Origin: Aestuariivirga sp.
GTDB lineage: Bacteria; Pseudomonadota; Alphaproteobacteria; Rhizobiales; Aestuariivirgaceae
Assembly (NCBI RefSeq): GCF_046093005.1
Contig: NZ_JBJTER010000089.1
Span: 9,816-73,815, forward strand
Direction of reading: 5' to 3'
DNA length: 64,000 nucleotides
The notes under the pieces were generated by a model, which was not told the origin of the DNA, ran no database searches, and worked only from the letters and a program-made list of their open reading frames with translations. Of the stretch, positions 1 to 64,000 are shown piece by piece. How positions within the stretch are numbered: position 1 is the stretch's first letter; each line of letters begins with the position of its first letter. A program made the position numbers and the translations under genes.

Positions 1-578
1 CGACTGATGTGCTCGGCCTTTATGGTTGCGGCCTGCGAGAGCTCGCCCTGCTCCTCGGCGGAGGCGGAAAGCGCCCACTGGCTCAGCGCCGCCACCAGCG
101 TCAGCACCCCCGCGCCCACCAGAGTGAGCCAGAACAGGTGCGGATGAACGAAGTACATCATGGCGATGAACAGGCCCGCGAAGGGCAGGTCGAGGATGGC
201 GATCAGGGCCCGCGAGGAAATGAAGGCCCTGAGCGAGGCAATGTCGCGAAGCGGCTGCATGCCATGCGCGGCCGTGGACCCCTTGCGCAGCACAATGCGC
301 ATCGCGGTGTCGCTGAGCCGCACCTCGAAGCGCTGCGCCGCGCGGTTGGCGACGAGGCTGCGGGCCACATCAAGCAGCGATGTGGCGAGGAGGGCGGCCG
401 CCATCATGACGGAAAGGTAGATCAGCGTGTCGGTGCTGCGCGACGGCAGAACGCGGTCATAAACCTGGATCGAATAGATCGATTGCGCCAGCAGCAAGAT
501 ATTGATGCCGGCCGAAAACAAAGCCAGCATCGCGATGGCCCGCCAGAACGCGCTTTTCACCTTGCCGAGCGTATCCAT
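1..578 (-). CDS. Type I secretion system ABC transporter/ATPase, PrtD family (5' part; runs off the window)
   Basis: Manual translation from ATG at 578: MDTLGKVKSAFWRAIAMLALFSAGINILLLAQSIYSIQVYDRVLPSRSTDTL... The Y-x-x-QVYDRVL-x-S-x-S motif and later PLRD and LDLPF motifs are PrtD hallmarks. Absent from the ORF track because there is no stop codon in the window. Confidence 0.82.
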   Translation of the reverse strand, partial: MDTLGKVKSAFWRAIAMLALFSAGINILLLAQSIYSIQVYDRVLPSRSTDTLIYLSVMMAAALLATSLLDVARSLVANRAAQRFEVRLSDTAMRIVLRKGSTAAHGMQPLRDIASLRAFISSRALIAILDLPFAGLFIAMMYFVHPHLFWLTLVGAGVLTLVAALSQWALSASAEEQGELSQAATIKAEHIS

Positions 579-828
579 TCCCCTATCCCGCCAGTCTAGA
601 TCAAAGGCCGTTCGCGGCCGTCCCGTGAGCCGCGAACTCCCGCCGCACGATCCGGAACAGGGGCGATTGTCGCGCGCACACGTTACCGGGAAGTTCCAGT
701 CTGGCCGCGAACGGCGTAAAAACGCGCCGGTAATGCTGACGAATTATGAAGAATGCCGCTCGACTTGATCTGACTGGCTCTACCTGGTCAAAACCATGTT
801 GCCGAAGCGTTGCGTCAAAAGGGTGTCG

Positions 829-1584
829 TCACGCCTTGCTGCGGAACGGCTTGGCGTTGATCTTGGTCTGGTGCCCGGCATGGGCCTTGCCGCCGGAGAC
901 GAAGGCGCCGCGGAAATACTCTTTCTGCCAGCCTTGCGCGACAGCGCCGGGGTCGTTCCTCGATAAGTCTTCCAGAAACTTGAGCCGCGAGTCCCGGGCG
1001 CTCTCGAAATCGCGCTTCACGTCGGGATAGGAGTCGATCGCCGCGAGTTCGGTTGTCACGCTGTCCACAATGCCGCGCGGAACGGGAAAAAAATGGCAAA
1101 TCGGCTCGTCGCGTTCGAAGCGCACTTTGTGGCCAGGCCGGGTCATCTTCCAGTTCATCGTGAAAGTGAAGGGCGACCAATCCGTTTCCACAATCCCGGT
1201 GAGCGCCTGGATGCCGTCCTTGAAGTAGTTGACCGGCCCGCCGATCCACAGGTTGACGCCGGGGTCGGTGCGTAACAGACAGTGAATGCTGAACGTAACG
1301 ATGCCCTCCCCGAAATGGCTCATCACGAAGCTGCGGGAGCCTGACTGCGTGGCAATCCTCAGGTCCTCGATGCGCTTACCGCCGTTCCAGATGATCTCGC
1401 AGGTGTCCTTGAACAGAATTTCCCAGCCATGGGAATTGGCGATCAGCAGCGGCAGGCAGCGGGCGGCAAAGCGCTGCGGCGTGGCGTCAATCCAGCTTCG
1501 TTCGGCTGGCGCCGGGCGGACATCGAATGCGGCGCCGGTCTCCGGCGGAGAAAAAGTCAAACATCTGATTTTCATGTCCGTCAC
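829..1584 (-). CDS. DUF6065-family protein
   Basis: RPAPAERSWIDATPQRFAARCLPLLIANSHGWE and GIVETDWSPFTFTMNW match my recollection of this family. Confidence 0.7.
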   Translation of the reverse strand: MTDMKIRCLTFSPPETGAAFDVRPAPAERSWIDATPQRFAARCLPLLIANSHGWEILFKDTCEIIWNGGKRIEDLRIATQSGSRSFVMSHFGEGIVTFSIHCLLRTDPGVNLWIGGPVNYFKDGIQALTGIVETDWSPFTFTMNWKMTRPGHKVRFERDEPICHFFPVPRGIVDSVTTELAAIDSYPDVKRDFESARDSRLKFLEDLSRNDPGAVAQGWQKEYFRGAFVSGGKAHAGHQTKINAKPFRSKA

Positions 1585-1733
1585 GCTGCTTCAACACGAT
1601 GCCCCATGCCGCTGAGCCTTACATCAGTTAGGACCGGCATGGAATATCTCCCGTGGCCCGCCACCGCTGGCAAGACCGGTGACAAGAAATGATGGCCGTG
1701 GAATACTGCGCCAAACCGAGGAAAGAGGCCGCC

Positions 1734-2861
1734 ATGAAAACCCGTGCCGCCGTTGCCTTCGAGGCGGGAAAGCCGCTCGAAATCGTCGATGTCGATCTGG
1801 AGGGGCCCAAGGCCGGCGAAGTGCTGGTCGAGGTGAAGGCCACCGGCGTCTGCCACACCGATGAATTCACGCTTTCGGGCGCCGATCCGGAAGGCTTGTT
1901 TCCGGCGATCCTCGGCCATGAAGGTGCCGGCGTCGTCGTCGACGTGGGGCCCGGCGTCACCTCCTTGAAGGCGGGCGATCACGTCATCCCGCTCTATACG
2001 CCGGAATGCCGCCAGTGCCCGTCCTGCCTGTCGCGCAAGACCAATCTGTGCACGGCGATCCGCGCCACCCAGGGCCAGGGCGTGATGCCGGACGGCACCT
2101 CGCGCTTTTCCTATCGTGGCCGCAAGGTCCATCACTACATGGGCTGCTCCACCTTCTCCAACTTTACTGTGCTGCCGGAGATCGCGCTCGCCAGGGTGAA
2201 CGCGGCCGCGCCATTTGACAAGATCTGTTACATCGGCTGCGGCGTCACCACCGGGGTGGGGGCGGTGCTCAACACCGCGCAGGTCGAGGCGGGGGCCACC
2301 GCCATCGTCTTCGGCCTTGGCGGCATCGGTCTCAATGTCATCCAGGGTCTGAGGCTGGCGGGCGCCGACATGATCATCGGCGTCGACATCAATGAGTCCA
2401 AGAAGCCCTGGGGCGAGCGCTTCGGGATGACGCATTTCGTCAATCCTGCGGCGATCGAGGGTGATCTCGTTCCCTATCTGGTGAACATGACCAAGCGCGG
2501 CGCAGACCAGATCGGCGGCGCTGACTACACCTTCGACTGCACCGGCAATGTGAAGGTGATGCGCATGGCGCTCGAATCCTGCCACCGCGGCTGGGGCCAG
2601 TCGATCATCATCGGCGTGGCCGGCGCCGGGCAGGAGATTTCAACCCGCCCGTTCCAGCTGGTGACGGGCCGCGTGTGGAAAGGCACGGCCTTCGGCGGCG
2701 CCCGCGGCCGCACCGACGTGCCGAAGATCGTCGACTGGTACATGGCGGGCAAGATCGAGATCGATCCGATGATCACCCACACCATGCCGCTGGAGCAGAT
2801 CAACACCGCCTTCGACCTCATGCATGAAGGCAAATCGATCCGCAGCGTGATTGTGTTCTAG
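1734..2861 (+). CDS. frmA: S-(hydroxymethyl)glutathione dehydrogenase / class III alcohol dehydrogenase
   Basis: MKTRAAVAF start, GVCHTD and GHEGAG Zn ligands, structural Zn motif C-x2-C-x2-C-x7-C, GLGGIG Rossmann motif, [11 protein letters not shown]. Confidence 0.96.
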
Positions 2862-3709
2862 CGTGTGGCGGCCAGCATCACCGCGGTCGCATCATCGGCC
2901 GGTTTGAAGCGCGGGTGGCGCAGGCAGCCGGGGTCGCTGGCCTCGGTGGCCCGCACCAGCTCCAGCACCTTAGCCACGCTCGCCGCGCTGGCATCCATGA
3001 GCCGGGCGTCGTCCATCAGCCCATAGGTGTCCACGGCGCGGTAATAGCCATCGGTGCAGAGCAGCGTCTGATCGGGCCAGCCGAGCTCCACGATCTCCGG
3101 CATTGCCAGCGCGTCACGGCTGCATTCGAGAACGCTGTAGCCGTCCGGACGGTTGCGCCGGGCGCGCGATTCCCGCAGTTGCGGCGCGAATTCAGCGAGC
3201 AGGGCCTTGACGTCGAACACGCCTTGCTGGCGGCGCTTGTGGGCCTCGCGGGCCAGCCAGTGATCGAAGCTGTTGTTGGGCGAGGCTGCGAGGATCAGGC
3301 CGCCGCCGCCCGCCTGGCGGGTGAGCAGGCAGGAATCGCCCAGCCGCAGGCATTGCCAGCCACCGGCGTAGCGCTTGACCAGCACCAGGCAGGCGGCCGG
3401 CGGATCATAATCGCGCGGCAGGTCCAGGCTGGCCGCCGCCGCCGCCCAGTCGGCCATCAGCCGGGCGACAAGCTCATGCAGCAGGGTGTCAGGCGCGATG
3501 CCGCGCGGGGCCAACTCAGCCAGATGAGCCTGCGCGCAAGCCACCAGCCATTGCGCATCGCTTCCGGCAGAGAGGTGATTGCGCGGATTGATGCCGGTCA
3601 CCCCGTCCAGGATCCATGCGGCCGAGACGTTTCCCGGGTCTCCGGCATAGCCGAAGCCGTCTTCGTTGACCGTACCGCTGCCCTGGCTCACGGCGCCCAG
3701 AAGCTTCAT
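2858..3709 (-). CDS. PP2C-like (PPM) phosphatase-domain protein
   Basis: Metal-binding motifs NED, WILDG, LGD, LLCTDG and C-terminal DDATAV. Confidence 0.6.
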
Positions 3710-3842
3710 GATTCCGCCCCATGATGTCTCTGACACGACTCATCGCTGAGGAGCCGGCCTGTTGCAAGCCTGCTGCGCGCCCGCGCGCTGTCCTTGCGCG
3801 AAAGGCATTTTCGTGGTGATTTCCCTTACGAAAGGGCGTGGC

Positions 3843-4577
3843 ATGATTTGTGAAATCTGCGTCGACTCAGCTGAAGGCGTCGCCGCCGCGAAGGCGGCGG
3901 GCGCCGCGCGGGTTGAGCTTTGCGCCAGCCTGATCGAGGGTGGCATCACGCCGAGCCGCGGCATGATCCGCGCGGCGCGCAAGGTGCCGGGCATCAAGCT
4001 CCACGTGATCATCCGGCCGCGCGGCGGCGACTTTCTGTTCAGCGATGCCGAATTCGCGGCGATAGCCGCCGACATCGCCTGCGCCAAAGAGGAGGGGGCC
4101 GATGGCGTGGTGATCGGCCAACTGACCGCCGATGGCCTCATCGACGTGCCCCGCACCCGGGAGCTGATGGCGCTGGCAAGGCCGATGGCCATTACGTTCC
4201 ACCGCGCCTTCGACATGACGCCAGACCCGTTCGCGGCGCTTGAAACGCTGATCGAACTCGGCGTCGACCGGGTTCTCACATCGGGCCAGGAGGCGAGCGT
4301 GCTCGAAGGCCTGCCGCTGATCGCCGCGCTGATCGAGAGGGCGGGAGACCGCATCATCGTCATGCCGGGCGGCGGCATCACGGCGCGCAATGTGGCGCGC
4401 ATCGTCGCCGTCGCGCAGCCGAAGGAGATTCATTTCGCGGCGCTGGAACTGGAAGCCGGCGGCATGCGGTTCCGGCGCGGGCATGTGTTCATGGGCGGCG
4501 AACTTCGGCCGCCCGAATATGACCGGCTGATGACATCGGAAACGGCGATCCGGTCGGTGATCGGACAAGCGGGCTAG
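3843..4577 (+). CDS. cutC: CutC-family TIM-barrel protein (annotated copper homeostasis)
   Basis: EICVDS, RVELC, GGITPS, IIRPRGGDF, TFHRAFD, RVLTSG, MPGGG. Confidence 0.92.
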   Translation: MICEICVDSAEGVAAAKAAGAARVELCASLIEGGITPSRGMIRAARKVPGIKLHVIIRPRGGDFLFSDAEFAAIAADIACAKEEGADGVVIGQLTADGLIDVPRTRELMALARPMAITFHRAFDMTPDPFAALETLIELGVDRVLTSGQEASVLEGLPLIAALIERAGDRIIVMPGGGITARNVARIVAVAQPKEIHFAALELEAGGMRFRRGHVFMGGELRPPEYDRLMTSETAIRSVIGQAG

Positions 4578-4592
4578 CAGCAGGAGGACACG

Positions 4593-6071
4593 ATGGCGCA
4601 AGCGCAGGACCTGGCAAGAACCGAATCGGCGGCCGCCCTGGCGGGCCGTATCCGGCGCCGGGAGGTTTCGCCCGTCGAGGTGATGGACGCCGCCATCGCC
4701 CGCATCGAGGCGCATAACCACAAGATCAACGCGCTCATCATTCTGCATCTCGACCAGGCGCGGGAGGCGGCGAAACAGGCCGAGGCGGCGGTGATGCGCG
4801 GCGATGAGCTGGGGCCGCTGCACGGCGTGCCGGTGGCCATGAAGGACTGTTTCGACTTCAAGCCGGGCTGGGTTTGCACCTTCGGCGGCGTGCGGGCGCT
4901 CAAGAACTGGACGGCGGATTTCCACTGCGTCTGGGCCGAGCGCATGGAGAAGGCGGGCGCCATCATCGTCGGCAAGACCAACAGCCCGGTGTTCGGCTTC
5001 CGCGGCACCTGCGACAATTACATGTATGGGCCGTCGCGCAATCCCTTCAATCTCGACAAGAACACCGGCGGTTCGTCCGGCGGCAGCGCCGGAGCGGTGG
5101 CGGCGGGTCTGTTGCCCATATGCGAGGGCACCGATGGCGGCGGCTCCACCCGCATTCCCTCGGCCTGGAGCGGCACCTATGGCTACAAGGCCTCGTTCGG
5201 CCGCGTGCCGCTGGTGTCGCGGCCCGATGCCTTTGGCAACATGACGCCGTTCATTTTCGAAGGCCCCATCACCCGTACCGTCGAGGACGCCGCCCTCGCC
5301 ATGTCGGCGCTGCAGGGCTATGATTCGCGTGACCCTTTCGCGCTCGAAGGCCAGGTGGATTTCATCGGCGCGCTCGGCGCTTCGATCAAGGGAAAGCGCA
5401 TCGCCTATACCCGCGATTATGACGTCTTCCCGGTCGACAAGCGGGTGACCGCGGTCACCGACAAGGCGGTGGACGCGCTGCGCGCGGCGGGCGCCATCGT
5501 CGAAGAGGTGAAGATCGGCATCAAGCACTCGCATATGGAGCTGAGCGAGGCCTGGTGCCGCTTCTGCGCGGCGAAACAGGTGGTGGTGCTGGAAGGCTTC
5601 AAGCGCCAGGGCATCGACATTCAGCGCGATCACCATGACGACATGCCGCCCGAATTCTGGCACTGGGACGCGATCGGCCGGAAGATGACGGCGGTCGACT
5701 GGCTCAATGACCAGGCGATCCGCACCGGGGTTTATGATGCGCTGCGGCGGGTGTTCGACAAATATGATTTGCTGGTGGCGCCCACGCTCTCCTGCCTGGC
5801 GGTTGACAACGCCACCGACGGCAACACGCTGGGGCCCGCGGAGGTCAATGGCGAGAAGATCAACCGGCTGATCGGCTGGTGCATGACCTTCCTGATCAAC
5901 TTCAATGGCCATCCGGCCGCTTCCTGCCCGGCGGGCCTCGCCGAAAACGGCTTGCCGGTGGGGCTGCAGATCGCCGGCCGGCGCTATGACGATCATGGCG
6001 TGATCGCGGCCAGCGCCGCATTGGAGCGGGTGAGGCCGTGGATGGACAGCTATCGCATGATCAGGGTTTGA
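4593..6071 (+). CDS. Amidase-signature family amidohydrolase
   Basis: GPLHGVPVAMKD (catalytic Lys), GGSSGGS, TDGGGSTRIPS (Ser-cisSer-Lys triad). Confidence 0.92.
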   Translation: MAQAQDLARTESAAALAGRIRRREVSPVEVMDAAIARIEAHNHKINALIILHLDQAREAAKQAEAAVMRGDELGPLHGVPVAMKDCFDFKPGWVCTFGGVRALKNWTADFHCVWAERMEKAGAIIVGKTNSPVFGFRGTCDNYMYGPSRNPFNLDKNTGGSSGGSAGAVAAGLLPICEGTDGGGSTRIPSAWSGTYGYKASFGRVPLVSRPDAFGNMTPFIFEGPITRTVEDAALAMSALQGYDSRDPFALEGQVDFIGALGASIKGKRIAYTRDYDVFPVDKRVTAVTDKAVDALRAAGAIVEEVKIGIKHSHMELSEAWCRFCAAKQVVVLEGFKRQGIDIQRDHHDDMPPEFWHWDAIGRKMTAVDWLNDQAIRTGVYDALRRVFDKYDLLVAPTLSCLAVDNATDGNTLGPAEVNGEKINRLIGWCMTFLINFNGHPAASCPAGLAENGLPVGLQIAGRRYDDHGVIAASAALERVRPWMDSYRMIRV

Positions 6072-6164
6072 GTTGCGCCGATATTGTCGGCGCGGTGTTT
6101 TTGTGACAGTTTTCTGCGGAGAAGGCCCTGCCGATGACAAGAGGGCCACAAACGGGAGGTAAGA

Positions 6165-7541
6165 ATGAGCATTCGGAAAGAGAAAGAACTTCTTCTGCAG
6201 GCGTCCTCGCGCGAGGCCCTGCGGCGCGGTGAGATCGACCGCCGCGAATTCCTGGCGCGCAGCCTGATGGCCGGCCTCGGCATGGCGGGCGTCGGCGTTG
6301 TGGGCAAGAGCAGCATCATGCCGGCGCTGGCCCAGGACCGGCCGCTGACGCCGACCTTCTACCAGTGGATTCAGGACCTTCATCCCAGCATCCCGAAGGT
6401 CAATGAGCGCTTCCCCGGCATCAATTACCAGATCGCGCCGGTCGAAGGCTTCGGCATCGAGCGTTTCGTGGCCGAGGCAAAGAACGGCGAATCGACCTGG
6501 GACGTCTATGTGGGCCAGACGCCGTTCGTCGAAATGACGGCGATGATCAAGGCCGGCGTCATCGAGCCGTGGGACGACTACATTCCGAAGGATGTGCTCG
6601 ACGACATGATCCCCTCGATCCGCGCCGAAGGCACGGTTGACGGCAAGCTCTATGGCTGGCCGTTCCTGCTCGATGTGATCGGCAATTCCTGGCACTCCGG
6701 CATCACCGGCAAGGCAGGGCTTCCCGACAAGGCGCCGGAGACCTGGGATGAGCACATGGCCAATGCCAAGGCGGTGGTCGATTCCAAGGCGGCGCCCTAT
6801 GGCGCGGCCTATGACGCGCGCGGCTGGCGCTCGCTGGCGCCGATGACGCATTCGATGAGCACCGATGTCTATACGCCGGAAGGCCTGTTCAACTTCGAGA
6901 GCGACGCGGCGATCTCGGCGCTGCAGCTCATGAAGCAGATCTACGCCATGTCGACGCCGGACCTGCTGCTCGAAGGCTCCTCCGACGGCGGCGTCAACGG
7001 CACGCCGGACGAGGTGGCGGTCGCCGCCCAGCGCGTGGGCTATTATTCCAAATACTTCAACGCGCCGCTGCGCATGGCCCAGTACTGGGACGATCCCAAG
7101 GCGCTGCGGCTCGGGCCCTTGCCGAAATTCGCCAATGGCGAGGGGTCAACGGTGTTCTGGACCACCGGTTGCGCGCTGTTCAAGCACGGCAAGAACAAGG
7201 AGAAGGTGGTCGAGTACATCCGCGCGCTCACCTATGATCCGCAGATCTGGCAGGATTCGATCGTCGGCACGGCGAGCGGGCATCCCGGCCACCTGCCGCC
7301 CTACAAGTCGATCTATGCCGGCTGGGACGCCAACAAGCCGGACTGGATGCCGGAGTTCGTGGGTCTGGTGCGCGGCCAGCTCGACCGCGCCAAGGCCATC
7401 AGCAACCATCTCTTCGGCCTGCAGCAATTCGTGATCGGCAAGCCGATCTGGGATGCTTACCTCAAGGGCGAGGAGACGGACGAAAAGGCGGTGATGAAGA
7501 AAGTCACCGAGGCCGTGCAGGCCGAAATGAACCGCGGCTAG
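6165..7541 (+). CDS. Carbohydrate-type ABC transporter solute-binding protein with Tat signal
   Basis: DRREFL twin-arginine signal, A-x-A cleavage (ALAQ), DGKLYGWP motif; directly upstream of two permeases. Confidence 0.85.
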   Translation: MSIRKEKELLLQASSREALRRGEIDRREFLARSLMAGLGMAGVGVVGKSSIMPALAQDRPLTPTFYQWIQDLHPSIPKVNERFPGINYQIAPVEGFGIERFVAEAKNGESTWDVYVGQTPFVEMTAMIKAGVIEPWDDYIPKDVLDDMIPSIRAEGTVDGKLYGWPFLLDVIGNSWHSGITGKAGLPDKAPETWDEHMANAKAVVDSKAAPYGAAYDARGWRSLAPMTHSMSTDVYTPEGLFNFESDAAISALQLMKQIYAMSTPDLLLEGSSDGGVNGTPDEVAVAAQRVGYYSKYFNAPLRMAQYWDDPKALRLGPLPKFANGEGSTVFWTTGCALFKHGKNKEKVVEYIRALTYDPQIWQDSIVGTASGHPGHLPPYKSIYAGWDANKPDWMPEFVGLVRGQLDRAKAISNHLFGLQQFVIGKPIWDAYLKGEETDEKAVMKKVTEAVQAEMNRG

Positions 7542-7616
7542 TCCGGGATCCGGGGCCTGATGCGCCGGGGCGCGTGCAAGCGCGCTCCGGCCGCCATTCC
7601 GGAAACCTGAACGGCG

Positions 7617-8546
7617 ATGTCCACCGCAAGCCTGACCCATCCTCACCGCGCGCTGGCGCTGCGCCGGGATCTGCTCACCTGGGCGTTCCTGGTGCCGGCG
7701 GTCGCTTTCTTCGTCGGCTATCAGGCCTATCCGATTATCCGGGTGGTGTGGCTCAGCTTCACGGATTTCCAGTATCTGAGCAACGAGCCGGCCAATTTCG
7801 TCGGCTTCGACAATTATGTGTCCGCCCTGAGCGACCCCCTGATGTGGGCCAGCCTGTGGCGCGCCACGCTCTTCACCCTCATGTTCCTGCCCGGCTGCAT
7901 CGTGCTGCCGCTGATCCTCGCCATCCTGATCGACCGGGTGCAGAACCCGGTGCTGGCCACCGTCTACCGGGTGATCCTGCTCATTCCCGCGGTGATTCCC
8001 AGCACGCTCGTCTTCGTGCTGTGGAAGTGGATGTATAATTTCCAGTCCGGCCCGATCAATCATTTCCTGGTCAACACCATGGGCTGGTTCAGCCTGCAGG
8101 ACGCGCCGCAATGGCTGGGCGGCACGGCGCTCACGCTCCCCGCCATCGCCGTCATGGAGGTGTGGTGGGGGCTTGGCTATCACACGATCTACTTCCTCGC
8201 CGGGCTCGCCGCCATACCCAAGGACCTGCCGGAAGCGGCCCGCATCGACGGCGCCAATGAGTGGCAGATGTTCTGGCACGTGACCCTGCCGGGCCTGATG
8301 CCGATCATGATGATCCTGGTGGTGCTGCGATTTGGCACCGCCATGGCGGTGATCGACGAATATCTCATCTTCGGCGGTTTCAACCGCGAGTCGCCAACCT
8401 ACACCTGGACCATCTTCATGTATGACCAGGCCTTCAAGCTGGGCCTGTGGCGCCAGGGTTTCGCCGCCGCCATCGGCATGATCGGCGCCGTGGCGATGAT
8501 GATCGTGATGGTCATCCTCCTGCGCGTTTTCCGGACGCGGGGGTGA
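7617..8546 (+). CDS. CUT1 ABC transporter permease (MalF-like)
   Basis: NFVGFDNY, EAA motif IPKDLPEAARIDGA, multiple TM helices. Confidence 0.92.
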   Translation: MSTASLTHPHRALALRRDLLTWAFLVPAVAFFVGYQAYPIIRVVWLSFTDFQYLSNEPANFVGFDNYVSALSDPLMWASLWRATLFTLMFLPGCIVLPLILAILIDRVQNPVLATVYRVILLIPAVIPSTLVFVLWKWMYNFQSGPINHFLVNTMGWFSLQDAPQWLGGTALTLPAIAVMEVWWGLGYHTIYFLAGLAAIPKDLPEAARIDGANEWQMFWHVTLPGLMPIMMILVVLRFGTAMAVIDEYLIFGGFNRESPTYTWTIFMYDQAFKLGLWRQGFAAAIGMIGAVAMMIVMVILLRVFRTRG

Positions 8547-8551
8547 GGGTG

Positions 8552-9424
8552 ATGAGCCAGTCAGCCGCCAGCGCGAACGCTCAGCCGGGCTGGCTCGCGC
8601 GCAATTATGCCGCCATCATCCGGCACGGCGTCATCTGGTTCTTCATGATCGTCATCCTGCTGCCCTTGTCCTGGGTGCTGATCATGTCGGTGAAATCCAG
8701 GCCCGATGCGATGCGCGGCGATTTCTGGCCGCGGAAATTCGATTTCACCACCTATGCCTATGTGTTCCAGAAGATCGAGACGCTGCCCATCAACATGTGG
8801 AACAGCATCTATGTGACGGCGGCAACCGTGCTGCTCACCACCGCCTGCGCGGTGCTGGCGGGCTATGCGCTCGTCCATATGCGCCCGCGTTTCGGCGGCA
8901 TCGTGGTGGCGGCACTGCTGGCCTCGCTCTATTTCCCCACCCGCGTGGTGTCGATCATCAGCGTCTATGAGATCCAGAGCGGGCTCGGCCTCATCAACAG
9001 CACGACGGGGCTGATCCTGCCCTACATCACCCTCAATCTGGCGATCAGCGTGCTCATCATGCGCAGCGTGTTCCAGTATGTGCCGCATGAGGTGATCGAG
9101 GCGGCGAAGGTCGATGGCGCGGGCCCGTTGCGCACGCTCCTCACCATCGCCCTGCCGATGGCGCGGAACGGCCTCGTGGTGGTGTTCATCGTCAATTTCG
9201 TCACCGCCTGGGGCGAGTTCCTGCTGTGCTCGACGCTCACCAACGATCAGGAGGCGCGCACCATGCCGGTGGTGCTGGCGGGTGCGCAGGGCGGGCTTGG
9301 CCAATGGACCTGGCCAAACCTTGCCGCCGTCTACATGATCGTGGTGACGCCCGGCATCCTGGCCTTCACCTTCGCCCAGAAATTGTTCTTCAAGGGCCTC
9401 GCCGAAGGCGTGGTGAAGGGCTGA
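8552..9424 (+). CDS. CUT1 ABC transporter permease (MalG-like)
   Basis: EAAKVDGAG motif and C-terminal QKLFFKGLAEGVVKG. Confidence 0.92.
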   Translation: MSQSAASANAQPGWLARNYAAIIRHGVIWFFMIVILLPLSWVLIMSVKSRPDAMRGDFWPRKFDFTTYAYVFQKIETLPINMWNSIYVTAATVLLTTACAVLAGYALVHMRPRFGGIVVAALLASLYFPTRVVSIISVYEIQSGLGLINSTTGLILPYITLNLAISVLIMRSVFQYVPHEVIEAAKVDGAGPLRTLLTIALPMARNGLVVVFIVNFVTAWGEFLLCSTLTNDQEARTMPVVLAGAQGGLGQWTWPNLAAVYMIVVTPGILAFTFAQKLFFKGLAEGVVKG

Positions 9425-9472
9425 CGCGCCATCTGGACGGCGGCGGCAAACTGGGCGAAAATCCACATCCTC

Positions 9473-10264
9473 ATGGAATGGCTATCTGGCAATAATTTCC
9501 TCCTGGCGCTTGCCGTCTGCGCCGCGGCAGCGCTGTCGACGGTGATCGGCAGCCTGTTCGTGATATTTTCCAGGGAGCCCAACCCGCGGCTTCTGGCCTT
9601 CGGGCTGGCCTTTTCCGGGGGCGCGATGGTCTATGTCTCGCTCGTTGAGATCTTCTGGAAAGCGGATGCGGGCTTTGCCGCGCTCCATGATCCCAGGACC
9701 GCCTATGTCTATGCCACGCTGGCGTTTTTCGCCGGGGTGCTGGTGCTGATGGCGGTCGACCGGTGGATGCCCAATCCGCATGCCGCGATCACGCCGGGCA
9801 ATGGCGGCGATGAGCACATCAAGCGGCTCGGCGTGCTTGCAGCGCTTGCCATCACCGCCCACAACCTGCCGGAAGGGCTTGCGACGTTCCTTGCCACACT
9901 GGACAATCCGGTGGTGGGCATTTCGCTGGCCGCGGCCATCGCCATTCACAACATCCCGGAAGGCGTGTCGATCGCCATCCCGATCTACTATGCCACGGGC
10001 AGCAAGCGGAAAGCGGTGATCGCCACCGTGCTCTCGGCGCTGGCCGAGCCGGTGGGCGCGCTGATCGGCTATGCCATTCTGGCGCCGTTCCTGGGCCCGG
10101 CTGTGTTCGCCGTGGTGTTCGGCATGATCGCCGGCGCCATGGTGTTTCTGGCGCTCGATGAGTTGCTGCCCACCGCCAAGCGCTATGCCCAGGGCCATGA
10201 GACGGTCTATGGCATGGTCACCGGCATGGCGGCGCTGGCCGCCAGCCTGGTGCTGTTCAAATAG
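9473..10264 (+). CDS. zupT: ZIP-family zinc transporter ZupT
   Basis: AITAHNLPEG and AIAIHNIPEG metal-site motifs; FSGGAMVYVSLVEI. Confidence 0.9.
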   Translation: MEWLSGNNFLLALAVCAAAALSTVIGSLFVIFSREPNPRLLAFGLAFSGGAMVYVSLVEIFWKADAGFAALHDPRTAYVYATLAFFAGVLVLMAVDRWMPNPHAAITPGNGGDEHIKRLGVLAALAITAHNLPEGLATFLATLDNPVVGISLAAAIAIHNIPEGVSIAIPIYYATGSKRKAVIATVLSALAEPVGALIGYAILAPFLGPAVFAVVFGMIAGAMVFLALDELLPTAKRYAQGHETVYGMVTGMAALAASLVLFK

Positions 10265-10293
10265 TCCTGATGCCAGGTCAGAAAGGCATTGCA

Positions 10294-10335
10294 ATTGGTT
10301 CGAAGTCGAACTATATAGTTCGATATCGAACCAAT
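10294..10335. promoter_or_regulatory. 42-bp compound palindrome (two GTTCGA-N2-TCGAAC boxes around TATATA); candidate MarR operator
   Basis: ATTGGTTCGAAGTCGAACTATATAGTTCGATATCGAACCAAT is self-complementary except at the N2 positions and ends 10 bp before the ATG at 10346. Confidence 0.6.
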
Positions 10336-10345
10336 GAGGTGACAC

Positions 10346-11494
10346 ATGGCTCTTTCGCGCCGCAAAACCCTGGCTCTGGTCGGCGGAGGCGTCATCGTCG
10401 CGGCGGCGGGCGCCACCGCCTATACGGTGACCCGCCAGCCGGAAACCGCGCTCAACCCCTGGAAGACCGCCGGCAGCCAGGATGAGATTCGGCGCAAGGC
10501 CCTGTCTTTCGCGCTGCTGGCGCCCAACCCGCACAACCGCCAGCCGTGGCTCGTCGATCTCGCAGGCGAGGATCAGGTGGTGCTCTATGCCGATCTGCAG
10601 CGGCTTCTGCCGGAGACCGACCCCTACAGCCGGCAGATCACCCTGGGGCTTGGGGGCTTCCTGGAGCTCATGCGCATGGCCGCCGCGCAGGACGGCTACC
10701 GGGTCGAACTCTCGCTGTTTCCGGAGGGCGAAAACCCCGCGGCGCTCGATCAGCGGCCGGTTGCCCGCGCTGTCTTCCGCGCCGATCCGGGCGTTCAGCC
10801 AGACCCGCTGTTCGCCCATGTCCTCGCCCGCCGGTCTCTGAAGGAGCCCTATGACACGGCGCGGCCGGTGCCGGCCGATGTGCTCCCGGTTATCGCCGCC
10901 AGCGTCAATTCCGGCTCGCGGTTCGGCGGCTCCGTGGCGCAGGATGACATCGGCCAGTTCCGCGGCCTCACCCGCGAGGCGCTGCGCATCGAACTCGAGA
11001 CGCCGCGCACCTACAAGGAAAGTGTGGATGTGTTCCGCATCGGCCGCCGCGAGGTCGACGCCAATCCGGACGGCATCGACTTCACCGGCCCGCTTTTCGA
11101 AACGCTCCGGCTGTTTGGCCTGTTCACGCGCGCGCAGGCGCTCGACCCGGCGTCGTCCGCCTACCAGGCGGGCGTTGAGGCCGTGTTTGCCAACGCCGAC
11201 ACCGCCATGGGCCATGTCTGGCTGGTCACCGCGGCCAATACGAGGCGGGATCAGATCGCCGCCGGGGCGGACTGGCTGCGCGTCAACCTCGCCCTCACCG
11301 GCGCCGGAGTCGGCACCCAGCCGCTGAGCCAGGCCTTGCAGGAATATCCCGAGATGGCCGCACTCTACGCCGATATCCACAAGCGGCTGGCGCCCGGCGG
11401 CGGAACGGTTCAGATGTTCGCGCGGATCGGCTATGGTCCGGCGGCGGAGCCCAGTCCGCGCTGGCCGCTGGAAAAGAAGATTGTCGAAACCTGA
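10346..11494 (+). CDS. Acg-family FMN-binding nitroreductase-like protein with N-terminal Tat-like/TM segment
   Basis: LAPNPHNRQPW, LPETDPYSRQITLGLG, QPLSQALQEY; N-terminal SRRKTL followed by a hydrophobic stretch. Confidence 0.75.
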   Translation: MALSRRKTLALVGGGVIVAAAGATAYTVTRQPETALNPWKTAGSQDEIRRKALSFALLAPNPHNRQPWLVDLAGEDQVVLYADLQRLLPETDPYSRQITLGLGGFLELMRMAAAQDGYRVELSLFPEGENPAALDQRPVARAVFRADPGVQPDPLFAHVLARRSLKEPYDTARPVPADVLPVIAASVNSGSRFGGSVAQDDIGQFRGLTREALRIELETPRTYKESVDVFRIGRREVDANPDGIDFTGPLFETLRLFGLFTRAQALDPASSAYQAGVEAVFANADTAMGHVWLVTAANTRRDQIAAGADWLRVNLALTGAGVGTQPLSQALQEYPEMAALYADIHKRLAPGGGTVQMFARIGYGPAAEPSPRWPLEKKIVET

Positions 11495-11936
11495 CGACGC
11501 CACCAGGCTGATTTTCGCGTTCTTCAACGAAATCGCCATCATCAGCCAGCTGTCCGGCAGGATGCTGGAAGAGGCGTTGCCCGGCGGATTTCTCGCCTCG
11601 CATTTCGGGGTTCTCAACCACCTCGTCCGGCTGGGCGATGGCCGCACGCCGCTGGCGATCGCCCGGGCCTTTCAGGTGCCCAAGACCACGATGACCCACA
11701 CGCTGGCGGGGCTTGAGAAGGCCGGGCTCATCAGCCTCGCGCCCAACCCCGCCGACGGACGCTCAAAATGCGTCAAGCTCACCCCGGAAGGCCGCCGTTT
11801 CCACGATGCGGCGATTATGCGGCTGCAGCCTCAGCTCCAAACGATCGCGGAACGCTTTCCGCCCGGGAACATCGCCGCCATGCTGCCCATGCTCTCGGAC
11901 ATCCGCGCCTACCTCGACAAGCTGCGAGACCGGTAG
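11481..11936 (+). CDS. MarR-family transcriptional regulator
   Basis: wHTH with KTTMTHTLAGLEKAGLI and NPADGRSKCVKLT; probable TTG start overlapping the upstream gene. Confidence 0.85.
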   Translation: MSKPDDATRLIFAFFNEIAIISQLSGRMLEEALPGGFLASHFGVLNHLVRLGDGRTPLAIARAFQVPKTTMTHTLAGLEKAGLISLAPNPADGRSKCVKLTPEGRRFHDAAIMRLQPQLQTIAERFPPGNIAAMLPMLSDIRAYLDKLRDR

Positions 11937-11940
11937 CGGG

Positions 11941-12252
11941 TCAGATGCCGATCAGCACTTTGCCGTTTTCGACCTTCACCGGATAGGTCTTGAGGTTGAT
12001 GCACACAGGCGCGCCCTTGGCCTCGCCGGTGCGGTAATCGAAGCGGCCGTTGTGCTTGGGGCATTCGATGATGTTGTCCATCACCAGCCCGTCCGCCAGA
12101 TGCACTTTCTCATGCGTGCAGAGGCCATCGGTGGCGTAATACGTGTCGTCCGGCGCGCGGTAGATCGCATAGCTGCGCCCGTCATGGTCAAAGCGCATGA
12201 CATCCTCCCGCGCGACATCGCCGGTGGCGCAGGCTTCAATCCATTGTGTCAT
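11941..12252 (-). CDS. MocE-type Rieske [2Fe-2S] ferredoxin
   Basis: CTHE and CPKH Rieske ligands; start MTQWIEAC. Confidence 0.85.
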   Translation of the reverse strand: MTQWIEACATGDVAREDVMRFDHDGRSYAIYRAPDDTYYATDGLCTHEKVHLADGLVMDNIIECPKHNGRFDYRTGEAKGAPVCINLKTYPVKVENGKVLIGI

Positions 12253-12397
12253 GCGCGCGTGCTCCAGCGGTGCGGCGGGTTGATGCTTGAAGATTACCCG
12301 CAAGCGGCGGATGGAACAAGGCCGGCGGACACACTCTCGCCAAAGATCGGGAGGATACGTCCGTATGCTTTGGACGCGAACAAAGGCGGCCACCCGC

Positions 12398-13168
12398 ATG
12401 CGAAACGCCCTGTCCGTGATTCTTGCCCTGGGTCTGCTGGGACTGGCCGGCGGGACCGCGGCGGCGAGTCAGGTGGCGGTCACCTATAAGGTCGACGTGG
12501 GCCCCGTGACGCTGACGACCGTTCGCTTCATCCTTGATGTGGGCGCCGATACGGTAACTTCCACGGCCCGCATCAAAAGCAACGGGCTTGCCAATCTTTT
12601 CGCCGAATACAGCGCCGTGGCGCGGGCCACCAGCCTGATCAACGGCGGCGCGCCGCAACCCGTGAGTTTCGATCTGGTGCGCGAGCGCGAAAAGGATATC
12701 CGCAGAGCCACCCTGTCGTGGACCGCCGATGGCGATCTCACCTATGAGCCGCAGAGTCCCAGGCCCGAGCGCCGGGAAGACATCGCCCGGGCGCTGAACA
12801 GCCGGGTTACCGATCCGATCACCGCGGTGTTGCGCATCGGAACCGCCGGCGAGACGCCATGTCCCTCCGTCCATGAGGTGTTCGACGGGCGTGACGTCTT
12901 CGAGCTCGCGCTGACCGACAAGGGAGCCGGCCATCTTGATGACGGCGCCGCCTATCAGGGCATGGTGCAACATTGTGAAGTGCGTTGGACTCCGCTTGCC
13001 GGGCGCGCCAAGGAGAAAAACGTCCCCGGCGATAGCTATGACGTCGCCTTCGCGCCGGTGGGCAAGCTCCCCACCGGCCAGCAACTGTGGCTTCCCGTCG
13101 ATCTCCGGGGTTCGCTCAAAGGCCTGCCGTTCCGGGCCTATGCCGGCGAGCTTGAGACGGCCGAGTGA
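12398..13168 (+). CDS. DUF3108-family exported protein
   Basis: Signal peptide MRNALSVILALGLLGLAGGTAAA; DPITAVL and VFDGRDVF motifs. Confidence 0.62.
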   Translation: MRNALSVILALGLLGLAGGTAAASQVAVTYKVDVGPVTLTTVRFILDVGADTVTSTARIKSNGLANLFAEYSAVARATSLINGGAPQPVSFDLVREREKDIRRATLSWTADGDLTYEPQSPRPERREDIARALNSRVTDPITAVLRIGTAGETPCPSVHEVFDGRDVFELALTDKGAGHLDDGAAYQGMVQHCEVRWTPLAGRAKEKNVPGDSYDVAFAPVGKLPTGQQLWLPVDLRGSLKGLPFRAYAGELETAE

Positions 13169-13228
13169 TGCGATCCTTCAAGCGCCGGCGTTGAGAACGG
13201 CCGCGCCGGCTGGCGGCGCGGGCGCGCC

Positions 13229-13846
13229 TCAGAACTCGACCCCCGCCTGCGCCTTGACGCCGTCGCGGAACGGATGCTTCACCTGTTCCATCTCGGTGAC
13301 GAGATCGGCGATCTCGATCAGCTCGTCCTTGGCGTTGCGTCCGGTGACGATCACATGCTTGTCCGCGGGCTTGTCGCGCAACACCTCCAGCACCTCGCCG
13401 AGCGGCAGATAGTCATAGCGCAGCACGATGTTGAGTTCATCGAGCAGCACCATGCGGCAGGCGGGATCGGCGATCATGCGCCTGGCTTCCTCCCAGGCGG
13501 CGCGGGCATGCGCGATGTCGCGTTCACGGTCCTGGGTTTCCCAGGTGAAGCCCTCGCCCATTGCTTTCACCGTTACCAGATCGGGGAACTTCTCCAGCAC
13601 CGTGCGCTCGCCGGTGGCCCAGGCGCCTTTCACGAACTGCACGACACCGCAGCGCATGCCATGGCCGATGGCCCGGAAAATCATGCCGAAGGCGGCGGTG
13701 GATTTCCCCTTGCCCTTGCCGGTGTGAACGATCAGCAGGCCTTTCTCGATGGTCTTGCCGGCCATGATCTTGTCGCGCACGGCCTTCTTCTTCACCATCT
13801 TCTCGTGGTGGCGGGCATTGTCATGGCCCGGCTTTTCCTCGGTCAT
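13229..13846 (-). CDS. cobO: Cob(I)yrinic acid a,c-diamide adenosyltransferase
   Basis: HTGKGKGKSTAAFG, QFVKG, GEGFTWETQ, LDELN, TGRNA, QAGVEF. Confidence 0.96.
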   Translation of the reverse strand: MTEEKPGHDNARHHEKMVKKKAVRDKIMAGKTIEKGLLIVHTGKGKGKSTAAFGMIFRAIGHGMRCGVVQFVKGAWATGERTVLEKFPDLVTVKAMGEGFTWETQDRERDIAHARAAWEEARRMIADPACRMVLLDELNIVLRYDYLPLGEVLEVLRDKPADKHVIVTGRNAKDELIEIADLVTEMEQVKHPFRDGVKAQAGVEF

Positions 13847-16800
13847 TTGGTAAGCTCCTCCAGCACATCATGCGCGGAATTAAGCCGCGGCGTCCATAGC
13901 CCGCGGGCGGCGGCCTCCGCCAGGCGCTGGGCAATCTCCTTGAGCGCCGCCGGATTGTTGTCCGCGATGAAGCGGCGGGTGCCGGCATCGGCGATGAAGG
14001 CGTCATAGGCGAGATCGAAATGATGCGAGCGCACCGCGCCGGTTGTCGCCGCGAAAGCAAACATGTAGTCCACCGTGGCGGCGATCTCGAAGGCCCCCTT
14101 GTAGCCGTGGCGCTTCACGCCATCGATCCATTTGGGATTGACCACGCGGGACCGCATCACCCGGCTCACCTCCTCCTCGAGCGTGCGGATCACCGGGCGC
14201 TCGGGCCGCGAATGATCATTATGGTAGACGCGCGGGCGGGTGCCGGATGCCTGTTCCACCGCCGCCGTCATGCCGCCCTCGAACTGATAGTAGTCATCCG
14301 AATCGAGCAGATCGTGTTCGCGGTTATCCTGGTTGTGGACCACCGCCTCGATCCGCTTGAGGCGCGAGAGGAAGGCGTCTTCGTCGCGCACGCCTTGTGC
14401 GCCCGCGCCATAGGCATAGGCGCCCCAGGTGACATAGGCGGCGGCGAGATCGGCGCGGCTAGTCCATATCTTCTCATCGATCAGCGCCTGCAGGCCAGCT
14501 CCATAGGCGCCCGGTCTGGATCCGAAGATGCGATGGCCGGCCATCCGCCGGGCCTCGGCGTCGCCGATCCCCGCCCTTGCCAGTGCGCGCGCTTCCGCCG
14601 CCATGCGCTGAGCCAGCGGGTTGTCGTCTTCATCCTCCTCGAGCGCTCCCACCGCGCGGATCGCCTTGTCGAGGAGTTCGATCTGGGCGGGGAAGGCGTC
14701 GCGGAAGAAGCCGGAGATGCGCAAGGTCACATCGACGCGCGGCCGCCCCAGCCTGGCGAGCGGCAGGATCTCGAAGCCGGTCACCCGCCAGCTCGCTGTG
14801 TCCCACACCGGTTTGGCGCCGATCAGGGCGAGCGCCTGGGCAATGTCGTCGCCGCCGGTGCGCATGTTGGAGGTGCCCCAGGCGGAAAGCCCCAGCGCCT
14901 TGGGATAGCGCCCGAAATCCTGGAGATGGCGGAGCAGCAGCTCCTCGGCGGATTTGCGCCCGAGCGTCCAGGCGGCGGGCGTGGGCAGGGTGCGGTTGTC
15001 AAGCGAATAGAAGTTCCGCCCGGTCGGCAGCACGTCGAGACGGCCCCGGGTGGGGGCACCCGATGGCCCCGGCCGCACGAAACGCCCCGCAAGACCTCCC
15101 AGAAGTGCGGCGATTTCACATGGTCCCGAAGCGCGCAGCAGCGGCCGCACATGGCTGTCGATGCGGGCGAGCACCCTGGCGGTTGCGTTCATGCCGGGCG
15201 GCAAGGCGAGGCCCTCCAGCAAAGCCGCCGCATAAAGCTCAAGCCGCTCCACGGTATCGCCGTTGCTGCGCCAGGCTTCGGCCGAGATGTCAGCCAGTGC
15301 CAGTGGACGCGGGCCTGCCCAGGCCGCGGCGGGCGCGCAGCTCAGGGGGTCGAAGCCGGTCAATCCGAAATCGATCGTCAGCGCCCGGGTGAGCGATTGA
15401 TCGCCGTCTTCGCCAAGCCCGCGCGGCACGCGGGTGAGCGCCACGAGAAGATCGGTTTCGAGCCGGCCTTGCGGTGCGGCTCCCAGCACGTGAAGCCCAT
15501 CGCGGATTTGTGCTTCCTTGAGATCGCAGAGAAACGCATCAAGCCGCTGCAAATCCTGCTCTTCGTCACCGGTGAACCCAGCGTCCGCATCAAGCCTTGT
15601 TGAAGCGGTGAGCGCCAGGATATCGCGGCGCAGTGCCGCGCGCCGCCGCGGGTCGAGGCCGGACGCGAGGTAGTACTCGTCAACGAGGGCTTCGAGATCC
15701 TTGAGCGGGCCATAGGTCTCGGCGCGCGTGAGCGGCGGCGTCAGATGGCTGATGATCACCGCCGCGGTGCGCCGCTTGGCCTGGGTGCCTTCGCCCGGAT
15801 CATTGATGATGAACGGGTAAAGCTGCGGCACCGGCCCGAGAATGGCTTCCGGCAGGCAGTCCGCCGAAAGCGCGGTCGCCTTGCCCGGCAGCCATTCGAG
15901 ATTGCCATGCTTGCCATTGTGGATCACCGCATGGGCGCCGAACACGTGCCGCACCCAGATGTAGAAGGCGAGATAGCCATGCGGCGGCGGCAGGGCAGGG
16001 TCATGGTAGCTGGATTTGGGATCGATGTTGTAGCCGCGCGCCGGCTGGATCGCCACCGCGGCATTGCCATGGCGGATCACCGGCAGGCGGAAGCCGCCGC
16101 CGGCGAAGAACGGGTCATCAGCGGGATCGCCCCAGCGGCCAGTGATCCGTTCACGGACGGTCTCCGGCAATGCCGCGAAATGCCGGAGGTAATCGGCCAG
16201 CGAAAGCGTTTCTCCATTCACGCAAGCCGTCTTTGGCGCGGCGTTGGTCGGGCCCCGCTGCAGGGCGGCGATCAAGGCGTTGCCGGTCTCGGGGATGTTG
16301 GTGATCGCATAGCCTTCACCGAGCAGGGCGGCGAGGATCGCCACCGTGCTGGCCGGCGTGTCATAGCCCACGCCATTGGCGATGCGGCCATCCTTGTTGG
16401 GATAGTTGGCGAGGATCACCGCCACTTTCCGCCCTTGCGGCGGCGTGCGCCGGAGCCTGATCCAGCTGGCCGCGAGATCGGCCACGAAGGCCACGCGGTC
16501 CTCAACCGGGCGGTAGGTGAGGATCGGGCACTCCGTCCCGGCGTGCCACTGGTCCTCCGCCTTGAAGGAGATGGCGCGTGACAGAATTCTGCCGTCCAGT
16601 TCCGGCAGCACCACATTCATCGCGAGGTCGCGGGCCTCGAGGCCTTGCGGGCTGGCGCGCCACCGGGCTTCGGAGCTTCCCGCCAGCACCACTTGCAGCA
16701 CCGGGCAATCATAGGCCGCCAGCGGATCGTCGGCGCCGCCCGCCGCCACCGCGAAACTGGTGGCATTCAGGATGATGTCCGGCGGCCGCCCGGAAAGCCC

Positions 16801-17511
16801 GCCACCGATTGCCGCAATACTCGCCGCGTCCTTGAGGCTGGCGACATAGAAAGCGCGTGTTGCAATGCCGCGCGCGGCAAGCTCATCGATCAGCGCGTCG
16901 ATGGGGGCTGTCTGGCCGCCGTCGATCGCCGAGCGGTAGAAGATGATCGCCGCCAGCGGCTGGCCCGCCGCGCCGGTTTCGCGGTAGAGCCCGGCGGGGG
17001 CGGGGGGGATGGCGGGTGCCGGCTCTTCACCCCGCTCCGTCAGATGCCTGCAATAGGCAAGAAAGCCATCGGCGTTGGCGGCGCCGCCGGCCACCAGATA
17101 CTGCCGCAGCCGCTCGCAGTGATGGGCGGGCAGGCTTGAGCGGCGCGTGAGGTCCGGGTCCGGCTGGGCATCTCCCGGCAGGACCGCCAGCAGGATTCCC
17201 CTGGTCTCGGCCAGCGCCTCCAGTTGTTCCAGCCCATAGCTCCAGTAGGACGCGCCACCCAGCAGCCGCAGCACGATCAGCCTGGCATGCGCCAGCGTCT
17301 TCCCGGCGTAAACATCGACCGACAGCGGATGCTGCAGCCGCAACAGGCTGGCGAGGCGCAGGGAACAGGGGTTCCGGTCATGGGCGCGGGCGAGGCTTGC
17401 GAGTTCGCTGTCGGCGGCCGACAGCACGATGATATCGGCCGGCCGCTGCGCGAGGTCGACGGCCTCGGCACTGCCGTCGATCACACCGCTGGTTGAGGCG
17501 AGGAGGTGCAT
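13843..17511 (-). CDS. cobN: Cobaltochelatase large subunit
   Basis: MHLLA start, GKHGNLEWLPGK, NDPGEGTQAKRR, PTGRNFY, NPKWIDGVKRHGYKGA. Confidence 0.96.
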   Translation of the reverse strand: MHLLASTSGVIDGSAEAVDLAQRPADIIVLSAADSELASLARAHDRNPCSLRLASLLRLQHPLSVDVYAGKTLAHARLIVLRLLGGASYWSYGLEQLEALAETRGILLAVLPGDAQPDPDLTRRSSLPAHHCERLRQYLVAGGAANADGFLAYCRHLTERGEEPAPAIPPAPAGLYRETGAAGQPLAAIIFYRSAIDGGQTAPIDALIDELAARGIATRAFYVASLKDAASIAAIGGGLSGRPPDIILNATSFAVAAGGADDPLAAYDCPVLQVVLAGSSEARWRASPQGLEARDLAMNVVLPELDGRILSRAISFKAEDQWHAGTECPILTYRPVEDRVAFVADLAASWIRLRRTPPQGRKVAVILANYPNKDGRIANGVGYDTPASTVAILAALLGEGYAITNIPETGNALIAALQRGPTNAAPKTACVNGETLSLADYLRHFAALPETVRERITGRWGDPADDPFFAGGGFRLPVIRHGNAAVAIQPARGYNIDPKSSYHDPALPPPHGYLAFYIWVRHVFGAHAVIHNGKHGNLEWLPGKATALSADCLPEAILGPVPQLYPFIINDPGEGTQAKRRTAAVIISHLTPPLTRAETYGPLKDLEALVDEYYLASGLDPRRRAALRRDILALTASTRLDADAGFTGDEEQDLQRLDAFLCDLKEAQIRDGLHVLGAAPQGRLETDLLVALTRVPRGLGEDGDQSLTRALTIDFGLTGFDPLSCAPAAAWAGPRPLALADISAEAWRSNGDTVERLELYAAALLEGLALPPGMNATARVLARIDSHVRPLLRASGPCEIAALLGGLAGRFVRPGPSGAPTRGRLDVLPTGRNFYSLDNRTLPTPAAWTLGRKSAEELLLRHLQDFGRYPKALGLSAWGTSNMRTGGDDIAQALALIGAKPVWDTASWRVTGFEILPLARLGRPRVDVTLRISGFFRDAFPAQIELLDKAIRAVGALEEDEDDNPLAQRMAAEARALARAGIGDAEARRMAGHRIFGSRPGAYGAGLQALIDEKIWTSRADLAAAYVTWGAYAYGAGAQGVRDEDAFLSRLKRIEAVVHNQDNREHDLLDSDDYYQFEGGMTAAVEQASGTRPRVYHNDHSRPERPVIRTLEEEVSRVMRSRVVNPKWIDGVKRHGYKGAFEIAATVDYMFAFAATTGAVRSHHFDLAYDAFIADAGTRRFIADNNPAALKEIAQRLAEAAARGLWTPRLNSAHDVLEELTK

Positions 17512-18542
17512 CAGCCTCGCAGCAGCTGGGTGATGGCGGCGCGGTCCATGTGCTTCTCGCCGATCACCACGAGGGCCGTGCCGCGCGGCTCGTCCTGGCG
17601 CCATGGCCGGTCGAAATAGCTGTCGAGCCGCGGGCCCACCGCCTGCACCAGCAGCCGCGCCGGCGCGCCCGCGATTTCGGCGAAGCCCTTGAGGCGCAGG
17701 ACGCCGTGGCTGGCGATGGCGTTTCCGATGCGGTTCAGCAGCGCTGCCTTATCGCCTTGCGGGCCGAGCGCCACCACGAAGCTCACGAAATCATCATGGT
17801 CATGCTGTTCCTCGCCTTCCATCTCATGGTGCGAGAGGCGGTTCGCCATATCGTCTTCCGCCGCCGCCCCGGCGCCCAGCAGTGCTGCCACGCTCACCGC
17901 GCCGTGCCGCGCGGCGATCATCCCGGTGCCCGCCCGCAGCTTCTGCTTCAGCGCGGCGGTAACGGCGTCCTGTTCGCCGGCCGCGAGAAGGTCGGTCTTG
18001 TTGACGATCACCAGGTCAGCGCAATTGAGCTGATCCTCGAACAGTTCCTCGATCGGGTTTTCATGGTCGAGCGTCGGGTCGGCCAGGCGCTGTGCCGCCA
18101 GCGCTTCTTCATCATCCGCGAAACGGCCCTCGGCCAGCGCCTTGGCATCGACAACGGTGATCACCCCATCGACGGTGACGCGCGGCTTGATCTCCGGCCA
18201 GTTGAAGGCCCGCACCAGAGGCTGGGGCAGGGCGAGGCCGGAGGTTTCGATCACGATGTGCTGCGGCGGGTCCGGCCGGTCGATCAGCTTCTTCATGGTC
18301 GGAATGAAATCATCGGCCACGGTGCAGCAGATGCAGCCATTGGCGAGTTCGATCACATCCTCCTCGCGGCAGGCTTCGGCGCCGCAGCCCTTCAGGATTT
18401 CGCCATCGACCCCGACATCGCCGAACTCGTTGACGATGAGAGCGATGCGCCGCCCGCCGGCATTGGCCAGCAGGTTGCGGATCAGCGTGGTCTTGCCGGC
18501 GCCGAGGAAGCCGGTGATGACGGTGGCGGGAATCTTCTGCAT
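17511..18542 (-). CDS. cobW: Cobalamin biosynthesis GTPase CobW
   Basis: MQKIPATVITGFLGAGKTT, NGCICCTVADDF, ETSGLALP. Confidence 0.94.
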   Translation of the reverse strand: MQKIPATVITGFLGAGKTTLIRNLLANAGGRRIALIVNEFGDVGVDGEILKGCGAEACREEDVIELANGCICCTVADDFIPTMKKLIDRPDPPQHIVIETSGLALPQPLVRAFNWPEIKPRVTVDGVITVVDAKALAEGRFADDEEALAAQRLADPTLDHENPIEELFEDQLNCADLVIVNKTDLLAAGEQDAVTAALKQKLRAGTGMIAARHGAVSVAALLGAGAAAEDDMANRLSHHEMEGEEQHDHDDFVSFVVALGPQGDKAALLNRIGNAIASHGVLRLKGFAEIAGAPARLLVQAVGPRLDSYFDRPWRQDEPRGTALVVIGEKHMDRAAITQLLRG

Positions 18543-18544
18543 GG

Positions 18545-19237
18545 TCAGCTTTCGTAAATGTCCCTGGCGGTGAGCGTGAGGGCCACGGCGAGGAACTGGC
18601 CGATCAGCAGCCAGAACACCGCATTGGCGGCGATGGTGTTGGCGGCGAAGCGCGCCGCGAGTTCGGCCGGCACCGTGCTTTCGGCATGGATGCCCGATGG
18701 CGCGCCCAGCGCATGCGGAAGGGCGATCAGTGCCAGCGCCAGCGCCACGGCCCAGGCCTGGCGGCGGCTCACGAGCAGAAAGATGCCTGCCGCCGTCAGG
18801 GCCACGGTGCTCACCCACCATAGCTGCTGCAGCCAAAGATCGCCCGCCGCCATGCCAGGAAGCACCGGAGGGAGGCCGGCTGCCGGGGCAATGGTGACGG
18901 CCAGAAATCCGCACAGGCCCCAGACCATGCCGTTCCGCCGGGTGATGGCGATGCCGGACAGCAGCGAAATTCCCGCCAGCACGGCGGCAAAGGCGGCGCC
19001 GGTCATGACGGTGGTGAGGGTGGTTGCGAGGCTTCGCTGCCAGCCATCGGCGGGGCGCCAGCCGTCATGCTCATGCGCCCCGCCGTTGCCATGGTCATGC
19101 GTGGCCACGGATTGCCGCGCCTCGAAGCCTTCGGCTTTAAGGATGAGGGGCGTCAGCCGCACATGCAGGATGGCACCCATGATAAGCCCGGCCGCCATCC
19201 CCGCAAGGAGTGCGGCGAGCACCACGCGCCCGATCAT
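18545..19237 (-). CDS. cbtA: Cobalt transporter subunit CbtA
   Basis: TM helices, His-rich loop (HDHGNGGAHEHD), GLPPVLPG, PHALGAP; lies downstream of cbtB. Confidence 0.85.
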   Translation of the reverse strand: MIGRVVLAALLAGMAAGLIMGAILHVRLTPLILKAEGFEARQSVATHDHGNGGAHEHDGWRPADGWQRSLATTLTTVMTGAAFAAVLAGISLLSGIAITRRNGMVWGLCGFLAVTIAPAAGLPPVLPGMAAGDLWLQQLWWVSTVALTAAGIFLLVSRRQAWAVALALALIALPHALGAPSGIHAESTVPAELAARFAANTIAANAVFWLLIGQFLAVALTLTARDIYES

Positions 19238-19250
19238 GAGCTAGGCGTGG

Positions 19251-19427
19251 TCAGTGGCAGGGAAAGCCAATGGCATGGCGGGTATCATGGGCGCTGTTAT
19301 GCGCCACCGCCATGTTGGAGAGCCCCACCGCGAAGGTCAGCGTGAGGCCGATGAAGACAAGCGCCAGCCCGGCGGCAAGCCGTTGCGAGACGCTGAGCGG
19401 GAAAGCGGAAACAGAACGCGCGGTCAT
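19251..19427 (-). CDS. cbtB: Cobalt transporter subunit CbtB (58 aa)
   Basis: One TM helix and C-terminal HNSAHDTRHAIGFPCH. Confidence 0.87.
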   Translation of the reverse strand: MTARSVSAFPLSVSQRLAAGLALVFIGLTLTFAVGLSNMAVAHNSAHDTRHAIGFPCH

Positions 19428-19461
19428 GAACACCCTCCGTGGTGACCAGGTTGATCCGGTT

Positions 19462-19650
19462 GCGTGGCAGGTCTCCTGACTTGCGGGTCGCCGGGCTCTG
19501 GCGGCCTTCCCGGTTGCCCAGTGGCCATGATCGCCAGAACCCTCGCCGCTCACAGTTGCGGGGGCAGTCACGGTTTTGGCCCCGCTTGGGTCATCCTCAC
19601 CGTGTTCCCTGTTAGGCCCGCTGCCGTCCGGCGTGCGGGCACCACACAAG
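19462..19650 (-). ncRNA. Cobalamin (AdoCbl) riboswitch
   Basis: Minus strand reads AGGGAACACGGTG...AAACCGTGACTGCCCCCGCAACTGTGAG...GCCACTG...GGGAAGGC...AAGTCAGGAGACCTGCC upstream of cbtB. Confidence 0.93.
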
Positions 19651-19807
19651 CGTTGTTCTTACAGCATGCCGGCGCTTCGTCAACCGCGCCACGCCGCTTT
19701 CCGGTCCGAAAACGGCACAGCTTGGAGCCCCGCGTTTACCAAACCGCAAGTCCCGGGGCCCTTGCCGGAAACTGGATTTTAACCCTGTTGGCCGGATACT
19801 GCCTTTC

Positions 19808-21034
19808 ATGCGTACCCGATCCCTGTTTCTCGCCACGGTGTGTTCCGCGTTCCTTGCTGCAAGTGCGGCGGCTTCCGGAACCTTCGCCGCAACCTCCGAC
19901 ACTGAGCTCGTCACCGCGGCCTATCAGGCCTTGCAGGCAGGCGACATCGAGACCGCCATCGCCGGCTTCAGCAAAGCGATCGAGTCCCGCGGTCTGGCGC
20001 CGGGCGTCCTCGCCAATACGCTGCTCAACCGCGCCCACGCCTACCAGCGCATGAACGAGCACCAGCTGGCGATCGATGACTACACGGCCGCGCTGCGCAT
20101 CGATGCAATGTCGGGCGAGGTGCGCGCGCTGGCGCTCTATAACCGCGGTCTCTCCTATCAACGGCTGCAAAACAACACGCTGGCCATGGAGGATTTCACC
20201 TCCGCCCTGTTCCTCAACGGCCAGTTCAGCCATGCCTATTACAGCCGCGGCATGCTGCTGCGCGATGCCGGGCAGTATCTCTTCGCGCTCGCCGATTTCG
20301 ACAAGGCGCTGCGCTACAATTATCCTGATCCGGCCCGCGTCCATGTCGCCGAGGCGATGGTGTTCGAAAAGCTGCAGCGTCTGCCGGATGCGCGGGCGGC
20401 GCTGGAAAAGGCTCTGGCCGCCAAACCTGATTATGAGCCCGCGCAGCGCCGCCTGGCGGCGCTTGATGGCGTGCCGGCGCCCGCGGTTGCGGGTGACGAG
20501 ATCCAGACCGCGGCGGTGAGCCCGGCGCCGGATGGCCTGCCCGCCGCCCAGGCGCCCTCGGAAGCGCTGATGGTGGAGGAGCCGGCGGCAGCGCAGGGCT
20601 CTGCCAAGCAGTTCTCGGACCGGGTGCCGTCGGGTGAAGCGGCCGCGCCGGCTGCCGCTCCCGCCACGGAAACGGTGATCGCGGTGGAAACCGTGCCGGA
20701 AGAACCGTCCGCGCCGGCCGCGCAGGTTGAGGTGGCCGCCGCCGGGCCAGCCCCGGCGGAGGAGCCTCCGCCGCCGAAGCTGACGGGCTGGACGGTGCAG
20801 CTCGCTTCCGCCACCAGCGAGGATGGCGCCTGGTCGAGCTGGAAGAAGATGCAGGGCCGCTACAAGGTGCTCGCCGGCAAGGAACCGGTGGTGGTCCGCG
20901 CCGATCTGGGCGCCAAGGGCGTGTTCTACCGGGTGCGGCTCGTGGGCTTCGACAGCCAGTCGGAAGCCGGCAGCGCCTGCGCCCGGCTCAAGGCCAAGGG
21001 CGTGAAGTGCTTCGTCAGCAAGGCCGCTTCGTGA
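19808..21034 (+). CDS. Exported TPR-repeat protein with C-terminal SPOR domain
   Basis: Signal peptide, TPRs (NRAHAY, YNRGLSY, YYSRG), Ala/Pro/Glu linker, WTVQLAS...GVFYRVRL...C-x2-L-K-x2-G-x-x-C. Confidence 0.82.
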   Translation: MRTRSLFLATVCSAFLAASAAASGTFAATSDTELVTAAYQALQAGDIETAIAGFSKAIESRGLAPGVLANTLLNRAHAYQRMNEHQLAIDDYTAALRIDAMSGEVRALALYNRGLSYQRLQNNTLAMEDFTSALFLNGQFSHAYYSRGMLLRDAGQYLFALADFDKALRYNYPDPARVHVAEAMVFEKLQRLPDARAALEKALAAKPDYEPAQRRLAALDGVPAPAVAGDEIQTAAVSPAPDGLPAAQAPSEALMVEEPAAAQGSAKQFSDRVPSGEAAAPAAAPATETVIAVETVPEEPSAPAAQVEVAAAGPAPAEEPPPPKLTGWTVQLASATSEDGAWSSWKKMQGRYKVLAGKEPVVVRADLGAKGVFYRVRLVGFDSQSEAGSACARLKAKGVKCFVSKAAS

Positions 21035-21115
21035 GCTGATTTCCCGGGGGGCGCGGAAGGGGGAGGCCGGTGCGCGGTTCGGGCTCATTCTTTTCTGCAA
21101 CTTTTCGACGAGTTA

Positions 21116-21130
21116 TTAACGTTGCCTTAA
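21116..21130. promoter_or_regulatory. Candidate CtrA box (TTAA-N7-TTAA)
   Basis: TTAACGTTGCCTTAA, 24 bp upstream of the mrr-like start. Confidence 0.45.
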
Positions 21131-21154
21131 TCTGAATTGACCTAACGTCAGGTT

Positions 21155-21784
21155 ATGTTTCACATTCCTGACTTCCAGCGTTTGATGGGATCGCCCCCCG
21201 ATGCCACCTCAACAGCGCCTGAAGGGGCAGGCCCCGGCCTGCCCGCCGATTGGAGCGCGGTCGCGGCCTTTGTCGAGGCTGCGCACGCGCAACTGGCGCA
21301 TGATCTGATCGGACGCATTCATGTGCAGCCGCCGTCGTTCTTCGAACGTCTGGTGATCGATGTGCTGTTGGCCATGGGCTATGGCAGCGGCCGGCCGGCC
21401 ATGGCGCGCTGTCTTGGGCGCTCCTGGGATGGCGGCATCGACGGTATGATCCTGCTCGACGAGTTGGGCTTTGATTCAATCTTCGTCCAGGCCAAGCGCC
21501 TGAAACCGGGCGTGGCGGTGCCGGTGTCGGACGTGCGCGATTTCGCGGGCAGCCTTGAGGCCTGCCGCGCCAGCAAGGGCGTGCTGGTGGCCACCACGCA
21601 TTTCACGTCCAGCGCGCAGGCTTTTTGCTCCAGCATCTCCCGTCACATCGTCCTCATTGACGGCGCGCGGCTGGTGCAGCTGATGATTCGCCATAACATC
21701 GGCGTCGCGGTGCGCGGCAGCTTCCTGCTGAAGGAGCTCGACAACGGCTACTTCAGGCAAGCGGCGGAGCGCCGGGCGGAGTAG
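21155..21784 (+). CDS. mrr: Mrr-family restriction endonuclease, catalytic domain only
   Basis: FFERLVIDVLLAMGYG, DGGIDG, VQAKR, VRDFAGSL, LIDG; about 100 aa shorter than E. coli-type Mrr. Confidence 0.82.
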   Translation: MFHIPDFQRLMGSPPDATSTAPEGAGPGLPADWSAVAAFVEAAHAQLAHDLIGRIHVQPPSFFERLVIDVLLAMGYGSGRPAMARCLGRSWDGGIDGMILLDELGFDSIFVQAKRLKPGVAVPVSDVRDFAGSLEACRASKGVLVATTHFTSSAQAFCSSISRHIVLIDGARLVQLMIRHNIGVAVRGSFLLKELDNGYFRQAAERRAE

Positions 21785-21868
21785 CGAAGCGGCGGGGGAT
21801 TGCGTGGCTGGGGAAAACCCGCGGGGTCTGCATTCCGGCTGCCCCGCGGCTTGGCTATACTCGCCCGC

Positions 21869-22285
21869 ATGCCGCTTAATCTGTTGAAGCTCTGCGTCGG
21901 CGTCAGCGACGTCGAGGAACTGGAAAACTGGGTCAAGGACTGCCGCAAGGGCCGCGACACGCTGGATCATGTCACCCGCATGTTCCCCAAGCGCCGCGAT
22001 GAAATCCTGCCGGGCGGTTCGCTGTACTGGGTGATCCGCGGCATGATCCTCTGCCGTCAGCCGATCGCCGCGCTGGAGCCGGTGACCGGCGGTGACGGTA
22101 TCGAGCGCTGCCGCATCGTTTTCAAACCGCAGATCGTGCCCGTGCGGGCCACGCCCAAGCGCGCATTCCAGGGGTGGCGCTATCTCGAGGAAGCAGATAC
22201 GCCTCCGGATCTGCCGAAATCGGCGCGGGTGGAGGGCATGCCGGTCCAGATGCGCCGCGACCTGGCTGACCTGGGTCTGCTGTAG
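21869..22285 (+). CDS. DUF1489-family protein
   Basis: LNLLKLCVG, GGSLYWVIRG, RAFQGWRYL, LADLGLL. Confidence 0.8.
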   Translation: MPLNLLKLCVGVSDVEELENWVKDCRKGRDTLDHVTRMFPKRRDEILPGGSLYWVIRGMILCRQPIAALEPVTGGDGIERCRIVFKPQIVPVRATPKRAFQGWRYLEEADTPPDLPKSARVEGMPVQMRRDLADLGLL

Positions 22286-22434
22286 CGCCGCTCCATCTCA
22301 GGCGCTTTCACTCAACGCCGAACCATCGGCGCCGGTGCGGCGGCACTCAGGCGCAAGGCGGCGTCTGGCATGTCTGGAAAACTGGCAGCGCCATCGTCAC
22401 CCGACCGGCGCCGCCTTCAAGCCCGCAGGCCGTC

Positions 22435-23022
22435 CTACCAGCGCATCGGACGGAAGGACTTCAGCGTCGGCATGCCGATCATCGAGGACAGGGGCGCGGC
22501 ATTCTTGCTGAGCAGCCCCATGCCGATGAGGGAGGAGAGCGGCGCGGCATTCTCACTCAGCAGCGGCATGCCGATAACCCTGGAGGCGCTCCAATCGGCT
22601 GACGTCAGCGGTGAGAACCCGATGATCTTGGAGATGGGCGTGGCATCATCGGACAGCAAGGGCATCATCAGCGCGCTTGATAGCGGCGCGGCTTCATCCC
22701 ACAGGGTTTCCGGCGCGGGCTCCGGCATGCCGGTTGGGATGGGGTGGTGGGAGTCGAGAATCTGTTCCGCCGCCAGTCCTGTGCCGAAAGGCGCGAACAC
22801 CGTCACCAGCGAACCGCCCGCCGCAACGCCCTTGGCGTAAATACGGGCGTCCGCCAGAAGCACCCGGTTCTGGGCGATCTGCGCGGCAATGGCCGAGAGC
22901 GGCGTATCACCGGCGGGCGGAGACACCACATGAACGTCCGTGAAGCCCTCCTCGCGCAGTTCGGCGGCGGCCTTGTGAGCGGAGTCCTGGCTGGAATACA
23001 TCCGGTTGATTTCAGTGGTCAT
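22435..23022 (-). CDS. Putative LH2-associated PucDE/gamma-like protein with ~16-aa repeats
   Basis: Lies immediately after pucC; C-terminal repeats (A-x-PLS-x2-IGM-x-LLS). Resemblance to R. capsulatus PucDE is from memory only. Confidence 0.5.
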   Translation of the reverse strand: MTTEINRMYSSQDSAHKAAAELREEGFTDVHVVSPPAGDTPLSAIAAQIAQNRVLLADARIYAKGVAAGGSLVTVFAPFGTGLAAEQILDSHHPIPTGMPEPAPETLWDEAAPLSSALMMPLLSDDATPISKIIGFSPLTSADWSASRVIGMPLLSENAAPLSSLIGMGLLSKNAAPLSSMIGMPTLKSFRPMRW

Positions 23023-23056
23023 TGCGGTGTCCTCTCGCTATTGGTTCGGTGTTCGT

Positions 23057-24457
23057 TCATCGGGCGTCTGCGGTGCGGCGGTTTGTGGCGTCCGGGCTGC
23101 GCGCAAGGTGGTAAGCAATTACGATTGTTGCCATTAGCAGGATCACCTCCAGCCCATAGACCGAAAGATAGGGCAACACTGTTCCCCCGCCGCCAATGGC
23201 CGCGACGCTGTCACGGAGGATCGCGCCCAGCGCAATCCCGCATCCCGCGGCGGTGGCCTGCACTGCGCCCCATGCGCCAAGCGCCAGGCCACGCTGGTCT
23301 TCGGGCGCATGGTTCATGGTGGCGGTGAGCGTGCCGTGCCCGAACAGCCCGCCGCCAAAGCCAATGAGCAGCGTGCCGGCGCCGAACAGCAAGGGTGAGG
23401 CCAATGGCGCCGCCGCGATGATCATCAGGAACGCCGGCACCCCAACCATCGCGCCGCATGCGGCCATGCGGAACGCATCGAAGCCGCGGCTCAGCACATA
23501 GGAGGCAAGGCTGAAGCCCAGGAGGCCGCCGCCCGCGAGTGCGGCCGTCAGCACCGTGGTGCGCGACACGGTAAGGCCGAGGACCTGGCCGCCATAGGGC
23601 TCCAGCATCACATCCTGCATGCTGAAGGCGAGTGTGCCGAGGCCTACCGCCACCAGCCGGGCCATCGCCTTGTCGCCGGCGATGAAGCAGGCCCAGGCCT
23701 CCCGGAAACTGGGGTCGGGGGCGGCTCCTGGCCGCCGCCTGGCGCCGCCGCGCGCCTCCTGCTTCCAAACCGCGATACCGGTGAGCAGCAAGGTGGCCAC
23801 GCCCGCGCCCTGGATCACCTGAACCAGCCGCCCATGCGAGAAATTGGCGAGCAAGGCTCCGAAAATCAGTGCACTGATGATTGAGCCCGCCAGCAGAGAG
23901 ACATACATGAGCCCGACCACATTGGGCTGTTTTTCCGGGGGCGTGAGGTCTGTCGCCAGTGCGAGCCCGGCAGTCTGGCTGATGTGCAGTCCGGCTCCAA
24001 CGAGCAGGAAGGCAAGCGCCGCCGCCGCCTGGCCCACCCAGGCGGGAACTTCAGCGGCATGGCCCTGGCGGGCAAGCACCAGCAGCGCGAAAGGCATGAT
24101 GGCGAGGCCGCCGAACTGCAGCATCGCGCCCTTGTAGATGAATGGAACGCGCTTCCAGCCCAGTTCGGACTGGTGGGTGTCGGATTTGAAGCCGATGAGC
24201 GCCCGGAATGGCGCGAAAACCAGTGGCATGGCCAGCATCACGGCCACCAGCGAGGCCGGAACGTGCAGCTCAACGATCATCACCCGGTTCAGCGTGCCCA
24301 CCAGCAGCGCCAGTGTCATTCCGGCGGAGACCTGGAACAGCGAAAGCCGCAGCAGCCGCTCGATCGGCACATCGGCCGTCGCGGCGTCCGCGAAGGGAAG
24401 ATATTTCGCGCCGAGCCCGATCCAGGCCCGCATCACGCTCTGGCTGAGACGGTTCAT
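23057..24457 (-). CDS. pucC: PucC/LhaA-family MFS light-harvesting assembly protein
   Basis: YLPFADAAT, LLRLSLFQVS, GTLNRVMIVEL, LEPYGG, GAWGAVQATAAG; follows pucBA. Confidence 0.9.
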   Translation of the reverse strand: MNRLSQSVMRAWIGLGAKYLPFADAATADVPIERLLRLSLFQVSAGMTLALLVGTLNRVMIVELHVPASLVAVMLAMPLVFAPFRALIGFKSDTHQSELGWKRVPFIYKGAMLQFGGLAIMPFALLVLARQGHAAEVPAWVGQAAAALAFLLVGAGLHISQTAGLALATDLTPPEKQPNVVGLMYVSLLAGSIISALIFGALLANFSHGRLVQVIQGAGVATLLLTGIAVWKQEARGGARRRPGAAPDPSFREAWACFIAGDKAMARLVAVGLGTLAFSMQDVMLEPYGGQVLGLTVSRTTVLTAALAGGGLLGFSLASYVLSRGFDAFRMAACGAMVGVPAFLMIIAAAPLASPLLFGAGTLLIGFGGGLFGHGTLTATMNHAPEDQRGLALGAWGAVQATAAGCGIALGAILRDSVAAIGGGGTVLPYLSVYGLEVILLMATIVIAYHLARSPDATNRRTADAR

Positions 24458-24498
24458 GCCCCGTATCCGGCGGTTAATGCTGCAACCGGTGTCGGAAT

Positions 24499-24607
24499 TT
24501 GCGGGAGGTGCGCGGGGCTTGGGTCCCCGCTCACCTCTCGCAATATCGTAGCCATCCCCCTTGCACTGCCGGCGCCGCTTTCGGGGGAAAGGAGGCGCCG
24601 GCGGTGC
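24499..24607 (-). terminator. Two GC-rich stem-loops between pucA and pucC (mRNA stabiliser/attenuator)
   Basis: TTGCGGGAGGTG...CACCTCTCGCAA (24499-24543) and GCACTGCCGGCGCC...GGCGCCGGCGGTGC (24563-24607). Confidence 0.55.
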
Positions 24608-24624
24608 CGGTCAGGAGGGACCAT

Positions 24625-24927
24625 CTATTTTACGGCGATCGCCGTCTCGTCCTCGAGCGAGGCGAGCTTGGCGGCCGCGTCAGGAGCCACTGTCACGGTG
24701 ATGACATAGCCCTGATCGGTCTTGGTCACGTTCGAGGCCAGCGGCGAAACCGTGGTTTCGGCCGAGGCGGCCTGCGCGGCCGCTCCGCCCTCGAAGAACT
24801 TCGACACCCAGGTGCTGTGCGTCATCACTGACGCATGCACCACCAGCGAGGTGACCGCCACGCCGCCGATGAACAGCGGCAGGCCGACGGTGGGGTTAAC
24901 GACGCACCAGATTCTTCCTTGGTTCAT
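24625..24927 (-). CDS. pucA: LH2 alpha polypeptide with long C-terminal extension (100 aa)
   Basis: [17 protein letters not shown], His31 BChl ligand, TW at 39-40. Confidence 0.93.
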
Positions 24928-24939
24928 GTCATTAACCTC

Positions 24940-25095
24940 CTAGTGCAGCCATGGCGAATAAACATACGCCAGCAGGTGTGCGAAGAGGGCGATCACGAAG
25001 AACACGCGCGAGCCGTCGATGACGTGCTTGTGCAGTTCCTCTGATTCCCGGATGGTAAGGCCAGTCGGCCATACCCGGTTGGGATCGTCTGACAT
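24940..25095 (-). CDS. pucB: LH2 beta polypeptide (51 aa; below the ORF-track cutoff)
   Basis: Manual translation: [51 protein letters not shown]; GGAGG RBS upstream. Confidence 0.94.
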
Positions 25096-25205
25096 CTAGC
25101 TTGTACCTCCAGACTTAGACTAGTTCCGTGCTTGACCCGCACGCAGGTTTCTCGTCATTTCATCAACAACAAGACTAGTTTTGGTGCAGAGCACCTTCCT
25201 TCCCC

Positions 25206-26261
25206 TCACGGGTTGGGAACCGATAATTCCGGATACTCCTTTGCCATGCTGAAGCCGTAGAGCGGCTTGTTCACGCCCTGGTGGCAGGTGGCGCAGTTGA
25301 CCTTGAGAACGTCGCCCATCGGCCCCTTGCGGTTGGCGGGGAACACATCGGTGAGCGAGTCCATGTAGGTCTGGTTGACATTGCCCACCATCTGCAGGCC
25401 GTGCCAGGCGGTGACGCGCTGCGGCCGGCTTTCCTTCCAGCTGCTGAAGATCCGCGAGTTGTGGCAGAAGGTGCAGTTGACGCCCAGCCCCGTGGACATG
25501 TGCATCATCAGCGCATAGGTCTTCTCGGTGCTCTGGATCGAGCCGCCGGTGCCGCCCGGAAGCGCCGTGGAGGCGATGACCCGGATGTTGGCGCCGGGCT
25601 GCAGCAGCGTGGTGAACGGATCATAGGGCAGGGAGGCATAGGCGGGAACCTGCATGCCGGCCACATTCTGGCCGTCGCGGCTCGCCGCCATGCCGCCCGC
25701 CTGTTTCGGCCCGGGGTTGATCGCCCAGACATTCGCGGGCACTGGCTTGCCGCGATGGCAGGTGTAGCAGGTGACGCCCGTCGCCTGCACGTGGGTCTGG
25801 TACTTGCTGTTGATGGTCCTCGTCATCTGCAGCATGCGCCGCGCCACGACCTTGGTGTAGACCTCGTCGGACGCCATGTTCTCGACATTGTGGCAATAGG
25901 CGCAGCCGGCATTGTCGCCTTCCTGCGGGGCGACCCAGGTGGTGATGGCGCCCATCAGCCGGTTGAACTGCGCGGTGTCGAGATCGCCCAGCACCTGCAC
26001 ATTCTTGTAGTTTTCAGGATCGTCCTTCACCAGCACGCCGTCGTTCTCCACGGGGTCGTCGGGCACCGGCGCCTTGTTGAGGGCGGCGAGCATTTCGGCG
26101 CGGCGCGGGTTGGTGATCTGCTCCATGCCGAGGCCGCGATAGCCCAGCTGCTCGGAGTGCATCGGCGGGCGCTCCCATTGCAGCATCATGGGGATGGTGA
26201 GCAGGGTCACCACGACGATGCCGAGCAGGGCTGCTGTAAGGGTTGAGGCGGAGAGTTTCAT
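25206..26261 (-). CDS. pufC: Reaction-centre tetraheme cytochrome c subunit
   Basis: Four CxxCH motifs (CAYCH, CYTCH, CTFCH, CATCH); axial Met/His candidates present; WERPP and GYRG motifs. Confidence 0.96.
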   Translation of the reverse strand: MKLSASTLTAALLGIVVVTLLTIPMMLQWERPPMHSEQLGYRGLGMEQITNPRRAEMLAALNKAPVPDDPVENDGVLVKDDPENYKNVQVLGDLDTAQFNRLMGAITTWVAPQEGDNAGCAYCHNVENMASDEVYTKVVARRMLQMTRTINSKYQTHVQATGVTCYTCHRGKPVPANVWAINPGPKQAGGMAASRDGQNVAGMQVPAYASLPYDPFTTLLQPGANIRVIASTALPGGTGGSIQSTEKTYALMMHMSTGLGVNCTFCHNSRIFSSWKESRPQRVTAWHGLQMVGNVNQTYMDSLTDVFPANRKGPMGDVLKVNCATCHQGVNKPLYGFSMAKEYPELSVPNP

Positions 26262-26274
26262 GTGGTCATCCCTC

Positions 26275-27249
26275 CTATTGCGCCACGCCCGTGGGATCGA
26301 GGACCGGCGCCGTCAGGTCGAGCGGATAGACCGGCGCCACGCCATGCTTCACCGCCCACAGATACCAGTTGTCGACCACCGTGCCGGTGAGCAGGATGCC
26401 GATGCCGCCAACCAGCGGGCACAGCACCGCGAACCACCACGCCCAGCGGTGGATCGACTCCATGGTGGCGTTGAAGCCCATGGTCCAGCGCCAGAACAGG
26501 GCGGCGCGCTCCGAGGCCGTGCCGCGGTCGAGGATCTGTTCGATCTCGCGCTCGCCGCCCAGCCGCGACACCGCGAGGATGGTCGCGCCATGCATGGCGA
26601 ACAGCAGCGCCGAGCCGTACAGGAAGGCGATCGAGAGCATGTGGAAAGGGTTGTAGAAGAGGTTGCCGTAGCGGATCGAAAACGCCGCCGTCCAGTCGAG
26701 GTGCGGGAAGATGCCGAACGGGACCGCTTCCGAGAAGTTGCCGAGCAGCAGCGGCCGGAAGAAGCCCAGCACCAGATAGAGCCAGATGGCCGCCGCGAAG
26801 GCCCAGGCGATATGCGTTCCCATGCCCAGCGCGCGGGCGCGCCGGTAGGTGCGCAGCCACCACAGCAGGATCGATGCGGTGAGGAAGAAGCCGGCCATCT
26901 GCCACCAGCCGCCTTCGCGCAGCGGCGCCAGGCCCAGCCCGTATTTGGCCGGCGGCGGCTCGAGGCCCAGCCAGAACAGCTGGCGCACGAATTCGATTGG
27001 GTTCCAGTTCACCGAGGCCAGCATGTTGAGGCCGATGATCTCGATCGCAATGAAACCGCAGAGCAGCGAGGCGATGCCCAGCGCGCCCAGATACACAGGC
27101 CCGATCTGCGCGTCGCCGAAGGTGCCGAGCAGCCAGTTGGTGGTGGTCATGTTCTCGCGTGACCAGTTTCCTGGCTTCATCGGCACGCCCATGTCGGCGG
27201 GGCCGTGCACCTGCACGCGGGTGAAGATATTCTGATATTCGTACATCAT
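26275..27249 (-). CDS. pufM: Type II reaction centre M subunit
   Basis: [57 protein letters not shown]. Confidence 0.98.
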
Positions 27250-27264
27250 GGGAGTCTCCGCGCG

Positions 27265-28089
27265 TCAGGACCAAATCGGCAGGTCGAGCCACCAGTTCCA
27301 CCATTCGGGCCAGCCACGGGTCCAGAATGGGCCGCTGATCACGATGCAGACGGCGCTGAAGAACACCGCGCCCAGCGCCAGCAACAGGCCCAGGCGGTGA
27401 ATGCCGAGCGTGCCGATCGAATAGCCGATGTGATCACGGAAGAAGGCGTTCTCGTGTTCGGCGGTCTTCACCGCCTCGCCCTTCGGCGGGTTGGTGGCCG
27501 ACAGCACCAGGCCGCCATGCATGGCGAGCGCCAGCGTCGTCGTGAAGAACAGCGTGATGGCGATCATATGCGCCGGATTGTAGTGGAAATGCAGATATTG
27601 GTAGCCCACGTTGGACACCCAATCGAGATGGCTGATGATGCCATAGGGGAAGGCATGACCCCAGGCGCCGAGCAGCACCGGGCGCACGATCTCGAGGGTC
27701 ACATAGGCGAGGATGGCGAAGGAGAAGGCGACCGGCACGTGAAGGCCGATGCCGAGCTTGCGGCAGATTTCCACCTCGCGCAGCGCCCAGCTCACGAAGG
27801 CGCCGGTGGCGCACACGGTGATGATCTGCCAGAGCCCGCCCTCCTTGAGCGGCGCCAGCGCCAGGCCATAGCTCAGGTCGGGCGGCGCGATGTTGATCTG
27901 CCAGAGGTTCCAGGTCGGCCCGATGGCCGCGGAATAGACGATCAGGGCGGTGCCCAGGATCGAGAAGAAGGCGGTGGTGACGCCGAAGAAGCCCACATAG
28001 AAGGGCCCCACCCAGAAATCGAACAGATCGCCGCCGAACAGCGTTCCGCCGCGTACGCGATATTTCTTTTCGAAACTGAGCATTGACAT
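27265..28089 (-). CDS. pufL: Type II reaction centre L subunit
   Basis: [36 protein letters not shown]. Confidence 0.98.
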
Positions 28090-28142
28090 TTCGGTCACTC
28101 CTCCGGCCCTGGAAGCCGGCCTTATTTCTCGAATTTCAGTTC

Positions 28143-28178
28143 GTGGACGGAACGGGGTGGAGGCCGCGTTCCGTCCAC
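28143..28178 (-). terminator. pufA-pufL intercistronic stem-loop
   Basis: Perfect 12-bp stem GTGGACGGAACG/CGTTCCGTCCAC at the position known to stabilise pufBA mRNA in Rhodobacter. Confidence 0.7.
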
Positions 28179-28201
28179 AGGGGGGTGCGGGATGACCGGC
28201 G

Positions 28202-28384
28202 TCAGCCGATCATCTCGCTGACTGTCACATCCAGGCTCGCAGCCTTCTTCACGCCGCCTTCCAGCCAGTTGAACCGGTCGGTGGACAGAAGAATGAAGTG
28301 GATGATGAGTGCCAGCACGAACAGGAAGGTAGCCATCGCCACCAGGGTCCTGCGGGGATCGAAAAGAAGCCACATGCGCCACAT
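28202..28384 (-). CDS. pufA: LH1 alpha polypeptide
   Basis: [28 protein letters not shown]. Confidence 0.97.
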
Positions 28385-28396
28385 GATCGATCCTCC

Positions 28397-28615
28397 TTAT
28401 GTGAACATCGACGTGAGCTGGTGCAGGACCGGCGTCAGGTCGGTGCTCTCATAGCCGTTGGGTCCGGGAATCCACGGGCGCCATTGCCAGGCAAGGAAGT
28501 GGGCGACGATCGCCACCAACGTGAAGGCAATGAAGCTCGAAACGAAGATTCCATGGAACTCCTTGGCTTCGGCTTCGGACAGGCCAGAGATGCCTGACCC
28601 TCTGTTATCGGCCAT
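28397..28615 (-). CDS. pufB: LH1 beta polypeptide
   Basis: [23 protein letters not shown]. Confidence 0.97.
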
Positions 28616-28756
28616 TTTACTGACCTCCGTCTGAGGCCCCGTGAAGGGCCCTGTTACCGCTGAAATCCCGCGCGGACCGGGTGCCTCGGGCCGGTGGAGA
28701 GCCCTTGGCGATCCGCCGTCACCCGCAAGGGTGCCGGCGAATGGCTGGCCCTGCGC

Positions 28757-28972
28757 CTACATGAAGGCGAAGGGGATCGAGTTGTGCGTCGCGGCCTTGG
28801 CGGCGGCGAAGATGGACTTGCCATCCTCATGGCCGGCCATGCGCGGCCGCGCGGCCCGCGGGATCAGCCGCGAGAGCGCGATGGCCACGAAGAACACCGC
28901 GAAGGCCAGCCACATCAGCAGGCTGAACTCGAGCTTCCCCTCGGCGTGGCGTGAGGCGTTGATCATTGACAT
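28757..28972 (-). CDS. pufQ: PufQ-like small membrane protein
   Basis: 71 aa, one TM helix after EF, C-terminal SIFAAAKAA...PFAF; sits between bchZ and pufB. Confidence 0.7.
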   Translation of the reverse strand: MSMINASRHAEGKLEFSLLMWLAFAVFFVAIALSRLIPRAARPRMAGHEDGKSIFAAAKAATHNSIPFAFM

Positions 28973-29024
28973 GCTGTAATCCTCCCGATGTCAGTGACGA
29001 GTGAACTGGAACGGAGCTGGCGCA

Positions 29025-30467
29025 TCAGGCGAGCTCCGCGATGGCTGAAAGCACGTCGGCTTCCGCGACGGTTTCGGATTGCGCCTTGCGGGCGCGGGCC
29101 TCGGCGCCGTCGCGAAGCCGCTTGGCGGCGGATATCCGCACCAGCACCGGCTGGCGTTCCACGAGTTCGTCAAGCGCCGCCTTGGCGGCCGCGTCCCAGA
29201 TCAATTCATGCTCGCGCCGCGCCGGTGTTGCTTCCACCTTGTCCATGTCGGTGGCGAGCGGCAGGATGTTGAACAGCGCGTCGAACAGCGCGTTGCACAC
29301 TTCCTGGATCAGATAGGTGGCGCCGGCATAGCCCATGAACGGCGTGCCGGTATGGCGGCGGATGATGGCGCCGGGGACGGAGGCGGGGAGATAGATGCCG
29401 CGCCCGCCCGCTTCCGTGAGCTACATGCGCTCGTTGTAGCTGCCGAACAGGATGAGCGGCGCCTTCTCGCGAACCAGCTTGCGCACCGCCTCGTTGTCGG
29501 TCTTGGCGCCCGCCTTGCGGGTCACCGCGAACTGGCAGGGCAGGCCCATCTCCTCGCCCAGGAAATGCTCGAGCCCGCGGGCATAGGTTTCGCTCGCCAC
29601 CACGGCGAAGCTGGCGGTGGCGAAGAAATCCTGGGTCACCGAGCGCCACAGGTCCCACAGCGGCTTGATGGTGGTGTGCTTTTCCCGGGCGATGAACGGC
29701 TCGGGATCGAGCCCGAGGGTTTCACCCAGCGCGCGCAGGAACTTGGTGGTCGAGTGCAGCCCGATCGGCGCCTGCAGATAGGGCCGGTCGAGGGTCTCGC
29801 ACAGCTTGCGGCCATATTCGCGGTACATGCACACATTGGCTTCCGCATTGGCGAGCTTCGGCACATCCGCGAGGTGCGATCCCAGCGGGAAGCACATGTT
29901 GACCTCAGCGCCGATGCCTTCGACCAGGCGGCGGATCTCCGCCAGGTCAGACCAGGTGTTGAAGGTGCCGTAGATGGGGCCGATGATATTGACGCGCGGC
30001 TTGTCGCCGGGCGCCCGCGGCTTGGCGGTCGGAACCTGCTTCTTCTTGGTTCCGAATTCCGTCCACAGCCAGTTCATGGCGCGGTCAGCGCTCTGCCACT
30101 GGTCTTCGTCGATGGTGCGCGGCAGGAAGCGCTGGATGCCGGTGCCCTGCGGCGTCACCCCGCCGCCGATCATCTCGGCGATCGAGCCGGTCACCACCAC
30201 GCTCGGCATGGCCGGATCGAGGGTCTTGTGGGCGCGGCGCATGGCGCCTTCGGTGCCGTGCTGGCCGAGTTCCTCCTCGGAAAGCCCGGTCACCACGATC
30301 GGCAGCTCATGCGGCGGCAGCGCGTCGGTGTAATGCAGCACCGATGTCACGGGAAGATTTTCGCAGCCCACCGGCCCGTCGATGATCACCTGCAATCCCT
30401 TGATCGCGGTGAACACATAGACAGCGCCCCAATAGCCGCCGGCGCGGTCGTGATCTAGCACCAGCAT
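29025..30467 (-). pseudogene. bchZ: Chlorophyllide a reductase subunit Z interrupted by an in-frame TAG at 29421-29423 (real lesion or sequencing error)
   Basis: [14 protein letters not shown]...[43 protein letters not shown]... The two ORF-track fragments are in one frame, 87 nt apart. Confidence 0.92.
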
Positions 30468-30528
30468 GGCCGCACCTCCGGGTGTTGCGGCCGCGCCGCG
30501 GCAGGGGTGGCTGTGATCAGAACACGGA

Positions 30529-32061
30529 TCATGTTCCCACCGCCTCTTCGGCCTTGGCGCGCGCCGCCAGCATGCCGGCATATTTCTTGCGGAACTCGGG
30601 GCGGTCGACCGGCGTATCTTCCCAGATGCCCGCCGCATGGCCTTCGCCCACGCCGGCGAAGAATTCGGTCATCGTATCGAAGCGGTGCTTGTTGGCCAAC
30701 GCCGCGTTGATCACCTGGGCGAGCGATCCGGCCCCCGCCGGGCCCATCAGCGGCCGCGCCGAGATCAGATTGGTGAAATAGAGCGACGGGATCGAAAGCT
30801 GCTTGGCTTTCTGCACCACCGGCGTGGTGCCGATCGCCAGATCGGGCCTTGCGTCAATCATCGCCGCGATGTCGTTCTCGAGCGAGGCGCGGAACTGCAC
30901 GGTGACGCCGCGCGCCTCCAGCCAGGCACGGTCGGCATCCGACCAGCGGGTGCGCGGGCAGGCGCTGCCGACATAGGGAACCTCAGCGCCGCTTTCGATC
31001 AGCAGCCGCGCCACCAGAAGCTCCGAGCCCTCGTAGCCAGAAACCGTGATGCGGCCCTTGATCGGCTTTGCCGCAAGAGCGCCCCTGATGGCGGGCAGGA
31101 TCGCATTCTGTGCCGCGGCGATCTTCTCGGCGCCGACATTGCAGGCCTGGCCGATGGCGGCGAGCCAGTCGGCCGTGCCGTCATGGCCCACCGGGGCGGA
31201 ACCAACGACGCTGCGTCCCGCCGCCTCGAATTCGCGCACCGCGGATGTGTAGAAGGGATGGATCGCCGCCACCGCGGCGCAATCGAAGGCGGCGAACAGC
31301 TCGCGCCATTCCCGCGTCGGCACCACCGGCCCGGCGGCAAGCCCCATCGGCTCCAGCATGCGGCCGATGCCGACCGGATCGGCGGGGACCATTTCGCCCA
31401 GCAGCGTGACCGCGGGACGCGCGCTGCGCGAGGTGCGCGGCGCGGCCACCGGACCCTGGCGGATTTCGGAGGCGGCATATTTCAGCATCGCGCCGGCGAG
31501 CACGTCCTTCGCTTCGGCATGGGTCGGCACGCCAAAGCCCGGCACGTCGATGCCGATGATGCGAACCCCGTTGATCTCCTTGGGCAGAAGTTGCAGCGGC
31601 ACGCCAGAGGCCGTCGGCACGCACAGATTGGTAATGACGATCGCGTCATAATCCTCGGGCTTCGCCAGCTTGTAGACGGCCTCGCGGATGTCCTCGAACA
31701 GCTTGCCGGTCACCAGCGTCTCGGAATTGAACGGCACATAGCCGACCGAGCGCCGCGCGCCGTAGAAGTGCGAGGTGAAGGTGAGGCCGTAGACGCAGCA
31801 GGCCGAGCCGGAAAGGATCGTCGCGGTGCGGCGCATGCGCAGTCCCACCCGCAGCGAGCCGAAGGCCGGGCACATGCTTTGCGGCTGGTCATGCGGGCCC
31901 AGCGGATAGTCCCTGGCGTATTGTTCCAGCGCTTCGGACTTGCCGGCGGCGCGCGCCGCCTTGTTGAGTTCATCCTTGCCCGCATGGCAGGACAGACCGG
32001 AGACATCCGCCTTTGGCGCCTCCGTCACGGGCCCGTTCCTGTCGATGAGGGTGGTGGCCAT
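30529..32061 (-). CDS. bchY: Chlorophyllide a reductase subunit Y
   Basis: [28 protein letters not shown] Fe-S ligands. Confidence 0.96.
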
Positions 32062-32065
32062 TGTC

Positions 32066-33064
32066 TTAAACCGTGTCGTAGATCACTTCGAGGGAAGGCT
32101 TGGCGGTGATGGTGCCCCCGCACATGTCCTCGGCGGACGCGGGCACCAGCACGACGTTGCGGCCCACCGTGTCGCCCTTGAACAGGCCAAGCAGGCCGTC
32201 CTGGTCGAGCGGCGAGGGGCGCTGCGGCGGGGCTTCCGCCACGTTGACGGCGAGGCCGGCGAACAGCGCGCCCCACTCGCTTTCGGGCTTGCCGATGATC
32301 TCGTAATTGGCGCTCTTGCGGCGAATGTCCTCATGGGCGGGGATCGAGGCCAGCACCGGAATGCCAACGGCCTCGGCGAAAGCCGCCGCCTCGCCGGTGC
32401 CGTCGTCCTTGTTGATGACGATGCCGGCCACGCCCACATTGCCGCCGAGCTTGCGGAAATATTCCACCGCCGAGCAGACATTGTTGGCCACATAAAGCGA
32501 CTGCAAGTCGTTGGAGCCGACGATGATCACCTTCTGGCACATGTCGCGGGCGATCGGCAGGCCGAAGCCGCCGCACACCACGTCGCCGAGGAAGTCGAGC
32601 AGCACATAATCGAAGCCCCATTCATGGAAGCCCAGCTTCTCCAGAAGCTCGAAGCCGTGGATGATGCCGCGCCCGCCGCAGCCGCGGCCCACTTCCGGGC
32701 CGCCCAGCTCCATGGCGAAGACGCCGTCGCGCTTGAAGCACACATCGCCGATCTTCACCTCTTCGCCGGCCAGCTTCTTCTTGGCCGAGGTCTCGATGAT
32801 GGTGGGGCAGGCCTTGCCGCCGAACAGCAGCGAGGTGGTGTCGCTTTTCGGGTCGCAGCCGATCAGCAGCACGCGCTTTCCCTGCTGCGCCATCATGTAG
32901 GAGAGGTTGGCGAGCGTGAAGCTCTTGCCGATGCCGCCCTTGCCGTAAATGGCGATGATCTGCGTTTCTTTCTTCACCGGTCCGGTGTGCACGGGGTCGG
33001 GAGGCTGGTTGGCCTCCTCGCGCAGCTTGGCGTCACGGACCAGTGTCAGGTCGATGCTGTTCAT
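32066..33064 (-). CDS. bchX: Chlorophyllide a reductase iron protein X
   Basis: YGKGGIGKS P-loop, GRGCGGRG, DVVCGGF (NifH-like). Confidence 0.97.
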   Translation of the reverse strand: MNSIDLTLVRDAKLREEANQPPDPVHTGPVKKETQIIAIYGKGGIGKSFTLANLSYMMAQQGKRVLLIGCDPKSDTTSLLFGGKACPTIIETSAKKKLAGEEVKIGDVCFKRDGVFAMELGGPEVGRGCGGRGIIHGFELLEKLGFHEWGFDYVLLDFLGDVVCGGFGLPIARDMCQKVIIVGSNDLQSLYVANNVCSAVEYFRKLGGNVGVAGIVINKDDGTGEAAAFAEAVGIPVLASIPAHEDIRRKSANYEIIGKPESEWGALFAGLAVNVAEAPPQRPSPLDQDGLLGLFKGDTVGRNVVLVPASAEDMCGGTITAKPSLEVIYDTV

Positions 33065-33996
33065 GAGAACGCGCTCCAGTCGAGGGCCATCTTGATGCAG
33101 GAAGGATCGTTGAATGCCTGGGCATAGGCCGCTTCCGCGCCGGCGGCGGCGGCGCGGTGCGTGATGAGTCCCGCCAGGCTCAAGCGGCCGGCGGTGACCA
33201 GCGAGCGCACCGATTCGATGTCGGCTTTGGTGAATTCGGCGGCGATCCTGATTCGCGCCTCGCGCATGAAGGCGGGCGGAAAGGCGAAGCTCAGCGGTTC
33301 CTCGTAGAAACCGGCAAGCGTGATCTCGCCGCGCCTGGCGAGCCGCGGCATGAGCGTATCGAGAAGGCCGGCGGCGCCGCTGGCATCGCAGATCGTTTCG
33401 TAGTCGCGCCGCTGGTCCTGTTCCGGAGCGATCACCGCATAGCCCGTTGCGCCGTCGCGGCGGCCTGCCTGCTTCTCCCAGACGGTGGGGGCATCGCCAC
33501 CCAGAGCGAGCGTGATGCGGGCGATCAGCCGGCCGAGAATGCCGTGGCCCACGATCAGCTGCGGCAATCTCGTATCAGGCGCGGCGACGGCATGGTGAGC
33601 CGTTGCCGCAAGAGCCATCAGAATGCCGGTATCGTCAGCGATGCCGTCGAGCGGCACGGCGCGTTGCGCCGGAACCACCAGGCGCGCCGCGGCGCCGCCG
33701 AACAGGCCGCGCAATCCGGCGAAGCAATTGGCGCCCGGCACGAATACCAGGTCGCCTTCCGCGAAACCATGGCCGCCGCGGCTCACCCGGCCAACCGTCT
33801 CGTAGCCGGGGACCAGCGGATAGCCCATGCCGGGAAAATCGGGCATGCGGCCAGCCCACAGCAGCCGTTCAGTGCCGGATGAAATTCCTGTCCAGGCCGC
33901 GTCGACGACGATGTCGCCGGCGGTTGCCTCCTGCAGTGTCACTGTTCTGAGCGCCAGTTTTCCCGGCTGTTCCAGAACGACCGCGACCGTATCCAT
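33061..33996 (-). CDS. bchC: 3-hydroxyethyl bacteriochlorophyllide a dehydrogenase
   Basis: GISSGTERLLW, FPGMGYPLVPGYE, FPPAFMREAR; first gene of bchCXYZ. Confidence 0.95.
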   Translation of the reverse strand: MDTVAVVLEQPGKLALRTVTLQEATAGDIVVDAAWTGISSGTERLLWAGRMPDFPGMGYPLVPGYETVGRVSRGGHGFAEGDLVFVPGANCFAGLRGLFGGAAARLVVPAQRAVPLDGIADDTGILMALAATAHHAVAAPDTRLPQLIVGHGILGRLIARITLALGGDAPTVWEKQAGRRDGATGYAVIAPEQDQRRDYETICDASGAAGLLDTLMPRLARRGEITLAGFYEEPLSFAFPPAFMREARIRIAAEFTKADIESVRSLVTAGRLSLAGLITHRAAAAGAEAAYAQAFNDPSCIKMALDWSAFS

Positions 33997-34057
33997 TCCC
34001 GGTCTCTCCTCTGGGGTCCGGCGGTGTTGTTGCGAGGCACAGCCAGAGACTCCAGAC

Positions 34058-34101
34058 TGTAAGCTTACTCTTACACATCAAAGTGTCAATAGGAGTGTAC
34101 A
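34058..34101. promoter_or_regulatory. Tandem PpsR/CrtJ palindromes at the bchC promoter
   Basis: TGTAAGCTTACTCTTACA (34058-75) and TGTCAATAGGAGTGTACA (34084-101); both are TGT-N12-ACA and 8 bp apart. Confidence 0.9.
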
Positions 34102-34262
34102 GTTCTGCCGTCTGGAAATGTGGACTGCGGGCCGTGGCGATTTGAGGCGAAGCAGATGCTCGTTAAAATTGAATTTAATGCTATTTGTTCTACCTGATGT
34201 AGCCCCAAGACCTGCGTCTCGCGCATGGCGTATGAAATGGTTTTCTGAGGAACAACCCGACG

Positions 34263-34343
34263 CATCCGCATGTCATGTTTGGTGCATCCGGACCGCATCC
34301 AAATGTCATCCAAACCGCATCGAAAAGCATCCAAACCGCATCC
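34263..34343. repeat. Helically phased degenerate 11-bp tandem repeat (consensus AAACCGCATCC)
   Basis: CAT cores at 34263, 34274, 34285, 34296, 34307, 34318, 34328 and 34339. Confidence 0.8.
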
Positions 34344-34348
34344 GAAAG

Positions 34349-35428
34349 CTACATGATTTTGAGCATGCTGCAGACCACCGGATTGCGGGTCCTGATCGCC
34401 GTGGTGGAGGTGAAGCCGGCGGCGGCGGCGAGGCGGCCAAGCTCGGCGGCGGTCCGGGTGCGGCCCTGGCCCATGGCGGCGAAATAGGTGCCGAAATAGG
34501 CATCGGCGATGGGCGCGGTGGCGGCGATGCCGGACAGCGGTTCGGCCACGATCAGCACCCCGCCGGGCGGCAGCATGTGTTTGATGGCGCTCAGGATTTT
34601 CAGCACCGAGTCGTCATCATGGTCATGCGCGACGCGGATCAGCGTGGCCACGTCGGCCCCCTTGGGAAGTTCATCGGTGAGAAAAGACCCAGGATGAATT
34701 TCCACGTCATTTCCGAGGTTTACGCGCGCAATCTCAGCCACCGCGGGAAGATCGAACAGGCTGAGCCTGAGCTGCGGATAGCGGCTCCGGGCGGCGGCCA
34801 GGAAGGTGCCGTTGCTGCCGCCCACGTCGATCAGCTGGCGGTGACGCCCGAAATCATAGGCGGCGAGGATCTCGGCCGCCACGGCCTGCTGCGAGGCCGC
34901 CATCAGCGCCGTGTAGGACGCCGCATGCGGGGTCGCGGAATAGTTCCAGAACTCCTTGAGTTTGTTGTCTTTTCTGTCGCCGGACAGAAGCGCCAGCGGG
35001 TCCGCCAAATCATCATAGAGCAGGTGGTGATGGGCGATGAACTTGGCGATCCACGGGTTGCCGGCCAGCGCTGCTCCATGCTGGCCGAGGGTGTAGGCGC
35101 CGGTGCTGGTCAGTTCCAGAATCTCCAATGAAACCGCAGCCTTGAGCAGTCTTTCGAGGCGGCCGGCGGGCCAGCCAACGCGGGCCGCCAGCGCGGGCCC
35201 GGTCAGTGCCGGGCCTTGCAGCATGTCGATCAGCCCCAGCTTCACCGTGGCATAGAGCACCTGCGAATAGGTGAAGCCCGCCAGCAGGTCGAAGAGGGCC
35301 CGGGAGCGCCGCCGGGCGATAGGCCTAAACGGCGGAAATTCAATGGCAAATTTCTGAAATCGCGGGCTTGCCAGCAGGCGGTTGCGGAAACCTCGCCAGC
35401 GGTCCGCGGCGGCTCCGGCGAGGCTCAT
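34349..35428 (-). CDS. crtF: Hydroxyneurosporene/demethylspheroidene O-methyltransferase
   Basis: RNRLLASPRFQ, LFDLLAGFTYSQVL, DVGGSNG SAM motif, RVAHDH, GQGRTR. Confidence 0.93.
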   Translation of the reverse strand: MSLAGAAADRWRGFRNRLLASPRFQKFAIEFPPFRPIARRRSRALFDLLAGFTYSQVLYATVKLGLIDMLQGPALTGPALAARVGWPAGRLERLLKAAVSLEILELTSTGAYTLGQHGAALAGNPWIAKFIAHHHLLYDDLADPLALLSGDRKDNKLKEFWNYSATPHAASYTALMAASQQAVAAEILAAYDFGRHRQLIDVGGSNGTFLAAARSRYPQLRLSLFDLPAVAEIARVNLGNDVEIHPGSFLTDELPKGADVATLIRVAHDHDDDSVLKILSAIKHMLPPGGVLIVAEPLSGIAATAPIADAYFGTYFAAMGQGRTRTAAELGRLAAAAGFTSTTAIRTRNPVVCSMLKIM

Positions 35429-35429
35429 G

Positions 35430-36302
35430 TCAGGCGGCGGCGGTGCGCGCCGAGAGGCCGGTCACGAGGCTGCGCGACACGCCGGTGATCTGCTTGCCGA
35501 GCTGTTCGGCGCCGGGGCAGGGCGGGATCGCCGCCATGGCCTCGGCCAGCAGCTCCTCGAAATGCGCCATGGCGCCGTCAAACCCAAGATTCAAAACGAA
35601 ATTCGGCCGCTGGTTGGCCTCGTCCTGGTTGACCGGCTTGCCCAGTTTCTCGGCCGATCCGGCGACATCGCGCAGGTCATCAGCCACCTGGAAAGCCTCG
35701 CCGATGGCAAAGCCCAGCCGCTGCCATGGCTGCGGCTCCAGCCCGGCGGAGGCGGCGCCCGCCATGGTGCAGGCGGCGAACAGGGCCCCGGTCTTGGCTC
35801 GCTGATAGCGAACAATATCAATGGTTTCCTCGCATTCCCAGGCCTGGCCAGCGCAAATCCCGGACGGGCCGCCGACACAGGAGGCGATGATCCGGGTAAG
35901 CGGCGCCAGCCGCTCCGGGGCGGCTGCCAGCCGCACCGCCAGCCATTCGAAGGCCAGCACGATCAGCGCATCGCCAGTGAGCACCGCGATCCGCTCGCCG
36001 AAGGCTGCATGCACCGATGGCTTGCCCCGCCGCAGTGCCGAATTGTCGAAGCAGGGCAGGTCGTCATGGACCAGCGAGGCGCAATGAAGAAGCTCGATCG
36101 AGGCTGCGGAAACCAATGATGCCATTGGGTTTTTTGTATCGCAGGCAGCGGCCACGGCGAGCGCCAGCCGGGGCCGGATGCGGGCTCCGCCGGGGAACAC
36201 CGCATCGCGCAGCGCAGCCGCCAGTTTCGGAGGACAATCGCCTGCGGCGGCCCGTGCCACTGCGAGGTCAAGTTCAGCTTCCAGGCGCTGTCCAACGTCC
36301 AT
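35430..36302 (-). CDS. crtE: Geranylgeranyl diphosphate synthase
   Basis: GGARIRP, HDDLPCFD, KTGALF, FQVADD; ATG at 36302. Confidence 0.95.
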   Translation of the reverse strand: MDVGQRLEAELDLAVARAAAGDCPPKLAAALRDAVFPGGARIRPRLALAVAAACDTKNPMASLVSAASIELLHCASLVHDDLPCFDNSALRRGKPSVHAAFGERIAVLTGDALIVLAFEWLAVRLAAAPERLAPLTRIIASCVGGPSGICAGQAWECEETIDIVRYQRAKTGALFAACTMAGAASAGLEPQPWQRLGFAIGEAFQVADDLRDVAGSAEKLGKPVNQDEANQRPNFVLNLGFDGAMAHFEELLAEAMAAIPPCPGAEQLGKQITGVSRSLVTGLSARTAAA

Positions 36303-36314
36303 GGCGATCCCCGC

Positions 36315-36357
36315 TGTCAACTCATAATGTCATTGCGACTGTCAGGAATTATTGACA
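36315..36357. promoter_or_regulatory. PpsR palindromes at the crtE/crtD divergent promoter
   Basis: TGTCAGGAATTATTGACA (36340-57, perfect) and TGTCAACTCATAATGTCA (36315-32, one mismatch). Confidence 0.8.
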
Positions 36358-36393
36358 TACTTGTCCAAACTCCGCAACAGGGAACCGAAATCG

Positions 36394-37899
36394 GTGTCCA
36401 GAGTGGTCGTCATCGGCGCTGGGATGGGGGGATTATCCGCTGCGATTTCAATGGCTTCGCAGGGAGAAGACGTGCTGGTCCTGGAGCGTGCCGCAAGCCC
36501 TGGCGGCAAGATGCGGCGGCTTCAGGTGGGGGACTATGCGATCGATGGCGGTCCCACCGTGCTCACCATGCGGGCGGTGTTCGAGCAGATCTTCGCGCTG
36601 GCCGGGGAAAGCCTTTCGAACCATGTCACGCTGGAGCCCTTGTCGATCCTCGCCCGGCATGCCTGGAGTGCCGGCGAACGCCTTGATTTGTATGCGGATT
36701 TACAGGCTTCCGCGGATGCCATCGGGGATTTCGCGGGGGCGGCGGAGGCCAGGCGATTCCTTGAATTCAGCACGGAATCACGGCGTATTTTCGAGACGCT
36801 GGACAAGCCGTTCATGCGGTCGCAGCGGCCGAACCCGCTGACGCTGGCGACCGCCAACGGGCTTCGTGGCCTGGCCGCCATGGCCCGCATCAACCCCTTC
36901 GAGACAATGTGGAAGGGCCTCGGCCGCCATTTCCGCGACCGCCGCCTGCGCCAGCTCTTCGGGCGCTACGCAACCTATTGTGGTTCCTCGCCTTTTCTGG
37001 CTCCCGCAACGCTGATGCTGATCGCCCATGTGGAACAGGCCGGGGTGTGGACGGTGAAGGGCGGCATGCATGAGCTGGCCCTGGCACTGGAGGCGCTGGC
37101 CCGCCGCAAGGGCGTCAGCTTTCGATATGGCGCCGAGGTGACGGCAATCCGCACCGCCCGCGGGCGCGTGGCGGCGGTGGCCACGGCGGACGAAGAAATC
37201 GATTGTTCAGCGGTGATCGTCAATGCCGACGCCAATGCGTTGGCCACCGGACTGCTGGGCCGCGACGGCGCGCGGGCAGCCCGCCCGGTGGCCCCGAAAC
37301 AGCGCTCGCTCTCCGCCATCACCTGGGCCGCGGCCATTGAAACCAGGGGGTTTCCGCTGTCCCGGCACAATGTGTTCTTCTCGGGTGATTATGAGCGGGA
37401 ATTCCGTGAGCTTGCCAGCGGCTATCCCATTGAACCGACAGTCTATATTTGCGCCCAGGACCGGGATGGGCATGCGGCCGGGCCGGAGCGCCTGCTGCTG
37501 CTGGTCAATTCCCCGGCCAATGGCGATCTGGCGCCGCAACCGCCCGCCGCGGTGGAGCACGCGATGCGCCGGAAGCTTGCCGATTGCGGGTTAATTCTCG
37601 ATTGGAATCAGCAACATATCATCATGACCGACCCCGCCCGGTTTGGCCGCCTGTTTCCGGCCACCGGCGGGGCGCTGTATGGGAGGGCATCGCACGGATG
37701 GATGGCGTCATTTCAGCGGCCGGCGGCCAGGACGGCGGTGCCGGGGCTCTATCTGGCGGGGGGCAGCGTGCATCCGGGGCCGGGCGCCCCGATGGCCGCG
37801 CTCTCGGGCCTTTTGGCAGCGGAAAGCCTCATGATGTCAAAGGCTTCGATGCGGAGGTTGCAGCCGGTGGCTACCGTTGGTGGTATCTCGACGGCCTGA
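36394..37899 (+). CDS. crtD: 1-hydroxycarotenoid 3,4-desaturase
   Basis: VVIGAGMGGL, GGKMR, DGGPTVLTM, GRYATYCGSSP, GGALYGRASHGW; GTG start. Confidence 0.94.
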   Translation: MSRVVVIGAGMGGLSAAISMASQGEDVLVLERAASPGGKMRRLQVGDYAIDGGPTVLTMRAVFEQIFALAGESLSNHVTLEPLSILARHAWSAGERLDLYADLQASADAIGDFAGAAEARRFLEFSTESRRIFETLDKPFMRSQRPNPLTLATANGLRGLAAMARINPFETMWKGLGRHFRDRRLRQLFGRYATYCGSSPFLAPATLMLIAHVEQAGVWTVKGGMHELALALEALARRKGVSFRYGAEVTAIRTARGRVAAVATADEEIDCSAVIVNADANALATGLLGRDGARAARPVAPKQRSLSAITWAAAIETRGFPLSRHNVFFSGDYEREFRELASGYPIEPTVYICAQDRDGHAAGPERLLLLVNSPANGDLAPQPPAAVEHAMRRKLADCGLILDWNQQHIIMTDPARFGRLFPATGGALYGRASHGWMASFQRPAARTAVPGLYLAGGSVHPGPGAPMAALSGLLAAESLMMSKASMRRLQPVATVGGISTA

Positions 37900-38756
37900 G
37901 CGATGATGGCCGCCACGGCCTCACCATCATCGGATTCGTGGGCAGCGTGTTCTCACCCTATTATGCCTGGGCGCGGCGGCGCGGTTCCGCTGATCCCGAA
38001 AACCATTGCGCGCTCAATGTGGCGCTGTACGGCGACATTGGCCACCGCTGGAGCATGACCGAGCGCGGACGCCGGTCGATCAGCCGTTCGGCAAACCAGT
38101 TCCTTATTGGGCCCAGCGCCATGCGCTGGGAAGGCGGTGATTTGGTCATCGATATCAATGAGATAACGGTTCCTGTTCCAAGCCGGCTGAAAGGCCGGGT
38201 GCGGCTCACGCCTTCCGCCATCTGCGGCCATGAGGTGGCGCTCGATCCGCAGGGGCTCCATATCTGGCGGCCTGTGGCACCGGTCTCGCGGATCACCGCG
38301 GTGTTTGAAAATCCGAAGCTGTCCTGGAGCGGGGCGGGCTATCATGATTCGAACTGGGGCGCGGTGCCGCTGGAGGACAGTTTCGAGAGCTGGGTATGGT
38401 CCCGCGCCGCCACCAGGCATGGCGCGGCGATCATCTATGATACTGTTTTAAAAGGAGGAAAATCGGCGGGCTTCGGGCTGGACATCGCCGCCGACGGCAG
38501 CGTGCGCACCCAGCCGGCGCCGCCCCGCCAGGATATGCCCACCACCTTCTGGCGGATGGCCCGCCACATGCGCGCCAGCCGGCCCTTCCGGATTACCTCG
38601 CTGCTCGAGGATTCGCCCTTCTATTCCCGCAGCTTGCTCCGCCTCGCGACGGAGGACGGCGAGGCCGATGCGTTCCACGAGAGCCTGTCGCTCAATCGTT
38701 TTCGGAACCCCGTTGTGCAACTCATGCTGCCCTTCCGCATGCCCCGCCGGAACTGA
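37698..38756 (+). CDS. crtC: Carotenoid 1,2-hydratase
   Basis: GGYRWWYLDGLSDDGRHGLTIIGFVGSVFSPYY, YHDSNWG, LEDSPFYSR, MLPFRMPR. The start is uncertain: 37698 is the last in-frame ATG before the motif and lies inside crtD. Confidence 0.9.
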   Translation: MDGVISAAGGQDGGAGALSGGGQRASGAGRPDGRALGPFGSGKPHDVKGFDAEVAAGGYRWWYLDGLSDDGRHGLTIIGFVGSVFSPYYAWARRRGSADPENHCALNVALYGDIGHRWSMTERGRRSISRSANQFLIGPSAMRWEGGDLVIDINEITVPVPSRLKGRVRLTPSAICGHEVALDPQGLHIWRPVAPVSRITAVFENPKLSWSGAGYHDSNWGAVPLEDSFESWVWSRAATRHGAAIIYDTVLKGGKSAGFGLDIAADGSVRTQPAPPRQDMPTTFWRMARHMRASRPFRITSLLEDSPFYSRSLLRLATEDGEADAFHESLSLNRFRNPVVQLMLPFRMPRRN

Positions 38757-38777
38757 CTCCGGCACCCAAAAATCATG

Positions 38778-38836
38778 TTGCAAATCGATGCCAAAATGCA
38801 TGCTTTTTGATGCGGTAAGTTGCCAAAATCGATGCC
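38778..38836. repeat. Second phased TGC/GATGC array with A/T tracts after crtC
   Basis: TGC at 38779, 38789, 38801, 38811, 38821 and 38833; TTGC(C)AAA(A)TCGATGCC occurs twice. Confidence 0.5.
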
Positions 38837-39068
38837 GCCGTTGACCATGGGGGTGTCGTCCGGATGCCTTGGCCTGTGATGCCGGCCTTCGTCCTGCAAC
38901 TCAGAATTTTTATCAACAAATCGCTACACGCTCTTGGCGAAATCCGTCAATCTCGTATGACAGTCTGCGCTGTCTGAGGAATCATCGCTGTTTTTCGGCG
39001 CCACTCCCCTTTCCGCAGATGCTGCTGTATGAAAGAGGTCGCGTAAGAAGCGGACGGGAGAAGCGACG

Positions 39069-39980
39069 ATGAAAAACACTGCAAAGCGGCGGCGGGCATG
39101 GTTTGCCCTTGCTGGTTTGGCGTGGCTGGCATGTTCCGGCGGGCCATCGCTTGCTGCCGAGATCAAGATCGATCCGGCGAGCCCCAAGGAGTTCCCGGCG
39201 ATCCTGATCTCCGGCGTCTTCGAGGACGGTGACGACAAGAAGTTCACCGCGCTCGCCCTCGACGTGGACAATGCCATCGTGGTGTTCGAGAGCCCGGGAG
39301 GTAACCTGCTCGCCGGACTCGGCATTGGCCGGGCGATCCGGCTCAAGGAATTCTCCACTGCCGTGGAAGGCGGCGCGCAGTGCGCCTCGGCCTGCGGGCT
39401 GGCCTGGCTCGGCGGCATCAGGCGCTTCGCGCATCCTGAAGCACAGATCGGCTTTCATGCCGCCTATATCGAAAACAACGGACAGGCCACCGAGACCGGG
39501 GCGGGAAACGCCCTGGTTGGCGCCTATCTGAACCAGCTGTCCTTGCCGCAGTCGGCCATTGTGTATCTCACCTCGGCGCCGCCGCATGACATGCAATGGC
39601 TGCCGCTCCAGGAGGCGCGGAACTACGGCATTGACCTCGAGATCATTGGTGCGCCGGAACCGGGGGCGGGCGGCGGCGGCGCCGCCTCCGCCACGGCGAG
39701 CGGCGAGGAGATCGCCGCGGCGCTCGCCGGGAACACGGTGAAAGGCAGCATGACGGAATCCGGCGCCTATGAGGAATTCTACGCCCCCGATGGCGCAATC
39801 AAGGGCGAGGACTTCAGCGGCACATGGCGCATCGACGGCGACAGCATTTGCATCAAGTACGACGACGATCCCGAAGCCTGCTGGGAAGTAAAGCTGGACG
39901 GCGGCGAAGTGACCTGGCTCGACGACGGCGAGGAGCAGGGCACGGGCGTGATCGTGGAGGGGAATCCCAACGAGTTCTGA
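39069..39980 (+). CDS. Exported two-domain hypothetical protein (ClpP/crotonase-like domain plus acidic beta-rich C-terminal domain)
   Basis: Signal peptide, ESPGG, CASAC, IGFHAAY motifs, Gly/Ala linker, acidic C-terminal domain with two Cys. Confidence 0.65.
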   Translation: MKNTAKRRRAWFALAGLAWLACSGGPSLAAEIKIDPASPKEFPAILISGVFEDGDDKKFTALALDVDNAIVVFESPGGNLLAGLGIGRAIRLKEFSTAVEGGAQCASACGLAWLGGIRRFAHPEAQIGFHAAYIENNGQATETGAGNALVGAYLNQLSLPQSAIVYLTSAPPHDMQWLPLQEARNYGIDLEIIGAPEPGAGGGGAASATASGEEIAAALAGNTVKGSMTESGAYEEFYAPDGAIKGEDFSGTWRIDGDSICIKYDDDPEACWEVKLDGGEVTWLDDGEEQGTGVIVEGNPNEF

Positions 39981-40008
39981 GGCCGTGGAACGCTTGGCGC
40001 CCCGCCAC

Positions 40009-40383
40009 TCAGGCGGCGGCGCGCAAATCGAAATCCGCGTGGATCACATCGAAGGGCACATGGACTTTTCCGCCGCCGGTGCGCTCAACAATTCCCCAGC
40101 CGGCGAGCAGCGTCACATCGGCGTGGACCCGCTTAACATCCCGCTCCAGCGCGCGGGCGAGGCCGCGCACGCTCATCGGCCCCGCCTTTTGCAGGTGCTC
40201 CGTGAGTTGCCAGCGCTTGGGGCTCAGGACGGAAAACAGCTGGGCGGGCGAGCTGAAAATGAAAGTGGCGGCGGGATCGCCGGACTTGCCGCTTTTCCAC
40301 GCACGCACGAAGTTCCTGCCCATCGCCGCAACAACGGCTTTGGCGCTGTCATCACGCTGAATTCGAATGACCGCCCGTCTCAT
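40009..40383 (-). CDS. HTH antitoxin-like regulator (HVO_A0114/TumA type)
   Basis: LSPKRWQL, GPMSVRGLARALERDVKRVHADV HTH; 4-bp overlap with the upstream DUF6516 gene. Confidence 0.75.
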   Translation of the reverse strand: MRRAVIRIQRDDSAKAVVAAMGRNFVRAWKSGKSGDPAATFIFSSPAQLFSVLSPKRWQLTEHLQKAGPMSVRGLARALERDVKRVHADVTLLAGWGIVERTGGGKVHVPFDVIHADFDLRAAA

Positions 40384-40664
40384 TCCGGCATCCTCCTGTA
40401 GACTTCCAAAAGAAAATCCCTCATCAGCGCTTCCACCGAGGTGAAACTGTATGGTTTCTCATCGCCGTCCAGGTGGCGGTGATCACCTTTGCCGCGCTCG
40501 TTGTCAAAACCTACCAGTCTTTTGCCGTTCCGGCCGAAATAGAGGCGGTATTTGTAGGCATGGCGGCTTCCCGGTAGCGGTTTTGGAAGCTTCCAGATGA
40601 CCATTTCAACGATCGCTCCATCCGGCAAGACGCGCTTTTCCCGGTGAATGAGCTGCGCTGTCAT
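40380..40664 (-). CDS. DUF6516/TumE-family toxin
   Basis: EMVIWKLPKP, H-x-YKYRL, FDNERGKGDHRH, Y-x-F-x-S; 94 aa. Confidence 0.78.
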   Translation of the reverse strand: MTAQLIHREKRVLPDGAIVEMVIWKLPKPLPGSRHAYKYRLYFGRNGKRLVGFDNERGKGDHRHLDGDEKPYSFTSVEALMRDFLLEVYRRMPE

Positions 40665-40811
40665 GTTGGCTTTTGTGCCAACACTTTTGACTGGTTGTCA
40701 AGGATCAGGAGATGGATGGCGATAGAGCAAGTGCCGCCCACGGCAGACGGCAAGATGCCCGCAAACTTCCTTCTTCCGCCGCGCCAGCGGTGGGAGAAGG
40801 GCCGAAATCGA

Positions 40812-40919
40812 TTACTTCCGCTTATCCCGCCTGAGCTTCCATAACTCCCAGAAGCCGAAGCCCAGGACCAGGCCCAGGACGAGGAGCATTTCCGCGAAAA
40901 TGAGCGAATCCGGGCTCAT
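40812..40919 (-). CDS. 35-aa single-TM peptide translationally coupled to crtB
   Basis: MSPDSLIFAEMLLVLGLVLGFGFWELWKLRRDKRK*; its ATG overlaps the crtB TGA (ATGA). Confidence 0.65.
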   Translation of the reverse strand: MSPDSLIFAEMLLVLGLVLGFGFWELWKLRRDKRK

Positions 40920-41944
40920 GAGCGCTGCTTTTCCAGCCTGGTGAACAGTTCGGTGAGCCATTGCGCGCGTTCGTCCAGGGTGCGCGGCGGGCGCTGCGGA
41001 TCGCCGGCGCGCGAGACCGCATCGACCAGGAACTGCGCCTGCGGCAGGGCAGGCGTGCCGCAGGGCGGCGTGCGCGCCGCCGCGGTGGCGATGGCGCCGC
41101 CCAGCAGGGCGAGTTTTCGCAGCGTCGGCACCACGGCGCGGCGGCCTACGCTGTCGCCGCCATTGCGCTCCACCTCGCGGCCGATGCCGGCATAAAGCAG
41201 CCGCGCGGCGTTGATGGACGGCCGGCAGCCCATGGGCAGCATGGCGATGCCCGCGAGGCTCCGCGCATAAAGCACATCCGCTTCGGCCAGCAGCTGGCCC
41301 ACCACGCGGGCAAGCGCGGGCGAGTGGCGCGGCGCCGCGACAAAGCCATCGGCATCCACACCCGCGTTCGCCAGCCAGTCGAGCGGCAGGTAGACGCGGC
41401 CGTTGCGCGCATCCTCGCCCACATCCCGCGCGATGTTGGTGAGTTGCATGGCAATGCCAAGGTCGCAGGCCCGGGCAATGGCCTCAGGCGCGCGCACCTG
41501 CATGACCAGCGACATCATCGCGCCAACCGTGCCGGCCACGCGCACGGCATAGGCGTGCAGCTCGCCAAGGTTTGGATAGCGGCGGCCGCTGGCGTCCCAG
41601 GCGAAGCCTTCGATGAGGGCTTCCGGAATCTCGCGCGGGATCGCGAAGCGCGCCGCCACGTCGGCAAAGGCGCGGTCGGCGGGGTCATCGCCCGGCGCGC
41701 CGCGGTAGATGCGGTCAAGCCGCTCAAGCAGCGTGTCCACCGCGGCGCGGCTGTCCGGCGTGCGGTCAACAAGGTCATCGGCCACGCGGCAAAAGGCATA
41801 GAGCGAGCGCGAGGCATCGCACACCCGCTGCGGCAGCAGCAGCGAGGCGGTGTAGAAGGTTTTGGAGCCATCGCGGATCATCTGGCGGCACTGCGCCAGA
41901 TCGGCGGGGCTCACCAGGGAACGGTCAGGCGAATGCTGCAGCAT
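40916..41944 (-). CDS. crtB: Phytoene synthase
   Basis: GSKTFY, LYAFCRVADDLVD, RVAGTVG, QLTNIARDVGED, GRVYLP. Confidence 0.95.
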   Translation of the reverse strand: MLQHSPDRSLVSPADLAQCRQMIRDGSKTFYTASLLLPQRVCDASRSLYAFCRVADDLVDRTPDSRAAVDTLLERLDRIYRGAPGDDPADRAFADVAARFAIPREIPEALIEGFAWDASGRRYPNLGELHAYAVRVAGTVGAMMSLVMQVRAPEAIARACDLGIAMQLTNIARDVGEDARNGRVYLPLDWLANAGVDADGFVAAPRHSPALARVVGQLLAEADVLYARSLAGIAMLPMGCRPSINAARLLYAGIGREVERNGGDSVGRRAVVPTLRKLALLGGAIATAAARTPPCGTPALPQAQFLVDAVSRAGDPQRPPRTLDERAQWLTELFTRLEKQRS

Positions 41945-43457
41945 CAGGCACCACGGTGTCGAGAATGCGGGCGGAGGAAATGACGCCGGGAAGGCCAGCG
42001 CCGGGGTGGGTGCCGGCCCCCACCAGGAACAGGTTCTCGATGTCCTCCGCCTTGTTGTTGGGCCGGAACCAGGCGCTTTGCAGCAGCACCGGCTCCAGCC
42101 CGAAGGCGGCCCCCTTGTAGGAGCCAAGCCGGTTTTCGAAATCGATGGGCGTGATCAGCTTCTCCGTGACGATGCTTGCCGAGAGGCCGGGCAGCAGCGT
42201 GGCCTCGAGATGCGCGGCAATCGCCGCGCGGTAGGCTGGCGCGCGGGCCTTCCAGTCGATGCCGGAATCCTGGTGTGGCACCGGCGAAAGCACATAGAAA
42301 CTGTCGCAGCCCGCGGGCGCCAGTTGCGGGTCCGACGCCGTGGGGCGGTGCAGATAGAGGCTGAAATCCTCCGCGAGGTGCTTTCGCGTGAAGATGTCAT
42401 CGAGCAGGCCGCGGTAGCGTGGACCCATCATGATGGTGTGGTGGCGCACGCCGGGATATTGGCGGCCGGTGCCGAAATACCAGACGAACAGGCTCATCGA
42501 ATAGCGGGCGCGGGCGAGCCTCGCATCCGACCAGCGGCGGCGCGGCGCTTTGGCCAGCAGTTTCATGTAGGTATGCGCGGTCTCCGCATTGGAGACGACG
42601 ACCGAAGCCGCGACGGCGCGGCCATCGGCGAGCCGGATGCCGGTGGCGCGGCGGCCATCGAGGGTGATCTCCGCCACCTCGCTGTTGAGGTGAATGGTTC
42701 CGCCCTGGCGTTCGATCAGCCGCGCCATGGCGGCGACCAGCGCGCCGGTGCCGCCGATGGCGCAATGCACGCCGAACTGGCGCTCGAGATAGGCGATCAT
42801 GCTGTAGATGGCAGTGACCTTGAACGGGTTGCCGCCGATGAACAGCGGGTGGAAGCTCAGCGCCATACGGATCTTGGGATCCTTCACGCGCGCCGACACA
42901 TGCTGGTAGACGGTGCGCCAAGCACCGAGCCGCACGAGGTCAGGCGCGATGCGCACCATGCTCATCGGCGAGCCGAAGGGCACATGGCCCAGCTGCTCGA
43001 AGCCGATGCGGTAGATCGCCTCGCTTTCGGCCATGAAGCGCTCATAGCCCTCGACATCGCCCGGCGAAATCCGCGCCACTTCCGCGCGCATGCTGGCGGG
43101 GTCGCCCGAACAGGTCATCACCGTGCCGTCATGGAAGCGGATGTCATAGAAGGGGTCGAGGGCCTTGAGCGTCACGTCATCGGAGAACTTCGCCCCGGCC
43201 AGCGCCCAGAGTTCCTCCAAAATGAAGGGGGCGGTGATGATGGTCGGGCCGGCATCGAAGGTGAAACCGTCCTGGCGGAACACCGAAGCGCGGCCGCCCG
43301 GCTGCTCCAGCTTCTCATAAACGCTCACCCGGTAGCCGCGCGCCCCGAGCCTGATCGCCGCCGCCAGACCGCCCAGCCCGCTGCCGATCACCACGGCATG
43401 CGGGCGCGAACCCACGGTCCGGGCGGGGGGCGGCGGATGTTCGGTGTCTGTAAACAT
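41925..43457 (-). CDS. crtI: Phytoene desaturase
   Basis: VIGSGLGGLAAA, FDAGPTIITAP, HPLFIGGNPF, GAGTHPGAGLPGV. Confidence 0.96.
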   Translation of the reverse strand: MFTDTEHPPPPARTVGSRPHAVVIGSGLGGLAAAIRLGARGYRVSVYEKLEQPGGRASVFRQDGFTFDAGPTIITAPFILEELWALAGAKFSDDVTLKALDPFYDIRFHDGTVMTCSGDPASMRAEVARISPGDVEGYERFMAESEAIYRIGFEQLGHVPFGSPMSMVRIAPDLVRLGAWRTVYQHVSARVKDPKIRMALSFHPLFIGGNPFKVTAIYSMIAYLERQFGVHCAIGGTGALVAAMARLIERQGGTIHLNSEVAEITLDGRRATGIRLADGRAVAASVVVSNAETAHTYMKLLAKAPRRRWSDARLARARYSMSLFVWYFGTGRQYPGVRHHTIMMGPRYRGLLDDIFTRKHLAEDFSLYLHRPTASDPQLAPAGCDSFYVLSPVPHQDSGIDWKARAPAYRAAIAAHLEATLLPGLSASIVTEKLITPIDFENRLGSYKGAAFGLEPVLLQSAWFRPNNKAEDIENLFLVGAGTHPGAGLPGVISSARILDTVVPDAAAFA

Positions 43458-43466
43458 CTCCTGACA
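43449..43466. promoter_or_regulatory. PpsR palindrome over the crtI start
   Basis: TGTAAACATCTCCTGACA (TGT-N12-ACA); a degenerate partner begins 8 bp away at 43475. Confidence 0.7.
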
Positions 43467-43507
43467 GTAGAAACTGTCAGACTGATTTTGGCAAGGGGGA
43501 GCGGCGC

Positions 43508-44383
43508 CTATCGCAATGCGAAACGCTCCGGCGCCGCGATGATGGCGGCGGCGGTCGCGGGGTCTTCCTCATGGGCGAGGTGGCCCAGCCCCTTCATCTC
43601 GATGAGGCGCGGCTGGCGGGTGAGGCGCGCCGCCTCGGCCGCCTTGGCGGGCGCGATGGTGCGGTCATTGCTGGCCCACACGAGGGTGAGCGGCAGGGGC
43701 AGGTTGCGCAGGTCCTGTGGCACCCAGTGCAGGTCCCAGGCGGCCATCATGCCGAGCGCGCCCGCCACATGGCCTTCGTTGGAGAACAGGCGCTGGTAGA
43801 GGCTGACGCCCTCGGCGTCGATGTTGGAGCCGGTGTCGCGCAACAGCCGCTCCACCGCCTTGCGGTCAGCCATGCGGGCAAACACCTTCTGAATGAGCGA
43901 GGCATTGGCGAAGGCCCGGGCGAGCGGCGAGAAGAACTGGCCGGCCATGCCGCTCACCGGAAAGAAGGCGCCGTTGAAGCTGACGAGGTCCCGCGGCGCG
44001 AACAGCCGCTCCACCGCCATGCGCACCATGACCGCGGCCCCCGCCGAGTGGCCTGCGGCGCGCACCGGTTCAACCTTGAGCGCCTGCAGGAGCCGCGCCA
44101 CCGCCGCGGCCATGCCGGGAAGCGACAGGCTTTCCGGCGTCGGCCGGATGGTGAAGGCGTGGCCCGGCAGATCGGGCGCAATGACCGTGAAATGCTGGGC
44201 GAGCTTCGGCATCACGTCGCGCCAGGAATGAGTCGAGGCGCCGGTGCCGTGGAGCAGCAGGAGCGGCGGGCCATCGCCCATCACCTGCACATGCCAGCGC
44301 ATGCCGGCGGCCTCGACGAAACGGCTGGCCTGACGGTTGGGCCAGCCGGCGCCGTCGGTCGCCCAGTCGAGATAATAGCCCAT
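43508..44383 (-). CDS. bchO: Alpha/beta hydrolase BchO
   Basis: WPNRQASRFV, LLHGTGASTHSW, GHSAG, GHLAHEE; follows bchD. Confidence 0.9.
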   Translation of the reverse strand: MGYYLDWATDGAGWPNRQASRFVEAAGMRWHVQVMGDGPPLLLLHGTGASTHSWRDVMPKLAQHFTVIAPDLPGHAFTIRPTPESLSLPGMAAAVARLLQALKVEPVRAAGHSAGAAVMVRMAVERLFAPRDLVSFNGAFFPVSGMAGQFFSPLARAFANASLIQKVFARMADRKAVERLLRDTGSNIDAEGVSLYQRLFSNEGHVAGALGMMAAWDLHWVPQDLRNLPLPLTLVWASNDRTIAPAKAAEAARLTRQPRLIEMKGLGHLAHEEDPATAAAIIAAPERFALR

Positions 44384-44384
44384 G

Positions 44385-46067
44385 TCAGGCGTCCGTTGGC
44401 ATGGCGGCCGCCACCGCGCGCGAGATCGACGCGGCATCGGCGCGCGGCAGGGCGAGATATTGCGCAGCCATCGCCTCGGCCACCCGCTGGGCGGGCCCAC
44501 CTCTGGCATCGGCGAGATCGATCATCAGCGCGCGCACGCCGGCCAGCCGCAGCATCCTGGCCGCCGCCTCGGCATCGGCCAGTGCGGCTGGCCGGCTGGC
44601 GGCGCCATCGCGCGCGATATTGGCCTTGCCGTCGGTGAGGAACACGGCGAGCGGCGTGCCGCCGGCGCGCCGCACTTGGGTGGCCACTTCCACCGCCTGG
44701 GCGATGCCCGCCGCCAGCGGGGTGCCACCGCCACCCGGCAGATCGGCCAGGGATTTGCGCGCCCGCTGCAGCGAGCGGGTGGGCGGCAGCAGAACTTCCG
44801 CCGCCTTGCCGCGAAAGGCGATGAGGGCGGTGCGGTCCCGCCTGACGTAACAATCGGCCAGCAGCAGCTCAACCGCGCCCTTGGCCTCCGCCATGCGGTG
44901 CACCGCCGCCGAGCCCGACGCATCGACCACGAAGATCGCCGTGGTCTCCCGCTTCTGCTGGTAGCGCCGGATGCGGAGATCAGTACTGGTGACGATCAGC
45001 CCCTGGCGCCCGGGTGCTGCGCGGCGGCGCAATGGCTGCCATGGGGCGGCCGCCCGCAACGTATCGACCAGCGCCAGCCGCGCGCCGTTGCGTGGCTCAC
45101 CAGCCCGCGTCCCGGCCGGGCGGCCGCGCGTGACGCCCAGCTTTTCGGAGGCCGCGCCGGCGCCGGATTTCGCCTGGCTCTGGCGCAGATTCTGTTCCAG
45201 CGCCGCCAGCAGGCCTTGTGGCAGGGACGCCTTAACGGCGGCCAGCAGCAGCTCCGACATCTCCCGCGCGGAGGGGTTGCCGTCAGACTTATTTGCATCG
45301 TTCTCGTCCGACGCGGGCGGGGGTGGCGGCGTTTCGGGCTCCGCCGCCGCTTCCGGAACCGGAAAGCGCAGCGCGCGCGGCGCCAGCACGAGGCGGACGG
45401 CGGCCGTGGCATCGTCCTGCGAGACCTCCCGCCTGCCATCCAGCGCGGCGGTGGCGCGGGCGGCGGCACAGGCGAACAGGGCCGGGCGCAAGGAATTGAT
45501 CCCCAGGCTCAGCGCAGCCCCGCACAGCGCGGCGGTGATGACATCCGGCAGCACGACATTGGGCAGCAGCGCTCTGGCCGCGGCCAGATCTTGCCAGGCT
45601 GTGAGGGTTTCGTCGAAATCCTCAGGGAGATCGAGCAGGAAGGCGGCGCGTTCGGCCAGGGCCGGGGGTGCGCGTTCGTCATCCTGGCCTTCATCGCAAA
45701 CGATAAGAAGATATTCTCCTGGACGCTCATCCACCGCCGCGGCGATGAAGCCTGCCTTGGAAGGTGTAAGGCGCTCGCCGGAGGCGATCAGCAAGACGCC
45801 GCCGCGCGCTTCCGCGAGGAGCCCCGGGTCGAGGCAGGGCTTGCCGGTGCGCAGCGTTTCCGCGACATAGAGGCTGCCCGCCAGACGATCCGCCCCGATA
45901 TGCGGCGGCAGGCGGAACATGCGGCGCTCCGGCAACAGGCGGCGGATGCCGGCGATGAAAGCCTCGGGCCCCGGCCCGCCCGGCCCGCGCAGCACCGCGC
46001 CGCCGAGCCCTGCCGGATCGATGGCGAGCAGGGCGAGCGCCGCAGCCCAGCTCTCCGCCGCCATCAC
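44385..46067 (-). CDS. bchD: Magnesium chelatase subunit D
   Basis: Degenerate AAA N-terminus, Pro/acidic linker, vWA domain FVVDASGS, GGGTPLA, TDGKAN. Confidence 0.95.
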   Translation of the reverse strand: MMAAESWAAALALLAIDPAGLGGAVLRGPGGPGPEAFIAGIRRLLPERRMFRLPPHIGADRLAGSLYVAETLRTGKPCLDPGLLAEARGGVLLIASGERLTPSKAGFIAAAVDERPGEYLLIVCDEGQDDERAPPALAERAAFLLDLPEDFDETLTAWQDLAAARALLPNVVLPDVITAALCGAALSLGINSLRPALFACAAARATAALDGRREVSQDDATAAVRLVLAPRALRFPVPEAAAEPETPPPPPASDENDANKSDGNPSAREMSELLLAAVKASLPQGLLAALEQNLRQSQAKSGAGAASEKLGVTRGRPAGTRAGEPRNGARLALVDTLRAAAPWQPLRRRAAPGRQGLIVTSTDLRIRRYQQKRETTAIFVVDASGSAAVHRMAEAKGAVELLLADCYVRRDRTALIAFRGKAAEVLLPPTRSLQRARKSLADLPGGGGTPLAAGIAQAVEVATQVRRAGGTPLAVFLTDGKANIARDGAASRPAALADAEAAARMLRLAGVRALMIDLADARGGPAQRVAEAMAAQYLALPRADAASISRAVAAAMPTDA

Positions 46068-47077
46068 GCCCCCAGCACTTCCGCCACGGCGCGGGCGATG
46101 CGGGTGGCCGAGCCCGTCTCGTCGAGCGGGTTGCGGCGCAGCCGGTGGCGCAGCGACGGGGTGGCCATGCGCCGCAGATGCTCATCGCCCACCCGCTTCG
46201 CCCCCTCGAAAGCGGCGAGCGCGCGGGCGGCGCGCATCAGGGTCAGCTGGCCGCGCAGGCCATCGGTCTTCAAATGGATGCACAGGGCGGCGGCGCGCTC
46301 CAAGACCGCGTCCGGCACCTCGGTGGCGGCCAGCCCGCGCCGGGCCTTGACGATGCGCCTCCTGATCTTCTCCTCCTCCGGCGCCCAGCGGGCGAGGAAG
46401 GCGGGTGGATCGCGCTCGAAGGCATCACGGCGCTTGACGATTTCCACCCACAGCGCGGGATCGCCCGGGGTGCGCACTTCCAGCGACAGGCCGAAACGGT
46501 CCAGCAATTGCGGGCGGAGCTCGCCTTCCTCCGGATTGCCGCTGCCCACCAGCACGATGCGCGCCGGATGGCGCACGCTGAGGCCCTCGCGCTCCACCAC
46601 GTTTTCGCCCGAGGCGGCAACGTCAAGCAAGAGATCGACGATATGATCCTCAAGCAGGTTCACCTCGTCGACATAGAGATAGCCGCGGTTGGCCTGGGCG
46701 AGCAGGCCCGGCTCGAAAGTCTTCTCGCCATGCGAGAGCGCGCGCTCGAGGTTGAGCGCGCCCAGCACGCGGTCCTCAGTGGCGCCAAGCGGCAGGTCGA
46801 CGACCGGAATAGGAATGCGCCGCACCTTGATGGGGCCGCCCGAGCGGCAGGCATCGCACTGGGAGGCGGGCGAATCCGGGTCACAGTGATAGGGGCATGA
46901 CGCGGCGCGGATTTCGGGAAGCAGTGCTGCCAGCGCGCGAACCGCGGTGGATTTCCCCGTGCCGCGGTCGCCAAAGGCGAGGAGCCCGCCGATCAGCGGG
47001 TCCACCGCGGTCAGCAGCAGCGCCTCCTTGAGTTCGTCCTGCCCGGCAATGGCGGAGAAGGGATAGCGCAAGCTCAT
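46064..47077 (-). CDS. bchI: Magnesium chelatase subunit I
   Basis: YPFSAIAGQ, GDRGTGKST, LYVDEVNLL, LDRFGL, DGLRG. Confidence 0.96.
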   Translation of the reverse strand: MSLRYPFSAIAGQDELKEALLLTAVDPLIGGLLAFGDRGTGKSTAVRALAALLPEIRAASCPYHCDPDSPASQCDACRSGGPIKVRRIPIPVVDLPLGATEDRVLGALNLERALSHGEKTFEPGLLAQANRGYLYVDEVNLLEDHIVDLLLDVAASGENVVEREGLSVRHPARIVLVGSGNPEEGELRPQLLDRFGLSLEVRTPGDPALWVEIVKRRDAFERDPPAFLARWAPEEEKIRRRIVKARRGLAATEVPDAVLERAAALCIHLKTDGLRGQLTLMRAARALAAFEGAKRVGDEHLRRMATPSLRHRLRRNPLDETGSATRIARAVAEVLGA

Positions 47078-47109
47078 GGAACGGTTCCGGAATCTGTCAT
47101 GTACCGGTG

Positions 47110-47127
47110 TGTAACACGGAATTGACA
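47110..47127. promoter_or_regulatory. PpsR palindrome upstream of bchI
   Basis: TGTAACACGGAATTGACA. Confidence 0.7.
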
Positions 47128-47329
47128 GGCGGCAAATGCGGGGAGGGATGGAAAGAGTGTAGCATGAGGTGGTAGCGCCGGGCTTGACCAGGGGGGTCTC
47201 TGCGGCGGGAAAGAAGATACCATGGTCAAGCCATGGCATTGCGTTCATGCGCCGCCTAAGTCTTGCGAAACCCGTGCGGGAACAAACCGAACCCGCCGAA
47301 AAAACAACGCAAGCCATTGATGCAGAAAC

Positions 47330-47413
47330 AAAAAAGGGCCGACGGTGTTACCCAGTCGGCCCAAGTCTAGGGAGGAAACGCCCAGGAAGGGCTACGAGAC
47401 ATCACTGCCTCGC
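47330..47413 (-). ncRNA. mmgR: MmgR / suhB (alpha-r8)-like small RNA
   Basis: Minus strand has TTTCCTCCCT, then terminator GGGCCGAC-loop-GTCGGCCC-T run. Upstream is a TTGAAC-N17-CATATG promoter; the neighbour is an inositol monophosphatase-family gene. Confidence 0.78.
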
Positions 47414-47670
47414 CAGGGTCATATGGCAGTGCGGTATGAGATGTTCAAGGCGTATTGGTGGAATTTTGTGCAAAAATCGTTGCAGATGTGCTCAAGAAGA
47501 TCATGAATAAAACTATAACTACATGAAACAAAAAGATTAAGTTTTGAACTTCGCCATTTGGCAAGCGCTCATGCAAAATTTGCATGCCGTTGTTCTGACG
47601 CGAATAGGCCGGCAGTTGAGCGCCCCGGACGCTTGGCCTAGGGAGAAGAAACACTGCGAAAGAATCGTCC

Positions 47671-48459
47671 ATGACCCCTGACTGGGACAGCCTCACCCGC
47701 TTCGCGATCGCGCTGGCCTATGAATCGGCCGCCGCCATCCTCCCCTATTTCCGCCGCAACGCCGAAATCGAGGTCAAGGACGGCCCGGTGTGGGACCCGG
47801 TCACCGAGGGCGACCGGGCCGGTGAGCGCGCCATCCGCCGGATGATCGAGGAGCGCTTTCCGGACCATGGCATTCTCGGCGAGGAGTATGGGGTGAAAGA
47901 GGCCAGATCGCCCTTCACCTGGGTGCTGGACCCGGTGGACGGCACCCACGCCTTCGTCTGCGGCATGCCGACCTGGGCAACGCTCAACGGCCTCAGCTAT
48001 GCGGGCCGCCCGGCGGTCGGGTTGATGAACCAGCCGGTGGTGGGCGACATGTTCTATGGCAATCCGGCGGGCGCCTGGCATGACTACCGTGGCGCCACCA
48101 GCCCGATCACCAGCCGCCGCAACGTCACGCTGGAGCAGGCCAGCATCGGCACCACCGCGCCCGAGCTCTACCGCAGCACTGAAAACCAGCGCCGCTTCCA
48201 GGCGTTGCGCGCCAGGGCGCGGCTCACCCGCTATGGCGGCGATGCCTATTTCTTCTGCATGGTGGCGGCGGGCCACATCGACATCGCCATGGATTGCGGC
48301 CTCCAGCCCTATGACATCACGCCCCTGCTGCCGATCGTGGCGGGTGCGGGCGGCGCCGCCGCCGAATGGACGGGTGGCGACCTGGCGCGGGGCGGCAATG
48401 TGATCACCGCCGGCTCCGAGGCCCTGCTCGCGGAAGCGCTCGCCGTCATGTCCGGCTGA
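47671..48459 (+). CDS. hisN: Histidinol-phosphatase, inositol monophosphatase family
   Basis: DPVTEGD, GEEYG, WVLDPVDGT, GGDAY, YDITPL. Confidence 0.85.
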   Translation: MTPDWDSLTRFAIALAYESAAAILPYFRRNAEIEVKDGPVWDPVTEGDRAGERAIRRMIEERFPDHGILGEEYGVKEARSPFTWVLDPVDGTHAFVCGMPTWATLNGLSYAGRPAVGLMNQPVVGDMFYGNPAGAWHDYRGATSPITSRRNVTLEQASIGTTAPELYRSTENQRRFQALRARARLTRYGGDAYFFCMVAAGHIDIAMDCGLQPYDITPLLPIVAGAGGAAAEWTGGDLARGGNVITAGSEALLAEALAVMSG

Positions 48460-48510
48460 TTGCGCCACCCATGCGCTGCCCTATAGTGGAAGCCCGCGAA
48501 GGAGCCGCCA

Positions 48511-50304
48511 ATGACCGCCTTGAAGAGCTGGGCTGACACCGCCCCCCTGCTGATCGACACCGCCATGGGCCGCCGCAAGGCCGACATGGTGGTCCGCAAC
48601 GGCCGCTGGGTGAACGTCCATTCGGGCGAAATCATTCCCGGAACCGACGTGGCCATCACCGCCGGGCGCTTCGCCTATGTGGGGCCCGATGCCGCGCACA
48701 CCATCGGGCCCGCGACCCGGGTGATCGACGCCGCCGGGCGTTACCTGGTTCCCGGCCTGTGCGACGGCCACATGCATGTCGAGAGCGGCATGGTGACAGT
48801 CACCGAGTTCGCCCGCGCCGTGATCCCGCACGGCACCACCACGATGTTCGCCGACCCCCATGAGATCGCCAATGTGCTGGGCCTGCCGGGCGTCAGGCTG
48901 ATGCATGACGAGGCGATGGGGCTTCCCGTCAACGCTTTCATCCAGATGCCGTCCTGCGTGCCGAGTGCCCCTGGCCTGGAGAACCCGGGCGCCGAGCTGG
49001 GCCCCGCCGAAGTCCAGGAGGCAATGGGCTGGCCCAACATCATCGGGCTCGGCGAGATGATGAATTTCCCGGGCGTCATCGCCGGCGACCCCAAGATGCT
49101 GGCGGAAATCGCCGCCACCCAGAACGCCGGCAAGACCGTGGGCGGGCACTACGCCTCACCCGACCTGGGCCATGCGTTTCATGCCTATGCGGCGGGAGGC
49201 CCGGCCGACGACCATGAAGGTACCCGCCGCGAGGATGCCATCGCCCGGGTGCGGCAGGGCATGCGCGCCATGCTCAGGCTGGGCTCCGCCTGGTATGACG
49301 TGGCCGCCCAGATCAAGGCGGTGACCGAGGACGGGCTGGATTCGCGCAATTTCATTCTGTGCACGGATGATTCGCACTCCGGCACGCTGGTCAACGAGGG
49401 TCACATGAACCGCGTGGTCCGCCACGCCATCGCCCAGGGCCTCAAGCCCGTGACCGCGATCCAGATGGCGAGCCTCAACACCGCGCAGCATTTCGGCCTC
49501 GAGCGCGAGCTGGGCTCGATCGCGCCGGGCCGCCGCGCCGACATGATCCTGACCTCCAATCTGGTGGCGCTTCCCATCGAGATGGTGATCGCGCGCGGCA
49601 AGGTGCTGGCGGAAAACGGGCGGCTCACCGCTGATATCCCGGCCTTCGCCTATCCGGCTTCGGCCCGCAATAGCGTGAACATGAAACGTGACCTGACGGC
49701 GGATGATTTCGCCATCGCCGCGCCCAAGGGCGCCAATGAGGTGACGGCCCGGGTGATCGGCGTGATCGAGAACCAGGCGCCCACCAAGGCCCTCGAGAAG
49801 CGCCTCAAGGTGGCGTCGGGGCTCGTCGACGCGGGGCTCGAGTCCGGCGTCTGCCAGATCGCGCTCGTCGAGCGCCACCGCGCAACGGGCGGCGTCGTCA
49901 ACGCCTTCGTCTCGGGCTTCGGCTACAATGTCGATTGCGCGGTCGCCTCGACGGTGGCCCATGACAGCCACCACATGATCGTGGTGGGCACCAACCGCAG
50001 CGACATGGCGATGGCCGCCAACATCCTGCGCAAGGCGGGCGGCGGCGCCGTGGTGGTGAGCGGCGGCCGCCAGCTGGCGCTGGTCGAACTGCCGATCGCC
50101 GGGCTGATGTCGGACGAGCGCGCCGAGATCGTGGCCCGCAAGGCCGAGGCGCTGGTGCAGGCGATGAAGGATTGCGGCTGCACCCTCAACAACGCCTATA
50201 TGCAGCACTCGCTGCTGGCGCTGGTGGTGATCCCCGAATTGCGCATCTCCGACGTCGGCCTTGTCGACGTGCGCAGCTTCGAGAAGGTTGAGCTGTTCGT
50301 CTAG
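48511..50304 (+). CDS. ade: Adenine deaminase
   Basis: DGHMHVES, DPHEIANV, DDHE, CTDD, STVAHDSH. Confidence 0.94.
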   Translation: MTALKSWADTAPLLIDTAMGRRKADMVVRNGRWVNVHSGEIIPGTDVAITAGRFAYVGPDAAHTIGPATRVIDAAGRYLVPGLCDGHMHVESGMVTVTEFARAVIPHGTTTMFADPHEIANVLGLPGVRLMHDEAMGLPVNAFIQMPSCVPSAPGLENPGAELGPAEVQEAMGWPNIIGLGEMMNFPGVIAGDPKMLAEIAATQNAGKTVGGHYASPDLGHAFHAYAAGGPADDHEGTRREDAIARVRQGMRAMLRLGSAWYDVAAQIKAVTEDGLDSRNFILCTDDSHSGTLVNEGHMNRVVRHAIAQGLKPVTAIQMASLNTAQHFGLERELGSIAPGRRADMILTSNLVALPIEMVIARGKVLAENGRLTADIPAFAYPASARNSVNMKRDLTADDFAIAAPKGANEVTARVIGVIENQAPTKALEKRLKVASGLVDAGLESGVCQIALVERHRATGGVVNAFVSGFGYNVDCAVASTVAHDSHHMIVVGTNRSDMAMAANILRKAGGGAVVVSGGRQLALVELPIAGLMSDERAEIVARKAEALVQAMKDCGCTLNNAYMQHSLLALVVIPELRISDVGLVDVRSFEKVELFV

Positions 50305-50424
50305 CGCGGCGGGCAGTCATTTGTATGGATCTCAAAGCGAATGATGAGCGCGCTTGTTTGGAATAGCTGAGGTCAATCGATCGCCCGCTGCTCCGGACGC
50401 CGCCAGGCTGGCGGCAACAGCCGT

Positions 50425-52218
50425 TCAGCTCTGCGTCTTCTCGCGCCGCAGCCGTTTGCGGGCGAGGTCGAGCGGCTCCGTGCGGTTGGGGCGCCCGAGC
50501 AGCTTGCGAAAGCCGTCGCGGCGCTCATGCACCGAGGCGATGGCAAGGCCCATCGGCACGCCGGTCTCGACCAGCAGCGCCTCGCCGAGCTGCAGGCTCG
50601 ATTCGACGGTTTCCGGCACCGCCTCGGTGACGCCATGCGCGTAAAGCCTCTGGGCATGGCGCTCGTCGCGGGCCCGGGCCACGATCTTGAGATCGCCGCG
50701 CAGTGCTCGCGCCGCCTTGGCCACTTCATCGGCGCGCACCGGATTGTCCATGGTGATGGCCAGAGCGGGAGCTTCCGCCAGCCCGCAGCGCTTGAGGAAT
50801 TCTGCGTTGGACGCGTCGCCGAAATAGACCGGCTTTCCCAGTTTTCGTTCACGCGCCACGAGTTCGGCGTCGCTGTCGGCGGCGAGGAAGGGGATTTTGT
50901 GCTCTTCCAGCATCGAGGCGATGAGCTGGCCCACCCGGCCGAAGCCGGCGATGATCACCCGCGGCTGACTGTCATCCGGAAGTGGGGTCGCCGCCGCCGC
51001 CAGCGCGGCGTCGTGGCGGAGCGCCGCGCCAAGCCGCTGTCCGAGCCTGGCGAGGAAGGGGATGGCGATCATGGTGAGCGTCACCACCAGCACGATGTTG
51101 CGGGTGGTCGCGTTGTCGATGAGCCCGGAGGCCAGCGCCGCGGCGGCGATCACGAAACCGAATTCGCCGCAGGGGCCCAGCAGGATGGAGGATTCGAGCG
51201 CTGCGGCATGCTGCACCCTGAAGGCGCGCGCCAGTCCATAAACGATGGCGGACTTCAGCACGATGATGCCCGCAGCCATGCCCAGCGTATAGGCCGGCGC
51301 GGCGAACAGCATATCGAGATCGAGCTTGAGCCCGACCACCAGGAAGAAGGTGCCGAGCAGCAGGCCCTTGAACGGCTCGATCACCGCCTCGATGGCGCGG
51401 CGGTATTCGGTTTCGGCCAGCAGCAGCCCGGCGATGAAGGCGCCGAGCGTCATCGAGATACCGGCGAGGCTGGCGATGGCGCCGGTGCCGACCGCGATCA
51501 GCAGGGTGGCGGCCATGAAGAAATCCGCCCCGCCGGTGCGCGCCACCAGGCGCAGGAGCGGGCGCAACAGGTAACGGCCCACCGTGACGATCAAGGCGAT
51601 GGCGAGCGCCGCCTGGGCAAGCGCCATGAGCACGCTGACGATCACATTGCCTTCGGTTCTGGCGCCGAGAATGGGCACCAGCAAAAGCAGCGGGATCACC
51701 GCCAGGTCCTGCATCAGCAGGATGGCGAAGCTGGCGCGGCCGGTTTGCGAGCCCAGCCGCTTCGAATCCGAGAGCAGCTGCACCACGATCGCCGTCGAGG
51801 AAAGCGAGAGCGCCGCGCCGGCCACCAGCGCCGCGCGGATGTCGAAGCCCATCGCCACGGCGATCGCCGCGATGGCGGCAAGGCTTGCCACCACCTGCAA
51901 ACCGCCCAGCCCGAACACCAGCCGTCGCATGATGGTGAGGCGTTCGAATGAGAGTTCGAGGCCGATCAGGAACAGGAGGAACACAACGCCAAGCTCGGCG
52001 ATGTGAGAGAGCGTCCCGGTTTCGCCGATGTTCGCATATGACAGCCAGGGAAAGACATTGGCTAGCCGGCCAAGCACATCCGGGCTCAGCAGGATGCCCA
52101 CGGTCAGGAAGGCCACCACGGAGTTGACGCCAATGCGCAGAAACAGCGGCACGATCAGGCCTGCCGCGCCCAGCACAATCAGAAACTCCTTGTAGTAGAA
52201 CGCCTGTTCAGCCGCCAT
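50425..52218 (-). CDS. CPA2-family monovalent cation:proton antiporter with KTN/TrkA-N domain (KefB/C-like)
   Basis: GVVFLLFLIGLE, LSSTAIV, QDLAV, IAGFGRVGQ, FGDAS. Confidence 0.92.
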   Translation of the reverse strand: MAAEQAFYYKEFLIVLGAAGLIVPLFLRIGVNSVVAFLTVGILLSPDVLGRLANVFPWLSYANIGETGTLSHIAELGVVFLLFLIGLELSFERLTIMRRLVFGLGGLQVVASLAAIAAIAVAMGFDIRAALVAGAALSLSSTAIVVQLLSDSKRLGSQTGRASFAILLMQDLAVIPLLLLVPILGARTEGNVIVSVLMALAQAALAIALIVTVGRYLLRPLLRLVARTGGADFFMAATLLIAVGTGAIASLAGISMTLGAFIAGLLLAETEYRRAIEAVIEPFKGLLLGTFFLVVGLKLDLDMLFAAPAYTLGMAAGIIVLKSAIVYGLARAFRVQHAAALESSILLGPCGEFGFVIAAAALASGLIDNATTRNIVLVVTLTMIAIPFLARLGQRLGAALRHDAALAAAATPLPDDSQPRVIIAGFGRVGQLIASMLEEHKIPFLAADSDAELVARERKLGKPVYFGDASNAEFLKRCGLAEAPALAITMDNPVRADEVAKAARALRGDLKIVARARDERHAQRLYAHGVTEAVPETVESSLQLGEALLVETGVPMGLAIASVHERRDGFRKLLGRPNRTEPLDLARKRLRREKTQS

Positions 52219-52281
52219 GCGCCGCGCCCTCCGGCACACAGTGTGCGTGAGCGTCCGGGCGAAGTCAAAAGCTCAGTCCTG

Positions 52282-53385
52282 TCAGGGCACCGCGGCGACC
52301 ACGATGAACATGATGAACAGGCCAAGATGGACCACGCCTTGCAGCACGGTGGTGCGGCCCGGCAGCAGGGTGATGACGCACACGAACAGAGCCAGCACCA
52401 GCAGCACCATCTTGGCGGGCGGCACGCCGAGCGACAGCTGCACATCCGTAAACGCGGCCAGCATGGTGATGACCGGAATGGTCAGCGCGATCGAAGCCAG
52501 CGCCGAACCAAGGGCCAGGTTGATGCTGGTCTGTGGACGGTTGGCAAGCGAGGCCCGCACCGCCGCGATACTCTCGGGCGCCAGCACCAGAACGGCGATG
52601 ACCACGCCGATGAATTCCTGCGGCAGCCCAGCGGCGCCGATCAGATCGTCGAGCGATGGCGCCAGCATCTTGGCCAGAACAATGACCCCCGTAAGCGAGA
52701 TCAGCAGAAACACCAGACTCACGGCCGCATCGCGGTTGGAGGGCGGATCGAAGTCCTCATTGGCGGCATCCGAGTCATCCGCGGCTGCAAGGAAGTAGTC
52801 GCGGTGGCGCACCGTCTGGATGAACAGGAACGCCCCATACAGCAGCAGCGACACCAGCGCCGCGGCGGTGAGCTGTGCCGCGCTGTAGGTCGGACCCGTT
52901 GTGGACGTCGTGAAGTTCGGCAGGATGAGGGCGATGGTGGCCAGCGTTCCCAGTACGGCGAGATAGGATGAGGTTCCGCTGACCCTGATCCGCTGCTCAT
53001 AGTGTTTCTGGCCGCCCATGATGAGGCAGAGACCGATCAGCCCCGTGAGCACCAGCATCACCGCCGCGTAGACGGTGTCCCGCGCGATCGTTGGGCCACC
53101 GTCATCGGCGGCGAGCATCAGCGCCACGATCAGCCCGACTTCGATAATGGTGACGGCAACCGCGAGGATGATCGAGCCGAAAGGCTCGCCGACCCGGGCG
53201 CTCACCACCTCGGCATGATGCACGGCCGCGAAGATCGCGCCGCACAGCAACACCGCCTCGATGGCAATCCGGAGCGCGCCCTCCTTCGGCAGCAGACCGC
53301 CGAAATACAACGCGATCAGCGCCGCCGACGCCAGAGGCAGCAAGATCGTCCACCAGGGATTGCCGGCATGTTTCAACTCTGCCAA
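52282..53385 (-). CDS. chaA: Ca2+/H+ antiporter, ChaA family
   Basis: HHAEVV, GEPFG, VTIIEV, LAPESIAA, NLALGS; TTG start with GGGAG RBS. Confidence 0.88.
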   Translation of the reverse strand: MAELKHAGNPWWTILLPLASAALIALYFGGLLPKEGALRIAIEAVLLCGAIFAAVHHAEVVSARVGEPFGSIILAVAVTIIEVGLIVALMLAADDGGPTIARDTVYAAVMLVLTGLIGLCLIMGGQKHYEQRIRVSGTSSYLAVLGTLATIALILPNFTTSTTGPTYSAAQLTAAALVSLLLYGAFLFIQTVRHRDYFLAAADDSDAANEDFDPPSNRDAAVSLVFLLISLTGVIVLAKMLAPSLDDLIGAAGLPQEFIGVVIAVLVLAPESIAAVRASLANRPQTSINLALGSALASIALTIPVITMLAAFTDVQLSLGVPPAKMVLLVLALFVCVITLLPGRTTVLQGVVHLGLFIMFIVVAAVP

Positions 53386-53513
53386 ACGCTCGCTCCCGAG
53401 ACCACGAAATGACGATTTTTCATTATGACAGATCGGCCTCGCTTGTCATCCGGCCGCCATTCATCCCGCGGCGGCCGCGGCCGGGCCATGACAAGAGACG
53501 CAACAAGCGTCCC

Positions 53514-53556
53514 AAAAAGAACTGACCCCGGAGGCGGGTGCCGTCCGGGGTCCAGT
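53514..53556 (-). terminator. Intrinsic terminator after the small basic ORF
   Basis: Stem ACTGACCCCGGA/TCCGGGGTCCAGT followed on the minus strand by a T run. Confidence 0.7.
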
Positions 53557-53573
53557 CCTTAAAGATAAGAAGA

Positions 53574-53660
53574 TTACTTCTTCTTGGCGGCCTTCTTCTT
53601 GGCCGGCTTCTTAGCGGCCTTCTTCTTGGCCGGCTTCTTCGCAGCTTTCTTCGCAGCCAT
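53574..53660 (-). CDS. 28-aa Lys/Ala-rich basic peptide (histone H1-tail-like)
   Basis: MAAKKAAKKPAKKKAAKKPAKKKAAKKK*, AGGAG RBS, own terminator. Confidence 0.72.
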   Translation of the reverse strand: MAAKKAAKKPAKKKAAKKPAKKKAAKKK

Positions 53661-54118
53661 CGCTGTCTCTCCTAGAGTTGTTAGTGCCCCACAACGCAGG
53701 TAAGCCTCACACGGACGAACAGCCTGGCGTGAAGGAACCGAGTCTCATTCGTCGTTGTCACGTTATGTGCACCCGCTTGCGTGATTCGGCAATATGCCGA
53801 ACCCCATTCAGGACTATCGCGGATTCACGCTAACAATCGGTAAACGCTGGGAAAACCGGCCAGACCGTCCTTGCACGGACAAACTGGCCGCTGGCGCGGA
53901 AAAAATCAATAAAAACGGGGGTTTCAGAAGTTATTCCGTGGACGGATGAACGCTGGTTTTGAGGGGGCTCTGGCGGCAAAACCTGTCAAGAGGCGGGCGC
54001 GCCCTTCACAAGAAGCTGTGGATATTTTTTTCGATTGAAGCGGCGCCGAGGCCCTGAAATGCGCGAAGGCCGGCGCATGACCGGCCTCCGTTTGTTGTCA
54101 CAACAAGGCGTCCGGGCG

Positions 54119-57100
54119 TTACGAGCAGCCGCTCGTCGAGCCGCAGGTATCGCACTTCAGGCAGGTGCCGTTGCGCACCATGGTGAAGTTGCCGCATTCG
54201 GAGCAGCTCTCGCCCTCATAGCCCTTCATGCGCGCCTCCATGCGCCGGTCCGCGGTGGCGATGATTGTGGTCTCCATGGCCACCGCCATCTCCTGGCGCG
54301 GCGCCGCGAAGGCGGCTGCGGCGGCCTCGGCAAGCGCCAGCGCTCCTTGCGCCTCAGCCCGCAGCTGCAGCGCCGGAGCCGCCGCCTGCGCGCCCGACAT
54401 CACCACCACATTGGCGGAGGCGAGGTTTGGCTTGCGCACGAAGCCCGACGACAGCACCCGGGCGGCGGGCACGCGCGGCGCATTGTCAGCCCCTTCGCCC
54501 TTGCCCAGCGCGTCGAAGCCCATTTCGGAGGCCTCGACATGGGCAAGGTCGCTACGGCCCAGATAGGACACGGCCAGCTCCCGGAACACATAATCGAGGA
54601 TCGAGGTGGCGTTCTTGATCGAGTCGTTGCCCTGCACCATGCCCGCCGGCTCGAACTTGGTGAAGGTGAAGGCGTCGACGAACTCGTCCAGCGGCACGCC
54701 ATATTGCAGGCCCACCGACACGGCGATGGCGAAGTTGTTCATCATCGCCCGCAGCGCCGCACCTTCCTTGTGCATGTCGATGAAGATCTCGCCCAGCGTG
54801 CCGTCGTCATACTCGCCAGTGCGCAGATAGACCTTGTGGCCGCCCACCACCGCCTTCTGGGTATAGCCCTTGCGGCGGTGCGGCAGCTTGAGGCGGGAAC
54901 GCTCACGCTCCACCACCCGCTCGACGATCTTCTCGACCACCGTCTCGACGCGGGCCGCCACGGGCCTGGCCAGCAGGGCCTCCGCCATGTCCTCCGCATC
55001 GTCATCCTCGTCGGCGATGAGCTGGGAGGAGAGGGGCTGGGAAAGCTTGGAGCCGTCGCGGTAGAGCGCGTTGGCCTTGAGCGCCAGCTTCCACGACAGC
55101 ATGTAGGCGCTGGCGCAATCCTCGACCGCGGCGTCATTCGGCATGTTGATGGTCTTGGAGATGGCCCCCGAGATGAAGGGCTGGCTCGCCGCCATCATGC
55201 GGATGTGGCTTTCGACCGACAGGTAGCGCTTGCCCAGCCTGCCGCAGGCATTGGCGCAGTCGAACACCGGCAGGTGCTCCGGCCTGAGGCCGGGCGCACC
55301 CTCGAGGGTCATGGCGCCGCAGACATGGACATTGGCCTTCTCGACATCGGCCTTGGAGAAGCCGAGGCGGGCCAGCATGTCGAAGCCGAAATCATTGAGT
55401 TCGGCATCGGTGAGGCCCAGCGCGTCGCGGCAGAAGGCTTCGCCCAGCGTCCACTTGTTGAACACGAACTTGATGTCGAAGGCCGAGGCGAGGCCAGCCT
55501 CGACCTTGGCGATCTGCTCATCGCCGAAGCCCTTGGCCTTCAGCGCCGCGTGGTTGATGCCGGGCGCGTCAGCGAGCGAGCCGTGGCCCACCGCATAGGC
55601 GATGATCTTCTCGATCTCGTCCTGGCCGTAGCCCAGCGTCCGCAGCGCCTCCGGCACCGCCTGGTTGATGATCTTGAAATAGCCGCCGCCCGCCAGCTTC
55701 TTGAATTTCACCAGCGCGAAATCAGGCTCGATGCCGGTGGTGTCGCAATCCATGACCAGGCCGATCGTGCCGGTGGGCGCGATCACCGTTGACTGGGCGT
55801 TGCGGTAGCCGTGCTGCTCGCCGAGCGAGACCGCGAGATCCCAGGCGCGGCGGGCCGCCGCCGCCAGCGCCCTGTCCTTGAGGTCGGTTTCATCAAGCGC
55901 CACCGGAACGGTGTTGAGGCCTTCATAGCCGACGGCGGCGCCATAGGCGGCGCGGCGGTGGTTGCGCATCACCCGCAGCATGTGCTCGCGGTTCCTGGCG
56001 AAGCCCGGGAAGGGGCCAAGCTCCTTCGCCATCTCGGCCGAGGTGGCGTAGGAAATGCCGGTCATGATCGCCGAGATCGCGGCGCAGATGGCGCGCCCCT
56101 CGTGGCTGTCATAGGGGATGCCGCCGGTCATCAGGAGGCCGCCGATATTGGCGAAGCCCAGACCCAGGGTGCGGAACTCGTAGGACAGGCGGGCGATTTC
56201 CTTTGAGGGAAACTGCGCCATCATCACCGAAACCTCGAGCACCACCGTCCACAGCCGCACCGCATGCTCGAAGGAGGCGATGTCGAAGCGGCCGGTGGCG
56301 GCATCGCGGAACTGCAGAAGGTTCAGCGAAGCGAGGTTGCAGGCGGTGTCGTCCAGGAACATATATTCCGAGCACGGGTTCGATGCGCGGATCGGCCCCG
56401 AGGCCGGGCAGGTGTGCCAGTCGTTGATGGTGGTGTGATACTGGATGCCGGGATCGGCCGAAGCCCAGGCGGCATGGGCGATCCGGTCCCACAGGGCGGA
56501 GGCCTTCAGCGTCTTGGTCACCTTGCCGGAGAGCCGCGAGGACAGCTGCCAGTCGGCGTCGCGCTCCACCGCCTGCAAGAAGGCGTCGTTGACCCGGACC
56601 GAGTTGTTGGAGTTCTGGCCGGACACCGTGCGGTAGGCCTCGCCGTCCCAGTCGGTGTCGTAGGTGTCAAAGGCGATTTCGGTGTAACCCTGCCGGGCGA
56701 ACTGGATCACCCGCTTGATATAGTTGTCGGACACCAGCGCCTTGCGCGCTTCCTTGACGGCGCGCTTCAAGGCCGGATTCTTGTCGATGGCGAAGCAGTC
56801 CTCGCCGGGGCCTTCGCAATTGACGCAGGCCTTCATCACGGCCTGAAGATGCTTCTTCACGGTCTTCGAGCCGGTGACCAGCGAGGCCACTTTCTGCTCC
56901 TCGCGCACCTTCCACTCAATGAATTCCTCGATGTCCGGATGATCGACGTCGACGATCACCATCTTGGCGGCGCGCCTCGTCGTGCCGCCCGACTTGATGG
57001 CGCCGGCCGCGCGGTCGCCGATCTTGAGGAAGCTCATCAGGCCGGAGGACTTGCCGCCGCCCGACAGCTTCTCATTCTCGCCGCGCAGGTTGGAGAAGTT

Positions 57101-57799
57101 GGAGCCGGTGCCCGAACCATATTTGAAGAGACGCGCCTCGCGCACCCACAGGTCCATGATGCCGCCGTCGTTGACGAGGTCATCGGCCACCGACTGGATG
57201 AAGCAGGCGTGCGGCTGCGGATGCTCATAGGCCGACTTCGACTTGGTGAGGCGGCCGGTTTCGGGATCGACATAATAGTGGCCCTGGCCGGGGCCATCGA
57301 TGCCATAGGCCCAGTGCAGGCCGGTGTTGAACCACTGCGGCGAATTGGGCGCGCATTTCTGGGTGGCGAGCATGTGGCAGAGCTCGTCGTAGAAGGCGCG
57401 GGCATCTTCCTCGGTATCGAAATACTTGCCCTTCCAGCCCCAGTAGGTCCAGGTGCCGGCCAGCCGGTTGAATACCTGGGTCGACGAATGCTCGCCGGTG
57501 TAGCGCTGCTTTTCGGGGAGTGCCGCGAGCGCCTCCTCGTCGGGCACCGAGCGCCACAGCCAGGAGGGGACCGTCTCCTCCTCGACCCGCTTCAGGGCCG
57601 CCGGCACGCCGGCCTTGCGAAAATACTTCTGCGCCAGAATATCGGCCGCCACCTGGCTCCAGGAGGCGGGCACGTCGATGTTCTCCAGCCGGAACACCAC
57701 CGAGCCATCCGGGTTCTTGATCTCGCTCGTGGCGCGGCGGAACTCGATGTCCGCGTAAGGTTCCTGTCCCGGCTTGGTGTAGCGGCGTTCAATGCGCAT
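54119..57799 (-). CDS. nrdJ: Class II adenosylcobalamin-dependent ribonucleotide reductase
   Basis: [41 protein letters not shown] domain, C-terminal Zn ribbon. Confidence 0.97.
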
Positions 57800-58042
57800 A
57801 ATCGGTCCCTCTTTTCATGTTCGTTGCCTCGCGCGCACAACCATGCGCAACCGAGGTGCTTCTTCCACCCTGCTGCAAGACACACTCCCTGACCCCGGAA
57901 ACCAACGCCCCCGGGACCCTGCCGGCTCTTCTTTTCGGTTAAGTCGTCACGGGGAAGGTAGCCCTTCCGCCGCGTCCCCTCACGTCTCGGCCTTGAGAAA
58001 GAGACTAGTACCGAACCCGGACAGCCGTCAACAGCTAGTGTG

Positions 58043-58072
58043 TTAACGAGAGGTTAACACCAGATGTTGTGG
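58043..58072. promoter_or_regulatory. Overlapping CtrA box and NrdR box upstream of nrdJ
   Basis: TTAACGAGAGGTTAAC (58043-58) and ACACCAGATGTTGTGG (58057-72). Confidence 0.62.
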
Positions 58073-58284
58073 TTGCAACCTGAGGCAGGCTCTCCATTAC
58101 AGATTGTTCATCCGATTCTTTGCATAAATTCAAGAACTCCGGGCGCTTATGCCCGCTATCAACAGCGGCGGATGAGGCGGAGAGGCGGCCGCCAGGCTGG
58201 AGATCGGAACAAGAGTTCGGAACAAACAGGGCGGCTGGCATGGCTAATCACCGCTATCCACAGCCCCGGGGCGGCGCCTCGGGG

Positions 58285-59844
58285 CTAGAATTCGGCCTGT
58301 TGACCCATGGGCACCCCGGGTTTCGGTTCCCGAATCGGGCCGAGCCGCCACAGCAGCAGGAGCGCCAGCGAGGTGAGGCCGCCCATCATCAGCCAGGCTT
58401 CGTTGATGGCCATGGTGACCGCGGTTTCCTGGATAATGTCCATGACGCCCAGCAGACCCAGGGGATCGTCCGGGTCGGGGAATTCCTCGGGCGGGATGGC
58501 CATGAGGGCTGATGCGGCGGCGGGGTCGGCCGTCATCATCTCCTGCAACCGGTCGGCGTGCTCGGAGGTGCGGGTGAACAAGATCGTGTCGATCAGCGCG
58601 ATGCCGATCACCCCGCCAAGGGCGCGGGAAAGATTGTAAAGTCCGCTGCCGTCGCTCACCCGGTCGAGCGGCAGGAAGCCGAGCGCGAAACGGGTGACCG
58701 GCACGATGCAGAAGCCCAGCGCGATGCCGCGCACCACCTGCGGCCAGAACAGCTCGTCATAGCCCGAAAGCCTGGTCTCGAAGCCGCTCATGAACAGCCC
58801 GGCCGCGAAGGCGGCGAAGCCCAGGATGCTCAGCAGGCGGGCCGGGGCGATCCTGTCGAGCAGCACGGAAACCGGGGCCGAAACGAGTTGAGCAAGCCCC
58901 GTCACCAGCACCACCATGCCGATCTCGACCGGGCCCATATAGCGCACCAGCGACAGGAACACCGGCATGAGATAGACCGAGCCATAAAGCCCGATGCCGA
59001 CGAAAAAGCTCAAGGCACAGCCATAGGCGAGGTAGCGGTCGCGCAGCAGGCTGAAATCGACGGCGGGCTTCGGGCGGATGACGGTCAGCGCCATGAGCAC
59101 GGCGCAGCCCAGCAGCAGCGACAGCGTCACCGGCGACAGCCAGCCCAGTTCCGGGGCCTGCTTGAGGCCGATCTCGAGGGCCGCGAGGGACCCCGCGATC
59201 ATCACCACCGAAGCGATGTCCAGGTCGCGCAGCAGGCCGAGCTGCCGAGGTTCGCGCGGCAGGCACAGCAGGGTGATCAGCACCACGATTACGCCCGGCC
59301 CCACATTGATCAGGAACAGCCAGTGCCAGGACAGGTTTTCGGTGATGAGCCCGCCCATGATCGGGCCCATCGAGGGGGCGATCACCGCCACCACGCCGCC
59401 CAGCACGGTGGCCACCGCCTGTTCGGTGCCGGGGCGGAACAGCAGGAACACCGCCGCGAACACCACTGGCATCAGCACGCCCGCCGCCATGCCCTGCAGC
59501 ACCCGGAAGCCCACCAGGCTGGCAAAACCGGTGCTCGCCGCGCAGCCGACCGAGGCCAGCACGAACATGATGGTGGCGGCGATCACCAGCGTGCGCATGC
59601 TCAACACCCGCATCAGCAGGCCGGTGAGCGGGATGGTGATGATCTCGGCGATGAGATAGGAGGTTTGAACCCAGCTCATGCGGTCGGCGCCGATGTCGAG
59701 CGACTTCTCGATCACGCCGAGCGAGGTGACGACGATCTGGATATCGAGCACGGCCATGAACATGGCGAGGCACAGGCCGGCGAAGCCCAGCCATGTGCGC
59801 AGCGCGCCCGCCGGCCGGGCGTTTGCGTCGATCATCGTCATCAT
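58285..59844 (-). CDS. DHA2 (EmrB/QacA)-family MFS efflux pump
   Basis: MAVLDIQIV, WVQTSYLIAE, FRVLQG, WHWLFLINV, SGLYNLSRALGG. Confidence 0.92.
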   Translation of the reverse strand: MMTMIDANARPAGALRTWLGFAGLCLAMFMAVLDIQIVVTSLGVIEKSLDIGADRMSWVQTSYLIAEIITIPLTGLLMRVLSMRTLVIAATIMFVLASVGCAASTGFASLVGFRVLQGMAAGVLMPVVFAAVFLLFRPGTEQAVATVLGGVVAVIAPSMGPIMGGLITENLSWHWLFLINVGPGVIVVLITLLCLPREPRQLGLLRDLDIASVVMIAGSLAALEIGLKQAPELGWLSPVTLSLLLGCAVLMALTVIRPKPAVDFSLLRDRYLAYGCALSFFVGIGLYGSVYLMPVFLSLVRYMGPVEIGMVVLVTGLAQLVSAPVSVLLDRIAPARLLSILGFAAFAAGLFMSGFETRLSGYDELFWPQVVRGIALGFCIVPVTRFALGFLPLDRVSDGSGLYNLSRALGGVIGIALIDTILFTRTSEHADRLQEMMTADPAAASALMAIPPEEFPDPDDPLGLLGVMDIIQETAVTMAINEAWLMMGGLTSLALLLLWRLGPIREPKPGVPMGQQAEF

Positions 59845-59939
59845 GCGGTAATATGGACCAAGGCCCGGCAAGCTCCAATGGCCGAAATCGCGATGTGAGG
59901 CTTGTCATTGCCGCAGGGATTTCCCTAAAATCGGCCGCC

Positions 59940-60200
59940 ATGCGCTCCGCGGTCTTGATCTCGCTGTCCCTCGTCTGCCCAGGTACGGCCTTCGCCATGA
60001 ACTGGGAAGGCCATGACGACTGGATGGAGAGCATGGAGCCCGCCGTGGTCTATGAGCAGGCCTTGCCCCATGCCGCGCCGAAGCCGCTGGCCGGCTGCGA
60101 AGACGTGAAGCCGCCCGCCGCCGATAACCCTTATGAGCAAATTCCGCTTGGCCGGCCGGATTGCCCCGTCATGCCAGAAATGCCAAAGCATCCGCGCTGA
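59940..60200 (+). CDS. Small exported hypothetical protein
   Basis: Signal peptide ending AFA, then NWEGHDDW and two Cys; 86 aa. Confidence 0.5.
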   Translation: MRSAVLISLSLVCPGTAFAMNWEGHDDWMESMEPAVVYEQALPHAAPKPLAGCEDVKPPAADNPYEQIPLGRPDCPVMPEMPKHPR

Positions 60201-60236
60201 GCCCGATCCGCCGCCGCAACAGGAATAACGCCCCCC

Positions 60237-62252
60237 GTGTTCGATTTCGTCCGGACCATCCTCGATTTCTTCTCATCCAATCCGGAGTGGGCGCTGGTCA
60301 TCATCTTCCTGATCGCCATGGGCGAGGCGCTGCTGATCATCGGATTGTTCGTGCCGTCGACGGCGGTTCTGGTGGGGGCGGGCGTTCTGGTCGGCACCGG
60401 GCACCTGGGTTTCTGGCCGGTGATCGTGGCCACCGCGGTGGGCTGCATCATCGGCGATCAGATATCCTACTGGGCGGGACGGCTGTTCGGCGAGCGGCTC
60501 AAGACCATGTGGCCCCTGTATCTCTACCCGCAGCTGGTGGCCAAGGGCGAGGATTTCGTGCGCCAGCACGGCGGCAAGAGCGTGGCCATCGGCCGCTTCG
60601 TGCCGGGCGTTAAATCGGTGGTTCCGGGCATCGTCGGCATGCTCGGCATGAACCAGACGTTCTTCCTGATCGTCAACGTGACGTCCGGAATCGTCTGGTC
60701 TTTCGCGCATGTGGTGCCGGGCGTGCTGATCGGGCAGGGGCTGGCCTTCGCCGGCGAACTCAGCGGCCGCCTGCTCGCCGTTCTGCTGGCGCTGCTCGTC
60801 ATCCTGGCGCTGGCGGGTTATGCGATCCGGCTCGCGGCGGCGGGCGTCTCGCCTTACCTGAACCATCTGCTGTCGCGCGTCTCCAGCTGGGCGCGGCGCA
60901 AGCAGGGCCGCTCCTGGCAGCGCTTCGCGCGCGCCGTGGCGCCCGAGAACCCGCGCTCGGTCATCATCGTGGTGTTCGCGGCGGTCGTCTTCGCCGGGCT
61001 CGCGGCGCTGATCAACATCGCGGTCAGGGCGGGATCCGGTTCGGCGATCTCCAACCTCGACATCTCGGTTGCCAGCCTGATGCGCGAATCGCGCAACGCG
61101 CCCGCCGACGAGATCATGACGGTGATCACCATGCTGGGCGATACGGTGGTGATGACGGCGCTGGCCGTCACCATCATCTTATGGCTGGTCTGGCGCAAGG
61201 CCTACCGGGCCGCCTGGGCGGCGGGCGTGGCGATTGCCGCCACCAAGCTGTTCGAACTGGCGCTCAAATACGGCCTGCACCGCGCCAGGCCGACCGAACT
61301 CGCCTACGCCGGGGCGAGCGAATACAGTTTCCCCTCCGGCCACGCCACCATGGCGGCGGTGATCTTCGGCATCCTCGCGGTGCTGGCGAGCCACGCCATG
61401 GGCCGCTGGGGCCGCGCGCTGGTCTATGCGATCTGCGGCCTGGCGGTGGTGGCGATCGCCTATTCGCGCGTCTATCTCGGGGCGCACTGGCTTACCGATG
61501 TGCTGGCCGGGCTCTTGTTCGGCGCCGTGATGACGGCCGCCTTCGGCGTGGCGATCGAGGCGATACCGCCGCGCCGCATCAAGCCGTGGGGCCTGCTCGC
61601 CGCCGCCTTCGTGGTGTTCCTCGGCGCCGGGGCGCTGCATGTGGCGCAAGGCTATGACCGCGCGCGGGAATTCTATGCCATGCCGGAGCGCCAGATCCTG
61701 GTGCCGCTGGCGCAATGGCGCGACCAGGACTGGCAGACCTTGCCCGCCCGCCGCATCGACTTCGGCGGCAGGCCGGGCGAAGTGTTCGTGGCCCAGCTGG
61801 CGGGTGGCGTCGCGGCGCTGGAACAAGCCGCCGTGGCAGCCGGCTGGACGAGCGAACCGGTGTGGACGTGGCGCGACAGCCTGCCCTACCTCAACCCCAA
61901 CGCCAGCTTGCCGGAACTGCCGCCGCGCCCCGCCCTGCATGAGGGGCTCGCCGCCAGGCTCACGATGACTCGCGCCGCGGGGGGCGGCGAAGCCCGCGAT
62001 GTGCTGCGCGTCTACAAGACGGCGCTCGCCGCCGCCGATGGCGACAATTATCAGCCGATCTTTCTGGTGAGTCTCACCCGCGAGGTGAAAGGCCGCGGTT
62101 TCGGGCTTTATGCCATTCCGGCGGTGGAGCCGGTACCGCCCGGGGACATCGCAGGCCTGCGGCAGCTGTTGGCGGCGGCGCCGGGGCTCAGCGTCGCGGG
62201 CCGCGAGGAGCGCGAGGGCCAAAGCCTCGATCTGATCGCAGCGAAGCCTTAA
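60237..62252 (+). CDS. Bifunctional DedA / PAP2 phosphatase with C-terminal soluble domain
   Basis: DedA (GDQISYW, GRFVP), PAP2 (RARP, SFPSGH, SRVYLGAHW), extra ~200-aa C-terminal domain. Confidence 0.9.
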   Translation: MFDFVRTILDFFSSNPEWALVIIFLIAMGEALLIIGLFVPSTAVLVGAGVLVGTGHLGFWPVIVATAVGCIIGDQISYWAGRLFGERLKTMWPLYLYPQLVAKGEDFVRQHGGKSVAIGRFVPGVKSVVPGIVGMLGMNQTFFLIVNVTSGIVWSFAHVVPGVLIGQGLAFAGELSGRLLAVLLALLVILALAGYAIRLAAAGVSPYLNHLLSRVSSWARRKQGRSWQRFARAVAPENPRSVIIVVFAAVVFAGLAALINIAVRAGSGSAISNLDISVASLMRESRNAPADEIMTVITMLGDTVVMTALAVTIILWLVWRKAYRAAWAAGVAIAATKLFELALKYGLHRARPTELAYAGASEYSFPSGHATMAAVIFGILAVLASHAMGRWGRALVYAICGLAVVAIAYSRVYLGAHWLTDVLAGLLFGAVMTAAFGVAIEAIPPRRIKPWGLLAAAFVVFLGAGALHVAQGYDRAREFYAMPERQILVPLAQWRDQDWQTLPARRIDFGGRPGEVFVAQLAGGVAALEQAAVAAGWTSEPVWTWRDSLPYLNPNASLPELPPRPALHEGLAARLTMTRAAGGGEARDVLRVYKTALAAADGDNYQPIFLVSLTREVKGRGFGLYAIPAVEPVPPGDIAGLRQLLAAAPGLSVAGREEREGQSLDLIAAKP

Positions 62253-62326
62253 ACAGAGGCCAAAACGGCACTGGACGAAGCCCCGGTCATCCGCCATATT
62301 CCGCCGCGATTTCAAGGCGGGACCGC

Positions 62327-62725
62327 ATGCAATTTCTGAAGCAGCTTTTCACCTGGTGGAACGGCCAGACACTGAACACCAGGTTCTATACCTGGCGCAA
62401 GGGCGAGTATGTCGGCGCTGACCAATACGGCAACAAATACTACCGCGCCAAATCGGCGGTGCCGGAATCGATCGCCGAGCGGCGCTGGGTGATCTACAAT
62501 GGCTATTCCGAAGCCTCCGCCATTCCGCCCGGCTGGCATGGCTGGATGCACCACCGCGCCGATGACCCGCCCACCGAAGAGACATACCAGCCGCGCGACT
62601 GGCAGAAGCCGCATCAGCCCAACATGACGGGAACGGTTGACGCCTACCGGCCCAAGGGCTCGATTCTGGCGGGCGCGGCGCCCGCCCCGCGCGCGCCGGA
62701 TTATTCGGCGTGGCGGCCCGAGTAG
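62327..62725 (+). CDS. NADH:ubiquinone oxidoreductase subunit NDUFA12 family
   Basis: FTWWNGQT, GADQYGNKYY, RRWVIY, IPPGWHGWMHH. Confidence 0.92.
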   Translation: MQFLKQLFTWWNGQTLNTRFYTWRKGEYVGADQYGNKYYRAKSAVPESIAERRWVIYNGYSEASAIPPGWHGWMHHRADDPPTEETYQPRDWQKPHQPNMTGTVDAYRPKGSILAGAAPAPRAPDYSAWRPE

Positions 62726-62789
62726 TGTGGTCATAGTTCGGCCCGGGTCCGTTGTGACACTGAACAAATCTGATCAGGAGTGAACCACT

Positions 62790-63272
62790 GTGGCTGGCGT
62801 GAAGGACTCGACCGTTGAGACGCTGATCGGCGCGGCGGTGATCGCCATTGCGGCGGCGTTCTTTTTGTTCGCCTACCAGACCTCCGACCAGGGCCATGCG
62901 GCGGGCTCCTACCGGCTCAGCGCCGAGTTCGACAATGCCGCCGGCGTGAGCGTGGGAACCGACGTGCGGGTGGCGGGCGTCAAGATTGGCTCGGTCGTCG
63001 ATTTCTCGCTCAATCCGGAAAACTTCCAGGCCAATGTGGTGATGGAGATCGACCCCAAGGTGAAGTTCACCGAGGACACCACGGCCAAGGTCACCTCGGA
63101 GGGGCTGCTCGGCTCCAATTTCATCGCGCTTGAGCAAGGCGGAGCGGAAACGGTGCTGGCCGATGGCGGGGTGATTTCCAATACCCAGGGCGCGGTCGAC
63201 ATCTGGTCGCTGATCAGCCAGGCGATGTTCGCCAACAAGGGCGGCGGCGCCCCGGAAGCCCCGACGCCGTGA
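62790..63272 (+). CDS. mlaD: MCE-domain lipid asymmetry protein MlaD
   Basis: ETLIGAAV, GTDVRVAGVKIG, SEGLLGSNFI. Confidence 0.9.
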   Translation: MAGVKDSTVETLIGAAVIAIAAAFFLFAYQTSDQGHAAGSYRLSAEFDNAAGVSVGTDVRVAGVKIGSVVDFSLNPENFQANVVMEIDPKVKFTEDTTAKVTSEGLLGSNFIALEQGGAETVLADGGVISNTQGAVDIWSLISQAMFANKGGGAPEAPTP

Positions 63273-63718
63273 GATATGTTGTCGTGGCGCTCGCGCTGGC
63301 TGCCGCCTGCGGCCCCGCGATGGCCGAGCGTATTTCGAACCCGATCGCGGTGTTCGCCGGCCTCGACAAGATCACCGGGGTCACCACCACTTTCGAAATC
63401 CCGATCGGCGAGCAGCGCCGCTTCGGCGCGGTGATCGTGCGGCCCAATGTGTGTTATTCGCGGCCGCCCACCGAGGAGCCGAAGACCACGAGCTTCGTCG
63501 AGATCGATCAGATCGAATCCGGCAATACGCGGCGGCGGGTGTTTTCCGGCTGGATGTTCGCCGAAAGCCCGGGCCTCAGCGGTCTCGAGCACGCCACCTA
63601 TGACATCTGGCTCACCGGCTGCCGCGACCCCAATGCGCCGCCGCCGCCGGTCGAGGCCACGCCGGACGCCAACGCGCTCCAGGATCAGACCGTGAAGGAA
63701 GGCGAGCCGGAGGACTGA
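63269..63718 (+). CDS. DUF2155-family protein
   Basis: [24 protein letters not shown]-x2-YD-x-W. Confidence 0.88.
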
Positions 63719-64000
63719 GGCCGCCGCGCCCAGGCCAGCACGGCGTCCGGATCATCGTCCTGGGCGAAGGCGGAGAAATCCGCTTCCGCGGCGAGCAGGG
63801 GTTCCATCATCCGGTGATAATCGCCGCGCGGCACGGCGACGGCCCCGAGCCTTGCCAGATGGTCATTCACGAACTGCGCGTCGAGCAGCCGGAAGCCGCC
63901 GAAATTGAGCCGTGCGACGAGATGGACGAGCGCCACCTTGCTGGCGTCATCAGCGCGCGAGAACATGCTCTCGCCGAAGAACACCGCGCCGATGCGCACG
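63685..64000 (-). CDS. aat: Leucyl/phenylalanyl-tRNA-protein transferase (3' part)
   Basis: [28 protein letters not shown]. Confidence 0.93.

Follow-up and report, generated by a model that had tools for sequence, protein, structure and literature searches.

An 11-bp repeat array of predicted curvature between crtF and the bchC promoter in Aestuariivirga-like freshwater bacteria

Results

The crtF-bchC gap

The window, by which we mean the whole 64-kb stretch of Aestuariivirga sp. DNA that was analysed, carries a photosynthesis gene cluster in which crtF and bchC are separated by a gap of 352 bp that has 51% GC, compared with 66% GC in the window. The genes and features on which the analysis turns are the following:

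30529-32061, minus strand: bchY, photosynthesis cluster
32066-33064, minus strand: bchX, photosynthesis cluster
33061-33996, minus strand: bchC, first gene of bchCXYZ (TIGR01202, 418 bits)
34058-34101, minus strand: bchC promoter region, two TGT-N12-ACA (PpsR/CrtJ-type) palindromes 8 bp apart
34102-34261, no strand: unconserved spacer from array to promoter, with an AT-rich patch at about 34150-34200
34262-34284, minus strand: degenerate, promoter-proximal end of the array, containing the block ATGCACCAAACATGACATGC as well as a seventh GGATGC (34267-34262)
34285-34348, minus strand: regular part of the array, six 10-11-bp units (T-rich 5 nt followed by GGATGC), one with CGATGC and one with GGATGA
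34349-35428, minus strand: crtF, O-methyltransferase, TAG stop at 34351-34349
35430-36320, minus strand: crtE, adjoining crtF

The homologues of crtF carry the source name demethylspheroidene O-methyltransferase. The minus strand is the strand of every gene around the array, and it is the strand on which the repeat units are read below unless stated otherwise.

The promoter region is kept in all relatives. Its two palindromes, 34084-34101 (upstream) and 34058-34075, are spaced exactly as in the bchC promoter of R. capsulatus, where they occupy -30 to -47 and -4 to -21 (PMC5362033), and a -35-like hexamer, TTGACA (34081-34086), lies within the upstream one. By analogy, we infer a bchC transcription start near 34054, which would place the array at about -208 to -294. 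The earlier note on this DNA, made from the sequence alone, had put the array about 160 bp upstream of the PpsR pair and had described an AT-rich patch between the two; the distance is 162 bp and the patch is present. The spacer as a whole is not alignable between lineages and is hypervariable between strains. A weak sigma70-like consensus match on the plus strand (34142-34169, TTGAGG-16-TAAAAT), aimed at the array and antisense to crtF, falls in this unconserved DNA.

Among the window ORFs scanned, the sole regulator-type ORF is a MarR-type one (11433-11936), far from the photosynthesis cluster, and there is no ppsR, ppaA, regA, mucR or response-regulator gene; the bchC palindromes are therefore probably read by a PpsR encoded elsewhere. 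One metatranscriptome run reaches bchC up to position 34024 and covers neither the gap nor crtF, and in four lake metatranscriptome runs with puf-like words the coverage consists of a conserved bchX motif only. As crtF is uncovered too, metatranscriptome silence over the gap is uninformative.

An 11-bp array directly behind crtF

The array spans 34262-34348, contains seven to eight units, and sets in 5 nt past the crtF stop in the direction of transcription. In order, the regular units read CTTTC-GGATGC, GGTTT-GGATGC, TTTTC-GATGC, GGTTT-GGATGA, CATTT-GGATGC and GGTCC-GGATGC, with the seventh GGATGC 16 nt further on. The block ATGCACCAAACATGACATGC (34262-34283), which contains TGTCAT on the plus strand, is kept as ATGCACCGAAAATGACATG in the relative whose CrtF is 91% identical and is absent from other lineages. 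When the positions of the CAT cores were recounted on the plus strand (34263, 34274, 34285, 34296, 34307, 34318, 34328 and 34339), their spacings were exactly the 11, 11, 11, 11, 11, 10 and 11 bp that had been claimed. Seven of the eight cores read CATC and six read CATCC, a word expected about 0.1 times per 81 bp; that at 34274 reads only CATG. The plus strand of the regular part (34285-34348) is composed of 23 A, 23 C, 10 G and 8 T.

Several measures agree on the period. TRF reports a period-11 array at 34284-34343 (5.5 copies) as well as periods of 21 and 22, and a repeat search of the array returned four copies in register. Autocorrelation of the 86-bp array is 0.52 at lag 11 and 0.56 at lag 22, and the lag-11 value was matched, at any lag from 3 to 35, by 5 of 5000 dinucleotide-preserving shuffles, so that the periodicity noted earlier is significant against shuffled sequence of the same composition. 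The array ranks first among all 86-bp windows of the 64 kb for lag 10/11, and its regular 66-bp stretch has a lag-11 autocorrelation of 0.60, reached by none of 200 shuffles (lags 5-15, all gap positions). No second phased motif pair occurs elsewhere in the 64 kb, where there are two loose matches at 41426 and 52780. A MITE or other dispersed repeat was rejected, since the array is single-copy in the window and in the 127 loci fetched, and the extra DNA of the gap has no terminal inverted repeats.

The earlier note placed all cores on one face of the helix. The period is indeed on the helical scale, but the one-sidedness is only approximate, because an 11-bp period drifts by about 17 degrees per repeat on 10.5-bp B-DNA. 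It also took the array to explain the unusual length of the gap. Gaps that lack an array are only 117-122 bp long, which speaks for this in part; of the roughly 235 extra bp, however, 86 bp are array and about 160 bp are unconserved spacer.

Arrays at the same site in diverged relatives

The window derives from an uncultured lineage of freshwater bacteria, and an exact-protein look-up of its BchC returned no record. Among species representatives, the nearest are Aestuariivirga-like MAGs whose BchC is 75-78% identical. Comparison of crtF-bchC gaps among relatives, a check that the earlier note had proposed, revealed same-site arrays in diverged relatives as well as short gaps with no array. In the following list, a significant lag-11 array is one whose autocorrelation was reached by none of 200 shuffles over lags 5-15 and all positions; the percentages are CrtF identities.

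Window: 100%, gap 352 bp, significant lag-11 array
L114/L115/L097: 91%, gap 342 bp, significant lag-11 array
L116: 89%, gap 330 bp, three units, GTTGAC-ATTTT
L118: 75%, gap 378 bp, significant lag-11 array of GGATGC-TTTTT units after a REP-like palindromic insert
L120 (4.4-Mb Aestuariivirga contig): 73%, gap 374 bp, significant lag-11 array, GGAGC plus T3-4
L121, L122/L123, L126/L127: 72-73%, long gap, weak remnants only
L001, L002, L119, L124/L125, P0012: 72-76%, gap 117-122 bp, array absent

By the same test, the window, L114, L118 and L120 all have their best lag at 11. The array is specific to this Aestuariivirga-like freshwater clade (CrtF at least 72% identical), and none of 80 more distant GTDB bchC loci has a comparable one; a short contig from metagenome X5 carries another array variant beside the end of crtF. 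Across lineages the arrays occupy the same site, right after crtF, in the same orientation, and those of L114, L118 and L120 share a G>C skew of the sense strand. They lie about 90 to 190 bp from the promoter, depending on the lineage. At loci without an array, 15-30 bp separate the crtF stop from the upstream palindrome.

The units themselves differ by lineage (GGATGC, GGWKGC, GGATGC+T5, GGAGC+T3-4), and those of L114/L115/L097 read CATTTTT-GTTGG, GTTTT-GGATGA, CATTT-GGTTGC and CATTT-GGAGGC. When the gap of the window was aligned with those of the relatives with 91% and 75% CrtF identity, only the promoter block and the array aligned, and the alignment of the relatives' gaps contained no conserved small ORF. 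The feature that is kept in the array lineages is the 11-bp register of T-runs and G-rich core, and not a fixed word. On the CrtF tree the long spacer with an array is found on both sides of the clade root, for which the most economical history would be a single origin followed by two deletions and some decay.

The insert in L118 (2590-2730) is a GC-rich REP-like palindrome, CCCCCTCGCCCCCACAGGGGGAGAGGG..., between the crtF stop and the array; it also occurs in L117 (2587-2619), and a CCCC/GGGG-rich stretch like it is present in the gaps of L121 and L122.

Predicted curvature of the array

Curvature was predicted with a dinucleotide wedge model, in which control A5N5 repeats bent by about 20 degrees per tract, as expected. 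The segment 34292-34354 has a predicted bend of ~75 degrees, compared with 18 +/- 10 degrees for the window, and ranks first among the 63-bp segments of the 64 kb; 3 of 1000 composition-preserving shuffles of the array matched it. With the same model, the arrays of L114, L118 and L120 have predicted bends of 68, 81 and 107 degrees, in each case the top of their own locus, and that of L116, at 61 degrees, is tied for the top of its own. The next most curved segments of the window (40498-40560, 40879-40941 and 53865-53927, with 65-68 predicted degrees) are not repeat arrays; the first two sit in a lower-GC stretch beside the end of crtB.

A parameter-free measure points the same way: the AA/TT Fourier amplitude at periods of 10-11.5 bp has z = 5.7-7.1 over the array, which places it in the top 0.02-0.1% of the window's positions. 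If AT dinucleotides are counted as well, the array ranks only in the top 0.3-2.5%; the AT step within GGATGC is out of phase with the T-runs. These runs are short in the window (3-4 nt), and their starts are spaced by 12, 9, 12 and 11, with similar values in L114 and L120. The array has the layout of phased A-tracts, at least four A/T-runs of at least 3 bp that lack TpA and lie about one helical turn apart, and it contains no TpA step at all.

Discussion

A candidate bent platform

The array is probably a DNA-shape or protein-docking element, a clade-specific case of a phased curved-DNA or direct-repeat platform, and not a new kind of system. The earlier note had read it in general terms as a cooperative binding array or a bent-DNA element, a reading that fits the periodicity, the predicted curvature and the same-site arrays in relatives; the note did not recognise it as a described element, and we found no description in the literature of such an element in photosynthesis gene clusters. 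An 11-bp period has been tied to the pitch of negatively supercoiled DNA (PMC4132750), and it is this match to the helical repeat of bacterial DNA, for which a role in RNA or coding would have no need, that argues for a role at the DNA level.

The reading that we favour, tentatively and with a little less than even confidence, is that the array forms an intrinsically bent platform, phased with the helix, on which an oligomerising DNA-binding protein would dock; this protein would modulate bchC or insulate it from crtEF. A bent, one-sided docking surface is preferred because predicted curvature is found again in lineages with different units. The T-runs and the G-rich core (GGATGC), returning every 11 bp, would present the same helix face in each unit and sum their small bends, so that about 85 bp of DNA immediately after crtF would be intrinsically curved. 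A platform of this kind could recruit or wrap an oligomerising protein, for which a MucR/Ros-type nucleoid protein, a Fis-like regulator of the RegA/PrrA type or an unrecognised head-to-tail binder are candidates, and may thereby tune the PpsR-controlled bchC promoter at a distance or separate it from transcription arriving via crtEF. What the data show is the periodicity, the predicted curvature and the recurrence in relatives; actual bending, protein binding and any effect on bchC are inferred.

Several observations stand against such a platform. Two groups within the clade have no array (L001 and P0012/L002/L124/L119) and L121, L122 and L126 have only remnants; the core differs across lineages (GTTGAC in L116, GGAGC in L120); the array is far from the promoter, 208-294 bp upstream of the proposed start; within the 64 kb the motif pair is single and no gene for a candidate binder is present among the ORFs scanned; and the curvature comes from a model, with short T-runs in the window and a lower rank when AT dinucleotides are counted. 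Moreover, an inherited 11-bp unit length would persist by slippage even if there were no selection for it.

Three described systems resemble the favoured platform. The first is the general ~11-bp A/T periodicity of bacterial genomes (PMC4132750) and, with plc of Clostridium perfringens among that paper's references as an example, phased A/T-tract curved DNA upstream of bacterial promoters; here, too, short T-runs recur every 10-11 bp without TpA. Like curved promoter DNA, the array extends over six to eight turns, has a sigma70-type promoter downstream and strong predicted curvature, with a period of 11 rather than 10.5 bp; it differs from UP-element-like A-tracts in lying much further upstream and in the well-kept GGATGC of each unit. 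The binding peaks of alpha-proteobacterial MucR1 have a 10-11-bp periodicity of T/TT, and bridging by MucR1 is independent of A-tracts (PMC9410896). The array agrees with the description of MucR/Ros targets as AT-rich DNA with periodic T-runs (49% AT, compared with 34% in the window, and 11-bp periodic T-runs), and the host falls within the same order-level group (Hyphomicrobiales); it differs from these targets in having no TpA steps and in being only moderately AT-rich. Finally, R. sphaeroides PrrA binds upstream of bchCXYZ and crtEF with no clear consensus, and a contribution of DNA curvature to recognition has been proposed (PMC4263372). The promoter neighbourhood is the same; the gap, however, has no GCG-type inverted repeat, and a counterpart of the array in Rhodobacter is not known.

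A possible nearly neutral repeat

The most serious rival to the platform is a nearly neutral minisatellite, in which an ancestral 11-bp unit in a dispensable spacer is expanded, contracted and homogenised by slippage, so that the period and the T/G-rich composition would be inherited and the predicted curvature a by-product. The array together with its spacer was deleted twice and has decayed in L121, L122 and L126, the window and L114 have different copy numbers, and two units look recently duplicated as a block of 21-22 bp. The lineage-specific unit sequences also suit this account. It is repeated loss and decay in sister lineages, together with the lack of another copy or a partner site in the 64 kb, that keep it a serious rival.

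The population data bear on slippage directly. Contigs from six metagenome runs cover all or most of the array and contain no insertion or deletion in it, and thus no copy-number polymorphism among strains; the only two substitutions, at 34266 and 34277, are both in the degenerate end. In a contig of X7 that is otherwise ~99% identical to the window, there are ~18 substitutions and a 1-bp shift at 34109-34213, and none in the 225 bp of 34214-34438; X14 has several substitutions in the same AT-rich patch. The array is thus no fast-slipping contingency locus, and it is better preserved than the spacer beside it. The hypervariability of 34109-34213 could be due to a recombined patch or to relaxed constraint, and a recombined patch could give the same picture in X7.

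Three further observations do not sit well with a neutral repeat. Inside the array, the 5-nt spacers vary more than the GGATGC core does, a difference that is not expected from simple recent duplication. Arrays have persisted or been renewed at one site over 25-28% CrtF divergence, with the adjoining spacer randomised. The degenerate arrays of L114 and L120 have held their 11-bp register despite many substitutions. On balance we regard neutrality as possible but unlikely. Were it correct, the locus would be a clean case of a minisatellite that has stayed at one site through deep divergence.

A possible dedicated operator and other regulator sites

A quite doubtful variant of a DNA-level role is that the array is the dedicated operator of an unrecognised regulator that binds GGATGC-N5 head-to-tail, such as a winged-helix response regulator or a ribbon-helix-helix protein. 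Operators of the OmpR/PhoB family, among them Pho boxes and ArcA sites, consist of multiple direct repeats with a centre-to-centre spacing of 11 bp. The array shares with them a head-to-tail core of 6-7 bp, the direct repeats at 10-11-bp spacing and a variable number of units, and two of its units read TGTCAT on the plus strand, which resembles the core of a Pho box; it differs in lying off the -35 region, and no response-regulator gene accompanies it among the ORFs scanned. If such an operator existed, bacteriochlorophyll and puf expression would receive an input beyond PpsR (for example nutrient or light) in an abundant genus of freshwater phototrophs, and in each lineage the core sequence and the protein would evolve together.

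Scans of the array found no PpsR, FNR, PhaR-like, RegA-like, IHF, Pho-box, alpha-proteobacterial LexA or CtrA consensus; a pattern scan for DNA sites returned one DnaA-like 9-mer with two mismatches. Individual candidates were rejected on the following grounds. A PpsR/CrtJ operator would require TGT-N12-ACA, of which the gap has only the two promoter palindromes. A Pho box, with the consensus CTGTCAT-N4-CTGTCAT, would have a pair TGTCA-N5-6-TGTCA, which the array lacks, and would be found at or beside -35. The RegA/PrrA pattern GCGNC-N4-6-GNCGC is absent from the gap, and this consensus is itself weak (PMC4263372).

RNA-level readings

The array could alternatively act in RNA, in the 3' untranslated region of crtF or between the cistrons. 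Its G/U-rich, unstructured repeats (UUUGGAUGC) would then be sites where RNase E enters or cleaves, or where an RNA-binding protein attaches, and the stabilities of the crtEF and bchCXYZ-puf mRNAs would be uncoupled. In favour of such an element are the proximity to the crtF stop, with one orientation in all lineages, and the GGUUU/GCUUU-type stretch in each unit, which resembles the RNase E preference. For the sense RNA, no structure is predicted. Transcription that continues from crtEF into bchC as a superoperon is known in Rhodobacter (PMC5362033). On the other hand, a fixed 11-nt period has no rationale in RNA recognition, GGA is not kept (L116 has GUUGAC), and in L118 a 140-bp element parts the array from crtF. 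The only Rfam match in 33500-35000, with E values of up to 10 allowed, was a chance snoRNA hit, predicted folding did not beat shuffles on either strand (z = -0.96 for the sense strand and -0.04 for the plus strand), and 33900-34500 contains no intrinsic terminator. We consider an RNA element improbable. A CsrA/Rsm-type sponge RNA, which would display many GGA motifs in hairpin loops of a dedicated transcript, was rejected: the array does contain GGA motifs, but it has no significant fold, Rfam match or terminator, and L116 units lack GGA.

Yet more improbable is a rut-like Rho loading site for antisense transcripts of the plus strand, which would halt transcription born in the spacer before it entered crtF. 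YC dimers spaced regularly over six to eight units are the layout expected for the six subunits of Rho. The plus strand is A/C-rich and G-poor and offers a YC dimer (CAUCC) every 11 nt over six to eight units, its RNA is unstructured by fold prediction, the sigma70-like match at 34142-34169 points into the array, and the sense-strand G>C skew extends to L114, L118 and L120. Against this, the promoter match is weak and in an unconserved, hypervariable patch, the argument draws on general properties of rut sites, and it leaves unexplained how the array-less relatives manage.

To the two specific suggestions of the earlier note, operators of a TGC-binding regulator such as PhaR/AniA and iterons or a centromere left over from a former replicon, we give almost no credence: tandem direct repeats of 11 and 22 bp that might be coated cooperatively do formally resemble iterons and ParR/parC centromeres, and each unit contains TGC, but the TGC-N3-GCA-type palindrome of PhaR/AniA has its only match in the gap at 34031, in the bchC leader and outside the array, and crtF and bchC flank the array in every lineage, in a chromosomal photosynthesis gene cluster (on the 4.4-Mb contig in L120), with neither rep nor par genes among the ORFs scanned and no further copies of the array in the window or the 127 loci.

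Implications for pigment control

Aestuariivirga-like bacteria are at the core of freshwater aerobic anoxygenic phototroph communities (PMC10976687). If the favoured platform, or another DNA-level role, is correct, a lineage-specific phased element near a PpsR-controlled bchC promoter would provide a testable handle on an extra layer of control, one that could run via DNA shape, a nucleoid protein or an unrecognised regulator, and for which the array-less relatives are natural comparison constructs. To our knowledge, the control of pigment synthesis in such phototrophs is known almost only from Rhodobacter.

Other features of the window

Cobalamin-related genes lie beside the photosynthesis cluster (13229-19237 and 21155-21784), including a cobO-type adenosyltransferase and cbtA together with an ORF of 1253 aa, and an ORF for an Mrr-like restriction endonuclease is found at the edge of the cluster. 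Also at this edge, adjoining pucC, is an ORF on the minus strand (22435-23022) that has no Pfam match and contains a 48-bp tandem repeat of 2.2 copies (22471-22575, TRF score 140). A second tandem repeat reported by TRF, with a period of 27 bp, coincides with a tiny ORF on the minus strand (53574-53660), which is preceded by GGAGAG, a sequence resembling a ribosome site, and followed by a hairpin and a T-run. Its 28-aa product, MAAKKAAKKPAKKKAAKKPAKKKAAKKK, could be a very basic, histone-H1-like peptide.

Follow-up and report, generated by a model that had tools for sequence, protein, structure and literature searches.

Between the carotenoid genes crtB and crtC, the window (by which we mean the whole 64-kb stretch of DNA analysed here) carries a two-gene cassette that is probably an autonomous, self-regulated type II toxin-antitoxin (TA) system, in which a TumE toxin gene precedes the gene for an ArsR/SmtB-like winged-helix antitoxin, and that appears to be accessory DNA. 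The original prediction, a toxin gene of the TumE family coupled to a helix-turn-helix (HTH) partner downstream, is borne out by Pfam matches and by the conservation of the cassette as a two-gene unit.

Cassette genes and their family assignment

The features of the cassette and its surroundings are collected in Table 1. Both open reading frames contain TCAT at the same place (ATGA on the coding strand), which gives a 4-bp overlap; that a DUF6516-type gene and an HTH gene overlap to this extent, as had been claimed, can thus be read directly from the sequence. In a Pfam profile search, the 94-aa protein matches TumE (PF20126, formerly DUF6516) with an E-value of 3.5e-13 and 49.8 bits, against a cut-off of 23.4 bits, the match spanning profile positions 2-79 of 81, so the DUF6516 assignment stands. 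TumE homologues align with the 94-aa protein from residue 1 on. The 124-aa protein matches the winged-helix (wHTH) family PF25212 (HVO_A0114) with 93.6 bits against a cut-off of 27.6, and with the NCBIfam metalloregulator model NF033788 it reaches 21.4 bits, under the cut-off of 55.

Table 1. Positions of the cassette genes, their predicted control elements and the neighbouring features, in window coordinates
Feature	Position	Strand	Details	Family or basis
tumE-like toxin gene	40380..40664	(-)	94 aa; ATG = 40664..40662	PF20126
Antitoxin-type winged-helix gene (TumA by position)	40009..40383	(-)	124 aa	PF25212
ATGA stop/start overlap	40380..40383	(-)	predicted translational coupling	read from sequence
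AGGAGG Shine-Dalgarno of antitoxin gene	40392..40397	(-)	8 nt 5' of ATG, within tumE 3' end	
Operator-type palindrome GTTGGC-N6-GCCAAC (N6 = TTTTGT)	40665..40682	.	18 bp, touches tumE ATG	
-10-like hexamer CACAAA	40672..40677	(-)	palindrome centre, 7 nt 5' of A of ATG	
-35 hexamer TTGACA (family consensus TTGACAAC)	40696..40701	(-)	18-nt spacer to -10	
Second palindrome TTGAC-N5-GTCAA (N5 = TGGTT)	40687..40701	.		read from sequence
crtB	40916-41950	(-)		PF00494; NF045921
crtC	~37896-38756	(+)		NF045922, E 5e-86
35-aa ORF (orf35)	40812-40919	(-)	overlaps crtB stop, coupled to crtB	
303-aa ORF (orf303)	39069-39980	(+)	signal-peptide-like N-terminus; convergent on cassette; part of same extra gap DNA	
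Terminator-like hairpin after orf35	40769..40800	(-)	weak U-tract; upstream of cassette promoter	RNA fold

Toxin and antitoxin proteins

In the alignment of TumE homologues, the run D54-N-E-R-G-K-G is invariant and D61 is present in at least 90% of sequences, with H62, H64 and G67, C-terminal to it, again invariant. In the AF2 model, which is confident (pLDDT 94) and has six strands and a C-terminal helix, this conserved block (D54-H64) lies on a beta-hairpin. The family fold has been described as an antiparallel sheet of seven strands with two packing helices (PMC10584680). No solved structure matched TumE by sequence or by fold, and the AF2 model found no match in the PDB; the absence of a similar solved structure was likewise stated in the 2023 description of the family (PMC10584680).

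The AF2 model of the HTH protein has an ArsR/SmtB-like wHTH at residues 46-116. The top Foldseek matches of the model are ArsR, CzrA, SmtB and CadC, with PH1932 also among the best, and it superposes on ArsR/SmtB folds with an rmsd of 2.3-2.7 Å over about 65 residues (about 2.3 Å for CzrA and SmtB). The N-terminal 40 residues are modelled with low confidence, a trait commonly seen in toxin-neutralising segments. The recognition helix is nearly invariant among homologues, reading R-D-V-K/R-R-V-H with a single variable residue, 84.

A conserved promoter, operator and start codon design

Immediately upstream of tumE lie two palindromes, both at the positions given for them by the original prediction, and the second does contain a TTGACA -35 hexamer on the coding strand, as had been proposed. 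Within the family the elements follow one order: TTGACAAC (the -35), about 17 nt, GTTGGC-N6-GCCAAC with a CATAAT-type -10 at its centre, and the start codon. Locus comparisons use 80 of the 483 homologous loci described below (81 with the window), except that the Shine-Dalgarno count covers 72 and the overlap count 77. A -35 with at least five of six matches to TTGACA is found at 64 of the 81 loci, 42 of which have a spacer of 17 nt. The 18-bp palindrome, with the family form G(T/A)TG(G/T/A)C-N6-G(C/A/T)CAAC, retains 10 or more of the 12 arm bases at 60/81 loci and abuts the start codon at 71/81, and among relatives its centre is usually CATAAT or CATAAA. This geometry of -35, 17 nt, -10 within the palindrome, 7 nt and ATG spans Alpha-, Beta- and Gammaproteobacteria. 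As the -10 sits at the palindrome centre, 7 nt separate its end from the A of the ATG, which is the usual distance to a transcription start. The window promoter has a perfect -35, a spacer of 18 nt and, in CACAAA, the weakest -10 variant in the family; given this -10 and spacer, it may be feeble.

Taken by itself, the first palindrome is unremarkable: with up to one mismatch allowed, its pattern should occur 0.32 times per window by chance, and one or more copies turned up in 28 of 100 shuffles. What makes it significant is where it lies and how well it is conserved. A search of the 64-kb window with the operator pattern, including the degenerate family form, found no second occurrence. The second palindrome was considered as an operator and rejected because it is not conserved: it occurs at its place in only one of the 81 loci, the window itself, the sister lineage L165, which is 90% identical, already differs in one arm, and the conserved element at this place is the -35 box. 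As judged from these alignments, the second palindrome is probably due to chance.

Ribosome binding sites are distributed asymmetrically over the two genes. No Shine-Dalgarno core precedes tumE in 70 of 72 loci, while one precedes the HTH gene in all 72 and is at least 5 nt long in 63 of them. In addition, the one variable residue of the recognition helix covaries with the operator. Of the 114 half-sites that go with K84, 91 have G at position 5, and of the 22 that go with R84, a residue found both among alphaproteobacterial loci and among MAGs with a gammaproteobacterial label, 20 have A or T there (91/23 against 2/20, Fisher p = 3e-10, a value that overstates independence because the sequences are related and relatedness was not corrected for). 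The leaderless, autorepressed mRNA of the original prediction is thus well supported, as a reading of sequence, by the conserved geometry, the Shine-Dalgarno contrast and the K/R covariation between protein and operator.

The cassette family: pairing, mobility and decay

Relatives of the cassette are encoded at 483 or more loci in a scan of species-representative genomes, the best with 76% identity. A protein search returned 691 clusters, with PF20126 on all 120 relatives listed, and several close relatives carry the RefSeq name "toxin-antitoxin system TumE family protein"; when 1.84 billion representatives were searched with a profile, 1939 clusters matched at E <= 0.001. A same-strand HTH homologue directly follows TumE in 80/80 loci, and about 62 of 77 share the 4-bp ATGA overlap.

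Relatives are found on 74 plasmids, of which 39 are mobilisable or conjugative, and on pRL7 of Rhizobium johnstonii 3841 the pair adjoins an IS3 transposase. Three copies lie 219-387 bp downstream of a tRNA gene, and by eye one of these has an integrase-like gene downstream. Among the 146 nearest neighbours of the 80 loci, 130 Pfam families are represented, and none is common to more than 6 of the 146. At four loci (L030, L033, L052 and L038) the toxin gene is broken by stops or a frameshift and the HTH gene is whole; the reverse, a broken HTH gene beside a whole toxin gene, was seen at no locus. To the extent that sequence can tell, this combination of strict pairing, plasmid and tRNA sites, varied neighbours and toxin-first decay is what characterises a selfish, mobile type II TA cassette. 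The pair appears to have the further traits of such modules, namely small, co-directional, coupled genes that always occur together, a DNA-binding partner with an operator at the promoter, a distribution independent of context, and a toxin gene that decays before that of the antitoxin.

The same observations bear on whether the pair is a TA system at all. It could instead consist of a small transcription factor and a non-toxic accessory partner, for example a ligand-binding protein or an enzyme, that modulates the repressor. In keeping with this, the toxin-first subfamily lies outside the bench-validated pairs, its TumE (94 aa, six strands and one helix) is shorter than the described family fold, and there is no match to a nuclease-like fold. 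However, membership of the Pfam family is clear, and all six of the TumE proteins tested stopped the growth of E. coli, each being neutralised by its partner (Durairaj et al., Nature 2023, PMC10584680). The asymmetric decay, in which a broken toxin gene is always accompanied by an intact partner, and the patchy, context-free, plasmid-borne distribution are likewise what a TA system predicts, and we consider a non-toxic pair improbable.

A further possibility concerns the role of the system rather than its nature. Many type II TA pairs defend against phages, and the main role of this one could be abortive infection, with the same TA machinery releasing the toxin when infection shuts off host transcription. 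The presence of relatives on plasmids and at tRNA-linked islands beside an integrase would suit such a role. Against it, TumE matched none of the PADLOC defence models and the HTH protein gave only weak CasR-like matches, and there are no known defence genes among the commonest neighbour families of the 80 loci. We therefore regard a primarily anti-phage role as unlikely, if somewhat less so than a pair without a toxin, and retain the self-regulated TA cassette as the preferred reading.

A probable passenger in a variable gap between carotenoid genes

The original prediction placed the cassette between crtB and crtC, which is right, except that two further ORFs, orf35 and orf303, share the same gap. 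The crtC assignment comes from NCBIfam, Pfam giving no match on this protein. The genes crtI, crtD, crtE and crtF and a number of bch genes surround crtB and crtC. For orf303, the only Pfam match is weak and ClpP-like; it has no counterpart in the gap of relatives and is present beside the cassette in L161-L165. L165 and L081 retain the sequence of the hairpin that follows orf35, and the relative L086, which is without the insert, has an analogous one.

The window belongs to a freshwater bacterium of the Aestuariivirga type, and comparison with the best crtB relatives, which are 77-89% identical, points to a gap of changing content. In L083, L085, L086, L088 and L089, only about 13-350 bp separate the end of orf35 from the end of crtC. 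The gap of L082 holds a pair of paralogous ORFs, each about 530 aa long and with a signal-peptide-like start, that of L087 a 672-aa hydrophobic ORF, and that of the window orf303 and the cassette, about 2 kb in all. These differences suggest that the gap between the convergent units is a spot where cargo comes and goes. The GC content of tumE is 54-59%, compared with 65-70% around it.

The association with carotenoid genes does not recur. Neither TumE nor its HTH partner was found within 10 kb of 80 other crtB loci, including eight Aestuariivirga-type relatives (0/80), and conversely crtB, crtC, crtI and orf303 were absent within 6 kb of 80 cassette loci (0/80). The operator occurs only once in 64 kb, so nothing suggests that the HTH protein controls pigment promoters. 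Judging from these comparisons, the cassette is most likely an accessory passenger that came by chance into an insertion-tolerant space between two convergent units, crtIB-orf35 and crtDC, and a role in pigment synthesis is not supported.

This has a direct bearing on the suggestion that the cassette is an addiction module guarding the photosynthesis and carotenoid gene cluster (PGC), or a stress switch wired to the pigment genes. Chromosomal TA pairs can stabilise neighbouring DNA. Such a guard is conceivable here, since the cassette lies inside the cluster, its genes are intact in two lineages whose DNA differs by about 10%, and it has been kept in populations from several studies. The two counts of 0/80 argue in the other direction, as do the unrelated cargo in the gaps of L082 and L087 and its absence in the five other relatives, the single operator, and the cassette's own predicted promoter, set apart from the crtIB unit by the hairpin at the end of that unit. 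The relatives of the cassette, too, lie in unrelated contexts. A link in function between the cassette and the carotenoid genes is thus very improbable, and a passenger remains the better description.

Maintenance and history of the cassette

The order crtB, orf35, tumE, HTH gene, orf303/307 and crtC is found on four contigs of one study with 99-99.9% identity, and the same arrangement is present in the L165 lineage, about 90% identical at the DNA level. The species-representative contig L081 ends exactly at the cassette -35. Low-depth contigs from four other studies carry the cassette with 0-2 differences, and some of them link it to crtB or orf303. In comparison with L165, tumE has a dN/dS of 0.28 and the HTH gene one of 0.09, with both ORFs intact, which indicates that both genes are maintained under purifying selection.

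The cassette is 96-99% identical between the window and L165, compared with 79-92% for crtB, orf35 and orf303, and dS is 0.08-0.10 as against 0.44-0.67. Recent transfer of the cassette was considered as the cause of this low divergence and rejected, because the 3' end of crtC is equally similar; this suggests mosaic recombination, with no special history of the cassette. Two further observations were set aside. A 12-nt direct repeat (38822-38833 and 40801-40812) that could have been a target-site duplication is not kept in L165 and is taken as chance, and a "skips 2419" joint in one metagenome was disregarded because its shorter side is just 27 letters long.

RNA evidence

For the window itself, RNA is represented by one 176-nt metatranscriptome contig (39969-40144, 96% identical) over the 3' end of the HTH gene, which may be DNA carry-over. 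For the Limnohabitans-type homologue L077, one lake metatranscriptome contig begins 26 nt into tumE and extends through the HTH gene to its end, and in the same run there is no cover in the 70 nt upstream of the contig; in a second run, low-depth contigs cross the promoter. Together these data would fit a bicistronic message with a predicted start near the ATG, although the contigs across the promoter count against it.

Proposed mechanism and implications

In the mechanism that we propose, a sigma-70-type promoter (TTGACA, 18 nt, CACAAA) would place the transcription start on the A of the tumE ATG or 1 nt upstream of it, and the toxin would thus be translated from a leaderless mRNA. The antitoxin would be translated from the same transcript by way of the strong AGGAGG and the ATGA overlap, and this combination of Shine-Dalgarno sequence and coupling could keep the antitoxin in excess despite its position as the second gene. 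A dimer of the antitoxin, alone or together with the toxin, would bind the 18-bp palindrome over the -10, the start site and the start codon and so repress its own operon, while its poorly ordered N-terminal 40 residues may neutralise the toxin. Once freed, the toxin would block translation, by analogy with other TumE proteins.

A bolder version of this scheme, which we put forward tentatively and hold to be possible rather than probable, is that every member of the family makes its toxin from a leaderless mRNA whose first codon touches the operator and its antitoxin by way of a strong Shine-Dalgarno sequence, so that the ratio of the two tracks the capacity for leaderless (70S-type) initiation, and that K84/R84 constitutes a recognition code for the PF25212 winged helix. 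If this were true, the cassette would directly sense the translational state of the cell, or stress, beyond what antitoxin decay alone can report.

For the biology of photosynthesis the cassette has little bearing, and it should be annotated as a passenger in a variable gap and not as a pigment regulator. For the TumE superfamily, it defines a large toxin-first branch, with at least 483 genomic loci and 74 plasmids, and this branch gains a readable promoter-operator, the prediction of a leaderless toxin and a testable pair of recognition residue and base. We see the chief by-product of the analysis in the family-wide design of promoter, operator and start codon and in the K/R covariation with the operator, both of which can easily be tested.

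Comparison with known systems

The original prediction described a DUF6516 gene with a downstream HTH gene as a validated TA family. The TumE family has indeed been validated, but the validated pairs are described as antitoxin-first and have other antitoxins (PMC10584680). The six validated pairs belong to subcluster 1a and come from Gammaproteobacteria; within cluster 1, most DUF6516 genes follow that of their partner, the partner families include a remote homologue of RelB, and the antitoxin constructs tested were short (PMC10584680). One TumE lowered the incorporation of 35S-methionine, which indicates inhibition of translation, and RNase activity was proposed, not demonstrated (PMC10584680). 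In the literature searched we found no bench test of the toxin-first TumE branch with a wHTH antitoxin. The window pair resembles the TumE-TumA superfamily in its toxin domain, which scores above the Pfam cut-off, its bicistronic organization, its predicted DNA-binding partner and its patchy distribution. Judged by the text of the paper, it differs from subcluster 1a in that its toxin gene comes first, as it does in 80/80 relatives, whereas in cluster 1 the toxin gene is mostly downstream. The antitoxins differ as well, that of the window being a 124-aa ArsR-like winged helix (PF25212) and the validated TumA proteins being short. Finally, the window toxin, with 94 aa and, in the AF2 model, six strands and one helix, is shorter than the described TumE, with seven strands and two helices.

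In HigBA, MqsRA and HicAB, the toxin gene is upstream, the antitoxin has a folded DNA-binding domain and the operon is self-repressed through promoter palindromes. The window pair shares the toxin-first order and the DNA-binding antitoxin domain, and self-repression through a promoter palindrome is predicted for it. Its folds, however, are unrelated to those of the three systems, and its toxin cistron is predicted to be leaderless, with a strong Shine-Dalgarno sequence and an ATGA overlap serving the antitoxin. With the ArsR/SmtB repressors CzrA, SmtB, CadC and NolR the antitoxin has in common the wHTH fold and, it is likely, binding as a dimer to an inverted repeat; it differs from them in its 40 extra N-terminal residues and in its score below the metalloregulator model cut-off.

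Leaderless TA mRNAs are frequent in Mycobacterium and other Actinobacteria. The cassette resembles these in having a -10 about 7 nt 5' of the start codon of the toxin gene and no Shine-Dalgarno sequence. What sets it apart is that the arrangement appears here as the design of a proteobacterial family, in which the predicted leaderless start is fused to the operator and confined to the toxin cistron.

Cargo in the gap between crtB and crtC

As judged by comparison of sequences, the crtB/crtC gap is a cargo hotspot inside the photosynthesis gene cluster. The extra DNA found here comprises two elements together, orf303 and the cassette on which it converges (the TumE-type toxin gene tumE and its winged-helix HTH partner), while two relatives, L082 and L087, carry other open reading frames in the same gap (Table). 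On the crtB side, the DNA homology of the Aestuariivirga-type relatives extends past the gene to about position 40814, and the small orf35, which is coupled to crtB, is kept 3' of crtB in all of these relatives, as seen by locus comparison. Comparison of the window with the sister lineage L165 gives a dN/dS of 0.12 for orf35, and no match to it was found in NCBIfam.

Table. Features of the crtB/crtC gap and its borders (window coordinates unless a relative is named).
Feature	Position	Strand	Description
crtC	37896-38756	plus	NCBIfam NF045922
Imperfect direct repeat, first copy	38777-38792		GTTGCAAATCGATGCC; spacing 42 bp
Imperfect direct repeat, second copy	38819-38836		GTTGCCAAAATCGATGCC
orf303	39069-39980	plus	303 aa; signal-peptide-like N-terminus
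orf35	40812-40919	minus	35 aa, hydrophobic, MSPDSLIFAEMLLVLGLVLGFGFWELWKLRRDKRK; ATGA overlap with crtB stop
L082 gap cargo	L082:11143-14477		two paralogous ORFs, ~530 aa each; signal-peptide-like starts
L087 gap cargo	L087:11140-13158		one hydrophobic ORF, 672 aa

On the other side of the gap, CrtC scores 288 bits over its full length against NF045922, below the equivalog cut-off of 400, and has no Pfam match at E ≤ 0.001. The imperfect direct repeat (38777-38836) lies just 3' of the crtC stop codon and upstream of orf303, in a region that shows low conservation in L165 and differs among metagenome strains, seen there as loose ends. Besides its signal-peptide-like N-terminus, orf303 has a C-terminal domain and a linker rich in Gly; the one family match of the protein is ClpP-like and weak (17 bits, below the cut-off), and its identity to the L165 copy is 84–88%.

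The cassette in related lineages

In L165, tumE as called (L165:437-733; 98 aa, MKANM...) begins at an ATG that has arisen inside the centre of the operator-type palindrome, whereas the start conserved in the family is the ATG 3' of the palindrome. The L165 protein also carries H35R, at a near-invariant position of the family alignment.

The Limnohabitans-type homologue of the cassette, at L077, lies 219 bp 3' of a tRNA-Arg gene, with a gene that by eye reads as integrase-like downstream. Contigs in two lake metatranscriptomes connect the sequence following this cassette (to L077:6754) back to that preceding it (from L077:5896), a step back of 859 with 15 other letters at the junction. These contigs could reflect a tandem or rearranged arrangement of the island in other strains.
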